Below, one piece after another: positions 1 through 42,622 of a DNA stretch of 42,622 bases. The stretch spans positions 1 through 42,622 of IMG/VR virus record IMGVR_UViG_3300008004_000018; one strand, 5' to 3'. Each line of letters begins with the position of its first letter. Position 1 is the stretch's first letter. This DNA is from a virus. Taxonomy: Duplodnaviria; Caudoviricetes. The notes beneath the pieces are model-generated. The model did not search any database. It had not been told where the DNA came from and worked only from the letters and a program-made list of their open reading frames with translations. The position numbers were made by a program, and so were the translations under genes.

Positions 1-651
1 AGCAACCTTATTTACAGGTACTTCAACTTCACGTTCAATTAACCACTCTGACCTAGGTTCTACTATGATATCCTTCCACTCTTCTGCCGCATCTAAAGTA
101 GCCGCTAACTCCTTGATCGAATCTACACTGTGCTCTGATAACGTACTAATGGAGATTGGTAGCTTGTATAGCCCTGTAGTTTGATGCTTGGTGTAGGGTA
201 TTCTTAGGATTCTGCTGGCATTGTATATCTTGTTATCGAAGGTAGATAGATCTCCTGCAATAGATTTGGCCATATTCTTAATCTGACTAGGCTTGAAGTG
301 TTGAGTTAGTAGTAGCTCTACGCCAAAGCCTTTATGCCCCGAGAATGTGATATTTAGCTGATCTTCCGTTACTCCCTGAGCTAGCAGCCTAGCTATCAGC
401 TCTAAGGTATCGGCTCTAGCAGCCTCTAGGTCTTCCTTGTTATCAAAGTCAAACGGCAGTATGTTACCAGTTACATCTACAATACCAGCTATCGTATTCT
501 TAGCCTTAAATACCTTAAAATGCTCATCTGTATAGTTGTAAACGCTTCTATACCAATCCTTATCGTGGTCAGTAATATGCTCGTTGAGTTCATCCTCAGG
601 TACTAAAAGTCCAGGGTCCTCTACGGAGCTACAGATTCGCTTGTATTGCAT
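1..651 (-). CDS. Archaeo-eukaryotic primase (AEP)-family primase or primase-polymerase, N-terminal part; runs off the left edge of the window
   Basis: Not in the ORF track. Hand translation from ATG at 651 (AAGGAG RBS upstream) is open to base 1: MQYKRICSSVEDP...LPFDFDNKEDL...TFSGHKGFGV...SRILRIPYTKH. DxD, SGxKG and RxxRxP match the AEP motifs. Confidence 0.75.
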   Translation of the reverse strand, partial: MQYKRICSSVEDPGLLVPEDELNEHITDHDKDWYRSVYNYTDEHFKVFKAKNTIAGIVDVTGNILPFDFDNKEDLEAARADTLELIARLLAQGVTEDQLNITFSGHKGFGVELLLTQHFKPSQIKNMAKSIAGDLSTFDNKIYNASRILRIPYTKHQTTGLYKLPISISTLSEHSVDSIKELAATLDAAEEWKDIIVEPRSEWLIEREVEVPVNKVA

Positions 652-692
652 TTAATTCTCCTTTGTGGGGGTAAGGTCGTGCTAAAATAGAG

Positions 693-706
693 GCCCTTAG
701 AAGGGC
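693..706 (-). terminator. Short hairpin, possible weak intrinsic terminator
   Basis: Inverted repeat GCCCTT-N2-AAGGGC followed on the minus strand by CTCTATTTT, between the 718..1038 ORF and the primase. Confidence 0.25.
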
Positions 707-717
707 GTATAGAGCGT

Positions 718-1038
718 CTAATCTTCTGCCAAAGCAGCGTTAGCATCCTCAGCAGCTTCTTTTAGTACGTTATCGCTTTGAGGGCCTTTATACATCGCCA
801 TTAGGCGGCGCATACGCTCTCTCTTAGGCAGCTTCCAGTCAGTGTAGCTAAATACCTTAGGGGCTTGGCTACCAGCTTGCTCGGCTACTTGAGTGAACAC
901 GTCCCTAGCTACAGAATTGTCTAGCTTTGCCTTAGCCTCAGCTGCTAGGGTGTACTCTTTTAGTTCTTGCATAGCGTGACTGGCTGGCTTTTGGCCAGCC
1001 TTGAGTTTACGCTTTAGTTTAGCTTTTTTAAAGCGCAT
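718..1038 (-). CDS. Hypothetical basic protein
   Basis: 106-aa ORF, TAATG-coupled to the upstream gene; no recognised motif. Confidence 0.65.
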   Translation of the reverse strand: MRFKKAKLKRKLKAGQKPASHAMQELKEYTLAAEAKAKLDNSVARDVFTQVAEQAGSQAPKVFSYTDWKLPKRERMRRLMAMYKGPQSDNVLKEAAEDANAALAED

Positions 1039-1265
1039 TAGTCCTCACCTTTTACGCAGATGTCGAATACTAGGAATGAGGGCGCATTCTCACTCTTAGG
1101 CTCGAATAGGTAAAAGCTACGTCCGCCGTCTTTTAGTGGGTAAGCTTGTTTAATCAAACTAGGCGCGTTGTCTAGGAACGACTTATCTAATACCATCTTG
1201 TGATATGTTTTACCTTTTGAATCCTTGTTTTTAGTAATACTGCCTACTTTAGTGAATTTTGCCAT
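1038..1265 (-). CDS. Small hypothetical protein, possibly ssDNA-binding
   Basis: The ATG at 1265 overlaps the ERF stop (TAATG), so it is preferred over the 1274 start. Function is inferred only from its position after the annealase. Confidence 0.55.
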   Translation of the reverse strand: MAKFTKVGSITKNKDSKGKTYHKMVLDKSFLDNAPSLIKQAYPLKDGGRSFYLFEPKSENAPSFLVFDICVKGED

Positions 1266-1810
1266 TAGTTCCATCCTCCTGCTGCCGGAGTATCTTTAAC
1301 CGGAGCTGTTTTTGTTTCTGTTTTAGTTTCGGGTTTCTTAAAGCCGCCTGATTTAGCAGCTGGCTTAGCTTCTACTTTAGGTGCTGCTTTAGGTTCTGAC
1401 TTAGCTTTGTAACTACCACGGCCTACTGAGGTTTCACCGTCGTCATCAGCACTAGCTAGGTTAAACAAGGAGTTCATCATACCTCTACGAGCATAAGTAA
1501 TCCCTGCTAGGGTTTTTTGCATATCTTGTACGTTGATGAGTTGCAAAGAGGACTGAATCCATTGCCCACTCTCTGTATGTACAAGTAAGGAGATTACCGA
1601 GTTACTACCGTCAGCGTTTCCAGAGGTAGGCTGTAGCAGCATCAATCCATTAGCTTCTAGGACAGGCTCAATAGTCTCAATGTGCGTGTTTAGGTCAGCA
1701 AACGTACTCTTGAAGTGTGGATTGAATGCGCCCTTTTTTACAGGACCTAGTTCTTTCTTAACTTTAGCAAGTGCTGCGAATAGCTGATCTGTTTTTTCTG
1801 AAAGTTTCAT
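1265..1810 (-). CDS. erf: ERF-family single-strand annealing protein
   Basis: NPHFKSTFADL, ANGLMLLQ, LLVHTESGQW, GITYARR and DDDG motifs typical of ERF, followed by a low-complexity K/P/A tail. Confidence 0.9.
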   Translation of the reverse strand: MKLSEKTDQLFAALAKVKKELGPVKKGAFNPHFKSTFADLNTHIETIEPVLEANGLMLLQPTSGNADGSNSVISLLVHTESGQWIQSSLQLINVQDMQKTLAGITYARRGMMNSLFNLASADDDGETSVGRGSYKAKSEPKAAPKVEAKPAAKSGGFKKPETKTETKTAPVKDTPAAGGWN

Positions 1811-1822
1811 ATATTTCCCCTT

Positions 1823-2137
1823 TTACCAGTTATATCTATCTAGCATGAATTTACCAGCTTGTCTACGCCAATCTTCTAGTACCAAAGCTTTTCTCTGTCT
1901 AGGCGTTGGAGATAGCAACTCTTCACTGACTACCTCGTCCCCTTGTAAAGTAAGCATTACGCACTCATAGGATTTCTTACCTTCTGAGTCTGTAGTGGTT
2001 TTTACTCCAAAGGCTGTGATTCTAGATCCAGCCTCGTTTACGCTGGCAGCTGGCTTACTTAACTGAGCCTCTCGTTTCTGCTCGTCTGTGTTAATCAGAC
2101 CTAATTCTTCTCTAACTGATTTACCGATTTTACCCAT
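1823..2137 (-). CDS. Hypothetical protein
   Basis: 104-aa ORF with AAGGAG RBS and its own promoter (2158..2186). Confidence 0.7.
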   Translation of the reverse strand: MGKIGKSVREELGLINTDEQKREAQLSKPAASVNEAGSRITAFGVKTTTDSEGKKSYECVMLTLQGDEVVSEELLSPTPRQRKALVLEDWRRQAGKFMLDRYNW

Positions 2138-2442
2138 TATAAATCTCCTTTATCCGTACTGTAGCTGCTTTTGTCTTTATTGTCAAGTAGTATCTCTGTT
2201 AGTTCTACGATCTCGTTTTTAATTTTACAAGGGTAGCAATCCATACGCACACTATCGCCGTTACTGCGGCATTGTCCGTTATGTGTGTTAAGTCTACTAG
2301 CCCAAGTCTTAATATCTTTTAAGATATAATCCTTAGATCTGCGAGCCTGTAACTCTTTTAACATTGTTAGCATAATTTCGTCTGGCTGTATAGCTTTTTC
2401 GTAGCCTTCAATAAGGCTAGCCAATTGTTTATCATTTAACAT
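2137..2442 (-). CDS. Hypothetical protein
   Basis: 101-aa ORF with AGGAGG RBS; H..C and CxxC residues may bind metal. Confidence 0.65.
   Translation of the reverse strand: MLNDKQLASLIEGYEKAIQPDEIMLTMLKELQARRSKDYILKDIKTWASRLNTHNGQCRSNGDSVRMDCYPCKIKNEIVELTEILLDNKDKSSYSTDKGDL
2158..2186 (-). promoter_or_regulatory. Sigma70-type promoter for the ERF/primase operon, inside the 3' end of the upstream gene
   Basis: TTGACA (2181-2186), 17-bp spacer, TACAGT (2158-2163) on the minus strand. Confidence 0.55.
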
Positions 2443-2484
2443 TTCTAGCCTCCTCTGTTATAGATGGGTCGCCATGTATTAAAC

Positions 2485-3157
2485 TCATCTTTCTCTCCAT
2501 TTCTTTAGTGCTTCTCGGGCTCGGTAACCTGCCCTATAATAGGCCAATCCGCTTTTGGGTCTAAAGTGTTCTGAATCTGCAATCGCCGTTTTCTGATCAC
2601 CATCATGCGTGGGATCTGACCAACATGGGCCAGCATAAAACTCCAAAGCCTCTAACAAAATACTCACGTCCTGCGCATTGTGGGATTGTAGGGCTGCTTT
2701 AGGAAGTTTCTCTAACCTCTCAACAACAGCCTCAATTGCTGCGCCGAAAATTAACGCTCTTTCAAAAGCATCCTTTAGATAATTGATCTGTTCTAATGTT
2801 GTTCATGCTCTCGATTTGAAACTTCTCTAACGAGGCAAAAAACTTAGGTCTAAGAATTATATCCTCATCACTCACCGCCGCCTTAGGTGCTGCGTGCTGG
2901 GTTAGGTAGTCGTGAACCTTCATGGCGGCATCAACCTCTGCTGCGTCACCAAATTCACTATATGCCCACGTTTCAAACTCTCCGATCGTAGGCCAAGGCT
3001 TCTCGCCACCACGTTGCTCTGATTCTCGGATGGCTTGGGCTATTTCAGCAACTAATGGCTCCGCATTTTCCCAATTTATAAACTTGCCTCGAAACTTAGC
3101 TACGATCTCCCTAGCTTTCTCAGCGTGGCGGTCTGCTTGCTCTGATTTTTTGGTCAT
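2485..3157 (-). pseudogene. Frameshifted hypothetical gene; ORFs 2762..3157 and 2485..2667 are two halves of one gene
   Basis: Removing one A at 2802-2803 (ATG AAC AAC ATT becomes ATG ACA ACA TTA) joins the halves into a 223-aa frame: ...IESMTTLEQINYLKDAFERALIFGAAIEAVVERLEKLPKAALQSHNAQDVSILLEALEFYA. Confidence 0.6.
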
Positions 3158-3471
3158 TTTAATAGCTCCTCTAGCATATCCTCAAAAGGCTTTAGTCCAT
3201 TTGCGTGTGCTTTGTTTATTTTCCTAATAGTTTTTTTATTAAGAAACTTCTTAACGTCCTTATAAAATTCATAATCTCCACGACCATTTATTTCACAATC
3301 AATTATTGTAATCCCTAGATGTCTAATTGCTTATTGAAGCAATTTGGCTAATTCTTTAGTCTTTTCATCGACCTGCTCTACTTTGTTAGCTCGAATCCTC
3401 CCGTTTACAATGGGGGCCGCGTAGCTATTAGATATATAGGTTCCTTTTTGCTCTTTTTTGTTATTTGTCAT
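3154..3471 (-). pseudogene. 105-codon hypothetical gene with one internal TAA
   Basis: The ATG at 3471 and the TGA at 3154 each form ATGA overlaps with neighbours. A single in-frame TAA lies at 3331-3333 (...KELAKLLQ*AIRHLGITII...EELLK). Confidence 0.65.
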
Positions 3472-3677
3472 CGCACTTCTTTCTCCTCAACTCGGTAGCT
3501 CCTAGCTACAGTAAAGCCGTGCCATGCTCCATCTTTTTCTTTTGAAAACAAGGGACCTTCTCGACCTCGAATATAGTCTTGTGCATTTTCAAGTGATTTA
3601 CAGACTTGTAACTCTTCGTATTGATAATCGTCGTTTCGTATGTACACGATATATATTTTATTTATACATTTACTCAT
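3468..3677 (-). CDS. Small hypothetical protein
   Basis: 69-aa ORF with GGAGG RBS; has the KIYIV...E...V...SLENA...Y pattern common in small phage proteins. Confidence 0.65.
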   Translation of the reverse strand: MSKCINKIYIVYIRNDDYQYEELQVCKSLENAQDYIRGREGPLFSKEKDGAWHGFTVARSYRVEEKEVR

Positions 3678-3706
3678 AAGCTTCCCTCCTATTTACAGGT
3701 AATACA

Positions 3707-4801
3707 CTACTTCTTAGTGCAAATCAAGCCCGAATCATCACCACTGAAGCACAGCCGTTTAAACGGACAATCTCCGCCATACCAGTTCGAGCAAGAGTCG
3801 AAATTCTTATAAAACACTCCATGTTTAACCTGTTGATTGATTATATCAAAGTTAGATATTACAGACTCAGCTAACCTAGAATTAACTCTACCTAGGATTA
3901 GGTCTAGCTCGGCTCTACGGATAACTTCCTCGCCTAGCTCCCCACCACATCGTTTATCCGATACTAGATTAGAGCAAGTCTTAACCCTGTTATTCATCTC
4001 CTGCTTACCGCAAGATGTACACACTCTAGTTTTATCCTTAGCTATGTTCTTGTATAGTACGATAAATCCGATATCTTCAACGCCCTCATGGTATGCATAT
4101 AAAGTTAACTGTGGTGACTCATTAGCTGCATTCTCATCGTATTTTCTAGCTGAAGTCTTCAGATCTAGTACATACTTCTTACCGTCATCTAAAGTCACTA
4201 CCATGTCAATGTAGCCTTGTACAATATCCTCTGAATCATTCTCTAGCTTTATATGCTTTTGTGTGCTGTGTACTTCTTTTATCCTAGGTAGGATCTTCTC
4301 TTTAAAAGCTTCAACCATCATAGGTGCTTTTCTAGCCATACATAGCCAATTAGCTAGATTTAAATACTGATGCTCAGCCTCTTTGAAACTTCTATGGGCT
4401 CTTTGCTTCTTAAAGTCGGAACAAGCTTTGTAAACTTCTAATGGGGTATTACCTGCATATTTTAAATCATGGTCTGTGATAAACTGAGCTAGCTCTTGTA
4501 AGTCTTCTTCTTGTAGTAGGTCTATATCCATATCTCTTTCAGCATATGCTATCTTAGTATTGGTACGAAGCTGCTCTTTAGTATTAGTAATGAATGCTTC
4601 TTCCCAGTTTGCTCTGAAAGCGCTCATATAGTCCCCAGTTGAATCTTTTAGTACAACCTCTACAGCTGCGTCTAAAGCGCTACCGAACAGCAGAGCGCTA
4701 CTGGTGGCGTCTGGTCGCAGTTTATCGATGTAGTGGTACTTATAGGACTGAGGGCATTTAATATAGCGGCTTACAGCACTATGACTTAGTTTAGTAGACA
4801 T
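3707..4801 (-). CDS. Cas4/RecB-like PD-(D/E)XK exonuclease
   Basis: LSHSAVSRYIKCP, GSALD, GYIDMV, LDLKTS and QLTLYA motifs. C-terminal C..CPFKRLC plus the N-terminal Cys fit an Fe-S staple; there is an extra CxxC...C...C insert. Confidence 0.85.
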   Translation of the reverse strand: MSTKLSHSAVSRYIKCPQSYKYHYIDKLRPDATSSALLFGSALDAAVEVVLKDSTGDYMSAFRANWEEAFITNTKEQLRTNTKIAYAERDMDIDLLQEEDLQELAQFITDHDLKYAGNTPLEVYKACSDFKKQRAHRSFKEAEHQYLNLANWLCMARKAPMMVEAFKEKILPRIKEVHSTQKHIKLENDSEDIVQGYIDMVVTLDDGKKYVLDLKTSARKYDENAANESPQLTLYAYHEGVEDIGFIVLYKNIAKDKTRVCTSCGKQEMNNRVKTCSNLVSDKRCGGELGEEVIRRAELDLILGRVNSRLAESVISNFDIINQQVKHGVFYKNFDSCSNWYGGDCPFKRLCFSGDDSGLICTKK

Positions 4802-4807
4802 GCATAG

Positions 4808-4836
4808 ATTTTACACTAGACATGCCCTAAAGTCAA
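4808..4836 (-). promoter_or_regulatory. Sigma70-type promoter, predicted leaderless transcript of the nuclease
   Basis: TTGACT, 17-bp spacer, TAAAAT, then 6 nt to the ATG; no Shine-Dalgarno. Confidence 0.65.
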
Positions 4837-4842
4837 GCTAAA

Positions 4843-7557
4843 TTAGCCGCCGCAGGATACGCACTCATCGTCGCCTGTTTTAACAGCGGTAGTTAGGCCA
4901 GAGGTACTTCTACAGTAATATAAAGTCTTGACATGCGGTAGCTCATAGGCTAGCATATGCACCTCGTTAAAATACTTATGGTCTACATCGTGTGGGAAGA
5001 ACAAGTTAAGACTCTGAGCTTGGCAAATATGTCTACCACGTTGAGAGGCTTGTTGTACTAGCACTCTTTGGTCGATCTCATACGCAGTCCTAAATACGTC
5101 TCTCTCTAAGTCGCTTAGGAACTTAAGATGCTGTACGCTGCCTTGATTCTCATTAATACTCTTCCACACTGCGGCAGTATTCTTACCCTTACTATCCAGC
5201 AATTGTGCTAGCTGTTTATTCTTACGGCTAAACTTACCTTTATGTGTCTTGTCAGCATAGGCGTTAGCTACGTATGGTTCAATACCAAAGCTAACATCGC
5301 CGCTAATGATACTATTAGATCTCGTAGGAGCTTGAGCAAGTAGGTGTGAATTGTACATGCCGGAGCCTCTGCACCACTCAGGCTCGCCTAGTTTAGCAGC
5401 TAACTCCTTTGAGGCTTTTACCGACTTTTCTTTTATAGTAGCGAATATGTCGTTATTGAGCTGCATAGATTGAAAACTACCAAAAGGGAGCATTTTACTT
5501 TGTAGTAATGTATGCCAGCCTAGGATACCGATTCCGATAGCTCTACCTTTAACAGCACTGCGGATAGCCTTCTCTAATCCCCACACATCTTTGCCTTTAT
5601 CTATGAACTCGTTAAGTACTCCATTTAGGAAGTAAGTAGCTACTCCTGGCAGGTCTGTATCTTTCCACTCATCCCACTTAGTCACGTTTAAAGAGCTTAG
5701 GCAGCATATAAATGAATGTTGTGAGTCCGTGTGTAGTGTGATCTCCGAGCAGTTCCCAGCTAGAATACCGTTAAACATGCCCATATTACGTTTAGGCTCG
5801 TTAAAGCAATACGTATCAGATACCTCGTTAAGGTCTAGTACCTCTATAACCTTCACAAACTGCTTAGCTTCTCGATTTGGTAGCTTGTTTATATTTAGAT
5901 TTAGTCTATGACACTCTATTCCCAAATCCTTTAGCTGTAGGAGTCCTCCAGTAGGTACGAGTAGTCTGTAGATCTCTTTGGTATCGAATAGACGCTCGCC
6001 TCCTCTACCGTCAGGCATTAAAGTCTTGCCTGCTTTTTTATTTAAAGTTACTTTAGCTTCTACGCCTAAAGTCATCAACATTCTTTTAGTGTCTAGTAGA
6101 AACTGCTTATTGATAGAGGCGATTTGTAAGGATTTATTATTTCCGTTAATTGCTACCGTACCATCAGAGTCTAGTAAACCAGCAAGCCATTTTAGTCTGG
6201 TTTCTATGCTACCTGTAGGAACTTCGAACTTCTTAAAGTTATTGTTTATATGGATTCGGAGCTTTCCTGCAACTTCTCGCATAGATCTGTGCTCTTTGTA
6301 ATCGAGGTACTGTAGCAGCTCTTTCTTCTCTCCATATAAGTCAATGTGGTTTTTACCTTTATGTGAGCAGCCGTCTCCACTAAAGAATCCTTGAGTGTAA
6401 GGACTTTCAATTTCACCTTCCATATCAATTACAGGTAGGTTCCATTTAATTAACTTATCTCCAGGCTTAAGCTCAGCTGCCCTAACTTCTTTTTGATTCT
6501 TGGTGCTATAGGCTAATCCACCTCTGCCATAGGACGTTTGCAGTCTAAATTTGTGGTACGGTGTGCACTTAAGCTCTTCACCATTACTAAACCGCACTGT
6601 GCGTAATTTTTGATTCTCGCCAGTCTTTAATACCGTAGTAGTAGACCACTCTATACCGTTCCATACGGATACACGTTTATTCTCTAGGTCCTGTATACGT
6701 TTTAGTCCTTTTTTAGTTAGTATCTCAGTATCAGGGTGTACACATAGATTAGTCATCTCCACATTCAAGTTACGATCTTTATAACATTGTGGATTAGCCT
6801 CATTTACCTTGTCTAGCCACATGATATAAGATTCTCCAGTCTCTAAACGAGTCTTAAGTAGCTCTACCCACTTATGTCTAGCTAATTGATCTCCGGCTTT
6901 TACTTTTTCCATGAAGTTATCATTGATAAGTGTTGATTGATGTATATTGTGACATTGCCTGTTAACGTCGCCTTCAGGTCTTCTAGTTCTAATAAACTCT
7001 TCCCAATCAGTGTGTTCGATGTTTAGGTTAATTACAGCAGAACCTCTTCGCGAGCTGCCCTGGTTAGTCCCTAGAATAACACTATCATACATTTTCATAA
7101 AAGGTACGACACCGCTAGATTGCCCGTTTATTCCGCCTTTAATAGGAGTTCCGCGACCTCTAATCCTATCGAAGTTCACTCCAACGCCTCCGCCAGCTTT
7201 AGTAAGTCCCATAAGCTCGGACATACCTTCCCCGATCTCTTCAAGATTATCTCCAATGTCAGCTCCGAAACAACTTATAGGAAATCCTCTATCAGTACCA
7301 GAGTTAGTTAATACGGGAGTTGCTGGGCATAGCCAGCCCTTCCACATATAGTCGAAAAACTTATCTTCCATAGCAGGGTTTATGTAACTAGCGACAGATT
7401 TAGCTACACGTTTATACATACCCTTAGGAGTTTCTCCTTCAAGTAAGTAACCTCCAGATAAAGTAATTAAACCTTCTTCCGTTAAAAAATTAGGAGCTTC
7501 TCCGGCTGCTTTAAGTTCTACTAGCTCTGCTTTTAAGTCTCGTTGCTTCTTGCTCAT
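4843..7557 (-). CDS. nrdA: Class I ribonucleotide reductase alpha subunit with intein (about 573 aa after splicing, no ATP cone)
   Basis: PATPVLTN, PISCF, GGGVG, RRGS, split active site TNL|CSEI, CCLSSLN, APTRSNS, KTLYYCR and C-terminal CVSC. Confidence 0.95.
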   Translation of the reverse strand: MSKKQRDLKAELVELKAAGEAPNFLTEEGLITLSGGYLLEGETPKGMYKRVAKSVASYINPAMEDKFFDYMWKGWLCPATPVLTNSGTDRGFPISCFGADIGDNLEEIGEGMSELMGLTKAGGGVGVNFDRIRGRGTPIKGGINGQSSGVVPFMKMYDSVILGTNQGSSRRGSAVINLNIEHTDWEEFIRTRRPEGDVNRQCHNIHQSTLINDNFMEKVKAGDQLARHKWVELLKTRLETGESYIMWLDKVNEANPQCYKDRNLNVEMTNLCVHPDTEILTKKGLKRIQDLENKRVSVWNGIEWSTTTVLKTGENQKLRTVRFSNGEELKCTPYHKFRLQTSYGRGGLAYSTKNQKEVRAAELKPGDKLIKWNLPVIDMEGEIESPYTQGFFSGDGCSHKGKNHIDLYGEKKELLQYLDYKEHRSMREVAGKLRIHINNNFKKFEVPTGSIETRLKWLAGLLDSDGTVAINGNNKSLQIASINKQFLLDTKRMLMTLGVEAKVTLNKKAGKTLMPDGRGGERLFDTKEIYRLLVPTGGLLQLKDLGIECHRLNLNINKLPNREAKQFVKVIEVLDLNEVSDTYCFNEPKRNMGMFNGILAGNCSEITLHTDSQHSFICCLSSLNVTKWDEWKDTDLPGVATYFLNGVLNEFIDKGKDVWGLEKAIRSAVKGRAIGIGILGWHTLLQSKMLPFGSFQSMQLNNDIFATIKEKSVKASKELAAKLGEPEWCRGSGMYNSHLLAQAPTRSNSIISGDVSFGIEPYVANAYADKTHKGKFSRKNKQLAQLLDSKGKNTAAVWKSINENQGSVQHLKFLSDLERDVFRTAYEIDQRVLVQQASQRGRHICQAQSLNLFFPHDVDHKYFNEVHMLAYELPHVKTLYYCRSTSGLTTAVKTGDDECVSCGG
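5752..6744 (-). mobile_element. Intein with LAGLIDADG homing endonuclease (331 aa, residues 272-602 of NrdA)
   Basis: Starts CVHPDTEILT after TNL. Block B LKCTPYHKF; endonuclease motifs QGFFSGDG and WLAGLLDSDG; ends DTYCFNEPKRNMGMFNGILAGN before the +1 Cys of CSEI. Confidence 0.93.
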
Positions 7558-8535
7558 CTATTTAGTCTCCCCGTAAACTGATTCTGTAGTCATATTAGAC
7601 TTTGAATAGGCCGTTACTCTTCCACTGAAGAAATCACGAAACTCAACCCCAGCAGCCTCTTCGAAAATAGCCGCTACTTTACTAGCAGCTTTTACATCTA
7701 CACTCTTCCAATTAGAGCTTAAACCTAACTCGTTAAGCTGTGAATTAGCTCTCATACGAATAAACTGCTTAAGGTTGTATTCAGTAATACCACGCATCTC
7801 TCCGTGTTTAAACGCAGCTTCAATACTAGCGTCCTCTAACTGTACAGCTAGTCTAGCGGCCTCTACGATTTCAGTCTTAAGCTCGTCGGTTAGTAGGTTA
7901 GGATCTTCCTCTACCATAGTCCTAAATAACCAGCATCCTGCTTCAGCGTGTAAGCGCTCATCTAGAAAGCTCCAAGCTACGATTTGAGCTACACCCTCTA
8001 GCTTGCCGTACTTAGAGGGAGTCATTAGAATTGCAAAGGAGCTGAATAGTAGTACACCCTCAGCGAAGCCGCTGAATATAGCTAAGCTTCTAGCTAGGTC
8101 TTTACGGCTTTTACCTTTTAGGTCAGCTAACATATCAAACTTATTTTTAACTGAATCGTCAGCTAAAAAAGCCTCATAGTCGTCTAACCCTATGCTACTC
8201 TGTAAGTAATCGTACCCCGTTGCGTGCGTTGATTCGACCCCGCCAAATAAAGCGGCCATCATTTTAATTTCAGTGGGTCCGAAATACTTAGCCACTACTT
8301 GAGTCCAATAGTCCGCTACGAATATTTCTGTTTGTACAAAGGTCTTAACCGTCTGCCCTATAATCTGCTTTTCAGCTTCGGTAAGGTTATGTTTCCAATC
8401 TTGTATATCGCGTTCCATTGAAACTTCAAAAGGGCTCCAGTGTGCGTTGTGTTGTTTTTCCCAATACTCATAAGCTTTGGGATATTTAAACGGTTTAAAA
8501 ACGGCGTCTGCCTTGAATAACTTACTCATGCTCAA
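7558..8535 (-). CDS. nrdB: Class I ribonucleotide reductase beta subunit
   Basis: FKPFKYP, HWSPFEV, ESTHATGY, EGVLLFSSF, DERLH and DFF..RVTAY di-metal/radical-subunit motifs. Confidence 0.95.
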   Translation of the reverse strand: MSMSKLFKADAVFKPFKYPKAYEYWEKQHNAHWSPFEVSMERDIQDWKHNLTEAEKQIIGQTVKTFVQTEIFVADYWTQVVAKYFGPTEIKMMAALFGGVESTHATGYDYLQSSIGLDDYEAFLADDSVKNKFDMLADLKGKSRKDLARSLAIFSGFAEGVLLFSSFAILMTPSKYGKLEGVAQIVAWSFLDERLHAEAGCWLFRTMVEEDPNLLTDELKTEIVEAARLAVQLEDASIEAAFKHGEMRGITEYNLKQFIRMRANSQLNELGLSSNWKSVDVKAASKVAAIFEEAAGVEFRDFFSGRVTAYSKSNMTTESVYGETK

Positions 8536-8601
8536 TAGTAGCTCCTGCGTGTAGAATTTAGTGGGTTCTTTTATTTGTTGTAGAGTATTTAAAGCTGTAA
8601 G

Positions 8602-9159
8602 CTATTCGTTAGCTAAGACTTCATCTGCTAACCCCTCTTTAACCGCATCCTCGGCTGTATATGGCCTGTCAAACAGCTGTAATTTATCTAGTGCTTTTTT
8701 ATTAAATCTAGGCTTTTTATGCTTGATTCTTTGTACTAAAATATTATCTATCTTAGCTAGATACTTCCGCTCAAAGTTACGCCAAGATTCTACGTCTGCC
8801 TCATGTCCTGAGTACCCTACCTGCCCTTTATGTATCATTACGATGGAGTGTTCTGATACTATCCTGTGATCGGCTGCTTGTAGGATAACTGCCCCCATAC
8901 TACTTGCACTACCTCGTACAATAATAGTAATGTGATTAGCCGCTTGCATAATTGCGTCGTATATAGCCATTCCTGCATATATCTCTCCGCCGTCATGATT
9001 CATTATGATGGTTATAGGCTTATCTCCAGCAGGAGCGCTAGAGTCCAGAGCATGGAGATCTTTTAAGAACTTATGTAGCCTATCTGATTCAGACTCGTTC
9101 TCTGATAGCGGATTAAGCCACATAGTACGTCTCCCTAAGTCCACCCCTAGTAAGTACAT
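8602..9159 (-). CDS. clpP: ClpP-family (S14) serine protease
   Basis: GGEIYAGMAIYDAI, catalytic Ser in ASSMGAVILQAA, His in VMIH, Asp in FDRPYTAEDAVKEGLADEV. The true start may lie slightly upstream in the same open frame. Confidence 0.88.
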   Translation of the reverse strand: MYLLGVDLGRRTMWLNPLSENESESDRLHKFLKDLHALDSSAPAGDKPITIIMNHDGGEIYAGMAIYDAIMQAANHITIIVRGSASSMGAVILQAADHRIVSEHSIVMIHKGQVGYSGHEADVESWRNFERKYLAKIDNILVQRIKHKKPRFNKKALDKLQLFDRPYTAEDAVKEGLADEVLANE

Positions 9160-9173
9160 CTTCTCTAGCTGCT

Positions 9174-9680
9174 CTAGTCTACTCGTTTCAATAAATCCTC
9201 TCTAAGACTGCTACGTACCGCAGTTGCTGATAATTGCTTTTTATATGCTTCAGTCATTTTTACGTCAAGCTCATATGACGTGTGCTCAAAGTAGTCAAAG
9301 CCTAATACGTCAGATTCCTCTTTACTTGGCGTTACTGAATCAATCCACCTAACTACTTCATATTGAGCAGTGAACCTGTTAACAGTTACTATCCTGATAT
9401 AAACTGTAGCTTTTCCGTAAGGTTTGCTTATTATATCACCTGCTTTATACTGTGGTTTTAGCGTCCAGTCACCTAAGCATATAAACCTAAGGATGCTTAC
9501 CCATTTGAGGTTCAGGACGTTCTTGCGTATTAAATAACTGGCTACTAAGGTAGAGGGTACTCCTACCAGTGTTAGTAGGTTTATAGGCGGCTGCTTTACA
9601 CTGCGATCTACTACTACCACTGCGGCGGCTAGTAGATTAACAATTACCCAAACTACCGATACTACATACAACCAAGTCAT
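9174..9680 (-). CDS. Membrane-anchored member of the C-terminal-motif family
   Basis: One or two N-terminal hydrophobic helices, internal YKAGDII KOW-like motif, ends AVRSSLREDLLKRVD. Confidence 0.75.
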   Translation of the reverse strand: MTWLYVVSVVWVIVNLLAAAVVVVDRSVKQPPINLLTLVGVPSTLVASYLIRKNVLNLKWVSILRFICLGDWTLKPQYKAGDIISKPYGKATVYIRIVTVNRFTAQYEVVRWIDSVTPSKEESDVLGFDYFEHTSYELDVKMTEAYKKQLSATAVRSSLREDLLKRVD

Positions 9681-10057
9681 TTTAGCAAATCCTCTCTCAA
9701 AGCACCTCTGACTACTTGTGGTCTAGGGTCTATTTTCTTGCAATGCTTTTCATCGTGCCACCCATAAACACCGTGTGGGGTTACGCATTCCGGTAATACT
9801 GCGGTTTCTGTCGTGCTGAAATCAAAGAAATCTATGCCGACTGGGGGGTAGGTAGACATTAGTTTACCGCTACCTTCAACGTATTGTAGTAGTACGTAAT
9901 CATCTGGCTGCGGGAAAGTGTCGTTGGGGCGTGTCTCTATAGCTTTGCCGTAAGTATAATCCACTACCTCTTTACAGTCTTCCCATCTAGCTACTACTCT
10001 AAATAGGCAAATATAGCCTGCAAAAGTCACTACATCTCCAGCCTTTAATTTACTCAC
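9677..10057 (-). CDS. C-terminal-motif family protein
   Basis: Starts MSKLKAGDVV (KOW/SH3-like), ends RPQVVRGALREDLLK. Confidence 0.78.
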   Translation of the reverse strand: MSKLKAGDVVTFAGYICLFRVVARWEDCKEVVDYTYGKAIETRPNDTFPQPDDYVLLQYVEGSGKLMSTYPPVGIDFFDFSTTETAVLPECVTPHGVYGWHDEKHCKKIDPRPQVVRGALREDLLK

Positions 10058-10097
10058 TAGCTAAATCCTCCCTTAACGAGTCTCGCACTGCCTTGGG
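10050..10097. repeat. 48-bp dispersed direct repeat, copy 1 (copy 2 at 13497..13544)
   Basis: ttactcactagctaaatcctcccttaacgagtctcgcactgccttggg versus ttactcattagctaaatcctcccttaacgagtctcgcactgccttggg; one mismatch. Confidence 0.92.
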
Positions 10098-10367
10098 GCG
10101 TAGGTCTACTAATCTTAACTCCTCCTCATTTGCCCAGGTATAGTTTTTATCTCCATTACTATTTATATAAGCAGCTAAATCGCAGCTGAGGTCTACTTCG
10201 GTAACAGTTAATAGAGATGCTAGGGTTTGGTAGTCGGGCGTTAGAAGCGTGGGGTAAACGATTAACACAGTGCCATCGGCAATATCATAGCAGACTACTT
10301 CAAATAGCTGATCTGGAAGCCATCTACCATCTGACCTTACTATATCCCCTGGCTTAAACTTATTCAC
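10050..10367 (-). CDS. C-terminal-motif family protein
   Basis: Starts MNKFKPGDIV, contains WANEEELRLVD, ends RPKAVRDSLREDLASE. Confidence 0.78.
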   Translation of the reverse strand: MNKFKPGDIVRSDGRWLPDQLFEVVCYDIADGTVLIVYPTLLTPDYQTLASLLTVTEVDLSCDLAAYINSNGDKNYTWANEEELRLVDLRPKAVRDSLREDLASE

Positions 10368-10756
10368 CTATTCACCCCATACGTAATAGCTGTAGTCACT
10401 ACTGCCCCAGCCATGAAGTACAAGAAGATCTCCCAGGTCTTGCTATTCTCCGACTCTATGAGCTTTTTAGTGCTATCCTCAGCTCTAGTTCTCCATAAAT
10501 TAACCTGCTGACTTAGTACCTGATTGTCCTCTTGTATCAAGGCTATTTGCTTTGTCTGTAGACGCACGAGGTTGCTCTGTACGCCGAGTTCGTAGTTATT
10601 GAGGCGTACCTCCTTCTCAGCATCTAAAGTGAACAGGAAGCCCGTACAGGGCGTCTGAGCGCCTTCTTCTAAGTAGGTCACTGGCTTGCCACAAGCAGCA
10701 TAACTACCAATACTGTAAGTTATTGATAATACATAGGCTAGGAGTTTATTGCGCAT
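10364..10756 (-). CDS. Exported or lipoprotein-like protein with C-terminal transmembrane helix (spanin-like topology)
   Basis: Preferred start MRNKLLAYVLSITYSIGSYAA|C at 10756 (promoter immediately upstream), coiled-coil middle, hydrophobic C-terminus IFLYFMAGAVVTTAITYGV. Confidence 0.55.
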   Translation of the reverse strand: MRNKLLAYVLSITYSIGSYAACGKPVTYLEEGAQTPCTGFLFTLDAEKEVRLNNYELGVQSNLVRLQTKQIALIQEDNQVLSQQVNLWRTRAEDSTKKLIESENSKTWEIFLYFMAGAVVTTAITYGVNR

Positions 10757-10763
10757 ACTACCT

Positions 10764-10792
10764 ACTATGCCACAAATGTCTTTGGTTGGCAA
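10764..10792 (-). promoter_or_regulatory. Sigma70-type promoter with extended -10, predicted leaderless
   Basis: TTGCCA, 17-bp spacer ending TGG, CATAGT, then 7 nt to ATG at 10756. Confidence 0.5.
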
Positions 10793-10839
10793 GTATTTTA
10801 TTCATCAAGGTTTATAACAGGTTAGAACAAATTAGAGAT

Positions 10840-11097
10840 ATGTCTAAGCTTAAACGACTTCGAGAACGGCTAAAGTGTAACCAGCCTACTAGGTCTAATA
10901 GAGATGATAAGGTAAAGATGGTTAAGGCTTGCCAAGACGGTAAGGAAAAGATCATACACTTTGGCGACCCTAATCTTAGTGTTAAAAGTCATATTCCTGA
11001 GCGTAAGAAATCCTACTGTGCTAGAAGTGGCGGACTAGGTAAACTTAAAGACAAACTCAGTTCAAACTACTGGTCACGGAAAAATTGGAAATGTTAA
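10840..11097 (+). CDS. Small basic phage protein of the IHFG...RxxYxAR...SxxYWS type
   Basis: Likely start ATG at 10840 (MSKLKRL); KIIHFGD, RKKSYCAR and SSNYWSRKNW resemble a recurrent viral domain of unknown function. Confidence 0.7.
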   Translation: MSKLKRLRERLKCNQPTRSNRDDKVKMVKACQDGKEKIIHFGDPNLSVKSHIPERKKSYCARSGGLGKLKDKLSSNYWSRKNWKC

Positions 11098-11109
11098 AAG
11101 GAGAATAAT

Positions 11110-11283
11110 ATGTTTGGTGAAAATAAGAAGAAAAAGAATAAATACGGCTATAGCGAAGAAGCTAAGAAGAATTACGGAGACGCCTCTAAAGGATTCTTTA
11201 ATCGTGGCGCTTCAGACGATGAAGACGAAAAGAAGAAAAAGAAAGAGCCTGCTCTAAAAAGATTAAGGAACTTGTTTAAGTAA
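11110..11283 (+). CDS. 57-aa highly charged hypothetical protein (below the ORF-track cutoff)
   Basis: AAGGAG RBS, MFGENKKKKNKYGY...KRLRNLFK; its stop overlaps the next ATG (TAATG). Confidence 0.7.
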   Translation: MFGENKKKKNKYGYSEEAKKNYGDASKGFFNRGASDDEDEKKKKKEPALKRLRNLFK

Positions 11284-11564
11284 TGAAAGTTTTAAAAAAC
11301 ATCTGGGCGTGGGTAATTGCTGTTATCGGCTTTTTACTCGTAGCTTTAAAGATTAGCAACTCTAAAAAGAACGCAGCTGAAGCTAAGGCTGCCTTGAGCG
11401 ATACTAATAACAAACATGCTGAGCTAGAAGGTAGTCGCGCTAATATAAGAGAAAATCTAATCTACTTAGAAAAGAAAAAACAGGAGCTGATAAATTCTCA
11501 GCCCCCGTCGGGATTAACTCCTAAGCAAGTCGAAGCTTATTGGGCTTCTAAAGAGCGTAAATAG
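11283..11564 (+). CDS. Membrane protein with N-terminal TM and coiled coil (i-spanin-like)
   Basis: IWAWVIAVIGFLLVAL hydrophobic helix followed by a helical charged region. Confidence 0.55.
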   Translation: MKVLKNIWAWVIAVIGFLLVALKISNSKKNAAEAKAALSDTNNKHAELEGSRANIRENLIYLEKKKQELINSQPPSGLTPKQVEAYWASKERK

Positions 11565-12307
11565 CTTTCCAGCATCTCAACTAAATCCTCTTTAGGAACT
11601 GCTATCATCCACCCTGCGTCATTACCCGCATAGATTACGCCTACTACATTACCGAAGAAGTTTACTGTAGGAGAGCCGATACTACCTCCCAGACCATGCA
11701 CCGTAGTATGTAAGGACTCACTTACCCTAATACATACTACCATACCTTGAATTACTACGGCTACAGTGCCAGTCTTATTTATACAGTAATCATGATCTTC
11801 CTTAGATAAAATCAAGGCTAATAAGGTATTAGACTTATGTAGTCCGATGAGTTGACCTTTGGACAAGGTAAACGGCATTACAGCTGGATGCCCTACTGCC
11901 ATGACCTCTTCTCCTAGCTCATAGCGGCTAGCTAACTGCAAACCTTTTATTGAGTGTTCAGTTTGAATCTCAAGTAAGCATAAATCAGCGGGGCTTTTTA
12001 CATGCGTCTTTTTTAAGGCTAATATGCGCTCTTTTCCATTAAGCGTATAGGTAGCCTGCGCTGCATCCTCTTGTAGATCACAAATGTGATCGTTGGTGAC
12101 AGCTAAGGTTCTACCTTTATACTCTAGCACAAAGCCCGTTCCTACTGGATATCCGTGTTTATTTTTCATTAACAAGGTACTACTCTGTGTTTTACTTCTA
12201 ATGTAATTGGAATGATACTGTGGAGCCTTTAGTACCATAAAAGCCCCTGCTATAAAGCTTATGGTCAGTAGTCCTACAATAAATATATTTTCTCTAAGTC
12301 TAGTCAT
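11537..12307 (-). CDS. Trypsin-like (S1) serine protease with N-terminal membrane anchor; catalytic Ser apparently replaced by Ile
   Basis: GTGFV, VTNDHIC (His), ADLCLL (Asp), VMAVGHP; GGSIGSP where GxSSGSP/GNSGGP is expected. Confidence 0.82.
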   Translation of the reverse strand: MTRLRENIFIVGLLTISFIAGAFMVLKAPQYHSNYIRSKTQSSTLLMKNKHGYPVGTGFVLEYKGRTLAVTNDHICDLQEDAAQATYTLNGKERILALKKTHVKSPADLCLLEIQTEHSIKGLQLASRYELGEEVMAVGHPAVMPFTLSKGQLIGLHKSNTLLALILSKEDHDYCINKTGTVAVVIQGMVVCIRVSESLHTTVHGLGGSIGSPTVNFFGNVVGVIYAGNDAGWMIAVPKEDLVEMLESYLRSLEAQ

Positions 12308-12551
12308 CTAATAAATCCTTTCGTAACGCAGCTCTAACTGCTTGTGGTCTTTCGTCTTGTACTAAATAATCCTCGAACGGTTGATATTCAACGATCCCTA
12401 GTGATGTAGCCAGCTTTAGTTTGTTAGGCATAGTAGTTACCACCTTACCTACTGGTATATATCGCGGATGGTTGGGGATTTTTGTATACACCCACTGTCC
12501 TTGTTTTAGGTGTACACCTTTAATCCATATGTAGTTATTAGGGTCCGACAT
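12300..12551 (-). CDS. C-terminal-motif family protein
   Basis: LKQGQWV KOW-like motif, ends RPQAVRAALRKDLLDD. Confidence 0.75.
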   Translation of the reverse strand: MSDPNNYIWIKGVHLKQGQWVYTKIPNHPRYIPVGKVVTTMPNKLKLATSLGIVEYQPFEDYLVQDERPQAVRAALRKDLLDD

Positions 12552-12557
12552 TTATAC

Positions 12558-13211
12558 CTAGAACTCCGTAACCTGATGGGCTAGTAAATTCAGCTTTTCA
12601 ATTACTCTGCTAGGGTAGAAGGCGGCATTGGCTACAGTAACCTTACTTACACCTTCTTGCTTAGCCCTAGCAATTACTATAGCCAAAGCATCCGTTAAGT
12701 CATGTGGTATTTCCCGATTCTTCAGTGTAATGTTAGATTTAATCTCAGTAGGCAGTAGTGGGATATAGGAACGCACGCAGTCTGCTGTAGGCTTCTTATA
12801 GTCTCGCTTAGTCTTGCCGTTTACTTTTTCAGTAATAGCTTTGATTCCTAAGATACCTCTCCAACTAGAGGCTGACAGCTCGTTATAAGCTACTCGGTGC
12901 TTAGCGCAGGACTTCTCAACGAATGCGTTGATGGTAGGAATCACAGCGGCAGAGCCTAACTGTTTAGGATTCATAAAATAAGCTTCAGTAGTAGCCTCTT
13001 CTGTAATCAAGTCGCTAGCTGCTCCTCCCACTAATAAGTCTAGTCCCGAGTCCATGTACAAGAAGCGCTGCCCTCTAGACCACTTAGTTCTAGTCCACAA
13101 CATACCCGCTGCTTTTATGTACAATTCATCTGGATTTAGGTCTGCTACTACATATGCAAGGTGACTAGCTGAGGGGTCAATTGCTAATAAAGTTTTACGC
13201 TTCTTGCTCAT
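12558..13211 (-). CDS. ruvC: RuvC-like Holliday junction resolvase
   Basis: LLAIDPS, TEAYF, SSWR and DLTDALAI RuvC-fold acidic motifs. Confidence 0.8.
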   Translation of the reverse strand: MSKKRKTLLAIDPSASHLAYVVADLNPDELYIKAAGMLWTRTKWSRGQRFLYMDSGLDLLVGGAASDLITEEATTEAYFMNPKQLGSAAVIPTINAFVEKSCAKHRVAYNELSASSWRGILGIKAITEKVNGKTKRDYKKPTADCVRSYIPLLPTEIKSNITLKNREIPHDLTDALAIVIARAKQEGVSKVTVANAAFYPSRVIEKLNLLAHQVTEF

Positions 13212-13504
13212 TTTAGTAGGTCCTTTCTTAACGCAGCTCTGACTGCTTGAGGACGGCTGTCTATTAGAGTTAGTTGAGCCTCATCAGCCCACCACATCTT
13301 AGCATTGGGGTTATACTTAGTCGTATCAAAATCAGACTCATCGCCTAAGTGGGGGGACCGGTGCAACTCCCATCCGTACTTTCCTTTGGAAATTTTACAT
13401 AGTAGCCCATATGGTTTTCTCTTTTTATACACCACCATACCTACTCCCACTTCTCTATCAGAGTAGCGTATTACCACCTCATCTCCTACCTTAAACTTAC
13501 TCAT
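13208..13504 (-). CDS. C-terminal-motif family protein
   Basis: Starts MSKFKVGDEVV, contains WWADEAQLTLID, ends RPQAVRAALRKDLLK. Confidence 0.78.
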   Translation of the reverse strand: MSKFKVGDEVVIRYSDREVGVGMVVYKKRKPYGLLCKISKGKYGWELHRSPHLGDESDFDTTKYNPNAKMWWADEAQLTLIDSRPQAVRAALRKDLLK

Positions 13505-13544
13505 TAGCTAAATCCTCCCTTAACGAGTCTCGCACTGCCTTGGG
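13497..13544. repeat. 48-bp dispersed direct repeat, copy 2
   Basis: 47 of 48 bases identical to 10050..10097. Confidence 0.92.
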
Positions 13545-13880
13545 TCGATTATCTGGCATTAGAGTTATGCACTGAAAAAAGCTCATGTCGTCCCTAGTTC
13601 TAACAAACTCGTCACCTACTTTAATACTAGAATAGGCTTCTATGTGACTCGTCTTAAGCTTAGCATCTAACCTAAACGTGCAAATCTTTGAGTCCATATC
13701 TACTAAAGTTAACTCCCACACATCTATAATAGAAGCACCCTTCAAGTTATTATGTAAAATACTTACGAAGTTAGTATCATCATATAAGTATTTAGCTCCA
13801 ATTTTTAAATTGGATGGGATTACGCGTATTGTCGGATATGGGAAGGTATAGCTAGATTTAAACATACTATTAATTGACAT
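13497..13880 (-). CDS. C-terminal-motif family protein
   Basis: LKIGAKY and IKVGDEF motifs, ends RPKAVRDSLREDLANE. Confidence 0.75.
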   Translation of the reverse strand: MSINSMFKSSYTFPYPTIRVIPSNLKIGAKYLYDDTNFVSILHNNLKGASIIDVWELTLVDMDSKICTFRLDAKLKTSHIEAYSSIKVGDEFVRTRDDMSFFQCITLMPDNRPKAVRDSLREDLANE

Positions 13881-13881
13881 G

Positions 13882-15084
13882 CTACCCTAAGTATACCGGA
13901 AATGATTTATAAAAGCAAGTAGGTCTGCTATTAGTTTCTACATAAAAGTTAATAGTTTGTCCAGCATGGCTATCAAAGCCCATAATAGCAGCGTATTCGT
14001 CCTGTCCACAGAGCGATTCATTGATAATATACTTACCACGTCCTAGACATAAATATTCATGCCAATGACCTGATCTCATCATATGCAGTACTTTGCCAAA
14101 CTGTGTTGATCTAGAAGCTAGGAGTCTATCTAAGCTTCTACGCTCCGTACCTTTTAAGTTATCTCCATGTTCGTACAAGATGTTATTGCCGTATACAGAT
14201 AGTATACAGTTGCTGCCTTCAGGAATAATGAAGTTTAAGTTAGTTAACCCTTTAGCAGCTGCTAGCATTCGTAGGGTATGGTACACTACCCAGCTCATGT
14301 AATGCTTGCCTGGCTTATTCATAGTCTTCTCACGCTCAACTCGGTCATGATTACCAGTAACGCAAGGTATATCAATAGCAATCCCTAGCAAAGCTAGAGG
14401 TTCGATAAGTTCGTCAAACAATAACTCAATAGCCCAACGCATCTGCTCCGAGTTACCGAACTCACAGCCTTTAGAAGACTCCATGCCATGCATAGAGCTA
14501 GACTCAACTAAATCTCCAATCAGTGCTAGGATGACTTTATCTACATTAAAAGACTCGCTCTCTCTGGCATGTTCTTCTAAGAATACTCGACGAAGCTCGG
14601 CTAATCGGCTACGTGCTACATCTAAATTAAAGGTGTCTGTAAGCTTACCGATGTGTATGTCGCTAACCATAAGCTCCATAGTCATGCTCTTTTTCTTAGG
14701 GTTTCGTTTAGGAGCTTTAATCTTAGCTCTAGGCTTATTGAACTTAATCTTACCTAGTGCAGCTTCGATGTCTTTTAAGGTTTGATCTTTGAGTAGCTGC
14801 TTATCGCCTAGCTTACGCTCTAGCTCCTTCAGGTACTTGTTAGTAGACTGCTGCCTTCTAATATGTACTAGATCTTTCTCAGTCATAGGGAAATAGGAGC
14901 TTTTGATGGCAGGTAATCCGCCTAGTTTAGTGACATCCCAGTTACTGATACCTTCTACGGTCTTATAGATCTGAGCAGCTGTAACTTGGCTAGGGTGTAT
15001 TTCTTCTTGTATAGCTACGGTTTTAATAGCCCCTAGAATACGTGATAAGCGTTGCTCATCGGTTAGTTCTTTTTTGTTAGTCAT
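13882..15084 (-). CDS. Calcineurin-like metallophosphoesterase (large phage type)
   Basis: SDIHIG, GDLVE, GNHDR, HGD and GHWHE motifs. Start 15084 preferred (GGAG RBS); the ORF track gives 15099. Confidence 0.88.
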   Translation of the reverse strand: MTNKKELTDEQRLSRILGAIKTVAIQEEIHPSQVTAAQIYKTVEGISNWDVTKLGGLPAIKSSYFPMTEKDLVHIRRQQSTNKYLKELERKLGDKQLLKDQTLKDIEAALGKIKFNKPRAKIKAPKRNPKKKSMTMELMVSDIHIGKLTDTFNLDVARSRLAELRRVFLEEHARESESFNVDKVILALIGDLVESSSMHGMESSKGCEFGNSEQMRWAIELLFDELIEPLALLGIAIDIPCVTGNHDRVEREKTMNKPGKHYMSWVVYHTLRMLAAAKGLTNLNFIIPEGSNCILSVYGNNILYEHGDNLKGTERRSLDRLLASRSTQFGKVLHMMRSGHWHEYLCLGRGKYIINESLCGQDEYAAIMGFDSHAGQTINFYVETNSRPTCFYKSFPVYLG

Positions 15085-16024
15085 TAGGTAATTCTCCATT
15101 TTCGTAAGGTATATACGTACTAACCCAGCTATCTCTGTGCTGTTTTTTATAGTCTTCGATGGCCTTAGGATCGTTAGGTATGATACCCGAGCCTGTAATT
15201 ACATACTCGCCGCTGCTTGATAAATCCGATAAGTGGTTCTTTACTACTTTAAGCTTACAGACTGTTCCAAACACAACCTTATTTCCATTTACTGTGGCTT
15301 GTAGTCTTTTGCCTTCCTTAACCTCAATACACATGCTAAGAGGGAACCAAATCTTCTCGCCGCCATTAGGTACTATCGTAGCGATGCCGCCAGCAAACTC
15401 AGCAGGCTTTACGTAAGCTTGAGTCAAGGCTAGCAGCGTAGCTGTTCCCTTAGAGTCTTCTCTACGTGTTGCCGTCAGGCGTTTCATAATTATAGGGTTG
15501 TAATACCCTATTACAGAGGCATTCTTTTGTGGACCATATCGCTTCTTAATGGAGCCGTCTTTGCTTATTTCCATAGACTCTACTGATGGAGTAGAGGCTA
15601 CTGAGTCCCACAAGAATAATACATCATAAGGCAGTTTACCTGTTTTTACATCCTCGATCTTCTGTGATATATAATTATACACATCTTCTAGGTATTCTAG
15701 GTCTTCTCGTATGATGGCAGCCGACTTAGAAATGTCTAAGCCTTGGTTCTGTGCGTGAGTCCAGTCCATCTTGTTTTCTGTAATAATAAGTATCGGCACT
15801 ACTCCCTGACGCTGCGCTTGTACGGCAGCTTGTATCATTAGGTTAGTTTTACCTGAGTTGCTTAGTCCGTATGCTACTGACATAGTACCCTTTCGTAGCC
15901 CTGGCATACCTATGGCCTCTGATACTTCCTTTTGTAGGATGATATCCTCGTCAGGCTTATATACTACGTCTACTTTATCTTCTGAATCTGAATAAGCTTC
16001 TAAATCGAACTTCTTTTTACTCAT
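15077..16024 (-). CDS. RecA/UvsX-like recombinase ATPase
   Basis: Walker A GLSNSGKT, ITENK, Walker B FLWDSVAS, PNGGEKIWF, KVVKNH. Start at MSKKKF (16024), directly downstream of a promoter. Confidence 0.87.
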   Translation of the reverse strand: MSKKKFDLEAYSDSEDKVDVVYKPDEDIILQKEVSEAIGMPGLRKGTMSVAYGLSNSGKTNLMIQAAVQAQRQGVVPILIITENKMDWTHAQNQGLDISKSAAIIREDLEYLEDVYNYISQKIEDVKTGKLPYDVLFLWDSVASTPSVESMEISKDGSIKKRYGPQKNASVIGYYNPIIMKRLTATRREDSKGTATLLALTQAYVKPAEFAGGIATIVPNGGEKIWFPLSMCIEVKEGKRLQATVNGNKVVFGTVCKLKVVKNHLSDLSSSGEYVITGSGIIPNDPKAIEDYKKQHRDSWVSTYIPYENGELPND

Positions 16025-16031
16025 ACGTACT

Positions 16032-16060
16032 ACTATACAGTATTGGAACATTATATGCAA
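16032..16060 (-). promoter_or_regulatory. Sigma70-type promoter, predicted leaderless transcript of the RecA-like gene
   Basis: TTGCAT, 17-bp spacer, TATAGT, then 7 nt to the ATG. Confidence 0.55.
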
Positions 16061-16084
16061 GTAATTTATTTATCGTAAATATAC

Positions 16085-16113
16085 TTGACATCTGGCACGA
16101 TCTTTGCTATAAT
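16085..16113 (+). promoter_or_regulatory. Consensus sigma70 promoter with a nested sigma54 (-24/-12) consensus
   Basis: TTGACA-N17-TATAAT with TGn extended -10. CTGGCACGATCTTTGCT (16092-16108) matches YTGGCACGrNNNTTGCW. Confidence 0.85.
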
Positions 16114-16130
16114 ATAGATACACAAGGACG

Positions 16131-16748
16131 GTGATAAGGCTTATGGATGAGCCCTCTAATAACAATAAAGACGAATTTCTACTAGATATTGACGACTTAA
16201 TCGAAGCGGCTAGCTCCGAATCAGAAACCTTTTCTACAGAAGCTTCATCTCTAGACCCCTACCATATTCAGGTTCGAGACTTCATCAGGGAGCAAAAGCT
16301 ATTAGCTGGAGCTACTTATGTCCCGTCTGATGTGGTCTATATGAAATATTCTGACTGGAGCCCTAACCCTTGCACTAAGCATAAGTTTACCTCCATCATG
16401 CAAACCTACTACACAACACGTAGAATCATGGGCTATACTTGCATGAAACTAGACCCCGAGTCCTTGGGGCTACCTCCTTACTATACTATCTATAAAGACG
16501 CAGCCTTCAACAAGAAGGGTCGGAAGTTCGACAGCTCCTATGAGGGCGTCTATAAAGCCTCAGGTTACTTCATATCGCGAATTAAGCTAGAAGATGGCAC
16601 TCACTACCTAGGTCAATTTAAGACCGACAGGCTGGCTGCTATGGAGTATGACAGGCACGCATTATATCACTTCGGACCTACTACTAAGTTAAACTTCCCT
16701 GAAAGGCTAGCAACATATGAGCAAGAACTCAAAGAAAAAGAAGACTAA
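16131..16748 (+). CDS. AP2-domain DNA-binding protein with a possible winged-helix middle domain
   Basis: C-terminal SSYEGV...ISRI...HYLGQFKTDRLAAMEYDRHALYHFGPTTKLNFP is an AP2 fold; no HNH motif; acidic N-terminus. Confidence 0.8.
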   Translation: MIRLMDEPSNNNKDEFLLDIDDLIEAASSESETFSTEASSLDPYHIQVRDFIREQKLLAGATYVPSDVVYMKYSDWSPNPCTKHKFTSIMQTYYTTRRIMGYTCMKLDPESLGLPPYYTIYKDAAFNKKGRKFDSSYEGVYKASGYFISRIKLEDGTHYLGQFKTDRLAAMEYDRHALYHFGPTTKLNFPERLATYEQELKEKED

Positions 16749-17160
16749 ATACAATCAACAGCAGTATGCATCGTTTAACCCTAAATACCAAGTGGGTAAT
16801 AGAAGATCACTACTTACAGATATTGATTATCTAGATAAACTCAACGATGAAGAAAAGGAATGGCTTAATAGGTTCTTGCAAGAAACTGTGGTCACTAATT
16901 TTAATCATGGCGGGGAAACTCTTATTGACGACCCTGAAAAGCGTAGAGCCTTATACAGAGAGAATAACGCTAGGAATAGGGATATGTATAACTTATACAG
17001 GGCTAAGGGAGTATTCTTGAATGATAAAGAGTCAGACGACTTCAGACCTGACATGGATGACAGATTGCAAGTTTATAAGGGTGTAGATGTTAGCAAAGCT
17101 GAGCAAGAAAACTGGATGACTACCTTACTATTTATTAAGAAGAAGTTAGAAGATCGTTAA
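16717..17160 (+). CDS. Hypothetical protein
   Basis: 147-aa ORF overlapping the AP2 gene; DYLDKLNDEEKEWLNRF and NNARNRD segments. Confidence 0.75.
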   Translation: MSKNSKKKKTKYNQQQYASFNPKYQVGNRRSLLTDIDYLDKLNDEEKEWLNRFLQETVVTNFNHGGETLIDDPEKRRALYRENNARNRDMYNLYRAKGVFLNDKESDDFRPDMDDRLQVYKGVDVSKAEQENWMTTLLFIKKKLEDR

Positions 17161-17558
17161 GACCAGAACATCTTATAGATGCCAGCCACTGTAGCCGCTA
17201 TACCAGCTAACCAAGCTAATCCTTTAGCTACTATAATAGGCTTTTGCAAATCAGCCATTTGAGCAGCTACTAGTGTTTTATGCATGTCCAGCTTCTCACG
17301 TTCAATCCTATTAGCTTCTCTAAGCTCTAGAACTCCTGCAATGTGAATCTGCAGTTCTTTGTTATATTCACCTACTAGAATGTCTAGCTTTTCTAGATTC
17401 TTATCCATACGCCCAATACAATTAGCTACTTCAGTATGTTGTTCGATTTGGTCTTCTATTAAAACTTTCTGTAATTGCAGATCAGTGCGCACTTCATATA
17501 CGTCATCCTGCAAGGCATCTACTTTGTTTAATAGTCTTTCTAGTGTATTAGAGTCCAT
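17157..17558 (-). CDS. Coiled-coil protein with C-terminal transmembrane helix
   Basis: Heptad-rich body and a GLAWLAGIAATVAGIY terminus; last gene of the late operon. Confidence 0.7.
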   Translation of the reverse strand: MDSNTLERLLNKVDALQDDVYEVRTDLQLQKVLIEDQIEQHTEVANCIGRMDKNLEKLDILVGEYNKELQIHIAGVLELREANRIEREKLDMHKTLVAAQMADLQKPIIVAKGLAWLAGIAATVAGIYKMFWS

Positions 17559-17560
17559 GA

Positions 17561-19864
17561 TTATTCCTCGGAGAGTTGGTCTAGTTCCTGCCTTAAGTCA
17601 GGACGCTGCATTAATGTAAATAACAACGCATTCCGCTCTGTAGAGGATTTAGCTGCCATTGAAGTGAATAAGTTGGTTAATCTAGTTAAACCTAGAGCCT
17701 CTGCTCGTCGTTGTAAAGCCTGAAGATTTTCATTGTTCGTTATAGATTTGGCAAACTGCTTAGTATCATAAACTACCTTACCAGTAGCATTAAACGATCT
17801 ACCTATGAGCTTATCTGCTCCATCAACTGCCGTTCTAACTAAACCCCTAGGTCCGATGTCAGCTTGTGTAGTACTGTCTTTTAGATAAGGACGTATTAAG
17901 TCTAGCTCTTCAGCTAAAGGCTCGGCCTTCTTTAGGAAGGTGTCAGTAGCCTCATCTCCTAGTAGAGGTCTTGTATCGTCTAGCAAGCTTTGTAATCTAG
18001 TGCCTTGAGATGCTTTGTCTGATACTTTAACTTGTTGCTCTAGCGCGTCTGATACTTGTCTAATAGCAGCGTCTGGAGTTAGCTCTGAAGTACCGCCCCG
18101 GATAGGGTCGGTTTGTCTAAGTTTAAGTTTGTTGACTAAGTTTCTTATCGGAGTCTCTTGTGCTCTAGTCGCATCGTCCATTGCATTAATAGCATCGTCT
18201 GCTAGCTGACTTGCTGGGTATCTAGCTTTTAATGCTCGTAGAGCCTCTGCTGTATTTCTAGCTTGCCCTAATACTGCACTTACTTCAGAGCCTTCAGTAC
18301 CTAACTCTCTAGCTAGACTATCTAAATCATCGGCTGCGAATAAGCCTTCATCTACACCCAAGCGTCTAAATAGCTTCTCTCTAGCTGAGCGGCCTTTGAT
18401 AAGAGATGCGGCGTCATCTCCAGCTATTGATAGTGTATCTTTAGCCTGCTGCAAGGCTCCCCATTGTTTATTAACTTTACCTAGTTCTTGAGCTAGATCA
18501 TCAGCGCCCTGCGTACTCAGGTCTTGTGAGATTCTATCTACTACACTAGAACGTAGTTGAGCTAACTCAGCTTTTACAGGACCAGCTCCTTGTTTAGAAT
18601 ATTCAGAGATTAATTCGTCTATTGTGGACTTTAACGCCTTTGCATCTTTAAAGCCGACTTCTCCAGTAAAGTTATCATTTCTAAGAGTCTCTACAATACG
18701 GCTCTTCTCGCTATCTGGTAAGCGTCTTAAAGCAGAAGTGCCTTTGGGATCATACATTTTAGAAATAAAGCCTTCGGTATCCTGAGCAGGTCTAAACTTA
18801 AGACCTCTAGAGTCAGCAGTATCTTCTATAACATTGAATAACCCTTTTAAGGACTTCTCAGTGCCGCGTACCGCGTCATCCGCTTGATCGGCTAATGCGG
18901 CTAGCTTAGCTTGTGTTCCAGCTTTTTTAAGCTCCCTATCAGCTTGCAGTAAGCTCTTATTACCTTCAAACTGCCTAAAGAAATCAGAAACTTTCTGCCC
19001 AGCTTTCTTGGTATAATCAGCTACTTCGTTAAAGTATTTAGATTCCGTAGCATCGAACGCAGCTTTATCCATTACGGACTTGCCTTTTTCAGCTCCATGC
19101 CTGTACAACTGCCCCATAGTAGTTCCGAAAGGAGAATCTCCTATTACTCTACCAGCCCCTAATAAGGTCTTGGCTGCTAGCGCTCCTGTTCCGCCTAGTA
19201 GCGCACTTTGTACTAAGTCATCTTCGCCGCCCGCAGCTAGATCTAGTCCAGCTCCTATTGCAGCTCCTGTGCCGCCAGCTGTAGCTAATTTTTTAGCTTT
19301 ATCTGCAAACGTAGCGCCTCTTCCCATAGACCCGAATAATGCTGGCATAGCTGCGCTCAAGACTGCGCCTCCTGCTGCTCCCTTTAACGTATCTCCAGCT
19401 ACTCCAGCAGCAGAATCTTCTACGCTAGACCCAGCCGCATATAGTCCGCCTAGCTTAGCGCCTGCTTTAGCTCCCGCAGCTAGTTTTGCGCCCATAGTTG
19501 CGCCCTTAGCAAGTTTAGCTGCGCCTAATCCTGGGATAAGCATGGTTCCAATACCGCCGCCTAGTTCTCCAGCTCCGTATGTCAATGGATTAGCTTCTTG
19601 AGCAGTCGCAAAGTTCTTACGGGATTCATCCCTAGCTTGTTCATAAGTCTTATCAGTAAATAAGGACTCTATACCGCCTGCAATTTCATCAGCAAAGCCT
19701 AATGTAGCTCCTTGCAGTAAGCCGCGTGCTCCAGACTCCAGTCCGCTGACTTCTTGAGACTCTTCTAATGGCTCTAGCTCTAAAGGTTCAAGATCTAGTT
19801 CCGCTTGAGATTCTTCGATAGGCTCTAGGTCTAGAGGTTCAAGATCTAACTTAACATCAGACAT
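17561..19864 (-). CDS. Internal virion (ejection/DNA-transfer) protein
   Basis: RGLLQGATLGFADEI motif, Gly/Ala-rich hydrophobic segments, N-terminal LDLEP repeats, position after tail genes. Confidence 0.7.
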   Translation of the reverse strand: MSDVKLDLEPLDLEPIEESQAELDLEPLELEPLEESQEVSGLESGARGLLQGATLGFADEIAGGIESLFTDKTYEQARDESRKNFATAQEANPLTYGAGELGGGIGTMLIPGLGAAKLAKGATMGAKLAAGAKAGAKLGGLYAAGSSVEDSAAGVAGDTLKGAAGGAVLSAAMPALFGSMGRGATFADKAKKLATAGGTGAAIGAGLDLAAGGEDDLVQSALLGGTGALAAKTLLGAGRVIGDSPFGTTMGQLYRHGAEKGKSVMDKAAFDATESKYFNEVADYTKKAGQKVSDFFRQFEGNKSLLQADRELKKAGTQAKLAALADQADDAVRGTEKSLKGLFNVIEDTADSRGLKFRPAQDTEGFISKMYDPKGTSALRRLPDSEKSRIVETLRNDNFTGEVGFKDAKALKSTIDELISEYSKQGAGPVKAELAQLRSSVVDRISQDLSTQGADDLAQELGKVNKQWGALQQAKDTLSIAGDDAASLIKGRSAREKLFRRLGVDEGLFAADDLDSLARELGTEGSEVSAVLGQARNTAEALRALKARYPASQLADDAINAMDDATRAQETPIRNLVNKLKLRQTDPIRGGTSELTPDAAIRQVSDALEQQVKVSDKASQGTRLQSLLDDTRPLLGDEATDTFLKKAEPLAEELDLIRPYLKDSTTQADIGPRGLVRTAVDGADKLIGRSFNATGKVVYDTKQFAKSITNNENLQALQRRAEALGLTRLTNLFTSMAAKSSTERNALLFTLMQRPDLRQELDQLSEE

Positions 19865-21423
19865 TACTTTACTTCCTTGTATCCTTGTTTTAAGGCTGCG
19901 TCTAGTTGAGCTTTTGGAAGCCTAAATTGTTTACCGTCTTTTTCCACTACAACTTTTTCTGCGCTGCTTGCTCCTGCTGTAGAGTCATTTGAAGCTGCGC
20001 TTCTTTGCAGAGGTTGCGCGTTGAACTCCGAGTCAATAAATTGCAAAGCATACTCAAAAGGAATTTCTTCTCTTCTAGAAAATAATCTAGCTTCATCGTC
20101 TACTAAGCCTCTAATCTTATCTTTAGATGCCTGTTTAGTTATTTCCATTAAGCGCTTGATGTTATCATAGCTAGCTTTAGTTACTTGACCACTCTTAATC
20201 TTAAGTAAGCTGTCCATTAAACCTTCTACTAAGGCTGGATTTTTTACGTACCTAGTAACGTCTGCTTCTGTCAATACGCCAACTTCACCTGCAATGCCTT
20301 TAGCAATAGTAGGTCCTAGCATGGCTAGTGACTGGCCGCCTTTTTCGTATGCGTCATCTAACAGAGGCGTAATTCTTTCAACTCCGTCTAATCTAGTGAC
20401 GGCTTCTTTGTAACCGGGTTTACTTCTTAAATCCTTCAGAGTATTTCTGGCGTCGTCTTGGAACTTCTGAGTTTTAGAGTGTCCGAATTTATCTGTCAAT
20501 CTACTCTCAGTTTTACGAGCTTTATCTAGCATACCTAGCCTATACTGCGCCATAATCTGCTCATATGGACTCATTTGAGACTTCTTCTCTGCTGAGGATA
20601 TTTGTTGTAGCATTGGTAGCGTTTTCTGTATTTGCGCGGCAGATAGCTTATCGAAGCCTTCTGGGATTTTGCCTCTTAGTAGCTTACCAGCCAGTTCTCT
20701 ATATTGAGCTGATACTGGAGAAGCGGGGTCCTGCATCTGCTCTTCAGGCTTAAGCTTCATATCTTCGGTAAGCTCTTGCATAGGCAACTCAGCTCGTTTA
20801 GCTAACTCTTCAGCTCGGCTAAAATCAGGTTTATAAGCACGATCTCCACCACTAGTTAACATACCTTCACTGATAATATTACTAAGTCTTTCAGCGTCAG
20901 CTAGTACCATTTCTTCACGTCTAGCCTTTTGAGCTGCGTCTACTAAGGACTGTCTGCTAGGCTCTCCGCTGAGCATTGACATAATATTACCTACAGGACT
21001 CGCCTGAGGCTCTACGTTGCCTTCTACGGGACTTTTAATAGGCGAGGCAACTGGTGGCTGGTCATTAGCTGGAAGCTCACCTGAGGGAGCCTGAGGCATC
21101 TGAGCGCCCATTGCTGAAAGCTTAGCGTTACTTAGGTACATCTCCTCGTTAGGGTCCCTTGTTAGAGAAGCTGTAGGAGCTAAAGGCATAGTAGCCATCT
21201 CTGGGACCGCTTCTACCGGAGGAGCAGCTAGCTCTTCCTCAGTCATGGAGGCTGGAGCTGGGGGTACTAATCCAGCTAGGGATTGGAATCGGCTATTGAA
21301 CTCTGGAGTACTAGGATATCCCTGAATTAAACTAGGCGTAGCCGTAGCTTCTAGTTCAACTAGCTCTTCCTCAGTCATGTCCTCAGGATTCTTATTAAAT
21401 TTGAAAGCGTCTTCGATAGCCAT
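19864..21423 (-). CDS. Internal virion (ejection) protein
   Basis: Pro-rich disordered N-terminus, helical C-terminus with GVLTEAD, ends AALKQGYKEVK; lies in the ejection cluster. Confidence 0.62.
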   Translation of the reverse strand: MAIEDAFKFNKNPEDMTEEELVELEATATPSLIQGYPSTPEFNSRFQSLAGLVPPAPASMTEEELAAPPVEAVPEMATMPLAPTASLTRDPNEEMYLSNAKLSAMGAQMPQAPSGELPANDQPPVASPIKSPVEGNVEPQASPVGNIMSMLSGEPSRQSLVDAAQKARREEMVLADAERLSNIISEGMLTSGGDRAYKPDFSRAEELAKRAELPMQELTEDMKLKPEEQMQDPASPVSAQYRELAGKLLRGKIPEGFDKLSAAQIQKTLPMLQQISSAEKKSQMSPYEQIMAQYRLGMLDKARKTESRLTDKFGHSKTQKFQDDARNTLKDLRSKPGYKEAVTRLDGVERITPLLDDAYEKGGQSLAMLGPTIAKGIAGEVGVLTEADVTRYVKNPALVEGLMDSLLKIKSGQVTKASYDNIKRLMEITKQASKDKIRGLVDDEARLFSRREEIPFEYALQFIDSEFNAQPLQRSAASNDSTAGASSAEKVVVEKDGKQFRLPKAQLDAALKQGYKEVK

Positions 21424-21432
21424 GCTTATTCC

Positions 21433-22476
21433 TTATGATCGCACTCCGTAGGGATTAGTGCTAGATTGAACTTTTTTAGTTAAGTCTTTATTCTCCGTAG
21501 GCTCGGAGTCCCCAAATAAGTTAGTCTTATTCAAGATATCTATTCCAGTGTTGATACCCCCTGATATAGCTTTGCTAGTATTGTCCGCTCCGGTTCTAGA
21601 TCTGTCAGCTTCTCCTGAAGCTGCATCATACTTAGTTCTAGATATAACATTCTGGTAATCGGCAGCTTTGCCTCTACCACCTACTAACTGATCTGCTTGC
21701 TTATTACGAAGATCTAGATTTCCAGTAGTAACATTTCTAAGCACTCCGGCACGACCTTCGCCTGCTCGGTTAGTAGCTCCTACATTTCTTGTGTTAGCGT
21801 CAGCTCGGTACTTAGTATTGAACTGATTAATGCTATCTCTAGCTTGAGCTACATTAGCAGCTTCTGAGTAATCCTGTCCTCTAATATTACCTGCCATGTT
21901 ACCTGATTGTAGCACAGCTTCCATAGCGCGTCTATCTCTTTGTGCTGCTAAGTTCTGAGCTTCTTGAGCTGCACCTGAGTAGGCACTGCCTGCAGCAGCC
22001 ATTTGAGCTGCTAGAGTATCTCCAGCGCCTAAGCGTCCTTGCCTAGCGGCTTGTTGTAGCACTGCTCCTTGTGCACCTTGGTTAGCAGCGCCTGCGGCAT
22101 TCATAATTTCATTACGAGCTACTTCTTCTTCAATAGTCAATCCTTCTTGGCCTCTACGAGTCATGGCAGCTAGTGCGTCCATTTGAGCTTGTTTGAAGGT
22201 AGGATCTAACGTGATGTTAGCTAACTCAGTGTCCCCCATTTGCTCAGCGACTTCCATCTGAGGATCATAGAACTCTAGGTCCGCTGCATTTAATTGCTCA
22301 TAATCAGCTACATAATCTTCAGGAGATAATGCATTATTCTGCATATCTTGTACATATTTAGCTAAGGCGGCTCGTTGAGCTTCTTCGGCTTTCTTCTTAG
22401 CGTTGCTACCAATAAGGCCGCTGGCTAAGCTGCCTAAGCCTTTTAGCCCTGCTGTTGCTAGTAATGGTAATGCCAT
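21433..22476 (-). CDS. Internal virion (pilot/ejection) protein
   Basis: MALPLLATAGLKGLGSLASGLIG hydrophobic Gly-rich start and A/Q-rich helices. Confidence 0.68.
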   Translation of the reverse strand: MALPLLATAGLKGLGSLASGLIGSNAKKKAEEAQRAALAKYVQDMQNNALSPEDYVADYEQLNAADLEFYDPQMEVAEQMGDTELANITLDPTFKQAQMDALAAMTRRGQEGLTIEEEVARNEIMNAAGAANQGAQGAVLQQAARQGRLGAGDTLAAQMAAAGSAYSGAAQEAQNLAAQRDRRAMEAVLQSGNMAGNIRGQDYSEAANVAQARDSINQFNTKYRADANTRNVGATNRAGEGRAGVLRNVTTGNLDLRNKQADQLVGGRGKAADYQNVISRTKYDAASGEADRSRTGADNTSKAISGGINTGIDILNKTNLFGDSEPTENKDLTKKVQSSTNPYGVRS

Positions 22477-22488
22477 GCGATCTTCTCC

Positions 22489-24393
22489 TTAGTATATGCC
22501 TGTAGTTACAGGCTTCAAGTCTGTTCTAATGTCCTCATAGGAAATACCTTTTCCATATGAATTTTGTAGTGCTGAGATAGCTGCGTTCTTAGTTTGAGCA
22601 TTGGTTAATCCTTGGTCAACTACGGATCGCGTCGCGTTTCCAAGAGCATTAGACGCTGCATTGAAGGATCTACTCAGCTCTTTTGGAAGAGTGGGCTGTC
22701 TGCGACCTGCAAATGAATTTCTATATGCGTCCACTGCTGCAGCTTGTTTTTGGTACTCGGCTGCAGCATTTCGAAACCCTTCCTGTTGTTGTGGGTCTAA
22801 TCTTGACAGCATTGATTCAATAGTACGCCCGCCTCCAGCCTTAGCTTCATTAAACACGTCATTACGAGCAGACTGGAAATTAGATGCATAGTGCTGAGCG
22901 CCTTCAACGTCTCCCGAAACTCCCTTGAGTCTTTCGAAGTTCTGACCAATAGCCGGATTAGTAAACACGTCTCCGAGATTAGCCACGCTGCTGTTGTACT
23001 GCATAGCGTCTGTGGGATCGAACTCTTGTATACCTTCTATATTCTCAATAGAAGCGTTGCCAGCCATCATATCTTGAATTTGTTGAGAGTCTACACCCTC
23101 TAGAGCTTCTACTGGTAGATTAAGCATATTAGCTAGAGCATTAACCTTAGCAGCTCGTTCCCTATCTACAGTCTCAAGTCCTATATCTTGTGCAGCTGTT
23201 AGTCTGTTAGTAATGTCGAATCCTAGCTTAGACTCCGGGTCGGCATTGGCTTGCATAAACTTATCTACTGGTATGAGATTACCGCCGCCTAAGTCTACCA
23301 TCTGACCTTGTAGAGTATCTACTACGTTAACTCCAGAGCGTCTAAGCGCTTCTACTTGACCAACTCCAGTAACGCTGTCAGCAGCTGCCATTGATTCAGC
23401 ATTTGCAAATAACTGCGCTTGGCTAGCGAGTAGCTCTTGCTTCATCTCGTTAGCATTACGCTCAATCTGTCCGATTAAGCCTTCAGCTTCTTCAGTACCA
23501 ATAAGTCCTGCATTAACAGCCTCCATAACCTTAGCTTTTTCAGTCTGTAAGTTAGTCTCTAGATCAGTAGCTTGTTGTTGTAGGTTCATAGCCTGTACGC
23601 GCTGAGACTCTTGTTGTAATCTCTGCATGTTGGTATCAGTTCCAGTTAAGGCAGTATCTAGGGCCGATTCGCCTCTGCTGTATGTATTAGGTCTATTAGC
23701 TACTCTCTTAAGAGCTTCTTGTCTACCCGCTTCTGAGGTCAAGCTACGTGCAAACTCATTGGCTTCTTGTACTTGGCCAAGTCTGTCAACCTGGCCTTCT
23801 ACGTTTACATTCTCTAGGCCGCGCTTAGCTTCATCTCCAGCCATTACACCTGATTGGATAGTACCTTGCAGGTTAGTAGCTTGTTGTTGCCAAGCGGTAG
23901 GCTGGCCAGCTTCTGGAGCTGCTTGTTGAGGTTGAGCTTCTTGTTGAGCTGGTGCTTGCTCTGGCTGATTAGGCTGCGTGCCATCGTCCTGTAAAGCTCT
24001 GAAATCAGTAACAGCTCCGCTAGCTGCTCCGATCTTGCCCATAGCTGTATCCTGAATGCCTGTGGTCGCTCCTGTTAAACGATCTTGCTCTCCCGTGATA
24101 TTTTGTTGGGCGGTATCTGAACGCTGCTGTGAGGCTCCCTGGAGCTTCTGAGTGGTTTGTGCTGAGCCTCTCTTGTTACCTTCCATGTAGTTACGAAGGT
24201 TAGTAAAGGAGCCTGATCTGGAGCCTTCGCGTCCTGCAAAGGAGCCTCCGCCAGATTGAGTCTGACCGCTGCTTACTCCGCCAGTAGTTCCGCCAGCCGT
24301 AGCTGAGTCGCCACTAGTGGTCTGTAGAGAGTTTCCGCCAGCCTGCTGACCCTGCTCTTCTTCTAGTAAGTTCTTGTCTTTTATAGTAGGCAC
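22489..24393 (-). CDS. Putative internal virion protein
   Basis: 634 aa, G/Q/A-rich, SGSFTNLRNY motif, predicted helical or disordered; follows the nozzle gene. Confidence 0.6.
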   Translation of the reverse strand: MPTIKDKNLLEEEQGQQAGGNSLQTTSGDSATAGGTTGGVSSGQTQSGGGSFAGREGSRSGSFTNLRNYMEGNKRGSAQTTQKLQGASQQRSDTAQQNITGEQDRLTGATTGIQDTAMGKIGAASGAVTDFRALQDDGTQPNQPEQAPAQQEAQPQQAAPEAGQPTAWQQQATNLQGTIQSGVMAGDEAKRGLENVNVEGQVDRLGQVQEANEFARSLTSEAGRQEALKRVANRPNTYSRGESALDTALTGTDTNMQRLQQESQRVQAMNLQQQATDLETNLQTEKAKVMEAVNAGLIGTEEAEGLIGQIERNANEMKQELLASQAQLFANAESMAAADSVTGVGQVEALRRSGVNVVDTLQGQMVDLGGGNLIPVDKFMQANADPESKLGFDITNRLTAAQDIGLETVDRERAAKVNALANMLNLPVEALEGVDSQQIQDMMAGNASIENIEGIQEFDPTDAMQYNSSVANLGDVFTNPAIGQNFERLKGVSGDVEGAQHYASNFQSARNDVFNEAKAGGGRTIESMLSRLDPQQQEGFRNAAAEYQKQAAAVDAYRNSFAGRRQPTLPKELSRSFNAASNALGNATRSVVDQGLTNAQTKNAAISALQNSYGKGISYEDIRTDLKPVTTGIY

Positions 24394-24420
24394 TAGTTTA
24401 ACTCCTAACTCTTAGTTTGT

Positions 24421-24834
24421 TTACTCGTTTAGTAATATCAGCTTGATACGATACTGACTGGTTCCGGTTAATCCGGTTATATTGTTGATTCTTATACTCT
24501 TAAGTCCGTTGGATTCTACGTTAGAGAACTCTACGAACGGGGCTCCTGTTAGAGTAGCTGTGGAGTTGGTTAAGTTAGTCACTCTAGATACTAGGACGCT
24601 ATCACAGAAGTTTAGGTTAGTTCTTAGAGTTAGCGGTAAATCATTATCGGGAGTTACTGTAATTACTTTAACTTCGCCATCTAGGTTATCTGTGATATTT
24701 AGTCGCTTATCTAAAGATACTAGGAGGTTATCTAGGAACGGATTGAGCGTGAATGCCAACTTGTTCACTAAGTTACTATATTCCTGCGGAAAGTCCTCGG
24801 CTAGAATCTTACTGATCTTTCTAATCTTAGCCAT
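24421..24834 (-). CDS. Putative virion/tail-associated protein
   Basis: 137-aa ORF coupled to the nozzle gene stop. Confidence 0.6.
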   Translation of the reverse strand: MAKIRKISKILAEDFPQEYSNLVNKLAFTLNPFLDNLLVSLDKRLNITDNLDGEVKVITVTPDNDLPLTLRTNLNFCDSVLVSRVTNLTNSTATLTGAPFVEFSNVESNGLKSIRINNITGLTGTSQYRIKLILLNE

Positions 24835-27800
24835 TAGGGATCTCCTGTCCTATCTGATACCATTCTGTAATACAAAGCTATCCCCTCTAGTTCCCACTTT
24901 TCCCTGGCAACTGAGGTTTTATATGTTACGTTTAGCAGCCTGCATCTCTGCTTATTTCTAGGTATGATCGTTCGCATAGCCTCTTCGTAGGGATCGCCTC
25001 CCCAAGCTAGCTCGCCCCATGAGAACATACCCCAGTTACCGAATAGGTTAATTTCAATGCTAGTAGTGTCTTCAGTTCGACTAGTCTCTGAATTAAATAT
25101 TAAGCTAATCTCAGAGCCTCTATAGTCATCGAACATCACATGCGCTTGCCTAAAGTGTTTAGTAGCTGCTGGATTGCCCGCGTGTACTGGGGCATAAGTA
25201 ACTTTCTTTTCGTAGCCATCATACACTATAGCCGAGTCTACTTGGAATCTAAGATTCCTGTTCATAGTAACTAATAGATTATCTGTATCTACAGCTACAA
25301 CTTCAGACTCTAGCTCGTAGCTATATGTCGTAGACCCTGAAGGGGTTACTACGGTTCTAGATAAGGACTGTTCGATAATATCGCCTACCTGAATGTTTGT
25401 AATTATATCTACTTCTAGGGATACGGGAACTTCTCTATTAAGAGCACTCCAAGTTCCAGTAGTTCCAGCTCCAGTGACCGCTGCTGGAATAGTGAAGGTA
25501 TTGGAGTCAATTATGGTAATTTCGTACTCTACGTCGTCGATGCTAGGGATAGCGTCGCAGTCTCTGATGGTAATGATATCGCCGTTCTCAAGTCCATGGT
25601 TAGTTGCGGTTATAATTGCAGGACTAGTTGCCTGTACTTGAGTTATCTGATTACTTACAGCCGTTACATTTATATTATGCTGCCTATCGGCATGGTCTTT
25701 ATAATTAAATTCTTTACGCTCTTGTTCCATGTAGTTTGTGTCAGACGCGCCTAGATAGAGCTTATCGTCAAAAGAATTAACAATACCGCAAGTCTTACTC
25801 AAGTCCCAAGTAGTCCAAGCCTCTGTTATGGTGTTATATACAAACGCTATAGTGGCGGTAGTATCAGCCTCATCTTTGACTGTAAATAATATATACTTCC
25901 TATCTGATTGATAAGCCACTCCAAAAGTAGCTGTAGAGAAGGAAGTAAAATCCGGGTCTAGTAGATTTAATAACTGGTCCTCGATCTGCCTACTTACAAT
26001 GCTAACTCCAGTATCTGATACCGAAGTGATGCCTTGATCTGTAAATACATAAATAGTATTGTTTAAGGTAGCTACTGACTCTCTAGCTTCAATTTTAGCG
26101 GTCTGGTCGAATCCACTTAAGTTCAGCTGTTGTGGAGTACTTCCAGTAACACGGAATATGCCTTCAGTAGTAAATACAAAGAGGCTATCCCTAAGAGCTT
26201 TAATTCTAACGATTTCAGTATCGCCTCCTCCTACCCTAAAGAAGTTTAAGGCTGGTACGGCTTCAGGCTCATTCAATTTAGAATAATATAGCCTGTTAGT
26301 TTTCTCATTGTTTTCGGAGTTAGTTGCATTGGTCAAGGCTGGGTTAAAAGCTGAGAAGCCGCCGCTAAAAGCGTTAAAAGCCTGTAGGGTAAATCCGCCG
26401 TCGTTCAATTCACGACTCTCTATAACTATTTTACCTGGGGGATCATTAGGCATAGATACATAAGAAGATGTAACAATAGAGTTAGCAGTAGCTCCATTGA
26501 TAGCTCGTATGATACTCCTAGCAGTATCTTCGATGTTCTCGGCTACTGTACCTGATGTGAATTTCTTAGCTACTCCACTAGCTAGGTTTTCACTGCTAGC
26601 AAAGGTTATATCAAATGTAGTAGAGCTTCCAGTAAAGGTGACTGTAGTGTTAGTGTCTGTAACGGTTCCAGCGCTGCCTGCTCCAGACGTAGTGACTGGT
26701 ACTGAAAATGTAGTCGCTGATAATACAGTGACTACTCTAGTGCCATCAATTACTGGAGTGGAATTAGTGCCAGTGATATCTACTGACTGTCCTGAAGTGA
26801 GTCCGTGAGCTTCTGAAGTAGTGACTACGGCTGCTGTGTCCACTGAGATAGTGCTAATGGTATACTCAGGTAAGATGAAGTCTAATCCGGTTAAGTCTAG
26901 GCTGAATTGATGCCTAGTCTTGGTATTAGCATAGAATGTAATGTTATTATAAAGCGCTATATCCTTAGCAAAAGGAGGTTGCGTATTAGCTTGCCCGTCG
27001 CCCTCTTGAGTGTCGTTTTGATAAAAAGCTGCGCCTCTATACAAGTCTAGTTGTATATCAAGTACACTAAGCTCCCCAGCTGCTAAGTCTGCGTAGCTAG
27101 GATTGTCTTCATAAACAAGTTGATAATCTTCTGAAGGAGGAGTAGCCTCATCTGGAGAACCACTAGTTCTGTATATCTGATAGAAGTGTGCTGTAGTTAT
27201 GTTCTCAGGGATGCTGATAGTAAGCTTAGTAGCTTGTGCAATTCCAGCATTAGGGTTAGTAATAAACGACCTACTAGAGCCAGCCCCTAGAATTAGGTTG
27301 TTGTTAGCATCCTTGATGCCCCATACTACTCTATAGCCTCGTTGCTGATCGTCTGCGAACCAGTTAGCTGAGGTAGTATTATCTAACTCTACGGTAAAGT
27401 CTAGTGCTTTAGGAACACCTGCTGGTACTATAGTTGAGTTGAAGGCATCTAATTTCTTAACACCTTCTTTAGTAGTAAAGTATAAGTTACCATTAACCTC
27501 AGCGCTTTGTATTTTAACGCCACTGTCGGGCTCTAGGATGTCGTTAGCTGTGGCCTCTAATAAGAAGCTGTCCCCTGTGTCTGGACTAACAGCCGGGGCG
27601 CTAGCTGCTGTATAAGTAAACTCGGTAGTGCTAGTCACTGTAGCGGTAAAGCTGCCGTTGTACTCTGCGTCAGCAGCTCCCGCAATAACCACTGAATCTC
27701 CAGTAGCAAGTCCGTGAGCTGATATGGTAGCAGCCGTAACCGCAGTCCCTGTAGAAGTGAGGCTAGACAGCTCTAAAAGCCGTAGTTCTGAAGCTTTGGT

Positions 27801-28085
27801 AAAACTCTCGCCTCCAGGCGTGTTCTGACGCTCTAGGAAGCCCGTGGTTGCATTTGTTTCATACTGTCTTAGGATTCTATCATCGTAGGATAAAAGTTGA
27901 TTCAGGGTCGTTGTAGAGCTTCCTACGGCATCTCCGAAAAGCTTGAAGCCTCTGCGAGGTTCGATGAGGTCATCCTTGTCAATGACTACGTTCTTAGCCT
28001 CTAGAAGGGCTCCATCAGGTACAGCAGACTTATTGTTTGCCTGTGTGTATATACCTTTAGCTTTTAATACCAGCCTGTCTGCCAC
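24834..28085 (-). CDS. Tail nozzle/stabilisation protein (tail tubular B-like) with three inserted small beta-barrel repeats
   Basis: 1083 aa; AKNVVID..PRRG start, NRLYYSKLNEPEA, LFVFT.EGIFRVTG, VYNT.TEAWTTW beta-propeller-type motifs, and three HGLxxG repeats. Confidence 0.72.
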   Translation of the reverse strand: MADRLVLKAKGIYTQANNKSAVPDGALLEAKNVVIDKDDLIEPRRGFKLFGDAVGSSTTTLNQLLSYDDRILRQYETNATTGFLERQNTPGGESFTKASELRLLELSSLTSTGTAVTAATISAHGLATGDSVVIAGAADAEYNGSFTATVTSTTEFTYTAASAPAVSPDTGDSFLLEATANDILEPDSGVKIQSAEVNGNLYFTTKEGVKKLDAFNSTIVPAGVPKALDFTVELDNTTSANWFADDQQRGYRVVWGIKDANNNLILGAGSSRSFITNPNAGIAQATKLTISIPENITTAHFYQIYRTSGSPDEATPPSEDYQLVYEDNPSYADLAAGELSVLDIQLDLYRGAAFYQNDTQEGDGQANTQPPFAKDIALYNNITFYANTKTRHQFSLDLTGLDFILPEYTISTISVDTAAVVTTSEAHGLTSGQSVDITGTNSTPVIDGTRVVTVLSATTFSVPVTTSGAGSAGTVTDTNTTVTFTGSSTTFDITFASSENLASGVAKKFTSGTVAENIEDTARSIIRAINGATANSIVTSSYVSMPNDPPGKIVIESRELNDGGFTLQAFNAFSGGFSAFNPALTNATNSENNEKTNRLYYSKLNEPEAVPALNFFRVGGGDTEIVRIKALRDSLFVFTTEGIFRVTGSTPQQLNLSGFDQTAKIEARESVATLNNTIYVFTDQGITSVSDTGVSIVSRQIEDQLLNLLDPDFTSFSTATFGVAYQSDRKYILFTVKDEADTTATIAFVYNTITEAWTTWDLSKTCGIVNSFDDKLYLGASDTNYMEQERKEFNYKDHADRQHNINVTAVSNQITQVQATSPAIITATNHGLENGDIITIRDCDAIPSIDDVEYEITIIDSNTFTIPAAVTGAGTTGTWSALNREVPVSLEVDIITNIQVGDIIEQSLSRTVVTPSGSTTYSYELESEVVAVDTDNLLVTMNRNLRFQVDSAIVYDGYEKKVTYAPVHAGNPAATKHFRQAHVMFDDYRGSEISLIFNSETSRTEDTTSIEINLFGNWGMFSWGELAWGGDPYEEAMRTIIPRNKQRCRLLNVTYKTSVAREKWELEGIALYYRMVSDRTGDP

Positions 28086-28095
28086 GGTATACTCC

Positions 28096-29040
28096 TTATG
28101 AGCCGAATCTGCTTCGTCGTCTGTTTACTAGGAGGCTGTTTTGTTGTACTGCTTTGCGGCCAGGAGCCTCTATCCTAGCATCTAGTATGTTTAATAGTCT
28201 CTGCTCTAGCTTCTGTAATCTAGCGGCTGCATTCTTAAGCCCTTCAGTGTCGCCTATAGACTCTAGCACCTTGCAAGTGACTGCTTGTTCTAGGATAGGG
28301 ATTACGTCTGTAGGAATCTGAGGTGTAGGGGCTTCTCCAGCTGAGCATACATAGTCTCCTACTTGTAATTCAGAGGGCAGTGCTGTAGAGGTAGTAATAG
28401 TCTTGTTTCCTGTACTAACAGACGCAACGCTAATATCGAAATCATAAATCTCTTGGTTAGCTACTGCTTTAACAAAGTCAACGGATGAGGAGCTAGTTAT
28501 GTTAGTTGGGAATCTGCTTACAGTAACGGTGTTGGTGTCGGTATCTATAGCCGTAATAGTACCTACTCTAGAAGTTAGTACCAAATCATTAGGTCTAAGG
28601 TAGTAATACACTCTGAGAGTACCTACAGACGCTTCGCGCTTAGCTAGTACGATCTTATTGGACTTTAGGTAGTAACCTCTGCTATATGAAGACTCATAAT
28701 ACCCGTCCCCTGAACCGTCAATGTAATCTAGCGGTACGTTTGGTAGAGCCGCACGCTCACCGCCTTGGTTATCTAACGGCTTGATGATACGAACTCGCAT
28801 ACCAATGGCACGATATGGTAAGTCATATTCAAGGGTGTTTTGGTTAACCGCGACATCTGTGTAAGTAAGGAAGAACTCCTCACGAGTGCTGAGGATTAGC
28901 GGAACCATGTTCTCGTCTATTTCCTCGTTAGCAAAACGTAGAATATCCTCATCCGTGATGTTACCGCTAGAGTCAGGTATAGAGGCCCGGTTTCGGACAC
29001 TCGTTACTAGATCGTCAACTGTGTATTTCTTGCCAGCCAT
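28096..29040 (-). CDS. Head-to-tail adaptor (tail tubular A-like)
   Basis: TVDDLVTSVRNRA, ILRFANE, YDLP and LRVYYYLRP pattern; immediately precedes the nozzle gene. Confidence 0.68.
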   Translation of the reverse strand: MAGKKYTVDDLVTSVRNRASIPDSSGNITDEDILRFANEEIDENMVPLILSTREEFFLTYTDVAVNQNTLEYDLPYRAIGMRVRIIKPLDNQGGERAALPNVPLDYIDGSGDGYYESSYSRGYYLKSNKIVLAKREASVGTLRVYYYLRPNDLVLTSRVGTITAIDTDTNTVTVSRFPTNITSSSSVDFVKAVANQEIYDFDISVASVSTGNKTITTSTALPSELQVGDYVCSAGEAPTPQIPTDVIPILEQAVTCKVLESIGDTEGLKNAAARLQKLEQRLLNILDARIEAPGRKAVQQNSLLVNRRRSRFGS

Positions 29041-29059
29041 TTAGACCTCCTGTTAGGTC

Positions 29060-29350
29060 TTAAAGGCCCAGCATTTTTTTAATACGAGCTTTCTCGTCGT
29101 CTTCTTCATCGTCTTCGCTGAGTTCTTCAACACTAGATAGAGCTTGGAGGTCGTCTTCTTCTTCCATATCATCCATGTCTTCAGCCATCATTTCCATAGC
29201 TTCTTCTTTAGGCATACGTTGCATGTCGAGTTCAGCTACTAGAGCCTCGTCTTCATCCATGTTCTTCATCATTGCTTCGCTAGCAAGCTTCTTGATGGCC
29301 TTAAGGACATCCTTCTGTGCTTGCATACTTACGTCTAATCCTTTTTTCAT
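29060..29350 (-). CDS. Small acidic hypothetical protein
   Basis: 96 aa rich in D/E/M, with RBS. Confidence 0.65.
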   Translation of the reverse strand: MKKGLDVSMQAQKDVLKAIKKLASEAMMKNMDEDEALVAELDMQRMPKEEAMEMMAEDMDDMEEEDDLQALSSVEELSEDDEEDDEKARIKKMLGL

Positions 29351-29363
29351 GGTCTATCCTTCC

Positions 29364-29897
29364 TTATACCGCAGCTTCGCCGAATACAGAGGAGCGTACA
29401 GTTCCAAGAGTTCCGCCAGCTAGAGTTCCAGCACTTGCAGTGATAGTAGTGTCGCCTACTAGAGTGATAAGGTTACTAGCTACGCCAAGCTCAACAGCAG
29501 TTACAGTAACTACAGCTCCCACCGCAGCAGCGGTTACGTACAAGGATAGTGTGGGGTGTGCACTGATAATAGCTGCAAGACTAGTAGCTGTATCTGCATC
29601 AGTAGCTCCTACTTCAAACTGTACGTTAGTAGCTGGGGCGTCCTTAGCGGTAAGCGTAACCCCTGCAATAACGCAAGTATCGTTCTCAACTACAGTATCA
29701 AGAGTAAGGGTGCCGGAAGCTTTTACAGGAGATACATTTACGTCAATCTGACCATGTGTAGAGCCAGCTTGGAGCTTCTTAATATAGTTCTTGATCTTTT
29801 GAGCTTGTCTTTGAGGATTACCTGCTCCTGATAATGCGTCGTCCTCTAGCTGAGCTTGAGACTCGTTAGTTCTTAGGGTTATTTGTAATAGTGCCAT
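29364..29897 (-). CDS. Virion structural protein (beta-rich, sheath-domain-like)
   Basis: KASGTLTL, TATSLAAII and VTAAAVGAVVTVTA patterns; AAGGAG RBS. Confidence 0.6.
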   Translation of the reverse strand: MALLQITLRTNESQAQLEDDALSGAGNPQRQAQKIKNYIKKLQAGSTHGQIDVNVSPVKASGTLTLDTVVENDTCVIAGVTLTAKDAPATNVQFEVGATDADTATSLAAIISAHPTLSLYVTAAAVGAVVTVTAVELGVASNLITLVGDTTITASAGTLAGGTLGTVRSSVFGEAAV

Positions 29898-29944
29898 TTG
29901 CTATCTCCTTGTAGTTGGCTTATTAGCCTTAGTTAATGGTTTGT

Positions 29945-30139
29945 TTATGAGCCTATTATTAATCCTAGGATGAGTAAGCTCTGTAATACGAGTAACACTT
30001 TGTATTTAATAGGTAATCTGCGCTCTATCTTGATTCTAGTGACTTCAACGGTAACGGGGATCTGCTTCTCAATAGCTCCAGTGTCTTTATTCTTCTTAAC
30101 TGGTAAGACAGTTACGCCTTTACTTTCCTTGCTCATCAC
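29945..30139 (-). CDS. Small membrane protein
   Basis: C-terminal hydrophobic helix VLLVLQSLLILGLIIG. Confidence 0.55.
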   Translation of the reverse strand: MMSKESKGVTVLPVKKNKDTGAIEKQIPVTVEVTRIKIERRLPIKYKVLLVLQSLLILGLIIGS

Positions 30140-30359
30140 TACTATCCTTAGTATTTCCTAGGTTACGCCTTAGTACATAAATAGCACCGAGCGCTGAAAT
30201 TGCGGCTCCATACTCTACCCCGTTAAATTGTTCTACGGTTAAATCGCCTATAGTAATACCAGATAGTAGGAGCTTAGCAGTAGCTGCTAGAAAGCCTATA
30301 ATAAACGCAGTATGTGTTACTGAGGGCTTACCAGTGGAATCTTTTATTAGGTACTTCAT
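30120..30359 (-). CDS. Holin-like two-TM membrane protein
   Basis: 79 aa with two hydrophobic segments and a charged C-terminal tail. Confidence 0.5.
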   Translation of the reverse strand: MKYLIKDSTGKPSVTHTAFIIGFLAATAKLLLSGITIGDLTVEQFNGVEYGAAISALGAIYVLRRNLGNTKDSSDEQGK

Positions 30360-30363
30360 GGAA

Positions 30364-30714
30364 TTACGATTCCCAAGTAGCCGATACAGTAACTTGACTG
30401 TTGTTTTGATCGACTCGTCTAATCTCTAGCTCATTAGCATTAGTGATGCCGCGAAAGGTAAACAAGGTAGCTGTTGGTATTTGGAACCCCGCTCCTGCGC
30501 CGCCTTTTCGTACTTCAATTGTCTGCCCTGTTTGATTAGAGATTGTTAGCTGATTGCAGGCTTGGTCTGCGAAGGCTGCCCAATCAGACCCTACTGCTGC
30601 GGTCTGGGCAGTTAAAACTCCAGAAGCGTCTACGGCAGTAGTTACGCGTAATCGCCGGGCGGTGTTATCATATGATAGTTTGATTGCTTGGTTTGCGTCT
30701 AATCTTCCGGCCAT
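30364..30714 (-). CDS. Small beta-rich virion-associated protein
   Basis: LDANQAIK..YD start and alternating beta-strand pattern. Confidence 0.55.
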   Translation of the reverse strand: MAGRLDANQAIKLSYDNTARRLRVTTAVDASGVLTAQTAAVGSDWAAFADQACNQLTISNQTGQTIEVRKGGAGAGFQIPTATLFTFRGITNANELEIRRVDQNNSQVTVSATWES

Positions 30715-30774
30715 GTTAAATAGATTCCTTCTATTCTGTACGCATAAGCGTAGGTTGGTACTAAATTGTACGGG

Positions 30775-31050
30775 CTATTTGTTGGTATCCGCTTTATAGT
30801 CCTCGGCTAGCCACTTACCCTCTGGGCAGGACTCTTGCTTTAGCTTAGTCTTAGCTGAGAGAAAACATTTACAGACCCCACACTGGTTGGTGAGGGCTAT
30901 GCGCTTAGGGCATCCATTGCAGATATCCTGACGAGCTTTAGCTGTTTCTTCGCTGACGTATTGATCTACCCCGGTAGCTGCGTTTTTAGCGGCTTTAAAC
31001 AGGCTTTTAAGGCCACTCTTTAGTACGGAGTACTTCTTGTCATCCGGCAC
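30775..31050 (-). CDS. Cys-rich small protein
   Basis: R..ICxxC...CxxCxC...K......CPxGKW, a recurrent phage metal-binding family. Confidence 0.75.
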   Translation of the reverse strand: MPDDKKYSVLKSGLKSLFKAAKNAATGVDQYVSEETAKARQDICNGCPKRIALTNQCGVCKCFLSAKTKLKQESCPEGKWLAEDYKADTNK

Positions 31051-31498
31051 GATTTAACGCCTCTAAGACCCCTTGTAGGCCCTGTAAATCAGCGCCATCG
31101 ATACCCCCGCAATGTCCATACTCGTTTTCAGGGGATTGCTCTTCTTTAACGAATACGTAGAACATAGGGGCTACGATTTTAGGGGACTTGACTGGTACTC
31201 CTAGGTCATCTAGCAAGACCTTGGTTAGGATGTTCCCCGCTGCGTCTTGAACTGGAGTACCTTTATCGTCAGTTTCTGGTACTACAGTGTCTTGAGTGTC
31301 TGCATATTGAGTGTAGAACTCCATGATCTTGTTTAGATCTGCTTGGAAGAAGTTAATGTTGCCATACGTCTCAGAGAACTGCTGATAAGGCTTCTTAGCC
31401 ATCTCACAAGCCTGACAGCCTGGCATATATACTAGGAGTACCGATACGGTAGCTTCTTTTAGAGCCGATAAGTTAGCTTGGTCTACTTCTTTTATCAT
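31040..31498 (-). CDS. Thioredoxin-like protein
   Basis: LLVYMPGCQACEMAKKPY CxxC site, INFFQAD, and cis-Pro-like VAPMFYVF after an insertion. Confidence 0.75.
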   Translation of the reverse strand: MIKEVDQANLSALKEATVSVLLVYMPGCQACEMAKKPYQQFSETYGNINFFQADLNKIMEFYTQYADTQDTVVPETDDKGTPVQDAAGNILTKVLLDDLGVPVKSPKIVAPMFYVFVKEEQSPENEYGHCGGIDGADLQGLQGVLEALNRAG

Positions 31499-31506
31499 AC
31501 CGATCT

Positions 31507-31535
31507 AGTATAGCATACCAGAGAGGCTCTGTCAA
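31507..31535 (-). promoter_or_regulatory. Sigma70-type promoter, near-leaderless
   Basis: TTGACA-N17-TATACT with TGn, then 8 nt to the ATG. Confidence 0.72.
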
Positions 31536-31587
31536 GCACTAGCACACGAGGCTAGCGTGATGATTAGGATTGCGTATAGGGTTTTCA

Positions 31588-33465
31588 TTAGTTTGGCCCC
31601 TGACATAAAATGTAAAATTCGTTATCGGTACATGCGTTTGTTGAGGACCCTGTTTGAGACACGCATCCGATAGAAGCAGCAGTGGGGCTTGTAATATTTA
31701 TATGCGCACTTCTAATAGTTGTTGTTTCCGTCGTGTTGACACTGGGAACACAGGTAGGGTTTCCAGAATATGTTCCAACGGGGAAAGTAATGGCACACCT
31801 GTTGCCCGATATATTCCCTACAGTCACCCCATCGATAGAAGTTTCTTGAATTGCGGAGCTTGAAGAGCAGTTCAGTTTAATCCTATCTGTTTTCTCCACC
31901 CCCTCACTGCTAGTAGTCACCGCCTGCTTAAGCAAAGGAGCGGGAGTGTGCGCGTTCCAAATACAGCCAGTCATTGCTATGTTTGAAGGGTATGTTTCGG
32001 CTGCTGTTCTTGGCGTTCCGTTTGAACCATCTGATGATGGTGATGTAATAGCTACGTTTGAGGTAGCTCCACCAGTTGTGGCGTTGGCGACATATGCGTC
32101 TGTTCTAATGCCAAGATTTGATGCTCCAGCAAAATAAGAAGCCCCACCTTGCTGCCATGTATGACTGTGAGGTGTTTCTGATTTGTTGTGATAGTGACCT
32201 TGAAGACGATCCTCAGTCACATCACCAAGTGCAGAACCTCCCTTCGATCTACCGTTAATGGTCTGACTACCAGTACCTCGAACAAACACACCTTCAAGAT
32301 TCGGCAAGTTAAAAGTAGTCGATCCATCGCCAACACCAAAAGTTGTACCGATCACATTAAATAAAGTCGCGTATGTTGAGCGAGATACCGCGCTTCCGTC
32401 TGCCTTTAAAGAGTTTGCGGGGCACGTTGACTTTGCAGAGTAGAACACCGTTCCCATTACGTCTGCGGTTTGCCCAATCTTCTGCACCTGCGAGGATGCG
32501 GAGGGGAAGCGTTTGATTTGTAGGTATGAAGTGTTCCCGGACGCCTGCCCTTCCATAGTCAGAGTAGAGGACGAGTTATTACCTGAACCAAAAAACCTAA
32601 AGCCAGCACTGAACCCGGCATCAATATCCGATTGTTTTACCTCAAACTCACATTCAACAGATCGCGTTAAATTTTCCCCGGCTTGAGGCGTATCGCGCTG
32701 CCCTCTACAAAGATCAGTACTGCTATTGTAATCAAAGAAAGAAACGTAGTAGGTCGAATTTAATACGTTACTTGGAGAAATAGACGCTATGGCATATACG
32801 TTATATTTACCTGGTCTTTTCGGTTCAAATCTATATGTAGAAGTATTCCACTCCCCATAGTTGTCCCAATTTTCGGCATTTAACTCCAAAGCAACATATG
32901 ATGCATTTGTGTTGATTCCAGTCTGGGGCGTGGATGCATAGGCTCTTATTATACTCTCAGCCTGAGCCACAGTCCCCAAGTTAGTAGCCTCGCCTATGTA
33001 GAAATTACCAGCGTTAAAAGCAGCCGCAGCGTTATCAGTAGCTTCGATTACAACAGCAGGTACAGCAGTGCCGCTAGAATAACATGGGAAGTTAAATGAT
33101 ATAGCTTGAGTACCAGAGGATACATTAGTAAGCTGCTGCTCTTGAGATACAACAGTAGAGTCTGTCTGGACATAAGCCTTGTATAACGACGCGTCTCCGA
33201 AATAGTCGAACTTAGCTTCACAATTCTTGCCTTGTACTTCTTTAGTAAAAGCACTAGCTAAGAACAGAGCCTTTTCACCGCTAGCATCAGCATTAATAGC
33301 AAAAGAGCTTACGCCATCTAGTGTGTTCGTAGTATCCCTAGTTACAATGCTATCAGAGTCAGTAACATTGGCTATATTCTTAGATGCCTTAGGGTTTAGT
33401 ATAAAATTCCTAGGTGAATTAATACCTTGGATATATGATGCTAATAATTGCCTGTTGGAACTCAT
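31588..33465 (-). CDS. Tail fibre/receptor-binding protein with phage tail-collar domain
   Basis: GTVFY...CPANSLKADGSAVSRSTYATLFNVIGTTFGVGDGSTTFNLPNLEGVFVRG collar motif, His-rich QGHYH..HSH tip motif, and a C1q-like FEPKRPGKYNV segment. Confidence 0.88.
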   Translation of the reverse strand: MSSNRQLLASYIQGINSPRNFILNPKASKNIANVTDSDSIVTRDTTNTLDGVSSFAINADASGEKALFLASAFTKEVQGKNCEAKFDYFGDASLYKAYVQTDSTVVSQEQQLTNVSSGTQAISFNFPCYSSGTAVPAVVIEATDNAAAAFNAGNFYIGEATNLGTVAQAESIIRAYASTPQTGINTNASYVALELNAENWDNYGEWNTSTYRFEPKRPGKYNVYAIASISPSNVLNSTYYVSFFDYNSSTDLCRGQRDTPQAGENLTRSVECEFEVKQSDIDAGFSAGFRFFGSGNNSSSTLTMEGQASGNTSYLQIKRFPSASSQVQKIGQTADVMGTVFYSAKSTCPANSLKADGSAVSRSTYATLFNVIGTTFGVGDGSTTFNLPNLEGVFVRGTGSQTINGRSKGGSALGDVTEDRLQGHYHNKSETPHSHTWQQGGASYFAGASNLGIRTDAYVANATTGGATSNVAITSPSSDGSNGTPRTAAETYPSNIAMTGCIWNAHTPAPLLKQAVTTSSEGVEKTDRIKLNCSSSSAIQETSIDGVTVGNISGNRCAITFPVGTYSGNPTCVPSVNTTETTTIRSAHINITSPTAASIGCVSQTGSSTNACTDNEFYILCQGPN

Positions 33466-35369
33466 TAAATGTTATCCTCTCTCGCAGAAAGTCTCCAAAG
33501 AGACGCGCTGTCATCCCAGCGTAATGTTAGAATAGCGCCAGCATATGAAACCCATGAACCGCTCATAGCGATACCATTACCATCTTCAAGTAAAATAGCG
33601 TTATCATCAGAAGTGCCTATGACGCGTAGAGTCTGTCCATCAACAGTACCAGCACTTATCTGCGGGTTAGTCGTAACATCTACAATACCGCTAGCTGTGT
33701 CAACGTAGATATCCTCGTCAGTCCCCGCTGTGGCTGTAATGCCCGTAGCGTCTATCTCGATAGGAGCTGCTGAAGTACCTGTTACAGTTCTACCGCCGCC
33801 GCCGCCGCCTGAGCCTCCAATAACACGCCATCTAGAATCCGTAGTATCATAGAACATATAAAGACTAGCGCCGTCATCTAATCTGATATCCTGCCCGGTG
33901 CCTGTAAGAATCCTGTTAGCTGCTGTAACTATGGAACTAGACTCATTTTTAACAGTAAACGTATCACCGCCGTCATTAGTCAACACAAAGAATAAAGAAT
34001 CACTAGCTGGGGCTGTAATGCCCCCTACCTCATTAGTAAAGGAGCTTACATTGGTGAGTTTCTTAATATAAGTAGTTGGTAGAGATACCGGGTCAGAAGA
34101 TCCGTAAAGAGTATTATCCTCTTGTTGAGTGCCTTTTAGAGCTGCTTCGAAGGTGTGGGTAGCTTCTGATTTAACTTCGCCAGTGCCTGACGGCACTAAT
34201 CGTACATCAGTATTAGCGCCAGCCCCTGCTACTGCTCCATTAGTTCCAATGAAAAGATCATTAACTCTAACGAAGAGCCCATCAATATACACAGCGCCAC
34301 TTAGAGCATCAAGGGTTAAGTCTGCTCCATTTGAGTTAATAGTATCAATGTTTAACACTGCGTTCATTATAACTTTACCTGTAGCAGCAGGGTCTATCGT
34401 CAAATCTCCAGTAGAGGTAGAGATAGTATTAGCATTTAATACAATATTATCTATAACAACCTCAGTGGCTGTTAAGTTTAAATCACCTGAACTTACATCT
34501 ATCGTATAGTCTCCGCTAGAGTGTGTGTGTGTTGTAGTACCGCCATTAGTTAGTATGCTAGTTCCTGATGCAACTAGATCATTACTTAAATTAATAACTC
34601 CAGTACCGTCAGCAGTTAGGGTTAAACTGCCATTAGTATTAGTTGCTGTAATGTTATTAGAAGTGTCTATTGTAACATTAGGTAGGACTAAGTCCCCAGC
34701 CGTAACTTCTAAATCCCCAGCCGTAACTTCTACTTTAGTTGTAGGCGCTAGGTTGATTGCGGCAGAGCTTTCTACTGAAAGCGTTCCTGCTGTAGACTCT
34801 AAGGTACTAGCTCCACCGTCTAGTGTGATAGTATCACCTGATACTACTAAATCGCTATCAATGTCTACATTACCGCCAGCTTCTGTAGTTAATACAATGC
34901 TATCAGTGCCTGTAGTAGTAAGCTCAATAACTCCTGTAGAAGTCACTTCAGTACCAGTTACAGATAAATCTCCTAGTACTACGGAACCTGTACCATCTGG
35001 TACTAAGTTAATGTCTCCGTTAGTATCTGTAGCTGTGATGCTGTTGCCAGATACTTCTAAGTTATCTACGTTCAATACTCCATTGACTGTTAGATCTTCA
35101 ACATCTAGCTCAACGTCACCGTTCATTACAATCTTACCAGTACCATTGGGGTCTAATATAAGATCGCCGTTAGTGTTGGTAGTGCTGATAGTATTACCGT
35201 CTAGTTTAATATTATCAACTTCTACTGACTCTTCGATAATTACCTTTTGCCCAGAACCTGGGTCAATAGTTAAATCACCACTAGTGTTCTCAATAGTAGA
35301 ATTTTCACCGTCTATGACGATGTTATCAGTAGTGATCTTTTTATCAATTATTCTTCCGACTTTACTCAT
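33465..35369 (-). CDS. Tail fibre-like protein with repeats
   Basis: Repeated units like DNIKLDGNTISTTNTNGDLILDPNGTGKI; poly-Gly linker before the C-terminal domain. Confidence 0.78.
   Translation of the reverse strand: MSKVGRIIDKKITTDNIVIDGENSTIENTSGDLTIDPGSGQKVIIEESVEVDNIKLDGNTISTTNTNGDLILDPNGTGKIVMNGDVELDVEDLTVNGVLNVDNLEVSGNSITATDTNGDINLVPDGTGSVVLGDLSVTGTEVTSTGVIELTTTGTDSIVLTTEAGGNVDIDSDLVVSGDTITLDGGASTLESTAGTLSVESSAAINLAPTTKVEVTAGDLEVTAGDLVLPNVTIDTSNNITATNTNGSLTLTADGTGVINLSNDLVASGTSILTNGGTTTHTHSSGDYTIDVSSGDLNLTATEVVIDNIVLNANTISTSTGDLTIDPAATGKVIMNAVLNIDTINSNGADLTLDALSGAVYIDGLFVRVNDLFIGTNGAVAGAGANTDVRLVPSGTGEVKSEATHTFEAALKGTQQEDNTLYGSSDPVSLPTTYIKKLTNVSSFTNEVGGITAPASDSLFFVLTNDGGDTFTVKNESSSIVTAANRILTGTGQDIRLDDGASLYMFYDTTDSRWRVIGGSGGGGGGRTVTGTSAAPIEIDATGITATAGTDEDIYVDTASGIVDVTTNPQISAGTVDGQTLRVIGTSDDNAILLEDGNGIAMSGSWVSYAGAILTLRWDDSASLWRLSAREDNI
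34693..34732. repeat. Tandem repeat with 21-bp period in the fibre gene
   Basis: tccccagccgtaacttcta occurs twice, encoding EVTAGDLEVTAGDL. Confidence 0.85.
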
Positions 35370-35372
35370 CGC

Positions 35373-35864
35373 TTAACTTTCTTTAGGTAGGGCGAGTGCT
35401 CGGTACTTCATTACGCCCGTGTAAGGAGTGCCGCCCATGTTATCGCTAGTGTATTGAATCTGGCCATCATTAGCGCCGCCTGAGATGATTGATAGAGTAA
35501 CTCCAGTATCATCTCCTTGGTATTCTTGTGAGAAGGTCCAGGCTGAGTTCTTATAGCGCAGGGTTAGCGTACCAGCTTCCATTAGCTCAGAGGAGCTATC
35601 ATTGCGGTATATGTAGTAGTGTACGATTGCGGCTCTAGTAACGGCTGAATCAAATAACAGTCCTGTCACGTTAGCGGCTACTGCTTGGTTATCTGAGATT
35701 ACGGCTTGAGAAGCTGTAGGAGGAGCTAAGTCGCCCGTTACTGCCACTGAAGCTAGAGCGTCTGATACCGCAATAGCCCAATCAGTGGCGTCCGTTCCCC
35801 ACTGTTCATTGTTAGAGGTGGGGTATCTATATGTTACGCCCTGTACTGTTAAATTTACGGCCAC
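35373..35864 (-). CDS. Virion structural/tail-associated protein
   Basis: 163 aa beta-rich with GQIQYTS motif; first gene of the fibre cluster. Confidence 0.65.
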   Translation of the reverse strand: MAVNLTVQGVTYRYPTSNNEQWGTDATDWAIAVSDALASVAVTGDLAPPTASQAVISDNQAVAANVTGLLFDSAVTRAAIVHYYIYRNDSSSELMEAGTLTLRYKNSAWTFSQEYQGDDTGVTLSIISGGANDGQIQYTSDNMGGTPYTGVMKYRALALPKES

Positions 35865-35943
35865 TTAAGTTTCTCCCTTTGGCTAAAGGTTGGTAATCTA
35901 GTTCTAGTGGGCTATTTGTTGTCTGGGATAGTAATAACTGGGC

Positions 35944-36336
35944 TTAGTAAGTCCAGCGCCTACGGTCCGTTCGTAGGTCTACGTGTATAAAACCTTTAGG
36001 TCTGCCGTCCCCTACGGAGTTAAAATGCTTCTCGCATAGATCGTATAGCTTATCTAGGTCGTGGCCTGTGATATCCACTGCCGTGCCTAGCATATGCTGG
36101 CTAGCCTTAGCTCCGCCTATTTTAGCATTGTGGGCTGGGCATCTATAGCCGCTAGTTACGGTGATTGGGGCTCCATACTCTTCTCTTAGCTTTTGAAGCT
36201 TCAGGATTAATTCTAAGGCGATGAAACTTACGGGGCAGCTACCACACTTACAAGTCAATTCGTGCGCACTGAAGGCAGCTGAGAGCTTCTCACGGCTATT
36301 GGGGTCTAGGGTTATATGAGTAGGCTTCTTAGACAT
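35944..36336 (-). CDS. Peptidase M15A-family endolysin
   Basis: CKCG, VTSGYRCPAHN..IGGA..SQHMLGTAVDI and FIHVDLR Zn-peptidase motifs. Confidence 0.92.
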   Translation of the reverse strand: MSKKPTHITLDPNSREKLSAAFSAHELTCKCGSCPVSFIALELILKLQKLREEYGAPITVTSGYRCPAHNAKIGGAKASQHMLGTAVDITGHDLDKLYDLCEKHFNSVGDGRPKGFIHVDLRTDRRRWTY

Positions 36337-36341
36337 GCTCC

Positions 36342-36977
36342 CTATTTGTTGGGGAAGCTATTTATCCAAGATTCTATGGTAGAAAGGCTTACCGGAGCGT
36401 AGTTGTTAGCGCACACGCCTACGTCGAATTGGCGGCCTAGAATCTTAGTCGCCTCTTTCTTATTAGGACCTGAGTGTATATGACCTGAGATATGAAATTG
36501 CCCATTGTCAGGAGTAGAGCAGGCTCTGTGCTTAGGTCTATTTTCCCCGTGCCAATTATCTGTAACAAGGTCGGCTCCTGTTTTAGTATAATTAGAAGTG
36601 TCTTCTCTATACACCCCTAGTAGTGGGCAGTGGCTTAGGGTAACTCTTTGCTTTCCGACATAAATAACAGCCCCGTGCATAACGGCGTCGAATCCGGCTT
36701 CATACATGGCATTGTAGCCTTTATCGTGGTTGCCTACGATTAGTAATTTAGTACCGTGGGTTTGACGTAAGAAGTTCTGTACTGAATGTGTATCAATGCC
36801 TACGTCGCCTAGAAAGTAAGTAATGCCGTTGGTAGGTACAGTATTGTTGAATCTAACTACCAAGGCTTCAAACATATGCTCTACGTCTTTAAACGGTCGT
36901 TTATCATATTCAATTGATCTAGCGTGGCCTAGGTGTAGATCTGCTGTGAAGAATACGGGCTTGCGTTTGTTACTCAT
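36342..36977 (-). CDS. Calcineurin-like phosphoesterase (small phage type)
   Basis: FTADLHLGH, FLGDV, GNHD, LSHCP, GHIH and FDVGV motifs. Confidence 0.9.
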   Translation of the reverse strand: MSNKRKPVFFTADLHLGHARSIEYDKRPFKDVEHMFEALVVRFNNTVPTNGITYFLGDVGIDTHSVQNFLRQTHGTKLLIVGNHDKGYNAMYEAGFDAVMHGAVIYVGKQRVTLSHCPLLGVYREDTSNYTKTGADLVTDNWHGENRPKHRACSTPDNGQFHISGHIHSGPNKKEATKILGRQFDVGVCANNYAPVSLSTIESWINSFPNK

Positions 36978-38502
36978 GTAGAGAATCTCCTAATGTTAAT
37001 GTATATTTAGCTTGTCCGGCGTCATAAATGCGATACCAGCCTTTAGTTTCAGCTTCAGCTCTAGTCTTAGCCTTGCGCCTGTTATATGTATTGTTACCGT
37101 CTGTCCACTTCCACCCTAGAGACTCAGACACCTTAGTAAAGCCCAGTTTCGTAAGGGAGTGGCCGTCCGCATATCTACAATCTACAAAACTTACAACTTG
37201 TCTTGTACTGGTTAACCCTATTATATACTTAAGGAGCTTGCTAAGTCCTCCTACTACTACAGTGTGGAGCTTAGTACAAACTCTATCTAGCTCTACCTTA
37301 TCTTCCTTCTTGTAGTGCTTATAGCTTATAATCATTAGCAGCTCATCCCCATTCCATAAGCCTATATGCTGGGTATTGTGTATACCGCCCATTAAGTGGT
37401 TTAGTTCTAGAAAGTCGAATCCTTGGTACGTATCTACGGGTTTAATATCTAATTTCCTAGCATAGTGTCTAGTGATGTTCTTGCCATGCCTAGCGTCTAA
37501 CATAGACTTAATGATATGTGGCCTTTTGATAAGCTCGTCAGCTCGGTATTGTAGTAATACTAAGCCTGCCTTTTCATAAGCTAGCCTCTTAGTTTTGTGG
37601 TATTGGTTATCTTTTCGATACTTCTCAGAGTGATAAAGTAGTCCATCTAGATCTACGTACAAAGTGTCTGAGATTTTAACATCCGGCCTATAGTCGAAAT
37701 CTTGGTGTATCTTTTTATTAACTCGGGCAGACTGGTAGTCCTTAGTAAGGGCTAAGAACACAAGCTCTAGATTACTAATATTAGACTTATGATTATCTAT
37801 CCAATCCTGAGCTGCTTGTGGGCTTATAGTCCTAAAGATAAGGTTAGCATACTGCGGGCAGGGATTGGTGTCAAACTCTGCACAATACTGGCTGACATAC
37901 TTGCCGTTAGGTAGTACATTTAGTTTGTCGTTAGCTTCGTACTTAGATAGCACCTTGTCTAATTGCTTTTGTCTAATGTCTGGGTCATGCATAGGATTCT
38001 CATGTCCATATCTGGCTAGGCTAGTTGCTCTCATTCTAGCTTGTACTTTTTTGGACTTAGCTGGATTATCTACGCCGTAATTAGCTAATGTAGTAGCTCG
38101 CTGTTTATCTCGAATCTCTTGGGAGCGCATAGGATTCGTAACCCCGTGGTTTTTTAGTAGGGTCCTCTTTGCCTTTTCTTGGAACTTTGTTAGCTGAGCG
38201 GCGTGTTCTACGCCATACCTAAGCTTTGTAGTAGCTTTACGCTTTGCTTGCACTTCTGGGTTACTACTTGTGTGCGTAGTTCCGTATCGTTGTATATTGG
38301 TTTGCTCTCTGCGGGCTTGTATTGCCTCAGGATGCGTTGAAATAGGTCCAGTAGATACTCGCTTACCCGCGTCTTCCATGGCCTTTATAGAGCTTTTAAA
38401 TGCGCCGTACGTGGAATCTAGGAAGTCTAGCTTGGTTTCCTTGGTGTAGCGCTCTGGTAGCGCTTGAGCTAGGCTAACTCCTTCGGGTAGTTCGTACTTC
38501 AT
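36970..38502 (-). CDS. Free-standing Hef-like homing endonuclease: repeat array, PD-(D/E)xK/Vsr-like nuclease and GNAT-like C-terminus
   Basis: Five YG/HG-type repeats (YGTTHTS, YGVEHAA, HGVTNPM, YGVDNPA, YGHENPM); RPDV...VDLDGLLYHS; YARKL...FLELNHLMG, ELDRVCTK...VVGGLSKLL, SFVDCRY, IYDAGQ. Confidence 0.78.
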   Translation of the reverse strand: MKYELPEGVSLAQALPERYTKETKLDFLDSTYGAFKSSIKAMEDAGKRVSTGPISTHPEAIQARREQTNIQRYGTTHTSSNPEVQAKRKATTKLRYGVEHAAQLTKFQEKAKRTLLKNHGVTNPMRSQEIRDKQRATTLANYGVDNPAKSKKVQARMRATSLARYGHENPMHDPDIRQKQLDKVLSKYEANDKLNVLPNGKYVSQYCAEFDTNPCPQYANLIFRTISPQAAQDWIDNHKSNISNLELVFLALTKDYQSARVNKKIHQDFDYRPDVKISDTLYVDLDGLLYHSEKYRKDNQYHKTKRLAYEKAGLVLLQYRADELIKRPHIIKSMLDARHGKNITRHYARKLDIKPVDTYQGFDFLELNHLMGGIHNTQHIGLWNGDELLMIISYKHYKKEDKVELDRVCTKLHTVVVGGLSKLLKYIIGLTSTRQVVSFVDCRYADGHSLTKLGFTKVSESLGWKWTDGNNTYNRRKAKTRAEAETKGWYRIYDAGQAKYTLTLGDSLHE

Positions 38503-38508
38503 AGTCGT

Positions 38509-38537
38509 ATTTTATCGTACTTGGTGTGTTTAGTCAA
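38509..38537 (-). promoter_or_regulatory. Sigma70-type promoter, predicted leaderless transcript of the Hef-like gene
   Basis: TTGACT-N17-TAAAAT, then 6 nt to the ATG. Confidence 0.68.
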
Positions 38538-38540
38538 GGC

Positions 38541-38581
38541 AAATGAAAAGCCCCCAGCAGGTTAGTGCTGAGGGCCTTCTT
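38541..38581 (-). terminator. Rho-independent terminator after the capsid gene
   Basis: GGCCCTCAGCA-loop-TGCTGGGGGCT stem followed by TTTCATTT on the minus strand. Confidence 0.8.
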
Positions 38582-38599
38582 AGTTAGTTGCTAGTAGGG

Positions 38600-39817
38600 T
38601 TAGCTATTAGTAATGCCAGTAACCAAGATAAGTTGGTTAGGGGCGTGGCAGAATAGAGCTAGGTCGCAGTATGCGCGGAGCTCAAACCCAGCACTAGCTT
38701 GCAATTCTCGGAAGAACCTATCATTATCGTGTCCTGGCAATTGGAACGTGATGTCGGTAGAACCAATCAACTGAACCGCTTTATCAGGCATGATGAACGC
38801 TAGGGACTCTTTAACGTAGCTGCAAGGTACGATTTCAATAGGACCAGTCTGACCGTAGAACTTAATAGACTCAGAACCATTCTCAGAAACTGAGCGGCTG
38901 TAAGAGCTGTCAAGCATACGAAGAGCAGCTTGGTCGCTAAGAAGCTCAGCCCAAGTGCGGTTAGAAACTAGAACTTTAACTCCAGAATCAAGACCACGAG
39001 CAGCGCCCTTAGAGATAGCTTCTTGAATCTTCTCGAAAGAAAGATCAGCGCCACCAGCAGCATACTCAGTTGCACGCCATACGTTGAAAGACTGAGGGTT
39101 GATACCGAACAAGTCAGTAGAACCATCAGAGTAGGCAGTCATGATACCATGAAGACCCAGCATTTCTTTCCACTCAGTAGCAGCGTCGTCGTAAGCGCCT
39201 TCGAACATAACTCTGTCACCAGCAGTCAAAGTAAGAGCTGCGCCGTCAACAGTGATAGTTTTAGTATCAAGGTTGATTCCTGTGATAGTACGTGCTGTAG
39301 AAGTACGGTCAGTAGCTAGGTCAGAAGAGAAGATCTCGACTTTAGCACCTTCCAAACCGTTCCAGATACCAGGAGCCCAAGAAGCGTCACTGATTACTAG
39401 AGTGTTTACAGCTGAAGTGTTAGCGTTAACTAGGCCGATTTCTTTTTGTCCGTAGAACATAGAGATCTCTAGACGCTTAGCGAAAGAGCGAAGCATGTCA
39501 GCTACGATGAGCTTAGTAGCTTGCTCGAAAGCTGCAGGGGAAGCTGCGGATCGAGATACTGCGTCGTAAGAAAGCTTAGTTCGAGCTACCATAGAGTAAC
39601 CTTTAATAGAAGCGTTCTTAGTTTGAGCAGCTACTGCATCGTTGAGGTCATAAGCGTCACCGTCAGATCCACCATAAGTGAAACCTTGAGATTGCTTAAC
39701 GATTACTGGTTGTTGGTAAGCGTCACCGAGCTTTTTAGCTGCGTTGAACTTAACCATGTTATAAAGAACTACGTTGTCCGGGATGAGGTTTTCTACCTTG
39801 TCGGCGTATACTTTTTT
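38600..39817 (-). CDS. Major capsid protein, exon 2
   Basis: The frame extends 20 codons upstream of the tracked ATG (KKVYADKVENLIPDNVVLYN) to the intron's terminal G. HK97-type P22-coat-like features, high-expression-type codon usage, downstream of the scaffold gene. Confidence 0.88.
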   Translation of the reverse strand, partial: KKVYADKVENLIPDNVVLYNMVKFNAAKKLGDAYQQPVIVKQSQGFTYGGSDGDAYDLNDAVAAQTKNASIKGYSMVARTKLSYDAVSRSAASPAAFEQATKLIVADMLRSFAKRLEISMFYGQKEIGLVNANTSAVNTLVISDASWAPGIWNGLEGAKVEIFSSDLATDRTSTARTITGINLDTKTITVDGAALTLTAGDRVMFEGAYDDAATEWKEMLGLHGIMTAYSDGSTDLFGINPQSFNVWRATEYAAGGADLSFEKIQEAISKGAARGLDSGVKVLVSNRTWAELLSDQAALRMLDSSYSRSVSENGSESIKFYGQTGPIEIVPCSYVKESLAFIMPDKAVQLIGSTDITFQLPGHDNDRFFRELQASAGFELRAYCDLALFCHAPNQLILVTGITNS

Positions 39818-40721
39818 CGTTATATTCCCGTATTACTACGGGCACTGACTATATCATCACCTTTTTCAAGGGTCTGGCGCTGTAAAAGCCTTTGTTGGTA
39901 AATGGTTTCTATGTATCTAAATTTATAGCGCATAGATTTGAATTGAAGAATAAACTCTCTAACATACTCCCACAGTTTAAGTGAGTCCGCCTGTCCAAAT
40001 TTAAGGTAAGGGTAGTGCTTGTTACGTTTAGAGCTTTTTTGCGATCCAAATTTAACATTAACATTAAAATTGTCGCTAAACCAAAGTCTAATCTTATCTA
40101 GAGATTCTATAGATTCGCTACATAGGTAGATTCTAACTCTACCTCCGTATAACTTTTTTCCGCTTTTAATTTTAGATATCGAGGGTTCTATATACCCGTC
40201 ATCTATTAAAAGCATAGCTAACGCCATTTCAGGATGCTCTACGAACCTTAGCATTCTAGATAGGTCCTTGGAGTTATTTGGATAGCACCATTTTCTCCAT
40301 GATCTAAGACGCTTAACGCATACTGAAACTTGTAAGGCTCCATTTGATTGAGGTCTTACATTAACAGTACGGTTGAATATCTTAGATAGTAAGGAAGCTT
40401 TCCACTTAAGGATATCGGCTTGTTCTTTACAGTGACCTATTGTAAGTCCTCCGTATAGCTTGCCTGCATTTCTTATGTAATGCAAACAACCGTCTCCCAT
40501 AGCTAAACACATAACTAGACTACGTTTATCTCTATTATTCATTTTTTACCTCTAACCCGCTTATAGCGATCAAGATTACTTAGCTTTTTAGTCGATGAAC
40601 CTTCCGACTTAGTTTGTCGGCTTGGCTGCTGATTGCCCTAGATTACTAGGGTTTCCAGCAATTCACCAGATTTTCTAGCATAATGCTAGGAGGGGTCTAA
40701 CCTCAACTATTCTAAAAGTTA
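39818..40721 (-). ncRNA. Group I self-splicing intron (904 nt, IA-like) in the major capsid gene
   Basis: 5' exon ends in U and the intron ends in G. P AAUUGCUGGAAA, Q AAUCAGCAG, R GUUCAUCGACUA, S AUGAUAUAGUC; P3 UCUGGUG/CGCCAGA; P7 GACUA/UAGUC; P9 CCCGUA-GUAA-UACGGG. Splicing restores the frame. Confidence 0.92.
39820..40542 (-). CDS. Intron-encoded double-motif LAGLIDADG homing endonuclease/maturase
   Basis: LVMCLAMGDGCL and ALAMLLIDDGYI motifs, SMRYKF near the end; lies inside the intron. Confidence 0.88.
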   Translation of the reverse strand: MNNRDKRSLVMCLAMGDGCLHYIRNAGKLYGGLTIGHCKEQADILKWKASLLSKIFNRTVNVRPQSNGALQVSVCVKRLRSWRKWCYPNNSKDLSRMLRFVEHPEMALAMLLIDDGYIEPSISKIKSGKKLYGGRVRIYLCSESIESLDKIRLWFSDNFNVNVKFGSQKSSKRNKHYPYLKFGQADSLKLWEYVREFILQFKSMRYKFRYIETIYQQRLLQRQTLEKGDDIVSARSNTGI

Positions 40722-40763
40722 AAAAAGTCCATCAAGTTGTGATACTGTTACATTTTGTGCCAT
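40722..40763 (-). CDS. Major capsid protein, exon 1 (14 codons)
   Basis: TAAGGAG RBS then MAQNVTVSQLDGLF; joined to exon 2 it gives ...LDGLFKKVYADKVENLIP, 419 aa in total. Confidence 0.88.
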
Positions 40764-40963
40764 TTTAATTTCTCCTTAAATACCATTTGAATTACTTAGT
40801 TTGTTATTTTCATACCAACTAAATAAGCCTTCTTAAGCCAGAGTTCGGGTATCCAAGAGCCCTATTAAGGGTATCTGAGAGCCGTATACTACTAACTACA
40901 AGCTAAACTTATAGTAGGTCGTTACAAAGGGGCATTTGTTGTGCCCCAAGTTAATAATCGTTA

Positions 40964-41992
40964 TTAGCTATACATCCAGTCGCTTAGCTTCTGTTTCTTA
41001 GCTGGTTTCTTGTTGGCTTCCTGCTCAGATCTGTCCTTGCTAGATTTGCCTACATCTTTAATGCTCTTAGTAGAAGGTACAGCTTGTGATTTCTTGTACT
41101 TGCTTACTTGGTATTTATTAAAGCGTTTAACCACGTCACTACCTAGAAGCTCTTCTAAGATCTCTTCTCTGCTGGCTCCAAACATCTCTCCCAAATCCTT
41201 ACGCATCTCTTTACGAACGATGTTAAGGGCTTGCTTAGGTGAAATCTGTTTGTCGTGCTCAAGGGCTGTAAGCATTACATCACTCATACGTTTCATAAGA
41301 TAAGGGCTGTTTGGCATATCACTCTCTTCTAGAGCGCTAATAAAGCCTTCCTCTAGCTTAGTCTCATGTTCCTGTACAGCTCTCTCATACTCCATCTTTT
41401 GACGTAGTTCTGATTCTTCTTTAGCTTTAGCTCTGATCTCTTCCAGCTCTTTTTCTAGACGCTCCCGCTCACGTTGATCTGGGGATTTCATCTCTTCTTC
41501 AAGCTCTTGATTAATAATCTTCTGAGCAAACTCTTTTACGTCAATTCCAATAGCGGGGTCTGATAACACAGCTGCTGGATTAGACTTAAGTAGCTCTACT
41601 AAGGAACGTACTTCTTTTTCATACTCTCTAGCTTTCTGGATATCCTTACGAGCTTTTCTAGATAACTGAAGCTCTCGTACTAGGTCTTCTTCAGAGCCTT
41701 CCCAGTCTACGTCTTCTCCGTCTACTTTAAGCTTGTATTTGTGTTGTACCTTCTCTAGTTTAGCCTTGGCTGCTTCTTTCTGCTTAGACGAGGCTGCGTC
41801 TTTTACCGCTTGTTCAGCTGCTTGTAGCTCTTCCTGAGCAGAATCTGATAAATCAGCTTCTCCGCCCTCTGCTGATACAGCAATAGCATCGCTACCTTCA
41901 TCGCCCATTAAGGCTTCTAGGTCTTCTGCTGTTACGTCCTCAGACTCTACTACCTGTGATTCTACTTCTATGTTTCCGTTTTCTTCTGACAT
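40964..41992 (-). CDS. Capsid scaffolding protein
   Basis: Acidic N-terminus, YKLKVDGED motif, long coiled coil, basic tail; directly upstream of the capsid gene. Confidence 0.8.
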   Translation of the reverse strand: MSEENGNIEVESQVVESEDVTAEDLEALMGDEGSDAIAVSAEGGEADLSDSAQEELQAAEQAVKDAASSKQKEAAKAKLEKVQHKYKLKVDGEDVDWEGSEEDLVRELQLSRKARKDIQKAREYEKEVRSLVELLKSNPAAVLSDPAIGIDVKEFAQKIINQELEEEMKSPDQRERERLEKELEEIRAKAKEESELRQKMEYERAVQEHETKLEEGFISALEESDMPNSPYLMKRMSDVMLTALEHDKQISPKQALNIVRKEMRKDLGEMFGASREEILEELLGSDVVKRFNKYQVSKYKKSQAVPSTKSIKDVGKSSKDRSEQEANKKPAKKQKLSDWMYS

Positions 41993-42069
41993 TCTTGTCT
42001 CCTTTTTTAAGCCGCCTGATTTAGGGTGGGCTGATTTAAAGGGGTCGCCCTTACGGTAGACCTCTTATG

Positions 42070-42621
42070 TTACTTACTTAGCATCAGAGCCGCTAATCCC
42101 ATCATGGTATAATTAACGTCTGGTCCGGTTTCTCCAGTTTTGAAGTTGCTGTCTGCAATCATCATTTGAGGCCACGTTACGGCTCCAGTGTATGATCGTA
42201 GGTAGTTAATAGTTAATTGCTTACGTTCCTGATCTACAAGACCTACATTGTAGGCTAGCGAAGTAATCCACGGTTGAGGTCTGCCTCTAGGTCCGTTACT
42301 ATCTATCATAGAAAGTCCTGATTTGTAATCTTTACCAAGCTTACACAAAGACCATAGATTTAAAGCGCATATGTGTTGAGTGTAGAATATCTGACCAGCT
42401 ACATCTTTAGTATACATTGCAGGTACGTGCTTAAAGTACCAAACTCCAGCTAGTACATAATGCAGCTTAGCAATTAGTTTCCATACTCCTCCTAGCTCAC
42501 TAGCAGCTAGCTCTAGTATAGCTTGGCTAGTTAATACTCCAGGGCCTGTTAGCGGGTTAGCTAAGCTAAATCCTATGTTCTTACCTTTAACTGTCCACTC
42601 TTCGGCTGTTACGTTTAAGCC
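42070..42621 (-). CDS. Hypothetical protein, C-terminal part; runs off the right edge
   Basis: The frame of ORF 42070..42417 stays open to the window end (GLNVTAEEWTVKGKNIGFSLANPL...). Confidence 0.65.
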   Translation of the reverse strand, partial: GLNVTAEEWTVKGKNIGFSLANPLTGPGVLTSQAILELAASELGGVWKLIAKLHYVLAGVWYFKHVPAMYTKDVAGQIFYTQHICALNLWSLCKLGKDYKSGLSMIDSNGPRGRPQPWITSLAYNVGLVDQERKQLTINYLRSYTGAVTWPQMMIADSNFKTGETGPDVNYTMMGLAALMLSK

Positions 42622-42622
42622 A

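Follow-up and report, generated by a model that had tools for sequence, protein, structure and literature searches.

Twenty-nine genes of a single uncultured phage encode small proteins with a common 13-residue C-terminal tail that is selected as a peptide, and two related phages carry other tails. Six of these genes lie in the window, by which we mean the whole stretch of 42,622 nucleotides analysed here, and make up about one fifth of the set; the other 23 of the 29 lie outside it. The full set (27 strong and two weaker ORFs) was found on a near-identical circular contig of 78 kb, where the tail is carried by 29 of the 89 genes in the non-structural arc, about one third. We read the 29 tails as a docking label for one phage-encoded partner, foremost an AAA+ ATPase and metallopeptidase of the MoxR/vWA type, and put the probability of this reading at roughly 0.45. 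Most phage accessory genes are orphans, seemingly functionally independent. One selected tail on a third of the non-structural genes, swapped between relatives, points to a common partner that would organise much of the accessory proteome.

The tail and the genes that carry it

A sequence-only reading of the window had proposed that six small ORFs end in a common motif, RP(Q/K)AVRxxLR(E/K)DL, next to two protease genes. Both the motif and its six carriers are confirmed, all on the minus strand, and the region is organised as follows.

8602..9159, minus strand: stand-alone ClpP-like protease (PF00574, E 4e-26, 92 bits against a cut-off of 20)
9174..9680, minus strand: tail ORF of 168 aa, hydrophobic N-terminus; tail core SATAVRSSLREDL at 9192-9230
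9677..10057, minus strand: tail ORF of 126 aa, KOW-like start; tail core RPQVVRGALREDL at 9686-9724
10050..10367, minus strand: tail ORF of 105 aa, KOW-like start; tail core RPKAVRDSLREDL at 10062-10100
11537..12307, minus strand: trypsin/HtrA-like protein, hydrophobic N-terminus (PF13365, E 1e-13)
12300..12551, minus strand: tail ORF of 83 aa, overlapping the start of the trypsin-like gene; tail core RPQAVRAALRKDL at 12312-12350
12558..13211, minus strand: RuvC-like resolvase (phrog_159, E 1e-5), between tail ORFs
13208..13504, minus strand: tail ORF of 98 aa, overlapping the start of the RuvC-like gene; tail core at 13217-13255
13497..13880, minus strand: tail ORF of 127 aa; tail core RPKAVRDSLREDL at 13509-13547

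A six-frame scan of the window found the motif six times, each time at an ORF end (6/6) and finishing two to five residues before the stop codon. An unbiased comparison of all C-termini in the window returned 16 similar pairs out of 1326, against 0.5 for internal segments of the same proteins. No family in Pfam or PHROGs matched any of the six proteins at E < 0.001. The product of ORF 9174 is probably membrane-anchored, judging from its sequence. The window letter at position 9185 of this ORF is a minority allele, from which the 78-kb contig and three of three DNA runs differ; in the majority allele, the ORF is 165 aa long (9183-9680) and ends LLK-stop, and clpP begins at an overlapping ATG at 9186 and encodes 194 aa. 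In 14 of 30 bins the region is covered by contigs from an RNA run, which does not amount to evidence of transcription. Promoter matches between 7000 and 17500 (18 against 23.7 in shuffles) and terminators (5 against 6.5) were not above shuffled sequence.

A tail profile grown from the six window tails was scanned over the window, L008 and L009. At a threshold of at least 18 bits, it detected 29 sites, consisting of 27 ORF ends, one internal copy and one out-of-frame remnant within a fused gene, and shuffled controls yielded 0.1 sites per copy (10 shuffles). Two weaker ORF ends (15.3 and 4.0 bits) were added to the set by eye. In the 27 strong ORF-end copies, the motif again lies two to five residues before the stop, and the internal copy, which lacks the Asp-Leu, belongs to an ORF with two tails. 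Hydrophobic residues occupy tail positions 0, 4 and 8, and Arg alternates with acidic residues; the hydrophobic moment peaks at an angle of 75-80°, not 100°, so the amphipathicity of the tail is only moderate. None of the 27 window ORFs in the virion block carries the tail, nor does the portal/terminase bridge L069.

The strict tail pattern occurred at one locus in viral contigs, which belongs to the same phage, and in ten stretches of metagenome contigs, six from the same phage and four by chance (inside or far from ORF ends). A tail-alignment search of a protein collection, in which 8000 candidates were scored, gave 12 matches, all from the same phage. Two weak matches of the profile to solved structures, ATP synthase subunit e (E 0.36) and MbtH (E 1.1), were taken as chance. 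The nearest GenBank record is a Silvanigrella phage with 25-27% identity, too distant for host assignment. No relevant paper on a system of this kind was found in the literature searched, which largely excluded subscription journals.

Selection on the peptide, gene junctions and bodies

We compared codon identity at shared residues among the 29 tails with the expectation from genome codon usage. The observed identity is at or near expectation at 12 of 13 tail positions (for example, 0.25 against 0.24 at Arg+1 and 0.52 against 0.50 at Asp+7), the exception being Glu+6, encoded by GAG in 18 of 19 cases. Because synonymous sites lie at the genome-usage expectation, selection acts on the peptide; an earlier claim of protein-level selection is thereby upheld, with synonymous sites saturated everywhere except at Glu+6. 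Tail codons are constrained only where they double as the Shine-Dalgarno site of the next gene. Specifically, an out-of-frame start follows the last Leu codon by 4-5 nt in 23 of the 29 tails, and in 20 of these 23 a Shine-Dalgarno match falls within the Arg-Glu-Asp codons. The six tails without a coupled gene retain the peptide, and five of the six have no Shine-Dalgarno match. Tail junctions have also been copied as DNA, extending into the next gene, with 91% identity over 68 nt (the tail plus junction of ORF 13497 against 10033-10100) and 94% over 51 nt.

The bodies in front of the tail are diverse and form 22 BLAST components. A KOW-like start is present in 18 of the 29, and some of these proteins may therefore simply belong to a single old family of paralogues. 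The six window bodies are not all unalignable beyond this start: 13208 shares 50% identity across 82 aa with one paralogue and 10050 shares 32-36% with each of two others, these paralogues lying outside the window. Among the 23 tail proteins outside the window, a single PHROG match was found, to a family whose function is not annotated.

A structural model of ORF 13208 (pLDDT 75) predicts a five-stranded SH3-like barrel (residues 2-83) followed by the tail helix (residues 84-96), which lies outside the barrel with a pLDDT near 89. The barrel can be aligned to domains of the PWWP, Tudor and KOW types, the best alignment having Z 6.6 and an rmsd of 2.3 over 55 residues. SH3-like barrels dominate among the matches listed, with no single family prominent and Foldseek E values above 0.07; the Lon regulator HspQ ranks 39th of 50 (Z 5.6), tied with many others. 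A two-domain tail member gave an unusable single-sequence fold (pLDDT 31). The 228-aa product of L009 9493-10179, outside the window, is predicted to adopt a Gad2-like nucleotidyltransferase fold that matches Gad2 clusters over residues 1-164 (atlas features 0.96, TM 0.61/0.77), and its tail is placed beyond the aligned part. Models of CCA-adding and poly(A) polymerases match it about equally by structure, and it has no older-Pfam match. This one predicted Gad2-like member lends support to the idea, put forward from the window, that some bodies act on host defence. The architecture proposed at the same time, a variable body joined to a constant C-terminal helix, agrees with the diverse bodies, the predicted tail helix and the selection on the peptide.

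Other tails in related phages

Two relatives, G001 and L072, have terminases 76% and 65% identical, and capsid and terminase proteins are 65-79% identical between relatives. G001 contains 14 copies of another tail, VxxEVxEWL (89 of 1128 C-terminal pairs similar, against 0.55 in the control), and L072 contains five copies of VKxAVKxW (6 of 325 pairs, against 0.3). One syntenic gene ends in the local tail of each of the three genomes, with weak pairwise similarity (E 0.002 and 8e-4). The relatives' tails have no significant similarity to the 29-ORF tail (mean -10.8 bits against a background of -15.0 ± 5.6); the case for common descent is therefore one of position and helical spacing. Both relatives are fragments, and the ATPase region lies outside both. 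The pattern of the relative's tail occurs in 34 stretches and is multi-copy only in three, from G001. A terminase search of genome contigs retained none of 47 candidates, and no orthologue of the syntenic gene turned up beyond the three inputs. The tail has been replaced genome-wide between relatives, even on a syntenic gene, which makes possible a swap comparison of three natural versions.

Candidate partners and known systems

The sequence-only reading had tied the tail to the two neighbouring proteases. It rightly described the Ser-His-Asp triad of ClpP as intact, and the protein aligns with solved ClpPs. The trypsin-like gene does not qualify as an active trypsin/HtrA serine protease: Ile replaces the catalytic Ser (GSIGSP against GNSGGP in HtrA/DegP; codon 11678-11680), identically in all three DNA runs that cover the site, and the product is probably a pseudo-protease. 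Three tail genes lie within three genes of clpP and five within three genes of the DNA polymerase (mean 1.78), and clpP is equalled or exceeded in its number of tail neighbours by 15 of the 60 non-tail genes of the arc. The RuvC-like gene sits between tail ORFs, which shows that proximity to tail genes is as much a trait of ordinary replication genes as of proteases. Co-occurrence of tail and clpP did not extend to two of two other stand-alone clpP phage loci (L002 and L003), which lack a tail set. With most of the set outside the window, clpP unenriched and the trypsin-like gene devoid of its catalytic Ser, the link to the two proteases is not supported. ClpP is a neighbour whose membership in the tail system is at most a candidate.

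A second pair of genes provides a candidate reader. An AAA_5 ATPase gene and a DUF2201 metallopeptidase-vWA gene (PF07728, PF13203 and PF09967 above cut-off) are adjacent across the redundant ends of the contig, two genes upstream of the first tail array. MoxR AAA+/metallopeptidase-vWA pairs have been proposed to be chaperone-peptidase machines in phages (PMC7824862, available part). Tail genes are not enriched around this pair, with one within three genes of the ATPase and two of the vWA gene (mean 1.78). GAP31 and Av-05, both cultured, each carry a distant MoxR homologue (32-35% identity) close to a similar peptidase gene, and neither has a large tail set in the 30-40 kb around it; similar C-terminal pairs there number 0 of 2145 in GAP31 and 7 of 2278 in Av-05 (control 2.6, largest cluster 4). 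A search of viral contigs with the ATPase gave no match; two of its homologues, P0016 and P0018, are located on contigs of 77 kb and 40 kb. The last helix of the ATPase itself resembles a tail copy by eye; it ranks 13th among 335 background C-termini, is conserved across the ATPase family and was rejected as a copy.

We judge it probable that all tails dock on a common partner protein. Whether that partner is phage-encoded comes a little short of even odds, and its identification with the MoxR/vWA pair is doubtful. On the docking-label reading, the tail helix would be an address label read by one lineage-specific, co-evolving partner, and the reader and all tails of one phage lineage would change together. 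The bodies would make up a library of interchangeable domains for interaction with the host, to be gathered, remodelled or released by the ATPase. The tail may spread by recombination at the tail/Shine-Dalgarno/start junction, through which an inserted gene would come to be preceded by a ribosome-binding site and followed by a tail. The complete scheme of private addressing, in which a phage MoxR-type chaperone-peptidase reads the tail, junction-recombining genes gain the label and lock and key are re-coded per lineage, is unlikely to be right in all its parts; if true, the counter-defence arsenal would be insulated from co-infecting relatives and host decoys. If the MoxR assignment is true, the tail proteins would give phage MoxR/vWA pairs a candidate client set. 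The tail can serve as bait for its partner, and it may help to pick out counter-defence candidates such as the Gad2-like member.

Docking could instead be on a host protein, such as a host unfoldase, or on the phage ClpP, with the bodies as proteolysis adaptors or recruiters. The intact ClpP triad, the row of three tail genes immediately upstream (in the majority allele its last member is coupled to clpP) and the appearance of HspQ among the fold matches are in line with this, and a variable body with a short C-terminal docking tail is the architecture of SspB, whose XB tail binds ClpX's zinc-binding domain (PMC8138137, available part); phage SPO1 also encodes an adaptor-like protein for ClpCP (PMC6873191, available part). 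However, the SspB tail binds ClpX and not ClpP, the genome map shows no gene for ClpX, ClpA or ClpC, and the lack of enrichment at clpP, the missing Ser and the tail-free L002 and L003 loci all count against adaptors, which we consider unlikely. A full tail change between relatives at 65-76% terminase identity would also fit a conserved host partner less well; differing hosts could explain such a change. Self-association of the tail, by which the proteins would co-assemble into mixed oligomers or a membrane-tethered scaffold, would likewise force all tails in one genome to change together. The spacing of hydrophobic and alternating charged residues, the confidently predicted helix, the hydrophobic N-terminus of one member as a possible tether and the ORF with two tails agree with such a helix, but a core of only about three turns would be short for a stable coiled coil and the internal copy lacks the Asp-Leu, which leaves self-association rather improbable.

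Two further readings, both of which we rate as quite improbable, take the tail as a cassette or as a packaging signal. As an expression and shuffling cassette, it would unite a ribosome-binding site with a recombination junction, and the peptide would act on the terminating ribosome; coupled starts, junctions copied as DNA and the remnant in a fused gene speak for this, and repeats that drive accessory-gene shuffling are known as PeSLs (PMC2839356, available part). Yet a DNA or RNA role cannot explain why nine residues upstream of the Shine-Dalgarno codons are conserved while their synonymous sites are saturated, nor why uncoupled copies keep the peptide, and a nascent-peptide effect, although possible, would presumably not change as a whole from one related phage to the next. 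As a virion-loading signal, the tail would direct proteins into the head for injection with the DNA, as for the T4 internal proteins, diverse counter-defence proteins with only a targeting sequence in common (PMC3012670, available part). The predicted Gad2-like member fits such cargo, and in a head protein the tail would have a reader that the phage itself encodes and that co-evolves; however, capsid and terminase remain 65-79% identical while the tail is replaced, and one member appears membrane-anchored. Moreover, the T4 signal is N-terminal and cleaved, and the tail is C-terminal.

Several known systems share features with the tail set. Like the T4-type capsid targeting sequence (PMC3012670, available part), it joins many small diverse proteins, some of them anti-defence (here a predicted role), through one short common signal. 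It differs in its place at the C-terminus of about 29 genes across the non-structural arc, an apparently membrane-anchored member, the overlap with the next ribosome-binding site and replacement between relatives, and encapsidation is only a candidate function. SspB and the SPO1 adaptor offer the likeness of a folded body with a short C-terminal docking element, and a ClpP is encoded nearby here; in contrast to one adaptor per SspB system, there are 29 bodies with putative docking in a phage whose genome map shows neither a Clp unfoldase nor enrichment at clpP. The PeSL cassettes of T4-like phages are repeated elements among accessory genes and possible recombination junctions, but they are described as non-coding promoter/stem-loop DNA (PMC2839356, available part), whereas the tail is coding with saturated synonymous sites. 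Gabija anti-defence 2 (Gad2; bioRxiv 10.1101/2023.05.01.538930, available part) resembles L009 9493-10179 in predicted nucleotidyltransferase fold; the tested Gad2 has 400 aa against 228 aa here, where a tail is added beyond the aligned part and anti-Gabija activity is putative. Finally, the phage MoxR pair is matched by the AAA_5 ATPase followed by the DUF2201 peptidase-vWA gene. The available part of the paper on that pair (PMC7824862) puts forward a function in virion assembly without naming any tagged clients, and the tail proteins described here are candidate clients.

A C-terminal tail across the non-structural arc

The six small ORFs for which the sequence-only reading had proposed a common C-terminal motif are all present on the minus strand. 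Each ends in a tail that fits R-P-[QK]-[AV]-V-R-x-x-L-R-[EK]-D-L exactly or with slight variation, with the stop codon 2–5 residues later (6/6 ORFs). A six-frame scan of the window returned six matches to the tail core, all six at ORF ends. The window represents part of a phage genome, with genes for ribonucleotide reductase, Erf, RecA-like and RuvC-like proteins, capsid and phage-tail proteins. A pattern scan of metagenome contigs recovered a 78,201-base contig of the same phage (pieces L008, L009 and L011–L013); a base-by-base comparison over 23.5 kb showed 2 differences from the window. The ends of this contig overlap, which means a circular genome or one with terminal redundancy; the single stretch that the other pieces do not cover is spanned by L069, a bridge piece with portal and terminase genes. 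Beyond the runs that may be its source, the phage also turns up in data from two aquifer studies and a hot-spring study.

A profile built up from the tails of the six ORFs identified 29 sites scoring at least 18 bits (0.1 on average in 10 shuffled copies), consisting of 27 ORF ends, one internal copy and one out-of-frame site. Two weaker ends picked by eye (15.3 and 4.0 bits) bring the tail-ended ORFs to 29 of the 89 genes of the non-structural arc in a hand-corrected gene list. Tails are absent from the 27 ORFs of the virion block in the window and from the bridge piece. The tail set is larger than the six ORFs originally noted and is genome-wide. The internal copy lies in a two-domain ORF (L009 2451–3020), a fusion of two tail genes in which the internal tail lacks Asp-Leu and the terminal tail is intact. 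The well-preserved out-of-frame tail (L008 13020–13067, within ORF 12950–13372) sits immediately ahead of an internal ATG and appears to be what is left of a tail gene after deletion and fusion.

Other features of this genome are as follows.
Window 4843–7557: large ribonucleotide reductase subunit; its sequence reads as carrying an intein-like insertion of ~330 residues, and its PHROG match falls in two stretches.
Window 16085–16113, plus strand: perfect sigma-70 consensus with extended -10.
Window 16050–16113: the pair formed by that plus-strand consensus and, back to back with it, a minus-strand match facing the recA-to-nrd operon.
Window 38600–40542: capsid ORF missing ~33 N-terminal residues by comparison with the relative in L015; a LAGLIDADG endonuclease gene lies ahead of it, and the capsid gene may contain an intron.
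L008 6877–7587: secreted subtilase.
L008 13359–13844: collagen-repeat lipoprotein-like protein.
L009 1955–2191: PHB-accumulation-regulator DNA-binding domain.

Once the tails are removed, the 29 bodies form 22 BLAST components, and 18 have a KOW-like start. The N-terminus of ORF 9174 is hydrophobic. In the model of ORF 13208 (pLDDT 75), five strands are followed by a C-terminal helix predicted with confidence (res. 84–96), which falls outside most aligned ranges. Structural matches to the barrel are PWWP, Tudor, KOW and other SH3-like domains; the best reaches Z 6.6 (rmsd 2.3 across 55 residues), and no single family stands out (Foldseek E above 0.07). Another tail protein (L009 9493–10179) is predicted to adopt a nucleotidyltransferase fold with Gad2 clusters nearest (features 0.96, TM 0.61/0.77), making it a putative Gad2-like cargo of the tail. 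Gad2, itself a predicted nucleotidyltransferase, blocks Gabija (bioRxiv 10.1101/2023.05.01.538930).

Peptide selection, gene coupling and tail turnover

For pairs with the same residue, codon sharing among the 29 tails approximates the expectation from genome codon usage at 12 of 13 positions, bearing out the earlier suggestion of selection at the protein level; sharing at Leu+4 and Leu+8 is slightly higher than expected (0.36–0.39 vs 0.28). The exception is Glu+6, encoded by GAG in 18/19 tails versus 175/313 cases in long genes. This codon falls inside a Shine-Dalgarno match, and the last tail codons therefore double as the ribosome-binding site of the next gene. An out-of-frame start lies 4–5 bases past the last Leu codon in 23/29 tails, and a Shine-Dalgarno match is found in 20 of these 23 coupled tails versus one of the six uncoupled. 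Since the uncoupled tails retain the peptide, this codon pattern assigns the tail a role as protein. Some junctions have also been copied recently at the DNA level (91% across 68 bases and 94% across 51, extending into the next gene), which suggests a route by which new genes may acquire the tail.

A limited search of a protein collection found this tail on no protein from outside this phage. In the related phage G001 (capsid 79%, terminase 76% identical), 14 ORFs end in K-x-x-x-V-x-x-E-V-x-[ED]-W-L, with the stop 1–3 residues later, and in L072 (terminase 65%) five end in V-K-x-[AK]-[VI]-K-x-W. An unbiased C-terminus comparison bore out both sets, with 89/1128 similar pairs in G001 (control 0.55), 6/325 in L072 (control 0.3) and at most three each in structural regions and five unrelated loci. 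Scored with the G001 profile, four of the five L072 tails exceed every one of 335 background C-termini, so the G001 and L072 tails are related to each other. The tail of the window phage is not significantly similar to either and has only position and hydrophobic spacing (0, 4, 8) in common with them. All three phages keep one gene in synteny next to the dCTP-deaminase/terminase block, and each copy bears the local tail; pairwise similarity is weak (30–34%, E 0.002 and 8e-4). These comparisons suggest that within each lineage the tails changed in concert or were replaced wholesale. The thyX-like gene of a relative (L031 6786–8666) encodes 626 aa, while its counterparts in the two others have ~220 aa, which suggests a large insertion.

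Proteases and the candidate partner

The sequence-only reading had placed the tail ORFs beside two proteases and proposed a proteolysis-adaptor system.
8602–9159, minus strand: clpP.
11537–12307, minus strand: trypsin-like gene.
ClpP aligns with an intact Ser-His-Asp triad, as claimed. The trypsin-like protein keeps His and Asp but has Ile (codon 11678–11680) at the HtrA catalytic Ser position; no alternative letter occurs in three DNA runs, so the protein is probably inactive, a probable membrane-anchored pseudo-protease. At 9185 the window carries a minority allele that abolishes both the ORF 9174 stop and an overlapping clpP ATG. In the majority form, found in the longer contig and 3/3 DNA runs, ORF 9174 terminates at LLK and clpP starts from that ATG, coupling the two genes. 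Tail genes stand ahead of thyX, DNA polymerase and RuvC just as they stand ahead of clpP and the trypsin-like gene. Three tail genes lie within three genes of clpP and five of DNA polymerase, and 15 of the 60 non-tail genes equal or exceed clpP. Two other stand-alone phage clpP loci (36–38% identity) lack a tail set. The apparent link to proteases thus arises from looking at the window alone, and the protease-adaptor reading is not supported.

Selection on the peptide, the terminal position, the occurrence on different folds and the re-coding across the whole genome together lead us to favor docking on a common protein partner (probability roughly 0.65); the tail would serve as a docking label for one partner that changes along with it. 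A phage gene fits tail turnover better than a conserved host protein, though different hosts could also account for the turnover; that the partner is phage-encoded falls a little short of an even chance. The phage has an AAA_5 (MoxR-type) ATPase gene with a DUF2201 metallopeptidase-vWA gene next after it, and the pair lies two genes ahead of the first tail array. Such pairs are proposed as chaperone-peptidase machines (PMC7824862). A neighborhood count in the non-structural arc found no tail-gene enrichment around the pair of this phage, and no large tail set occurs within 30–40 kb of distant MoxR homologues in cultured phages GAP31 (0/2145 pairs) and Av-05 (7/2278). Neither result favors the pair as reader; it is the leading candidate, yet less likely than not. 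The last helix of the ATPase (L008 16003–17106) appears tail-like by eye; it is family-conserved and not above background. In the Av-05 record, two ORFs of a T4-like block (L076 12392–12883 and 13571–13876) end in F-I-x-E-C-R.

Rival readings and known systems

Four rival readings each have a small probability. A Clp adaptor or host-docking element comes first. The tail would resemble that of SspB in its working (PMC8138137) and differs in that its genes have no link to a protease. Self-assembly ranks after it. Lower still, and level with each other, are an expression cassette acting through the nascent peptide and a virion-loading signal. The tail junction may act like PeSL cassettes (PMC2839356), from which it differs in being coding with saturated synonymous sites. 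Acidic ends disfavor ClpXP, and a plain degron is unlikely because the last tail residues vary and are often acidic.

No comparable system was found in the literature, within limited coverage of subscription journals; the mechanism given for the shared tails is what we infer. The T4 capsid targeting sequence likewise places one signal on diverse proteins, there with counter-defence roles (PMC3012670); unlike it, the tail here is C-terminal. Added here are the apparent tail swap among three related phages, syntenic gene included, and a predicted Gad2-like cargo.
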